Origin: an uncultured archaeon
Lineage (GTDB): Archaea; Asgardarchaeota; Lokiarchaeia; Sigyniarchaeales; SOKP01
Direction of reading: 5' to 3'
DNA: 23,446 nt
Assembly (NCBI GenBank): GCA_964525635.1
Contig: CAZGJX010000062.1
Span: 1,932 to 25,377 of the forward strand
Below the pieces are notes generated by a model. That model was given only the letters and a program-made list of their open reading frames with translations. It had not been told where the DNA came from and searched no databases. Every line of letters starts with the position of its first letter. Position 1 is the first letter of the stretch. Positions 1 to 23,446 of the stretch are shown here, piece after piece. The translations under genes and the position numbers were made by a program.

Positions 1-218
1 TTAGAATCTTTGAATTTAATTGATAATGTTTTCTTAACGTTTTTTAATAAAAAAGGTAATGATTCCTTAACATTTTTTAATAAAAAAGTTGCTACATAAA
101 TAAAAATTGCAATTTTCGTTGTTTTTCCAACAAATTTAGAATCTTTGAATTTAATTGATAATGTTTTCTTAACGTTTTTTAATAAAAAAGTTAATAATTT
201 TAATAAAAAAGTTAATAA
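1..218. repeat. Nested direct repeats: 55-bp identical copies at 1-55 and 136-190; core TTTTAATAAAAAAG at 42, 75, 177 and 198; 21-bp tandem pair at 177-197 and 198-218
   Basis: Read directly from the sequence. Confidence 0.9.
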
Positions 219-221
219 CAT
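1..221 (-). CDS. Partial repeat-containing hypothetical protein (runs off the left edge)
   Basis: ATG at 221-219, then 73 stop-free codons to the edge: MLLTFLLKLLTFLLKNVKKTLSIKFKDSKFVGKTTKIAIFIYVATFLLKNVKESLPFLLKNVKKTLSIKFKDS. All internal repeat spacings (21, 33, 135 nt) are multiples of 3. Not in the ORF track because the stop lies outside the window. Confidence 0.4.
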   Translation of the reverse strand, partial: MLLTFLLKLLTFLLKNVKKTLSIKFKDSKFVGKTTKIAIFIYVATFLLKNVKESLPFLLKNVKKTLSIKFKDS

Positions 222-353
222 CAGCTAATACTCTAAATTTATTTTTGAGCAACTATTTTTATGATATTAGATGATTATTTTAATACTTGCCTCTATTTAA
301 ATCCAATCCCAATTTTTAATAATACTTTTTTATTATAGAAATTGGAAAAAAAC

Positions 354-1046
354 CTATAAATGAGGTTTTTTAAAAAAGATTGATATAGTAAAAGAATAAA
401 ACCAAATAGAAATAAAGATAACAAGTACCCATTCAGATATCGTTCTAATATAAGTAAAAATAAAATTCGCAAAAAAAGTAAATGATAATAGAATAGTTAA
501 ACTAAAAAGTCCTGCTATTCCAATAATTTTAGGTAAATCAAAATTATAAATTACAATAAATAAACTAATGTAAAATGCTGCAAAAACATAACCAACTAAT
601 ACAAAACTAGCAAATACAAAATGTAAATAAAAAATATTTCTATCCATACTGAATATTCCAATTCCCACAAGACCAATATTTCCAATAATTATAGATAAGG
701 AAGATAAGACTGATTTAACATTAGAAATATTATTAATTTTCGAATTATACTTTATATATTTTAAAATATAAAATGTAAATGGAAATGAAAATAAACCTGA
801 CATAAGACAAGCCATATCAAATATATATGGTGCTGGAGAATAATTTTTCTGACCCATATCACTTATTAAATTTTTTAATGGAGTGAAAGATTTTTTACCA
901 AAAAAAGTAGTTATTAAAAAACTTGAAAGAAATAGAATTACATATAAGATAATTGATAAAACCATAGTTATTTTAGCAAATTTAAAATTTGTAATTCTCT
1001 TATATACTGATACAATATTATTTCGAATAGTAGATAATAAATTCAT
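354..1046 (-). CDS. DUF998/Frag1-DRAM-Sfk1-like multi-pass membrane protein
   Basis: About 6 hydrophobic segments, N-x-ISDMG motif after TM1, LH in a later helix and EW near the C-terminus, as typical of this family. Confidence 0.6.
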   Translation of the reverse strand: MNLLSTIRNNIVSVYKRITNFKFAKITMVLSIILYVILFLSSFLITTFFGKKSFTPLKNLISDMGQKNYSPAPYIFDMACLMSGLFSFPFTFYILKYIKYNSKINNISNVKSVLSSLSIIIGNIGLVGIGIFSMDRNIFYLHFVFASFVLVGYVFAAFYISLFIVIYNFDLPKIIGIAGLFSLTILLSFTFFANFIFTYIRTISEWVLVIFISIWFYSFTISIFFKKPHL

Positions 1047-1270
1047 AAATTTTTATTAAGGTAATTGAGTGATTACTATTAATAATATATAATAATAAGA
1101 TTATATATAAAAAATAATGTTATAAAGAGATTTTTACAATTAAAATATAAAAAAAACAAGAAGTAATGATTTAAATAAGAATTTAAAAATCTTTTTATTT
1201 TTACTATAAATAACAAAGATTATTATTATTATTGAAATTTAAAATTATAAAATAGGAAAAACACTTTAGA

Positions 1271-1276
1271 AGGTGA
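1271..1276 (+). promoter_or_regulatory. Shine-Dalgarno-like AGGTGA upstream of the GTG start of the GTPase gene
   Basis: AGGTGA ends 4 nt before GTG at 1281. An in-frame TAA at 1248-1250 excludes a much longer N-terminus. Confidence 0.55.
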
Positions 1277-1280
1277 ATTT

Positions 1281-2220
1281 GTGAAAATATCCCTTGTAGG
1301 AATTAGTGGATGTGGTAAAACAAGTATATATTCTGTTGCTTTTGCCGGTAATTTCCCTGAAGATACTAATTCTCTAAATCCTACAATCTTATATGAAACA
1401 AGACGCCATCCTTTTCTTGGACTCCAAATTGGAATATAATTAATATGCATATCGCATTAAATATTCAATCGATTTTGGAGGACAGGCTCAATATAGAAAA
1501 GAATATATTGAAAGACCAGAGGTCTTTAAAGGGACAGACGTATTAGTACCTATAGTAGATTTACATGATGCTGAGAGTTTTGAAGAAGCGGAGGAATATT
1601 TTAAGGATTTATTAAATGTATATAAAGAAAATAATGAGAAACCAAAAGTTATCCTTTTCTATCATAAATATGATACAGAAAACTTTGAAAAAGAATTACT
1701 TGATGTTAATGTTTCCAAAGCGAAAGATATTTTTGAGAAAATATTTCAAGGATATGAACTAAAATCTTATTTAACAAGTATTTATAATCAGGATAATTTA
1801 GCCAAAATCTTCCGAGAAATTTTAATTTCTTCATATGAAGATATAAAAGAACATTTAGAAAGAGCACAAAAACAACTAGATCAAATAAGAGCAAAAATTA
1901 TTATTTCTGATATATCTGGTAATATTATAGTTCATAATGTGAAGGGTATTAGTAGAGGATTGTCTTTAAGAATTGATTTAAGAGATTTCATAAATTCATG
2001 TAATACTGTACGAGAGAATATATTTATGTCAGAATCGGCAACTTTTAAAGGATTTAATAATAAAAATAAAGAGTTAGAATTATATATTATTAAATATATT
2101 ATCGCTGTTCTAATTATGAAATCTGAAAAAATAGATAAAGACTCCCAAAATAAATTGAACATTCTTTTAAATGATATGGAATTATTTGCTGATTTAATTG
2201 TTTCAGCACATATAGAGTGA
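1281..2220 (+). CDS. Rag/Gtr-like (Arf/Rag clade) small GTPase with C-terminal roadblock-like domain; split gene join(1281..1437,1469..2220), 302 aa
   Basis: Exon 1 is MKISLVGISGCGKTSIYSVAFAGNFPEDTNSLNPTILYETRRHPFLGLQIGI (G1 GxxxxGKTS, G2 PT). Exon 2 is open from 1471 to TGA at 2218-2220, with DFGGQ (G3), HKYD (G4, Rag-type HKxD), TSIY (G5) and a C-terminal IIISDISGNII segment resembling roadblock strands. Confidence 0.88.
1438..1468 (+). other. Putative 31-nt bulge-helix-bulge (tRNA-endonuclease-type) intron in a protein-coding gene: AATTAATATGCATATCGCATTAAATATTCAA
   Basis: Outer stem CTCCAAATTG (1422-1431) / CGATTTTGGAG (1470-1480), central 4-bp helix GAAT (1432-35) / ATTC (1463-66), 3-nt bulges ATA (1436-38) and AAT (1467-69), inner pairs ATT/AAT and hairpin ATGC-atatc-GCAT. 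Cleavage after the 2nd nt of each bulge gives ATA T|TC GAT, restoring the frame. Confidence 0.78.
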
Positions 2221-2297
2221 AATTAAATATAATTTTCCTATTAATCTCTTCATTTATCATATATATCTATTTTATAATAGAAATAAATAAAATAGAT

Positions 2298-2903
2298 TTA
2301 TTTGCGTTTTAAAGGGATTTCCCACTTATATAAATTATTAAAAATCATACTTAATAATTTTTCAAATGTATCAAGAATAACTTCACTATTAATTGCGATA
2401 GTATGATTTAAACCAATGTTATCATAATTATCATAATTTATTTTATCCAGAAATGATTTGATTTCAAATTTATTAGATAAATCTTGTTTATTAAATGATA
2501 TTATTTTTGGAATATTATTTATTATCTCTTTTTCAAAATAACTCATTAATTCTTTCCATGAAACAATATTCCTATTAAAAGCTTTTTGTTGAGAATCAGC
2601 AACAAATATTAATCCATCTATACCTTTTAATACTGTAGGTCTTGTAATAATATAAAAATCTTGGCCAGTTATTGAATAAATATTGATTTTTAGAAGCCAT
2701 CTTTCATTTTGAAATAAAATAACACCATAATCAAAAAATAATGTCCGATTAATGCTACTCTCATTACTTTTTACATCTTTTTTTTTCCCAAAATGATTAA
2801 ATAAAGATTTTAATGATGTTGTTTTACCTGAAAGTGCAGGTCCAAAATAAACTATTTTAATCTGAATGATTTTCTCTAAGCTATTTAATATCATATTATA
2901 CAA
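2298..2903 (-). CDS. MglA-like small GTPase
   Basis: KIVYFGPALSGKTT (G1), RTLFFD (MglA switch I), SITGQ (cf. MglA TVPGQ), DGLIFVADSQ, NKQD (G4). Confidence 0.88.
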   Translation of the reverse strand: MYNMILNSLEKIIQIKIVYFGPALSGKTTSLKSLFNHFGKKKDVKSNESSINRTLFFDYGVILFQNERWLLKINIYSITGQDFYIITRPTVLKGIDGLIFVADSQQKAFNRNIVSWKELMSYFEKEIINNIPKIISFNKQDLSNKFEIKSFLDKINYDNYDNIGLNHTIAINSEVILDTFEKLLSMIFNNLYKWEIPLKRK

Positions 2904-3080
2904 ATAATCTATAGTTAATAATGTTTAGAACTTCAGCTATAAAAACGACTAATTTTTATTAATAAAATTATATTAGATATAATTTTAGATTGTAAAATAA
3001 TACACTCTTAGATTTACTATTCACTCATCGAAATTTTCTTTTTTTAAATATAAAACGAATAAAAAATAAAAAAAAATGAT

Positions 3081-3662
3081 TTAAATATCTTTTAATTTTT
3101 TGCGTAGGTAGCAAAGTCCAAGGATTGTAATTGGAATTCCTATTATAACAAAAATCCAAAGTGCTGCCATAAGATAAGCTCCAATCCAATAGATATAAGG
3201 TATGTTATTAAATGGTTCAAAAAGATTATCATCTAAATGAACAATTATTAGAAAGACAATAAATATGAAAAATCCTAAGGCTCCCGCTCCACCTCCATAT
3301 TTTTCAATTTGTTTTTCTTCTCGTTTCTTTCTGCTTTTTATTTCATCTTTATCTTCCTGAGGTAATTTACGCCACCAAAGACCACCAATAATGCAAATAT
3401 ATATAATTAATGGTATGAGTATAACTAAAACTTCCCATAATATAACCCAGAGGCACCATAAAATTAAATCTCCCAAGGAGAATTCACCTAATGTCGCAGT
3501 ACCACCATTACCGATTTCTAAGTTATATATTACATAATATAAAGTAAACATCGCTCCGATAATAGCTATTATTATTCCTATAATTAGAAGTAATAAAATT
3601 GTCCAATATTTTTTTATCATTATTTTCAGAAATGTTAAATCAGAGATTTCTTTTTCATTCAT
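3081..3662 (-). CDS. Hypothetical membrane protein (about 4 TM segments, charged cytoplasmic loop)
   Basis: 193-aa ORF with a clear hydrophobic/charged pattern and purine-rich GAAGGGA upstream on the minus strand. Confidence 0.75.
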   Translation of the reverse strand: MNEKEISDLTFLKIMIKKYWTILLLLIIGIIIAIIGAMFTLYYVIYNLEIGNGGTATLGEFSLGDLILWCLWVILWEVLVILIPLIIYICIIGGLWWRKLPQEDKDEIKSRKKREEKQIEKYGGGAGALGFFIFIVFLIIVHLDDNLFEPFNNIPYIYWIGAYLMAALWIFVIIGIPITILGLCYLRKKLKDI

Positions 3663-4007
3663 AACACTATTCCCTTCCTTTCTTAATTAATATTTTTTGA
3701 TTGTTTTATAAATTAGATTTGTTATAGGTATTTAAATTAAAATTCATATTTAAATATTTTCCTTTTAGGATTGGCTAAATTTACTAAATTAAAAATTAAC
3801 CATATTTGATTTATTTTTGATATTATTAATTTAATTACTTATATTAATAAAATCAAATAAAATTATCAAATATTTATATTATTAATAAAATAGATAATTC
3901 ATTTAAAAAAAATAATTATAGTGTGCTTTAGTTTGATAAATTATAAAAGTAATACTTTAAAGAATTAATTAATTTCTATTATTAAAAAGATAAAATTAGG
4001 ATTTAAA

Positions 4008-4235
4008 ATGGTTGATAAAGAAAAAGTTAAAGAAGTTATCGAGAAAATACGTCCTCAATTGCAGATGGATGGAGGAGATGTTGAACTTATTGAAATAACT
4101 GATGATGGTATTGTAAAAGTACGTCTTCAAGGTCATTGTGCAGGTTGTATGCATGCTCAAGAAACATTAAAAGATGGAATAGAACGAGCTATAAAACAAT
4201 TTGTTCCTGAAATAAAGTCAGTTGAAAATGTATAA
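4008..4235 (+). CDS. nifU: NifU C-terminal domain (Nfu-type Fe-S cluster carrier) protein
   Basis: IRPQLQMDGGDVEL...VRLQGHCAGC, the Nfu/NifU-C signature with CxxC. Confidence 0.92.
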   Translation: MVDKEKVKEVIEKIRPQLQMDGGDVELIEITDDGIVKVRLQGHCAGCMHAQETLKDGIERAIKQFVPEIKSVENV

Positions 4236-4304
4236 AAATCCTTATTCTAAAAGGTTTAAATATATTTATTTAATTTTTTAAACTATTCTGATATTATTTG
4301 AATT

Positions 4305-6170
4305 TCATAAATTCTTTGAAATAACTTTTTCTTGATAATTAAAAATAGATTCTATTAATTTTATAATGGAATTTGGAGGATTTTTATTTAGTTTTAAATA
4401 TCTTGTAGCTACAAATCTAGCCCTCAAACCCTTCTTTTTGCCTATTCCATATTTTTTGCTAACATAATCTTCAAATTTCCGATATTCAAAATCATCTCTT
4501 CTTAATTGTTTTTCAAAATAGGGATCAAATACAAAATAATTATCACCAGAATTTGAGGGATAATCTGAAGGTTTTTCTCCACAAAATTGTAATAACCATC
4601 TATTTAATTTTTTATGTGTCCATCTTTCTTTTGAATATCTATCGTTATCGAATATTAAAAAAACAGGTATATCAAAAATAGAAAATAATTCAGCATAATC
4701 TATCATTATATATTTACCTGCTGTTTGAATAAGAATAATCCCTTTTTCATCAAAATTCTTACCTAAAAGTGAAGCCCAAATAGGTAAACTTAAGAATTCT
4801 GTAGGACCTTCACATAATACTACTATATTTCCGAAGAATCCTTCCCTGATTGAAATTGTAAGCATTTGTAACAGTCTAGCCTTAATATTTTTAGGAGAAC
4901 ATTTTCTCCTCAAGCGTCTATTTTTAATATTACATAATTTTTGGTAATCCAATTGTTTTATATATGTACCATTTCTTTCTGATTTCATAACTAATAGGAC
5001 TCTATCTAAATGTTCTGGAGGAACTAAATAAGGAGAATGTGTAGTATAAATAATTGATAAATTAGGATTTTCAATGAGAAATTTTTCCATTAATATAATA
5101 ATATTCCGTTGAGCATTTGGATGGAGATTTACATTAGGTTCATCAATTAAAATTATTGACGTTTTTTTTTTTTCTATTTTATTGTAAATATACACTAAAA
5201 ATGTAAATAACCATATTTCTGCATCGCCCTTTTGGTTTATATTTATTAGTTCTCCTTGTTCTTCAACTAAACACTCAAAATAATTTGAATTAAATCTCAT
5301 CAGAAAGTTATTTTGTTTTCTAATCCAATTCTCCTGTAAAAAACTTTCCAATCCTTTATCTCTTTTTTCAGCTAATTGATTTATGATATGAGAATTATTC
5401 TTTTCTCTAATAAAATCTTGAATTTGCAGTTTCATTGAATCAAAAATCAGTTGATATATTTTATTTTCTTGATAACACACTTCATCATAAATTAAATTAT
5501 TAGAAAACCCACTAAATATCCGGTAATTAAATTTGATAAAAAGAGGGGAATGATTTTTTATCATTTCTTTGAGATAGGATACATTAAAAACGATTTTATT
5601 TAATAAATTCTCCAGTTGATGGTAGTCCTCATTATTGATTATTTTTTGGTTATCTTTAATTTTTTCTTCTAATTTTTCTAAATCTTCACTCATTTTATTT
5701 AAATTATGATAATAATTATGAAGTTGTAAAAGATATTGGTCTTCAATATCATGCTTCCTTAATAATTGGATAATTTTCTTTATATCTTCATCAACATATT
5801 CATCTAAATATTTTCCATTTATTTTATAATTAAATCCGTCATAATTTGTAAAAAATTTTGTTATTTTAACATATTTTCGTTTATTTCTTTCATTATTAAT
5901 AGGTTCTAAGAGATTTGAATGATTGATTTCTTTTTCTTCCATTTCAATTTCAATGGATAACTCTGTTGTAGTATAAAGTTCATTTCTTGGTCTATCATCA
6001 GGTTGTATATTAGAAATATTTGTGTTAAAATATTGTAGAGCATCAATTATTGAAGATTTACCCGAAGCATTTTTACCTATTAAAACTTGTATACGATCTC
6101 TATGAAAATACCATTCTTTTGAATCCTTTATTGAACGAAAATTTTTAATTCTTATTTTTCTTATTTCCAT
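4305..6170 (-). CDS. OLD-family ATP-dependent endonuclease (ABC ATPase + TOPRIM)
   Basis: IKNFRSI, Walker A GKNASGKS, Walker B LIDEP, TTHSP, TOPRIM CEGPTE and FDND. The likely start is ATG at 6170 (MEIRKIRIKNF) rather than TTG at 6209. Confidence 0.88.
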   Translation of the reverse strand: MEIRKIRIKNFRSIKDSKEWYFHRDRIQVLIGKNASGKSSIIDALQYFNTNISNIQPDDRPRNELYTTTELSIEIEMEEKEINHSNLLEPINNERNKRKYVKITKFFTNYDGFNYKINGKYLDEYVDEDIKKIIQLLRKHDIEDQYLLQLHNYYHNLNKMSEDLEKLEEKIKDNQKIINNEDYHQLENLLNKIVFNVSYLKEMIKNHSPLFIKFNYRIFSGFSNNLIYDEVCYQENKIYQLIFDSMKLQIQDFIREKNNSHIINQLAEKRDKGLESFLQENWIRKQNNFLMRFNSNYFECLVEEQGELININQKGDAEIWLFTFLVYIYNKIEKKKTSIILIDEPNVNLHPNAQRNIIILMEKFLIENPNLSIIYTTHSPYLVPPEHLDRVLLVMKSERNGTYIKQLDYQKLCNIKNRRLRRKCSPKNIKARLLQMLTISIREGFFGNIVVLCEGPTEFLSLPIWASLLGKNFDEKGIILIQTAGKYIMIDYAELFSIFDIPVFLIFDNDRYSKERWTHKKLNRWLLQFCGEKPSDYPSNSGDNYFVFDPYFEKQLRRDDFEYRKFEDYVSKKYGIGKKKGLRARFVATRYLKLNKNPPNSIIKLIESIFNYQEKVISKNL

Positions 6171-6477
6171 TTCTATTTTTTTAATAATAGTTTTCCCTTT
6201 TAATTTCAATGGTAATTCTTTGAAATCTCAGATTCAATATATAAAAATTGAAAAAAATAAGAAAAAAATGTAAGAATAGATTTACTATGAATTAATTATC
6301 TAATCAATTAAAATGTTTGATTTTATTAAATATAGAGACGAGATTTTATCAATATAATTGATTTAGATTTTAAATTTTATATAAATACTCCAGATTCACA
6401 TATTTTAGAATTTTAATAAACTTAATTAAATTATTTTAATTATTATAAAGAAAGCAATATATTATAATTGAAATAAC

Positions 6478-7722
6478 ATGAAAGAAAAGGACAAGAAAGA
6501 AAGAATAGATTCTTCGAACAATGATTCAAAAAAATTAGAAGGAAAATCTAAAAAAGAAAAAAAGAAAAGTCAAGCTGAAATACTTGAAGAGACATTAGGT
6601 TTAGAACCGAATTCTTTAGCATTTATTGAGAAAAGATTGTATATTACCCGTTTTATGGATTATTTTTCTGAAGAAACCCTTGATTTTATATATCGAGATA
6701 AACAATTAGAAAAATATAAAACACGAATTATTGAAATGATGGAATCTATTGATCAAAAAGATGAAGAAGATAAATTATTAAAACAAAGTCTTGAAAATAA
6801 ACAAATATTCAAAATATGTGAACAATTGAAAAGATCTGGTGAAGAACTTGCTTTAGAAAAGGGAATTAAGCAATCAATAGATAAAAAAATTAGAAATTAT
6901 TCACTATTCATGGGATTACCGATCATTAGTGTAGTTCTTATACTTTCTATATTTAATCTAGCAGTGTTCGCTTTTCCATTATTATGCGTTTTTTGTGGAT
7001 TATCTTCATATCCTCGTATACATTTCTTAAAAAAATGGCAGATATTTAAAGAAGAAAATAAAATAGATTTTTATACAAAAAATCGTGAGGATATTATGAT
7101 TTTAAAGGGATTTACAGGAGATAGTTTAAAAAATATAAGAAGAAAACTTTTAGAATTAAAAATTCCATTACAATTAATAAAATTTGTACTTTATAGTAGT
7201 GATTATGAAAATTTAAACATCCTTACTTCAAGGACACAGAAATCAGTATCTCAATACGTTTTATCATTTGAGTATCCTCCTGATGTAGAACCCTTTGCTA
7301 TCCCAGAATCATTAGCACAGCTAATTCCAGAAGAAGAGAAATCAACGAATAAGTTAGAAGAAAATTTCGTAGTTTTAAAAAGTATAAAAACAACAAATGG
7401 AATTATAGAAAATTTTATTCCAACATTAAAAGAAGAACTTGTTATTGAGATTAATAATTTATTAAATAATTGTCAATTTTCAAAATCTACTCAAGATATA
7501 GATTTAATTCTTCCTAATTATTCTCCAGAAAATGCAATATATTGTAAATGTGGTGAATATGTTGAAATTGATAATGTTCAAATTTGTAATTTGAATGATG
7601 ATTTCAAATTTTATTTGTTTGAAGGAAAACCATGTAATTGTGGTGAAAAAATTTATGCTATATCATTAATGGATCAGAATACTGACGTTCCCGAAGATTT
7701 AAAACAAATATTTTTAGATTAA
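6478..7722 (+). CDS. Hypothetical protein with a central two-helix membrane anchor and a C-terminal CxC...CxC putative Zn site
   Basis: 414-aa ORF; hydrophobic hairpin around aa 142-178; YCKCGE and PCNCGE motifs. Confidence 0.75.
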   Translation: MKEKDKKERIDSSNNDSKKLEGKSKKEKKKSQAEILEETLGLEPNSLAFIEKRLYITRFMDYFSEETLDFIYRDKQLEKYKTRIIEMMESIDQKDEEDKLLKQSLENKQIFKICEQLKRSGEELALEKGIKQSIDKKIRNYSLFMGLPIISVVLILSIFNLAVFAFPLLCVFCGLSSYPRIHFLKKWQIFKEENKIDFYTKNREDIMILKGFTGDSLKNIRRKLLELKIPLQLIKFVLYSSDYENLNILTSRTQKSVSQYVLSFEYPPDVEPFAIPESLAQLIPEEEKSTNKLEENFVVLKSIKTTNGIIENFIPTLKEELVIEINNLLNNCQFSKSTQDIDLILPNYSPENAIYCKCGEYVEIDNVQICNLNDDFKFYLFEGKPCNCGEKIYAISLMDQNTDVPEDLKQIFLD

Positions 7723-7733
7723 ATAAAAATCAG

Positions 7734-9083
7734 TCAATTCTTTTTTATTTTTGAATAATAATGATAAAGTAATTTATATCCTCTTATAGCTCTTTCTATT
7801 TCATTTATAAATACTGGAATTTTTAAGTCAGAAGCTGTATTTATAACTCTTTTTGCACCTTCTGTTTCTGCTTGAATTAATATCGCTATTATTGGCTTTT
7901 TTGGATACTTTTTTTTAATATTTTTAAAAATTATAAAATCAAATTCTATTTCATTAAAGAATTCCAATGCTAATACTAGACCATCTACAGATTCATCACT
8001 CAGTAGAGTTTGTGAAGCCATATTATATATTCCACATACTTTTGTTCCAATAAACTTATCTGGAGGCCAAAAATCTACGGGATTTCCCATTTTACATGTA
8101 GAGCCTCCAACTTTTTCTAAAATTAAGTTTTTAGAATTTTCATCCAATTTACCAAATAAAAGATTTTGTTTTCTCATCTCTTTTGCTATAATGTAGATAA
8201 CTCCTGAACTGGGTGCAATTATTCCTAAATTTGAGCTATTTGGTTTAGGACACCAAAGAAATAATTTAGCAATTTCAAAAAGTTCTATATAATTTTGAAC
8301 AAGGATGCCACCAGCAGATTCTAATTCTTTTTCCTTTAATTGATCCTTACCAACGTAAAAGATTAATATAGGCTTATGTGGTGCGACAATTTTTAAAGTA
8401 TCAATTAAATCATCAGAAATTTCTCTTAAAAAAATGGAAATTACTTTAATAGTAGTATCTTCAAAAAAGAATTTTAAGATATCGGTTTCATTTATATCAA
8501 AACCCTTACCTAGATGAATTACTTTTGAAATGGGGAGTTTTTGAGAAGGGGCCCACCATCCTAAGGCACCTGCTAGGCCTCCTGATTGAGCAATAACACC
8601 TAATCCTTCTTTAATATTTTTATTTGCTCGCATAATATGTTGTCGCACAGGAATGATAGAATTAGTGAATTTATCAATAAAGTTAATAATTCCTATCATC
8701 GAGGGACCCAAATAGATAATTCCATATTTTTTACATAATAGATTTAGTTTTTTTAAAATATCCTTCTCAGCTAAATTATTTTGAAATTCAGATTGGATTG
8801 TAACATATTTTATTCCTAATTTACCTATATTTTCTATATTCTCTATTATTTTACTTCCTAAAACTATAACTGCTAATTCCGGTACTTCAGGGAGGGCCTC
8901 ATATGTATGATATGATCTAATTCCCAAAATATCATTAGCTTTTGGATTTAAAATATAGATTTTTCCTTCATAGAATATTTCTAATAAATTTTTTAAAACT
9001 GTATAGCTAAAAGTATAATTTCTTCTGGAAACCCCGATTATTAAAATACTCTTTGGATTGAAAAATGGTTTGAGGTTCTTCAA
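7734..9083 (-). CDS. Acyl-CoA synthetase (NDP-forming) alpha-subunit-like CoA-binding protein, lacking the phospho-His loop
   Basis: FFNPKSILIIGVSR, LGPSMIG, IAQSGG and GNPVD motifs of ACD/SucD-like proteins; no SHTG motif; TTG start. Confidence 0.8.
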   Translation of the reverse strand: MKNLKPFFNPKSILIIGVSRRNYTFSYTVLKNLLEIFYEGKIYILNPKANDILGIRSYHTYEALPEVPELAVIVLGSKIIENIENIGKLGIKYVTIQSEFQNNLAEKDILKKLNLLCKKYGIIYLGPSMIGIINFIDKFTNSIIPVRQHIMRANKNIKEGLGVIAQSGGLAGALGWWAPSQKLPISKVIHLGKGFDINETDILKFFFEDTTIKVISIFLREISDDLIDTLKIVAPHKPILIFYVGKDQLKEKELESAGGILVQNYIELFEIAKLFLWCPKPNSSNLGIIAPSSGVIYIIAKEMRKQNLLFGKLDENSKNLILEKVGGSTCKMGNPVDFWPPDKFIGTKVCGIYNMASQTLLSDESVDGLVLALEFFNEIEFDFIIFKNIKKKYPKKPIIAILIQAETEGAKRVINTASDLKIPVFINEIERAIRGYKLLYHYYSKIKKN

Positions 9084-9364
9084 GGTATATTATAATTCTT
9101 TTAAAATGCTAATTATAATAAAGATTTTTTTACCTAATTATATTTATCATATAGAAAAAAAAGATCTATTCAGAAAAGTAACTTATAGGTATTCTGGACA
9201 AGTTTATACGTTAAATATAAGTTTAAATTTCATTTTCTAATAATTATTTAAGAAATTTAGATATAATTTAGGTATAAATCCTCGCAAACTTTAAATATCT
9301 CGTTTAATTAACAATCCAATATTAATTTTTAAAATAAATAATAAAAGAGTTATGAACGGTATTT

Positions 9365-10312
9365 ATGATAGATATTCTTTTTGAAATCGTATTTCCATTA
9401 GTTTTATTGGGATTTCTAATAATCATTTTCTTAAGTAGTATATCAAATAAAGTTGATAAAAAAGAAATAATGAATTTAGATGATTTTATATATGATTGGC
9501 TGAGAGATCATGGACAAAAAAGTAAAATAGATGAACAATTTGAAAAAATGAAAAAAGATCCTGCTGGTAAGCTGTATATGCCCATGACTTATAAGGGTGC
9601 TAAAATTTTCATGAAATTTGGTGTATCACCAAATAAAGTTTCGGTAATAAACCTTATTTTATCATTCTTTATATTTTATGGAGTAATAATGGCAAGTAGA
9701 GGACATTCCCTTAATATAATATCTCAACAACCATTCTATGGATCTTGGTTTATAATCCTGGCTTTTTTGGTATTATTTACAGGAATAATAGATGGAATTG
9801 ATGGTGCAATAGCAAGATTACTAAATATTAAATCCAAAAGAGGAGCTTGGTTCGATAACGTAATTGATAGGATTAGTGATATTTTAATGTTAGTAGGATT
9901 AATTCCTTATAACTTATTACTAATACAAGAACAAGATTATAACCTTGATTTTACATGGATTGTTTGGACAAACATATTTCTAATTTTTCTCTATGAATAT
10001 ATGAGAGCTAGACATGAAGGATTGGGATTATATGAAACAAAACCATTTATCAGTGAAAGAATTACGAGAGTTTTAGTAACTATGACTTTCTTTCTCATTT
10101 ATGGAATTTCAAGTTTTGCAGTTTTAATTACTTACTGGATAGATCCTTCCTCAGCATCATCATTATGGTCATCATCCCATTTAGCTATAATAACTTGGAG
10201 TATGCTAATATTTCAGATTATCTTATTAGGCATGGTGGTTTTTTCATCAATTCAATTAGGTAGATATAGTTATAAACAATTGAAAATTATTGATGAAAAA
10301 GACCAAGCTTAA
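9365..10312 (+). CDS. CDP-alcohol phosphatidyltransferase family protein
   Basis: SPNKVS, then DGIDGAIARLLNIKSKRGAWFDNVIDRISD, matching DxxDGxxAR...GxxxDxxxD. Confidence 0.92.
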   Translation: MIDILFEIVFPLVLLGFLIIIFLSSISNKVDKKEIMNLDDFIYDWLRDHGQKSKIDEQFEKMKKDPAGKLYMPMTYKGAKIFMKFGVSPNKVSVINLILSFFIFYGVIMASRGHSLNIISQQPFYGSWFIILAFLVLFTGIIDGIDGAIARLLNIKSKRGAWFDNVIDRISDILMLVGLIPYNLLLIQEQDYNLDFTWIVWTNIFLIFLYEYMRARHEGLGLYETKPFISERITRVLVTMTFFLIYGISSFAVLITYWIDPSSASSLWSSSHLAIITWSMLIFQIILLGMVVFSSIQLGRYSYKQLKIIDEKDQA

Positions 10313-10390
10313 TTATAATTTAAAAAATTGAATATTTTTTTTATTAAATAATATATAATAATTAAAAAAACAAAAAAAATTGTTTATAAA

Positions 10391-11743
10391 ATGAATGCTT
10401 TCAAAGTATTTTTATATGGAACCTTACTAGTTATATATTTTGTTATTTTACATATCTTTCTTCATCCAATTTTTCAATCTGGAGTGAAAAATGCAATAGA
10501 TGATTTTTTAGCTGATCCTCTAACATATTGGTGGGGTATATTTGAATTAATTGGTCTAGCAATTATATTAGGATTAATAATTTATTATGGAATAATTTTT
10601 CTGGCATCATTTGGAAAGGGATATACAAATAAATCCCTTTACTCTACTGGTATCAGTATTTTAATTGCTTCTAAAAATGAAAAGAAATTATTAGAAAGAA
10701 CTCTAAATTCTATTATTGAATCAGATTATCCTAAAGAAAAAATCCAAGTAATTGTTGTTACCAGTGGTTCAACAGATGATACAGATGAATTTTGTCAAAA
10801 TTTTAAAAAAATGCATCAAGATTTAGATATTGAAATCCTAAATGAAGTTATTTCCAAAAAAGGAAAACCTCCTGCTTTAAATTATGGATTAAAATCTGTA
10901 AAGAATGATATTGTTGTTCTATATGATTCTGGTTGTATTTTAGAACAAAAAACATTAATAAATTTAGTATCACCTTTCCAACATGAAAAGATAAATGCAA
11001 CGATTGGTCCTGTTTTAGTAAAGAATTGGAATAAGAATAAATTGACTAAAGGAATATTGCTTGATTATACTATAATTTCTGGAGGCGGGATAACTTTTGA
11101 AATGAAAAATAGAATTGGATCATCCGCATATGCATATGGTCGAAATTTTGCTGTTAGAACTCAATATCTCAAGAAATACGGAGGTTTTAACGAAGATTCA
11201 ATGACAGAAGATCTCTATCTTTCCGTACTTTTGAATTTAGATGGAATAAATATCTATTTTTCACCAAAAGCAAAAGTTTATGAATATGTACCAACTACTT
11301 GGGGGATTTTAATACAACAACGAACACGGTGGATGGCAGGATATATTTCCGATATGCCACAATTAATGGCAATGAAAAAAGAAAAAAAGAGTGGTAAATC
11401 AATAATAATATCACGAAATTTGACAATGACACTTATAGGAAATTTAGATACTTGGATTCCTTTAGTAATTGGATTTTCAATATTATATATATTAATAGGA
11501 GAATATTATTTATTGACTTGGAATATCTCTTGTTTAATTTTCCAATTCGGTTTCTTATTCAATGGTGTACGAAAATATGGAGATAAACATTATAGTATCT
11601 TATTATTTTTCCTAATTAGTGGATATATACATCTCTATATGTTTTTACGCCAATTTCGCCTTCCAAGGGAATTAAGCTGGGAAAAAACTCCAATGTTATT
11701 AGAAAAACAAGAAGAAGAAATAAACGCTTTATCATCTAAATAA
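10391..11743 (+). CDS. GT2 family membrane glycosyltransferase (cellulose-synthase-like motifs)
   Basis: GSTDDT, GKPPALN, TED and QRTRW (QxxRW); N- and C-terminal TM helices. The DxD position is degenerate (YDSG). Confidence 0.9.
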   Translation: MNAFKVFLYGTLLVIYFVILHIFLHPIFQSGVKNAIDDFLADPLTYWWGIFELIGLAIILGLIIYYGIIFLASFGKGYTNKSLYSTGISILIASKNEKKLLERTLNSIIESDYPKEKIQVIVVTSGSTDDTDEFCQNFKKMHQDLDIEILNEVISKKGKPPALNYGLKSVKNDIVVLYDSGCILEQKTLINLVSPFQHEKINATIGPVLVKNWNKNKLTKGILLDYTIISGGGITFEMKNRIGSSAYAYGRNFAVRTQYLKKYGGFNEDSMTEDLYLSVLLNLDGINIYFSPKAKVYEYVPTTWGILIQQRTRWMAGYISDMPQLMAMKKEKKSGKSIIISRNLTMTLIGNLDTWIPLVIGFSILYILIGEYYLLTWNISCLIFQFGFLFNGVRKYGDKHYSILLFFLISGYIHLYMFLRQFRLPRELSWEKTPMLLEKQEEEINALSSK

Positions 11744-11786
11744 TATTATATGTATTTAATAAATATTTCTTAATAGGACTATAATT

Positions 11787-13088
11787 ATGATATTAAAATT
11801 CCATAATCTTCTACCCGAAGAATTAAACACTAAATATTTTAATTTAGAGCAACGTAATTATTCTGATGAAGTATTCTGTAAAAATTTATTGGAGCAAATA
11901 AATTTATCCTATGAAAATTGTGATTATTATAAGCAAAAAATCTGTAAAAAGTTCAACTACACGATTCCAGATAGTTTAACAATTGACGATTTAGTAGATA
12001 TCCCATATATTCCATCAGAACTATATAAAAGATCAATAAACCAAACATTAAATCTATTAAAAGTACCTATTGAAAATATAGTACTTTTTTCATGTTCGTC
12101 ATCCACAACAGGAAATCCTTCAATAGTTCCTCGAACGGTAGAGGATTTTGATCAAATACAATATAATTCAATTAAAGTGTTTATAGAGTTTTTTAGATGG
12201 AATGATTTAAATTATAATAATGGTAAATGTATTACTTTTAACTTTTCACCTGATCGCTTATTTATGTCATTAATGGCAAAAAGATCTGTTAAAGGTTTCG
12301 AATATGCTAAAAAAACACGTTTATTCACAGCTTGTATGAATAAACCATGGGAATTCTATGGACATGAAGAATATTTAGTTAAAATGAAAGCATTAAAAAC
12401 TATATGGGCAGTGATTTCAACATTCTCTATAAGAGGAGGTTTTATTTTAGATGTTAGCTTGATGTTAAAAATGCTTAAGAAAATTCTAAAGACAGGTTAT
12501 TGGAAAGATATAAAAACAGGAATGATATTATTGGGTGGAAGCCCCCTCCTTATGAATAATATGTTTGAGAAAAGGCTAATTCCAGATAAAGTATATATCG
12601 ACTTGAATGAAAAGGCTTTTATTGGATGCGGTGGAGGTGGATGGGATGGAGTAAAAGGACAGGCTAAAATGGATTCAGTTGAAAAAGGTAAATTCATAGA
12701 AAATTATGAAAAAGTGTTTAATATCAAACCAAAAGATATTGGGGATATTTATGCATTCACAGAGTCACCAAATCTTTTTGGTGGACATTGGTCAGAAAAA
12801 TATCAAGATTTTTTATTACATTGTCCTAATACGGCTCGCGTGATTGTAAGAGATATTAAAACATTAAATCCAGTTGATAATGGTGAAGAAGGATTATTAG
12901 AAGTCATTACTCCATATGGAGTAAATGGTTCAATAAATCAAGCTGTACTTGTTGATGATATTGTTGAGTTAGTTTCAAAAAATAAATGTCCTGAATGCGG
13001 TTATCAAGGAGCTACCTTTCGTATAAGAGGAAGATTGAGAAATGCTCGAGGAAAAAGCTGTTCTTCTTTAATAAATTGGATTTATTAA
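11787..13088 (+). CDS. LuxE/PaaK-like acyl-protein synthetase
   Basis: SSSTTG loop, GGGGWDG, DIYAFTE, GLLEVITP, VDD, RGRL and C-terminal GKSCS (equivalent of the LuxE acyl-accepting Cys). Confidence 0.8.
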   Translation: MILKFHNLLPEELNTKYFNLEQRNYSDEVFCKNLLEQINLSYENCDYYKQKICKKFNYTIPDSLTIDDLVDIPYIPSELYKRSINQTLNLLKVPIENIVLFSCSSSTTGNPSIVPRTVEDFDQIQYNSIKVFIEFFRWNDLNYNNGKCITFNFSPDRLFMSLMAKRSVKGFEYAKKTRLFTACMNKPWEFYGHEEYLVKMKALKTIWAVISTFSIRGGFILDVSLMLKMLKKILKTGYWKDIKTGMILLGGSPLLMNNMFEKRLIPDKVYIDLNEKAFIGCGGGGWDGVKGQAKMDSVEKGKFIENYEKVFNIKPKDIGDIYAFTESPNLFGGHWSEKYQDFLLHCPNTARVIVRDIKTLNPVDNGEEGLLEVITPYGVNGSINQAVLVDDIVELVSKNKCPECGYQGATFRIRGRLRNARGKSCSSLINWIY

Positions 13089-13295
13089 TTATTCTTTACT
13101 TTTTTAACCTTAATTTTTACTCTAATCGTGAGTTTTATTTAAATTACTATTATCCGAATTTGATATAGTAGTAAAGTTAGCGGAATATATTTTTTTATTA
13201 TAATTAGATTAGAATAAAATCTAAATAATCAAAATTAAAATAAAAAATAAAAATGAGTAAAAATAGAATATTATATATTATGGAGTTAAAAATCA

Positions 13296-14741
13296 ATGAA
13301 AATCCATCTTATTAATCCTGCTCCTTTAAGGTTACATTATGATCAAAATGAACCATTATTTTATGCTTCTTCCCCTCCCTTAGGATTAATGTATCTCGCT
13401 ACATGTCTAAAAGAAAAAAGTCATAATGTAAGTATCTTAGATCAAGCTGCATGTAATTATAATAATAATGAGGTTATTGAATGGATTAAAAGAGGAGATC
13501 CTGATATTGTTGGATTTTCAGTTATATGTGCATCTATTAAAAACACAATATTAATTTCTAAAGAAATAAAAACTTGGAATCCTAATATAAAAATTATTCT
13601 TGGGAATTATTTAGCCACATTTTATGCTTATAAAATTTTAAAAAAATATAATTGGATTGACATTTGTGTAAGGGGGGAGAGTGAAAAAATATTTACAGAA
13701 TTAATAGAAAAATTAGAAACCAATAAAAATATCAGTGAAATTAATGGAATAACTTATCGATATAATGGAAAAATAAAAGAAAATCAACAACATAAAATAA
13801 TAAAAAACCTTGATGAATTACCTTTTCCCGACAGGAGTTTAATTCCTGATGTATATAAAAATCGTATTTGTGGAATTGATATAACAAAACGTAAATTCAC
13901 AACAATAGTTAGTTCCCGGGGGTGTCCATATTCATGTAATTTTTGTGGATGCTCCGCTTTTTCTCAGTATCATTGGCGTACTCGATCAGTTGATAATATT
14001 ATACAAGAAATTCGCCAATTAGAAGGTCAAGGATATAGAGAGATACTTTTTGTTGATGATAATTTCACATTAAATAAGAAAAGAGTAGTTGATTTATGTA
14101 ATAAGATTAAAAATGAACATTTAGATATAGCATTTACATGTGATGGACGAGTTGATAATAGCACTACTAATTTTTTAAGAACTATGAAAGATGCAAATTT
14201 TGAAATTATTATGTTTGGAATAGAGAGTAGTTCTCAGAGAATATTAAATTATTATAATAAAATGATTACACCAGAAATGAGTAAAATAGCTATAAAAAAT
14301 GCTAGGAAAGCAGGATTTAGGTTCATTATTAGTTCATTTATGATTGGTGCTTTTGATGAAACTTATGATGAAGCAATTAATACTCTCAAATTTATTTCAA
14401 AACTTGATATTGATTTTCCTCATATAATTTTTACAAGAGCATTACCAGGAACTCAATTATTTAACAATTTGGTTCATAATAATATTATAAGTGAAGATGA
14501 ATATTGGGAAACAGGTATAGATCTTATTGATTTACCTCAATCTAATATGAGTCGCCAAGTCATATATAAAATAATTAAACAGAAATTCCATTTACATTTC
14601 TATAGACCAACTTATTTACTTAAAGCTTTGGGTAGAACATTAATTAGCAGATATAGACGAGAAATAATATTAAATCACTTGAATTTACATGATTTTAATA
14701 CATTTATTAAAATAATAAATAATCCCCCAGATTTATTTTAA
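13296..14741 (+). CDS. B12-binding domain radical SAM protein (copy 1)
   Basis: PPLGLMYLA, RGESE, SRGCPYSCNFC, VDDNF, GIES. Confidence 0.93.
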   Translation: MKIHLINPAPLRLHYDQNEPLFYASSPPLGLMYLATCLKEKSHNVSILDQAACNYNNNEVIEWIKRGDPDIVGFSVICASIKNTILISKEIKTWNPNIKIILGNYLATFYAYKILKKYNWIDICVRGESEKIFTELIEKLETNKNISEINGITYRYNGKIKENQQHKIIKNLDELPFPDRSLIPDVYKNRICGIDITKRKFTTIVSSRGCPYSCNFCGCSAFSQYHWRTRSVDNIIQEIRQLEGQGYREILFVDDNFTLNKKRVVDLCNKIKNEHLDIAFTCDGRVDNSTTNFLRTMKDANFEIIMFGIESSSQRILNYYNKMITPEMSKIAIKNARKAGFRFIISSFMIGAFDETYDEAINTLKFISKLDIDFPHIIFTRALPGTQLFNNLVHNNIISEDEYWETGIDLIDLPQSNMSRQVIYKIIKQKFHLHFYRPTYLLKALGRTLISRYRREIILNHLNLHDFNTFIKIINNPPDLF

Positions 14742-14767
14742 AAATGTTTTAAGGAGAAAAAAATTTA

Positions 14768-16318
14768 ATGAAAATCGTATTGATTAATCCCAGTTTGGAA
14801 ACAAAGATATATTCTCCTTGGCCTCCATTGGGAATTCTTTATTTAGGAACTATCCTTAAAGAGAATGGATTTACAGTTAACTTATTGGATGCAGCAGCAA
14901 AAAATTATAGTAGTACTCAAGTTCTAAATTGGATTAAACAAAAAAAACCAGAAATAATAGGTATAAGTATATTTACAATAGCATTTCTTCCTACAATTAA
15001 ATTAATAAGATTAATTAGAAAATGGAATCCCTCTATTAAAATCATAGTTGGTCATTATCATCCCACCATAGAAGCAGAACAAATTATTAGAAAATATGGT
15101 GATTATATAGATTTTTGTGTTAGGGGTGAAGGAGAATATACATTTCTTGAATTATGTGAATATTTAGATAAGAATATTGATAAGTTACCATTTCACATGA
15201 AAGGATTAACATTTAGAGATCAAAATAAAAAGATAATTTCAACTCCAGACGCTCCTTTAATTGTTAATCTAGATATACTTCCTTTTCCTGATAGAAAATT
15301 AATTGATTTTGATTATAAATGGAATTTTGCAGGCTTTGAATTCTCAAAATCAAAATTGACAACTATGATTTCTTCTAGAGGATGTCCTTTTAATTGTTCA
15401 TATTGTGCTTGTTCAAGATTAGCAAAACGTAGATTTAGACCAAGAAACCCTCAAAATATAGTAAATGAAATGCTTTTAATAGAGGATCAGGGATATACTG
15501 AATTAAATTTTGTTGATGATAATTTCACACTTCAACCTAAAAGAACAATAAAAATTTGTGAATTAATTAAAAAAGAAAAAATCGATATCAATTGGCACAC
15601 AGATGGTCGTGTCGACCAGACATCACAGAATATGCTAAATTGGATGAGAAAAGCTGGGTGTAAATCTATATGGTTTGGATTTGAAAGTGCAAATCAAAGA
15701 ATTCTTGATTTATATAATAAAAGAACTAAAGTTTCACAATTTAATGAAGCAATTCGTAAATCACGTAAAGCTAATATTGATTTAATCATTGGGCTATTCA
15801 TGCTTGGCGCACCGACTGAGACTTTAGATGAAGTTAAAAATACAATTAATTTTGCAATAAATTCCGATATTGATGTTCCATTTTTTAATGTAGTAGAAAT
15901 TTTCCCTGGAATAAAATTTTGGGATGATTATCTTTCTAAAGGTATAATTAATTCACATGATAGAGTGTTAGCTTGTATCGGTGAAGGAATTCATGAAGTT
16001 GAACGATGGGAGACTACTACTAGAGTTATTGATTTTCTTTTATCACCAGCAGAACAAGAAAGAATGTTAAAAAAAATCCATAATGCATATCAATTATTTT
16101 TTTCTTTTAGTAGAATGAAATATCTAATAAAAACAGCTTTTCGTACTATCAAAAGTAAATTTATGCTAAACATAGTTATTAATTCAATAACGAACTTCAA
16201 AGATGCAATGAATGCAATTACAACTTTTCGTAACTCAAAACCTAAGGGTTTTGGTACATATGAAGTTGAAATAAATAAAATTTCTTCAATAATCAATGAG
16301 AAAGATAAGAAAATATAG
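14768..16318 (+). CDS. B12-binding domain radical SAM protein (copy 2)
   Basis: PPLGILYLG, GHYHPT, RGEGE, SRGCPFNCSYC, VDDNF, GFES. Confidence 0.93.
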   Translation: MKIVLINPSLETKIYSPWPPLGILYLGTILKENGFTVNLLDAAAKNYSSTQVLNWIKQKKPEIIGISIFTIAFLPTIKLIRLIRKWNPSIKIIVGHYHPTIEAEQIIRKYGDYIDFCVRGEGEYTFLELCEYLDKNIDKLPFHMKGLTFRDQNKKIISTPDAPLIVNLDILPFPDRKLIDFDYKWNFAGFEFSKSKLTTMISSRGCPFNCSYCACSRLAKRRFRPRNPQNIVNEMLLIEDQGYTELNFVDDNFTLQPKRTIKICELIKKEKIDINWHTDGRVDQTSQNMLNWMRKAGCKSIWFGFESANQRILDLYNKRTKVSQFNEAIRKSRKANIDLIIGLFMLGAPTETLDEVKNTINFAINSDIDVPFFNVVEIFPGIKFWDDYLSKGIINSHDRVLACIGEGIHEVERWETTTRVIDFLLSPAEQERMLKKIHNAYQLFFSFSRMKYLIKTAFRTIKSKFMLNIVINSITNFKDAMNAITTFRNSKPKGFGTYEVEINKISSIINEKDKKI

Positions 16319-16351
16319 ATAATTTAAAATAGTTAATTATAATTGGTATTA

Positions 16352-17791
16352 ATGAAAATTGCACTTATCAATCCTGTTCCAATGGATTTAACTCATAAAG
16401 ATCCTCGTCCAAAATTCTCTAATTTTGCTGAGCCATTAGGATTGCTATATATTGCGGAAGTTCTAATAAATAATGGATATGAGGTGTCAATTTTTGATCA
16501 TGGGGCAACAAATTATAATTTTACTCAAGTCGTTAATTGGATTAAGAATAAAAATCCTGATGTACTTGGGATTTCAGTATTAACTCGTTCCTTCCTTTCT
16601 GGAATTAAAATCGCTAAACTAGCTAAAGAGTGGAATCAAAATATAAAAATTATATTAGGAAATTATCATACAGTTTGTGCGGAAAGAATATTAAATAAAT
16701 ATGATTTTGTAGACTTTTGTATACAAGGTGAAGCTGAACATACATTTTTGGAATTGTTGACCTTAATCCAAAAAAAAAGTAATAATTATGAGGACATTAG
16801 TGGTATATTTTATAGAAAAAATGGATTTATAAAGTCAACAAAACCTCGTGAATTAGAAAGAAATATAGATATATTTCCAATCCCTAATCGAGGATTACTT
16901 AAAGAAAATACATATAAGATGTCTCTAGGGGGTATTAATATATCTAATGATAAATCGGGGACAATAATTATGAGTCGTGGCTGTCCTTTTCAATGTAGAT
17001 TCTGTTCAGTTAACCAAAGAAGTTGGCGCCATAGATCTGTTAAAAATATAATTCAAGAATTACATATTTTAGAGTCAGAAGGATATAGGGAAATAATGGT
17101 AATGGATGATAATTTTACATTAAATCCACAATGGGTTATTGAAATTTGTAAAAATATTAGAAAGGAAAAGATTGATTTGATTTTCCATTGTGAAGGAAGA
17201 ATCGAAGGAACCAAAGAAATGTATGAATTTATGAATAAAGTAAATTTTAAATCAATTTTCTATGGTATGGAAAGTGGTAGTCAAAGAATATTAGATTATT
17301 ATAATAAGAAAATAACTCCATCAAAATCTAATTTAGCTATAATGAAAGCAAGAAAGGCTGGAATAGAGATTTTAATGGCCTCTTTTATTATGGGGTCACC
17401 AATCGAAAATATTAATGATATTCAAAAAACAATACATTTTTCACAAAATATCGACATTGACTATGCTATGTTTCATATATTTGAAGTTTTTCCTGGCATT
17501 AAAATCTGGGAAGAATTAAAAGAACAAAATAAATTAAATGAAGATAAATATTGGGAAACGGGTGTTAGAGTTCCTGAACTATCTTTTTACCCATATAAAC
17601 TAGATTTCTTAACAAATTTAATAAGAAAAACTTATAGACAATTTTATTCCTTGGGAAGACCAAAATTCATTTTTAAACAAATTATTAGATCACTAAAAAG
17701 TAAATATCGTCGTGATAAATTAAGAAATTTAGCTAAAGATTATCATTCTTCTCTAAGATTATTAGATTCATTGAGTGAAAAAAGATTTTAA
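16352..17791 (+). CDS. B12-binding domain radical SAM protein (copy 3)
   Basis: MKIALINP start at ATG 16352 matches the paralogs; PLGLLYIA, GEAE, SRGCPFQCRFC, MDDNF, GMES. Confidence 0.93.
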   Translation: MKIALINPVPMDLTHKDPRPKFSNFAEPLGLLYIAEVLINNGYEVSIFDHGATNYNFTQVVNWIKNKNPDVLGISVLTRSFLSGIKIAKLAKEWNQNIKIILGNYHTVCAERILNKYDFVDFCIQGEAEHTFLELLTLIQKKSNNYEDISGIFYRKNGFIKSTKPRELERNIDIFPIPNRGLLKENTYKMSLGGINISNDKSGTIIMSRGCPFQCRFCSVNQRSWRHRSVKNIIQELHILESEGYREIMVMDDNFTLNPQWVIEICKNIRKEKIDLIFHCEGRIEGTKEMYEFMNKVNFKSIFYGMESGSQRILDYYNKKITPSKSNLAIMKARKAGIEILMASFIMGSPIENINDIQKTIHFSQNIDIDYAMFHIFEVFPGIKIWEELKEQNKLNEDKYWETGVRVPELSFYPYKLDFLTNLIRKTYRQFYSLGRPKFIFKQIIRSLKSKYRRDKLRNLAKDYHSSLRLLDSLSEKRF

Positions 17792-17891
17792 ATATTCATT
17801 TTATAGACAGAAACTTTTTAGTTAATTATAAAAAAAAAGATAGAATTTATGTTTTTTTATTTCAAAATTCTTTTTCTTTGAAGAAATTCAT

Positions 17892-18960
17892 CTATTTGAA
17901 CTCTTGATTCTGGATTTTCCATTTTCTTAAACAAAATCTTATAATTATAATAATACTTATTAAAAGAATCACTATTCCTTGGAATATAAAAGTAATTGCT
18001 CGAGATACCTCTGCATCAGAAAAACTAATAGTGGAATCAGGTTTAAAATTATTAAAAATTATTGTAATTTCAAAATATATTAAAAAAATCGAGCTTAAAA
18101 GATCACTCGTCGGTGGTTGTAGTGAAAATCAATATATTTCAGGTCGGGTGATCATAAAATATAAATAAATAAAATAAGATGAGCTTAGACCAATCATTGG
18201 TAATGGAGGAATATAAAATAGCGATTTCGTATGTAAACGTCTAACTTTCACCAAAGAATACCATGATATTAATATAATATTTATTGAATATATAATATTC
18301 ACTAAATGATATATAAAATCAGATATACGTACCTCAAAACTATTACTCATTTCCTCCTCTGCATTTTTGGCATAATAAATCTGGTCACTAATCAAATCAT
18401 TTAAGGATTGAAGAAAAATAAAAAAAAAATATCAAGCAACTAAATGCAATAATTGAGAGTACTCTATCCATCTGTTCATTTATGGTTATACCAAACCATT
18501 GAGGATTTTTATTATCAATATTATTTGTATGTTTATTACCCCTTCTTGTTCTAATTAGGGTATATATAATAATCATAATTAATACATTTTGTATAAGAAA
18601 AAAAATTATAGTGGCAGAAACACCCATAGGATAAAATATATAAGCACCCTCATAACTTGACCAAAAACTAGCTATGATTCTTAGCCAAAGTTTTGTGTAT
18701 CTTAATAAAACAGAAGATAAAAATATAATCCATATTAATAAGTAACCAGCTTGTTCTTGATTAAATTTAAAGCGTAACCATGAATAATTTCTAATAATCA
18801 TATTTTTAATATAAAAATTTAGTTTCCTTAATGGTTTATTTTTGAAAATTATATCTTCCGGTTAAAGTATTTTAAGATTTGACTTAGGAATATATTGACG
18901 ATAGTTATAATTAAGATAAAATATATCTCTACTAAAGTACTTAAAACTAAGTTCTATCAC
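17892..18960 (-). pseudogene. Disrupted multi-pass membrane protein gene (in-frame TAA, homopolymer frameshift, in-frame TGA)
   Basis: GTG at 18960 is in frame with ATG at 18801, with a TAA at 18864-18862 between them. One extra T in the T10 run (18429-18420) joins ORFs 18397..18801 and 18129..18395 (IFFF-IFLQSLNDLISDQ). After TGA at 18131-18129 the frame stays open (FSLQPPTSDLL...GIVILLISIIIIIRFCLRKWKIQNQEFK) to TAG at 17894-17892. Confidence 0.7.
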
Positions 18961-19191
18961 TCCCTATTTTTAATTTATTTTAAGATAAATTATTTTTTAA
19001 TCCTTTAGATAGATCCAGTACATAAGTGAATATTTTTTTTTATTTTTTGAATTATTTATTTTCCATTATTAAAGTTGTTTAAAAATCTTAGAAAATGTTT
19101 AAATAGGTTTTTTTGAATTTATTCAATATATAAGTTTTTATCAAAAAAATTATTTAATAGATTTATTTAGATCTATAATTAAATATATAGT

Positions 19192-20226
19192 TTGGGAAGT
19201 AAAATTTCAGTTAAAAATAATAGAATAGAAAAAACCTTAGAAGAATTATGTTATGTTTACATCCTTTATTTTGATGAATCAAAAGGGCATGTCCCATTAT
19301 TGATTTTTCCTAATGAAAAACTGAAGGATGATAAAAAATTCATGAGACCGATACGATATCATCCTATTTGGTTTTTAGATGTAGAGGAAAGTGATGTTTT
19401 AGATCATATTGATCTTGAATTTAAAGGATTTACATTTTTTGGCAAAAAAATATTGGTACATTCAAATAGAATTAAACGTAGAGCAGGTTTAAAAGAAGAC
19501 TCCCCTGAAATAATAATAATCATAATTTCACTTCCTGATGATCTTGATATATTTGGGGATGAGTTAATAAAAAAAATAACAAATTTGATTATTGGAGAGT
19601 ATGAAAATAAATTATATATAGTAATCGAAAGTGAAATTGCTAAAGAAGAAATTATAAAATCCCCAAAAAGGAAAGAGATCATTAATAGAGGAGAAGAAAT
19701 AAAGAATGATATGAGGTTTAAGATTAGGAAAACATTTAAGGAGCATTTTTCATTAGAAATCAGAGAAATTGATGCCAATACTATAAAAAAACAAAAAGCA
19801 ATTTCATTTCTTGCTTTAAAAGGAATAGATGTCTCTCATATTTTTAAAAATGGTGATTATACATTCTCAAATATAAGACTATTTGAACCATTAAAGAAAT
19901 CTGAGAAAGAAATAAAAATTAATAAACCATTTGAAATAAATTCTATTTCAATTATAGAAGATTCAAACGAATTGGAAATTCTAGCTAAAAATAATGCTGA
20001 AAAAGAATATAAGAATATTATTATTAAAATAAGCCATGTTAAAGATTTCTTTGAGAAAGAGATAATGAATCAAAAAATTGATAATTGGTATCCAAAAGAA
20101 GAATTACTATTTATTTCACCTGCAATACCACATATAGACGAATATCTTTTTTTTCTCATAGAGGAAGAGAATAATGAGAGACTTCTCGTAAGAAAAATCA
20201 ATTTAGAATCATTAAGGAAAGAATAA
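19192..20226 (+). CDS. Hypothetical protein, possible N-terminal longin/uDENN-like domain
   Basis: 344-aa ORF. YILYFDESKGHVPLLIFP resembles the FDxxxGxxxxxxxP opening hairpin of longin/uDENN domains. The domain call is tentative and the TTG start is uncertain. Confidence 0.7.
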   Translation: MGSKISVKNNRIEKTLEELCYVYILYFDESKGHVPLLIFPNEKLKDDKKFMRPIRYHPIWFLDVEESDVLDHIDLEFKGFTFFGKKILVHSNRIKRRAGLKEDSPEIIIIIISLPDDLDIFGDELIKKITNLIIGEYENKLYIVIESEIAKEEIIKSPKRKEIINRGEEIKNDMRFKIRKTFKEHFSLEIREIDANTIKKQKAISFLALKGIDVSHIFKNGDYTFSNIRLFEPLKKSEKEIKINKPFEINSISIIEDSNELEILAKNNAEKEYKNIIIKISHVKDFFEKEIMNQKIDNWYPKEELLFISPAIPHIDEYLFFLIEEENNERLLVRKINLESLRKE

Positions 20227-20253
20227 AATGAAAATATAAATCATGAGATAAAT

Positions 20254-20736
20254 ATGTCGTCTGATAATTATGTTTCGGAAAAAGATTTAATAATAAGAAA
20301 TTATCGTACATCTGATTATGAAGCAACATTAGAAATATTACAGCAACTAGATGATAAGTTTGATATTGGATTAGATAAAAATAAATGGAAGAAATTTTCA
20401 GGTATTAGACAATTTAAACCTAATTTAAAGAGAATTACTTTAATAGCAGAACTTAAAGAAACAGGAGATGTCATTGGAATGGGAATGATTGAAGCGGAAT
20501 TGAACACATTAGGGATATATCTGGGGCATATGGATAATTGGGCGGTTAGAAAAGATTATATTGGCAAAAAAGTAGGAAAGATTTTAGCTGATCGCGCTAT
20601 TCAAATTCTTGATTCATGGGGGTGTGAATCTATAAGAATTAGTATTGGATATGGATATTCTCAAAAATTAATAGATATTTTTTCTAAAGTAGGATTTAAA
20701 CCCAAGATAATAGTGTTAGAGAAAAAATTAAATTAA
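20254..20736 (+). CDS. GNAT family N-acetyltransferase
   Basis: IIRNYRTSD start, AVRKDYIGKKVGKIL (motif A), FSKVGF. Confidence 0.8.
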   Translation: MSSDNYVSEKDLIIRNYRTSDYEATLEILQQLDDKFDIGLDKNKWKKFSGIRQFKPNLKRITLIAELKETGDVIGMGMIEAELNTLGIYLGHMDNWAVRKDYIGKKVGKILADRAIQILDSWGCESIRISIGYGYSQKLIDIFSKVGFKPKIIVLEKKLN

Positions 20737-20919
20737 AAATTTGACATTTTTCCTATATACTATAACTAAATGCCTTTTATAATTTTAAACTGAAACAGGC
20801 ACAATATTATTTAAAATCAATTTAAAAGTTAGAAACTTTTATTAAATATAGCCTAAATAAATAAAAAGTTTAAATTTTTACAAATAACAAAAAGAATATT
20901 CTATAATTTAAGACTAAAA

Positions 20920-21825
20920 ATGACTGATTCTATTGATAAATCCGATCATATATTCAATTATCGGCAAGTAGAAAGAAAACGTTTAATAATCTCTTTATTG
21001 ATTACAGTCGTAGTTTTAGTAGTTGAGATTATAGGAGCTCTATTAGCTAATAGTTTAGCATTATTAAGTGATGCGGGTCATATGTTTACACATGCTTTTG
21101 CAATAATTATTAGTCTATTTGCTATCTATTTAGCTAGAAAACCTTCTTGTCATCATAGAACATTTGGTTTATATAGAGCAGAAATTTTAGCTGCTTTTAT
21201 CAATGGTCTATTTTTACTAGTTATTGTAGGTTTTATTATTTATGAAGCAATAATACGTTTATTTATACCTGAAGAAATTGAGGGTATATATATGATTATT
21301 ACTGCTATTATTGGACTCGCTGTTAATGTTGTTAGCATTTTAATTCTTCATGGAAGTCATAAAGAAGATATAAATATTAAGGGAGTATTTTATCATATGA
21401 TTGGTGATGCTGTTTCCTCAATCGGCGTCGTTTTTGCTTCAATTATTATTTATTATACAAAATATTCATATCTTGATCCAATTCTAAGCTTCCTTATAAC
21501 AATACTTATAGTCACTTGGTCAATGAAGATATTAAAACAATCTGGAAGAATTTTATTAGAGATGACTCCAGTTGATCTAAATATTGAAATAATTGAAAAA
21601 GATTTAAAAAAGAAATTTATCAAGATTATTGAAGTAAATCATACTCATTTATGGACTATTACACCAGAAAGACTTATTTTAACAACTCACATACAATTGG
21701 ATAATGAAATAGATCAGGATGATTTTATAAATAAAATAAGCGAATATCTTTATCAAAAATATAAAATTATCGAATCAACAATACAGATTTCATTCTCTAA
21801 GGAAATTAGGAGTTGTAAAATATAG
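20920..21825 (+). CDS. Cation diffusion facilitator (Zn/Co/Cd efflux, CzcD/ZitB-like)
   Basis: SLALLSDAGHM, TFGLYRAEIL, NIKGVFYHMIGD, HLWTI. Confidence 0.93.
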   Translation: MTDSIDKSDHIFNYRQVERKRLIISLLITVVVLVVEIIGALLANSLALLSDAGHMFTHAFAIIISLFAIYLARKPSCHHRTFGLYRAEILAAFINGLFLLVIVGFIIYEAIIRLFIPEEIEGIYMIITAIIGLAVNVVSILILHGSHKEDINIKGVFYHMIGDAVSSIGVVFASIIIYYTKYSYLDPILSFLITILIVTWSMKILKQSGRILLEMTPVDLNIEIIEKDLKKKFIKIIEVNHTHLWTITPERLILTTHIQLDNEIDQDDFINKISEYLYQKYKIIESTIQISFSKEIRSCKI

Positions 21826-21940
21826 AAATCTAAAATAATTATGGAAAATATTCAATATTTATTTTTAAATTTGACTTATTTCTTACTTATATAATAATGA
21901 CTATAAAATAAGTATTAAATTTACAGAATTAATCTAAACT

Positions 21941-22681
21941 ATGATTGATGAGCTTTTAAAAGATAATTATTCTTTAGAACAAGCAAGACAAATTCAAGAC
22001 AAATATGTTAAAATTGTAAAAATGCAATATACAAAAAAGCATGAATTATTAAAGTTCAATCAAATAGATTTTATTGTAGGGATTGATATATCATTTTTTA
22101 AAATTAAAAATCAAGAATATGGTATAGCTTGTGCGGTCCTATGGGATTATCATAATAATAGAATAATTGAAAAATATTTTTCAAACGGGATATTGAATTT
22201 TCCTTATGAACCAGGATTTCTAGGATTTCGTGAATGCAAATTATTATCTCAAGCCATAAATAAATCAAGGATGAAACCTGATATAATTATTTGTGATGGT
22301 CACGGAATAATCCATCCAAAAGGTTTCGGGGAAGCAGTTCAATTAGGTTTAGCATTAAACATTCCCACAATTGGAATAGCAAAAAAACCTTATTATGGAT
22401 ATTATAATCTCTCCAATTTTATTAGAAATAAAGGAAATAAAAATCCTATATATAATAAAGATCCTAATACAAACCTTAATGCAAAAATTATAGGATATTC
22501 AATATCACTTTCTAATAATCGCGCTCCTGTTTTTATTAGTGAAGGATTTAAAATTAAAATAAACGATGCTATTCGGATTGCTCTAAAAATTAGTAAAAAT
22601 CATAAACAGCCAGAACCATTATTTCTAGCAGATAAATATTCAAGATTAAAAATAAAGGAATTAAAATTTAAAATTGACTAA
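21941..22681 (+). CDS. nfi: Endonuclease V
   Basis: GIDISF, FPYEPGFLGFRE, DGHGIIHP, PTIGIAK, PVFISEG, PEPLFLAD. Confidence 0.93.
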   Translation: MIDELLKDNYSLEQARQIQDKYVKIVKMQYTKKHELLKFNQIDFIVGIDISFFKIKNQEYGIACAVLWDYHNNRIIEKYFSNGILNFPYEPGFLGFRECKLLSQAINKSRMKPDIIICDGHGIIHPKGFGEAVQLGLALNIPTIGIAKKPYYGYYNLSNFIRNKGNKNPIYNKDPNTNLNAKIIGYSISLSNNRAPVFISEGFKIKINDAIRIALKISKNHKQPEPLFLADKYSRLKIKELKFKID

Positions 22682-22757
22682 TAATATTTTTTCTATAACT
22701 AATCCTTTAAAATTTAATTAATTTTCATATTTTTTATTGTCTAATTCTTATATTTAT

Positions 22758-23446
22758 TTATACGATTTTAAATCCCCAATTTTCAATATTTTCTTTATTT
22801 GAAGATAAATCCTTTATACCAGCTTTTCTAATTCTTGGATCTATAAATCCATAAAAAATATCATTTGAAAAATTCCCAATTACAATAATCAATATTAAAA
22901 CTATAAAAATTCCAAAAATCATAGAATAATCCCCTCTTTGAACTGATAAAATTGCTAGATTTCCCAAACCGGGAAATCTAAATATCCATTCCATTAAGAA
23001 TGTTGCACTTAAAATTTCATTAAATCGTGAATTTAAGCCTCTTATTTGAAATAGAATTGCATTAAACTGTATATATTTTCGTAATTTTCTTTTCTTAAAT
23101 CCCAACCTCTTTAAATAATGTAAATACTCAGCATTTTGTTCATAAAATATTAATGAAGGCATACTATTTGCGCTCCTTCCTGTAAAATAAAGAATTAATG
23201 TTAAAAGAGTTGGCCAATATGATCTTAGAAAAGGGAGAATTTCTTCTATAGAGTATCCCGGTTGAAATCCACCAACAGTAGACCAATGTAATTGAAATAC
23301 AAAAAAATCCATGATTAATAATGCCATCCAAAAAAAAGGAGCTGATTGTAAAGCAAGAAATCCATAATATACAACTTTTTTTTTTATATTAGATTTAAAC
23401 CATATATGTGTCCCAAAAAAAATATCGTAAGAGCGACGTTTAGGGA
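22758..23446 (-). CDS. DppB/OppB-like ABC transporter permease, 5'-partial and divergent
   Basis: PFFWMALL, EWIFRFPGLG, RGDY, DIFYGFIDPRIR. The frame is open upstream of ATG 23327 to the window edge; the EAA loop is degenerate. Confidence 0.8.
   Translation of the reverse strand, partial: PKRRSYDIFFGTHIWFKSNIKKKVVYYGFLALQSAPFFWMALLIMDFFVFQLHWSTVGGFQPGYSIEEILPFLRSYWPTLLTLILYFTGRSANSMPSLIFYEQNAEYLHYLKRLGFKKRKLRKYIQFNAILFQIRGLNSRFNEILSATFLMEWIFRFPGLGNLAILSVQRGDYSMIFGIFIVLILIIVIGNFSNDIFYGFIDPRIRKAGIKDLSSNKENIENWGFKIV

What the first reader, a model, noticed from the sequence alone, without database searches (positions are those of the whole stretch)
1422..1480. Candidate bulge-helix-bulge intron in the mRNA of a Rag-like GTPase gene
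Seen in sequence: the gene breaks exactly at G3. Exon 1 ends GGA ATA T and exon 2 resumes TC GAT TTT GGA GGA CAG. The intervening 31 nt put stops in both relevant frames (TAA at 1437 and 1458 in the exon-1 frame; TAA at 1441 in the exon-2 frame), so no single indel or ribosomal frameshift can join the halves. The RNA can form a 10-bp exon-exon stem (1422-31/1470-80, one G-U and one bulged U), a 4-bp helix GAAU/AUUC, two opposite 3-nt bulges (AUA, AAU) and an intron hairpin. Established knowledge: archaeal splicing endonuclease EndA cuts after the 2nd nt of each bulge and RtcB ligates. That rule alone predicts removal of 1438..1468, the same interval independently predicted from the protein motif (IGIFDFGGQ). 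The ligated product is a stem with a 7-nt loop joined at the tRNA 37/38-equivalent position. The established archaeal mRNA example I know of is crenarchaeal cbf5. Inference: this lineage may use the tRNA-splicing machinery on protein-coding, eukaryotic-signature genes, and gene callers would miss such genes. Caveat: an alternative 6-bp register (GAAUAU/AUAUUC) competes with the canonical BHB fold.
Basis: partly seen in the sequence, partly recalled or inferred. Interest (0 to 1): 0.95.

Follow-up and report, generated by a model that had tools for sequence, protein, structure and literature searches.

The report
tRNA-type intron in Asgard Rag GTPase
A 31-base insert that breaks a Rag-like GTPase gene of a Lokiarchaeon (Asgard archaea) folds into the shape cut by the archaeal tRNA-splicing enzyme; relatives either lack it or keep it with compensating base changes, so it is very probably a rare intron in an archaeal protein-coding gene.

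Summary
A Gtr1/RagA-family GTPase gene (1281-2220, + strand) is interrupted at 1438-1468 by 31 nt that carry stops in both relevant frames. About 100 orthologs in the same family are uninterrupted and read exactly the predicted spliced product (GIFDFGGQ). Seven other genomes or contigs carry an insert at the identical position (phase 1 of the Phe codon), in two unrelated sequence families (31 nt; 34-35 nt).

[quoted passage not shown] A synonymous Gly third position in the exon covaries with its intron partner (A-U, C-G, U-A), and all five inner-helix pairs show double changes. Cutting after the second base of each bulge restores the frame. The exons are under purifying selection. The genome encodes two EndA subunits and RtcB. 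Independent DNA assemblies contain the insert.

No RNA data were available, so splicing itself is inferred. The same gene has BHB-type mini-introns at three further positions in other Lokiarchaeia. Earlier notes of this scan reported similar inserts in other genes of this genome; I re-checked one of them (RNase HII). The closest published precedent is the crenarchaeal cbf5 intron.

The parts
1272..1276 (+). Shine-Dalgarno-like GGTGA, 4 nt upstream of the GTG start
   Evidence: Read from the sequence; its function is inferred.
1281..1437 (+). Exon 1: GTG start, P-loop (GISGCGKT) and switch I, ending with the first base of the Phe codon (phase 1)
   Evidence: Pfam PF04670 Gtr1_RagA E=5.5e-6; 73-87% identical to exon-1 equivalents of orthologs.
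1438..1468 (+). 31-nt intron (type A), predicted to be removed by EndA and RtcB
   Evidence: Absent from about 100 orthologs. BHB geometry at the frame-restoring cut sites. Covariation in 8 carriers. Present in DNA contigs of runs X2 and X4. Single copy in the genome.
1469..2220 (+). Exon 2: last two bases of the Phe codon, G3 motif DFGGQ, G4 motif HKYD, C-terminal half, TGA stop at 2218-2220
   Evidence: PF04670 E=1.7e-12. No in-frame start codon before 1939.
1422..1431 (+). 5' strand of the outer (exon-exon) helix
   Evidence: Pairs with 1470-1480; 90% of cells paired across 8 carriers.
1470..1480 (+). 3' strand of the outer helix (U1473 bulged)
1432..1435 (+). 5' (exon) strand of the 4-bp central helix
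   Evidence: Pairs with 1463-1466. 100% paired in 8 carriers. The second pair occurs as A-U, C-G and U-A.
1463..1466 (+). 3' (intron) strand of the central helix
1436..1438 (+). 5' three-base bulge; predicted cut between 1437 and 1438
   Evidence: Geometry. The cleavage rule is established knowledge about EndA and was also used for cbf5 (PMC2738675).
1467..1469 (+). 3' three-base bulge; predicted cut between 1468 and 1469
   Evidence: This bulge is present even in the unconstrained centroid fold.
1439..1443 (+). 5' strand of the inner (intron) helix, with one A-A mismatch in this genome
   Evidence: Pairs with 1458-1462. All five pairs show changes on both sides among carriers.
1458..1462 (+). 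3' strand of the inner helix
1445..1457 (+). Terminal intron hairpin (4 bp, 5-nt loop)
   Evidence: In the carrier from SRR28370465 three of its four pairs remain, two of them through compensatory changes.

Best explanation
The gene encodes one 303-residue Gtr1/RagA-like GTPase. Its pre-mRNA carries a 31-nt archaeal bulge-helix-bulge intron inside the Phe codon just before the G3 (DxxGQ) motif.

Proposed mechanism: exon bases 1432-1435 pair with intron bases 1463-1466 to form the 4-bp central helix. An exon-exon helix lies on one side and an intron hairpin on the other. The heteromeric splicing endonuclease EndA cuts after the second base of each 3-nt bulge (after 1437 and after 1468). RtcB joins the exons, which restores ...IGIFDFGGQ..., and the intron is released, probably as a circle.

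Shown here: the insert, its exact boundaries, its absence from most orthologs, the conserved and covarying BHB geometry, purifying selection on the exons, and the presence of the enzymes. Inferred: the cleavage and ligation themselves.
For: 1. Insert size and position. Uninterrupted orthologs (17 inspected; about 100 of 112 in the family have open frames of 300 aa or more) have exactly one Phe codon where the window has that codon plus 31 nt.
2. Other carriers. Seven more carry an insert at the same phase-1 position:
   - type A, 31 nt: G002, G144, ENA ERZ27271168, Logan SRR28370465;
   - type B, 34-35 nt: G015, G129, GCA_019057735.
3. Conserved structure on the 8-sequence alignment. 91% of cells pair and the central helix pairs in 100%. 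The synonymous third base of the Gly codon covaries with its intron partner. All 5 inner-helix pairs change on both sides. 0 of 500 shuffles reach the observed pairing or covariation, and partner-slid controls give 25-62% pairing.
4. Thermodynamics. For type B carriers the unconstrained MFE is the canonical BHB.
5. Restored product. The BHB cut rule restores a full-length open frame of 303-306 codons in every carrier examined.
6. Selection. dN/dS is 0.19 for G000 vs G002, both carriers, at dS about 1.1. There are no other stops or frameshifts.
7. Enzymes. Two EndA-domain genes of about 200 aa and one RtcB are present in the genome. ARAGORN predicts an intron in 19 of 51 tRNA genes. Asgard EndA is reported as the broad-specificity (alpha-beta)2 type (PMC5829648).
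8. DNA support. Contigs of runs X2 and X4 cover the insert with no differences.
9. Exon 2 has no in-frame start codon for 165 codons.
Against: - No RNA evidence of any kind: no RNA run is listed for this stretch.
- For type A carriers, including the window, the BHB fold is about 3 kcal/mol above the predicted MFE (-9.4 vs -12.5 kcal/mol).
- The window also offers a competing 6-bp register and an unproductive 29-nt BHB-like register.
- The inner helix of G002 has two mismatches.
- The exon-exon helix is largely a by-product of the coding sequence: intronless orthologs also reach 6-9 of 10 pairs. It is weak evidence on its own.
- The ortholog was not found in two congeners (G001, G003). The lineage also evolves faster (dN/dS 0.19 vs about 0.04-0.05 elsewhere), so constraint may be partly relaxed in this genus.
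Confidence: 0.85

Rival explanations
1. Pseudogene: a 31-nt insertion inactivated the gene, and the two halves are decaying remnants.
For: The ortholog was not found in two same-genus genomes. dN/dS is higher in this genus than in other pairs (0.19). A real in-frame nonsense codon exists in a paralog of another genome (G041), so broken copies do occur in this family.
Against: Both exons are completely open in all eight carriers. Divergence between carriers is dS above 1 with dN/dS of 0.19 or lower. The insert itself is conserved in structure through compensatory changes. Inserts at the same nucleotide in several genera, always with frame-restoring BHB cut sites, are not expected from random inactivation.
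Confidence: 0.05
2. Translational recoding: ribosomes bypass (hop over) the 31 nt, as in phage T4 gene 60, or frameshift.
For: A stop codon directly follows the last sense codon of exon 1, and the gap contains a hairpin. This superficially resembles the gene 60 take-off site (my own knowledge of gene 60).
Against: The Phe codon is split 1+2 between the two sides in all carriers, so no hop between matched codons can yield GIFDFGGQ. No matching take-off and landing codons give the right frame (read). The two frames do not overlap, which excludes a simple frameshift. Exon-intron covariation across a 4-bp helix with 3-nt bulges is specific to BHB.
Confidence: 0.02
3. Assembly or sequencing artefact: the insert is not in the real DNA.
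For: The window comes from a metagenome-assembled genome, and depth in other runs is low (about 4-5x).
Against: Logan contigs of two other samples (X2 across the whole stretch; X4 over 1328-1484) carry the insert with no differences. Homologous inserts occur in independent assemblies from NCBI, ENA, JGI and Logan.
Confidence: 0.01
4. A real BHB element, but cleavage is regulatory or only partly followed by ligation. For example, it might serve to limit expression, so that most transcripts yield no full-length protein.
For: Type A BHB folds are not the predicted MFE, and there is an unproductive alternative register in the window. In Haloferax, removal of a BHB element from the 5' UTR of HVO_1309 affects expression (PMC7714728).
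Against: Purifying selection on exon 2, which has no start codon of its own, requires that a joined product is made at a useful level.
Confidence: 0.07

Closest known systems
BHB intron in cbf5 (pseudouridine synthase) pre-mRNA of Crenarchaeota (Watanabe 2002; Yokobori 2009, PMC2738675)
   Same: A short intron in an archaeal protein-coding gene, flanked by a BHB-like motif with cuts between the second and third bulge bases. It lies in phase 1 of a codon at a catalytic motif (the catalytic Asp in cbf5; the Phe before DxxGQ here). Distribution is patchy, with lineage-specific absence. The host has a heteromeric EndA.
   Different: A different phylum (Lokiarchaeia, Asgard) and a different gene (Rag/Gtr-like GTPase). 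The motif is canonical hBHBh' in most carriers, whereas most cbf5 introns are described as unconventional. Two unrelated intron sequences occupy the same site. The same gene has at least three further intron positions in other lineages. For cbf5, splicing was shown by cDNA and in vitro cleavage; here it is not shown.
BHB element in the 5' UTR of Haloferax volcanii HVO_1309 mRNA (PMC7714728)
   Same: An mRNA substrate of the archaeal splicing endonuclease outside tRNA and rRNA.
   Different: It lies in the untranslated leader, does not interrupt a reading frame, and belongs to a euryarchaeon with a homodimeric enzyme.
[quoted passage not shown]
   Same: The same recognition motif and the same predicted enzymes. 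Similar size (tRNA introns are 11-175 nt according to PMC2738675). The ligated product here mimics an anticodon stem with a 7-nt loop joined at the 37/38-equivalent position.
   Different: The host RNA is an mRNA, with no tRNA body. The exon part of the motif must also encode conserved protein residues.
Translational bypass in phage T4 gene 60
   Same: A coding gap of tens of nucleotides that begins at a stop codon and contains a hairpin.
   Different: There are no matched take-off and landing codons, and the codon is split across the gap. Tested here and not met.

Membership tests
Archaeal BHB (EndA-dependent) introns | Two 3-nt bulges on opposite strands, separated by a 4-bp helix | tested here: met
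   1436-1438 and 1467-1469 flank 1432-1435/1463-1466. The central helix is paired in 8 of 8 carriers.
Archaeal BHB (EndA-dependent) introns | Flanking helices on both sides (h and h') | tested here: met
   Outer helix of 10 bp with one bulged U. Inner helix of 3 contiguous bp (4 of 5 pairs) plus a 4-bp hairpin in the window, and 5-6 bp in G144, G015 and G129.
Archaeal BHB (EndA-dependent) introns | Cuts after the second base of each bulge give a functional joined RNA | tested here: met
   The rule removes 1438-1468 and restores GIFDFGGQ, identical to the uninterrupted orthologs.
Archaeal BHB (EndA-dependent) introns | Structure supported by compensatory substitutions | tested here: met
   6 pairs change on both sides; 0 of 500 shuffles reach the observed score; slid controls are much lower. 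Caveat: only 8 sequences, in about 4-5 independent lineages.
Archaeal BHB (EndA-dependent) introns | Host encodes the splicing endonuclease and an RtcB-type ligase | tested here: met
   Two PF01974 genes (C18, C105) and one PF01139 gene (C119), all above the Pfam cut-offs.
Archaeal BHB (EndA-dependent) introns | Intron is removed from the RNA in vivo or in vitro | not testable with these tools
   No RNA run is listed. The spliced junction is absent from metagenome contigs.
Gtr1/RagA GTPases (Pfam PF04670) | Significant match to the family model over the G domain | tested here: met
   Exon 1 scores 26.4 bits and exon 2 47.7 bits against a cut-off of 22. The intact ortholog scores 90.4 bits, E=1.5e-25. 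The best solved relatives are Gtr1 and RagA, E about 1e-17.
Gtr1/RagA GTPases (Pfam PF04670) | C-terminal roadblock domain and heterodimer with a second Rag | not tested
   The length (303 aa) matches RagA and Gtr1, but no structure was predicted and no partner was sought.
Programmed translational bypass (T4 gene 60 type) | Matched take-off and landing codons that give the conserved protein | tested here: not met
   The Phe codon is split 1+2 across the gap in all carriers.
Self-splicing group I / group II introns or any Rfam family | Match to a curated RNA family | tested here: not met
   No Rfam hit at E of 1 or lower in 1200-2300. 31 nt is far too short for a ribozyme intron.

The most novel reading that the evidence does not exclude
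BHB mini-introns may be mobile in Lokiarchaeia. They may arrive repeatedly at short exon sequences that can pair with the 3' end of the intron, often at conserved motif codons, and may then spread between lineages by recombination. [quoted passage not shown]

Hints from this gene alone:
- four intron positions (before PFLG in two registers, at G3, and at G4);
- two unrelated intron sequences at exactly the same G3 site, each present in more than one genus and both present within one genus;
- a site-0b intron whose ends resemble the type B site-1 intron and which uses the same exon/intron central helix;
- a possible co-conversion tract around the intron in G129.
Probability: 0.3. Interest if true: 0.9.

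Novelty: new member of a known kind. Interest (0 to 1): 0.8.

Why it matters
Until now the published record holds essentially one coding-region BHB intron in archaea (cbf5 of Crenarchaeota) and one 5'-UTR case in Haloferax.

- A tRNA-type intron in a eukaryotic-signature GTPase of an Asgard archaeon extends enzyme-dependent mRNA splicing to the lineage closest to eukaryotes. So do further positions in the same gene and similar inserts in other genes of the genome.
- Standard gene callers truncate or split these genes. Public records of carriers are exon-2-only proteins, so Asgard proteomes and inventories of eukaryotic signature proteins are partly mis-annotated.
- The exon-intron covariation and the patchy distribution give a tractable system for asking how such introns are gained and lost.

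Tried and rejected
- RNA evidence: no RNA holder is listed for window 1000-3000. The only runs are DNA contigs. Run X1 laid no contig.
- The exact spliced junction was not found in metagenome contigs.
- A pattern for type A introns found only two records, both identical to G144.
- The protein database search returned no near-identical full-length product of this species. The best hit was 77% identical.
- Genome-wide census: a strict BHB scan combined with an ORF-joining test recovered this intron (C62:3368), but it gave as many hits with a mirror-image decoy geometry (276 vs 271; 80 vs 82 after a no-start filter). It therefore cannot count introns. A first version timed out. The strict criteria also miss real relaxed cases such as RNase HII.
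- The intron sequence is not repeated elsewhere in the genome and matches no Rfam family.
- The gene tree is too poorly resolved to decide between one gain with many losses and lateral spread.
The coordinates of the other intron sites were instead derived from earlier alignments and checked by coordinates.
- Considered and rejected: frameshifting, bypassing, two separate polypeptides and an assembly artefact (see rival explanations).

Full report
**The sequence.** The window lies on contig C62 of a 4.45-Mb, 27% GC genome. Public names of close homologs place it in Lokiarchaeota/Promethearchaeota, that is, Asgard archaea.

- An ORF starts at GTG 1281, preceded by a GGTGA box, and encodes 52 residues with a P-loop. 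It stops at TAA 1437-1439.
- A second frame is open from 1444 to 2220 and has no possible start codon before 1939.
- Both pieces match Pfam Gtr1_RagA above its cut-off.
- An intact ortholog scores 90 bits, and its best solved relatives are yeast Gtr1 and human RagA.
The two frames do not overlap, so one indel or one frameshift cannot repair the gene.

**The size and position of the insert.** I searched 41 and then 135 related genomes with exon 2. 112 genomes of the family have the ortholog. About 100 have a continuous frame of 300 aa or more.

In the 17 uninterrupted orthologs that I read, exon 1 and exon 2 equivalents are separated by one codon, TTY, giving GI-F-DFGGQ. The window has that codon plus 31 nt. 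The boundaries cannot slide, because the bases at the two ends differ. This is the interval that the BHB rule predicts.

**Other carriers.**

- G002 (same genus) has a 31-nt insert that is 74% identical.
- G144 (another genus) has a homologous 31-nt insert. It also appears in two JGI metagenome contigs.
- Truncated gene calls in the protein database led to two more type A carriers: ENA ERZ27271168, the closest relative at 77% identity, and Logan SRR28370465.
- G015, G129 and GCA_019057735 carry an unrelated 34-35 nt insert (type B) at exactly the same position.
- After removal of the inserts, every gene checked gives a 303-306 codon open frame.

**Structure.**

- A strict geometric test asked for 4 of 4 central pairs, 3-nt bulges and helices on both sides. 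It finds the frame-restoring register in the window, G144, G015 and G129.
- For type B carriers the canonical BHB is the unconstrained minimum-energy fold. For type A it lies about 3 kcal/mol above the MFE, which keeps the outer and inner helices but opens the weak A/U-rich central helix.
- On the eight-sequence alignment, 91% of cells pair and the central helix pairs in all eight.
- The second central pair links the synonymous third base of the Gly codon to an intron base. It occurs as A-U (4 carriers), C-G (3) and U-A (1).
- All five inner-helix pairs change on both sides.
- No shuffle out of 500 reaches the observed values. Sliding the partners by 1-3 columns drops pairing to 25-62%.
- Differences between type A introns fall in loops and bulges, or are compensatory or wobble-compatible.
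- The exon-exon helix is less informative. Intronless orthologs already reach 6-9 of 10 pairs because of the codons used, although carriers have more Watson-Crick pairs (6-9 vs 1-7).

**Is the gene alive?** G000 and G002 both carry the intron and differ by dS of about 1.1 with dN/dS of 0.19. The type B pair has dN of 0.10 with saturated dS. Neither has any further stop or frameshift. This excludes a decaying pseudogene.

The genus does evolve faster than the rest, and two congeners lack the ortholog with these queries.

**Machinery and DNA support.** The genome has two EndA-domain genes of about 200 aa, as expected for the heteromeric enzyme reported for Asgard archaea (PMC5829648). It also has one RtcB. 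ARAGORN predicts introns in 19 of 51 tRNA genes. Contigs assembled independently from two other salt-marsh samples contain the insert without any difference.

**What is missing.** No RNA run holds the stretch. The spliced junction is not in the metagenome contig collection. No near-identical full-length protein is on record. Splicing is therefore inferred, not observed.

**Rival explanations.**

- Bypassing or frameshifting fails, because the Phe codon is split 1+2 in every carrier and the frames do not overlap.
- An artefact is excluded by the independent assemblies.
- No Rfam family matches.
- A partly regulatory role for cleavage cannot be excluded.

**Wider context.**

- The same gene carries BHB-type mini-introns elsewhere in other Lokiarchaeia:
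  - at the G4 motif in G103, G106 and G129 (relaxed motif with a 3-bp central helix plus a mismatch, and an 8-10 bp inner hairpin showing a compensatory change);
  - in the His codon before PFLG in three records;
  - in the following Pro codon in one record (fully canonical).
- Two records carry two introns each.
- Earlier notes of this scan list similar inserts in RNase HII, aIF2-gamma, thioredoxin, S27ae, Elf1 and other genes of this genome.
- I re-examined RNase HII. It has a 30-nt in-frame insert with a TGA inside the GIDEAG|RG motif, and a BHB register whose cuts restore GIDEAGRGPV.
- My own genome-wide scan could not separate true introns from noise, so I make no claim about their number.

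**Comparison with the literature.** The held literature describes coding-region BHB introns only for crenarchaeal cbf5. That intron is also in phase 1 of a catalytic-residue codon and is also patchily distributed (PMC2738675). A 2020 paper still calls cbf5 the only such case besides its own 5'-UTR example (PMC7714728). A 2026 preprint on Asgard tRNA introns does not treat mRNAs. Four full-text searches found no report of BHB introns in Asgard protein-coding genes.

**Verdict.** It is a new member of a known kind, found in a lineage and a gene class where it matters.

Noticed in passing
L024:1203-1233(+), L025:1102-1132(-), L023:1135-1163(-): A second intron position in orthologs, at the G4 motif (HKYDTE|D) in G103, G106 and G129. 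The inserts are 29-31 nt with a relaxed BHB: 3 of 4 central pairs, 4-5 outer pairs and an 8-10 bp inner hairpin with a compensatory change. G129 carries this intron and the G3 intron together.
   Followed up: partly
L040:401-428, L042:1103-1132, L043:1216-1246, L044:271-299: Third and fourth intron positions in the same gene: inside the His codon and inside the Pro codon of RRHPFLG. The L044 insert is a fully canonical BHB (4/4 central, 7 outer, 6 inner pairs). Its ends and its central helix resemble the type B intron of the G3 site, about 30 nt downstream.
   Followed up: partly
L009:2250-2284(-), L023:1376-1409(-), L040:459-492(+) versus window 1438-1468: Two unrelated intron sequences (31 nt and 34-35 nt) occupy the identical nucleotide position. 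Both types occur within one genus (G144 and G129), and most members of that genus have none. Around the intron, the G129 exon flanks are closer to G015 than to its sister G023. This is a weak hint of lateral spread with co-conversion.
   Followed up: partly
L033 (G000:C4:29572-30216, - strand): RNase HII of the same genome has a 30-nt in-frame insert with a TGA inside the catalytic GIDEAG|RG motif. One BHB register restores GIDEAGRGPV. The outer helix has a bulge, so strict scans miss it.
   Followed up: partly
Proteins P0021, P0043, P0050, P0104, P0100, P0049, P0091: Public gene calls for intron carriers are truncated, exon-2-only proteins whose first residues are translated intron. One is an NCBI 'hypothetical protein'. 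This is direct evidence that annotation pipelines mis-call these genes.
   Followed up: yes
window 2298-2903 (-): An Arf/Ras-like small GTPase gene lies convergent to the Rag-like gene. The same neighbour is present next to the closest relative's copy (L041:2009-2608).
   Followed up: no
G001 and G003 (same genus): The Rag-like ortholog was not found in two congeners. Only paralogs of 37% identity or less were found, in genomes of 99% and 89% completeness.
   Followed up: partly
L026 (G041:C459): A paralog of the gene in another genus has a single in-frame TAA that replaces a codon, with no insert. This is a genuine nonsense change or a sequencing error, in contrast to the intron cases.
   Followed up: partly
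window 13296-17791 (+): Three tandem paralogs of B12-binding radical SAM enzymes. Upstream of them lie a LuxE-like acyl-protein synthetase, a family-2 glycosyltransferase and a CDP-alcohol phosphatidyltransferase.
   Followed up: no
window 4305-6209 (-): An OLD-family nuclease-like protein (AAA_15 ATPase plus OLD-like TOPRIM), a candidate defence gene.
   Followed up: no
window 1-220: Imperfect direct repeats of 21-64 nt in an A/T-rich intergenic stretch at the start of the window. They are not CRISPR-like.
   Followed up: no
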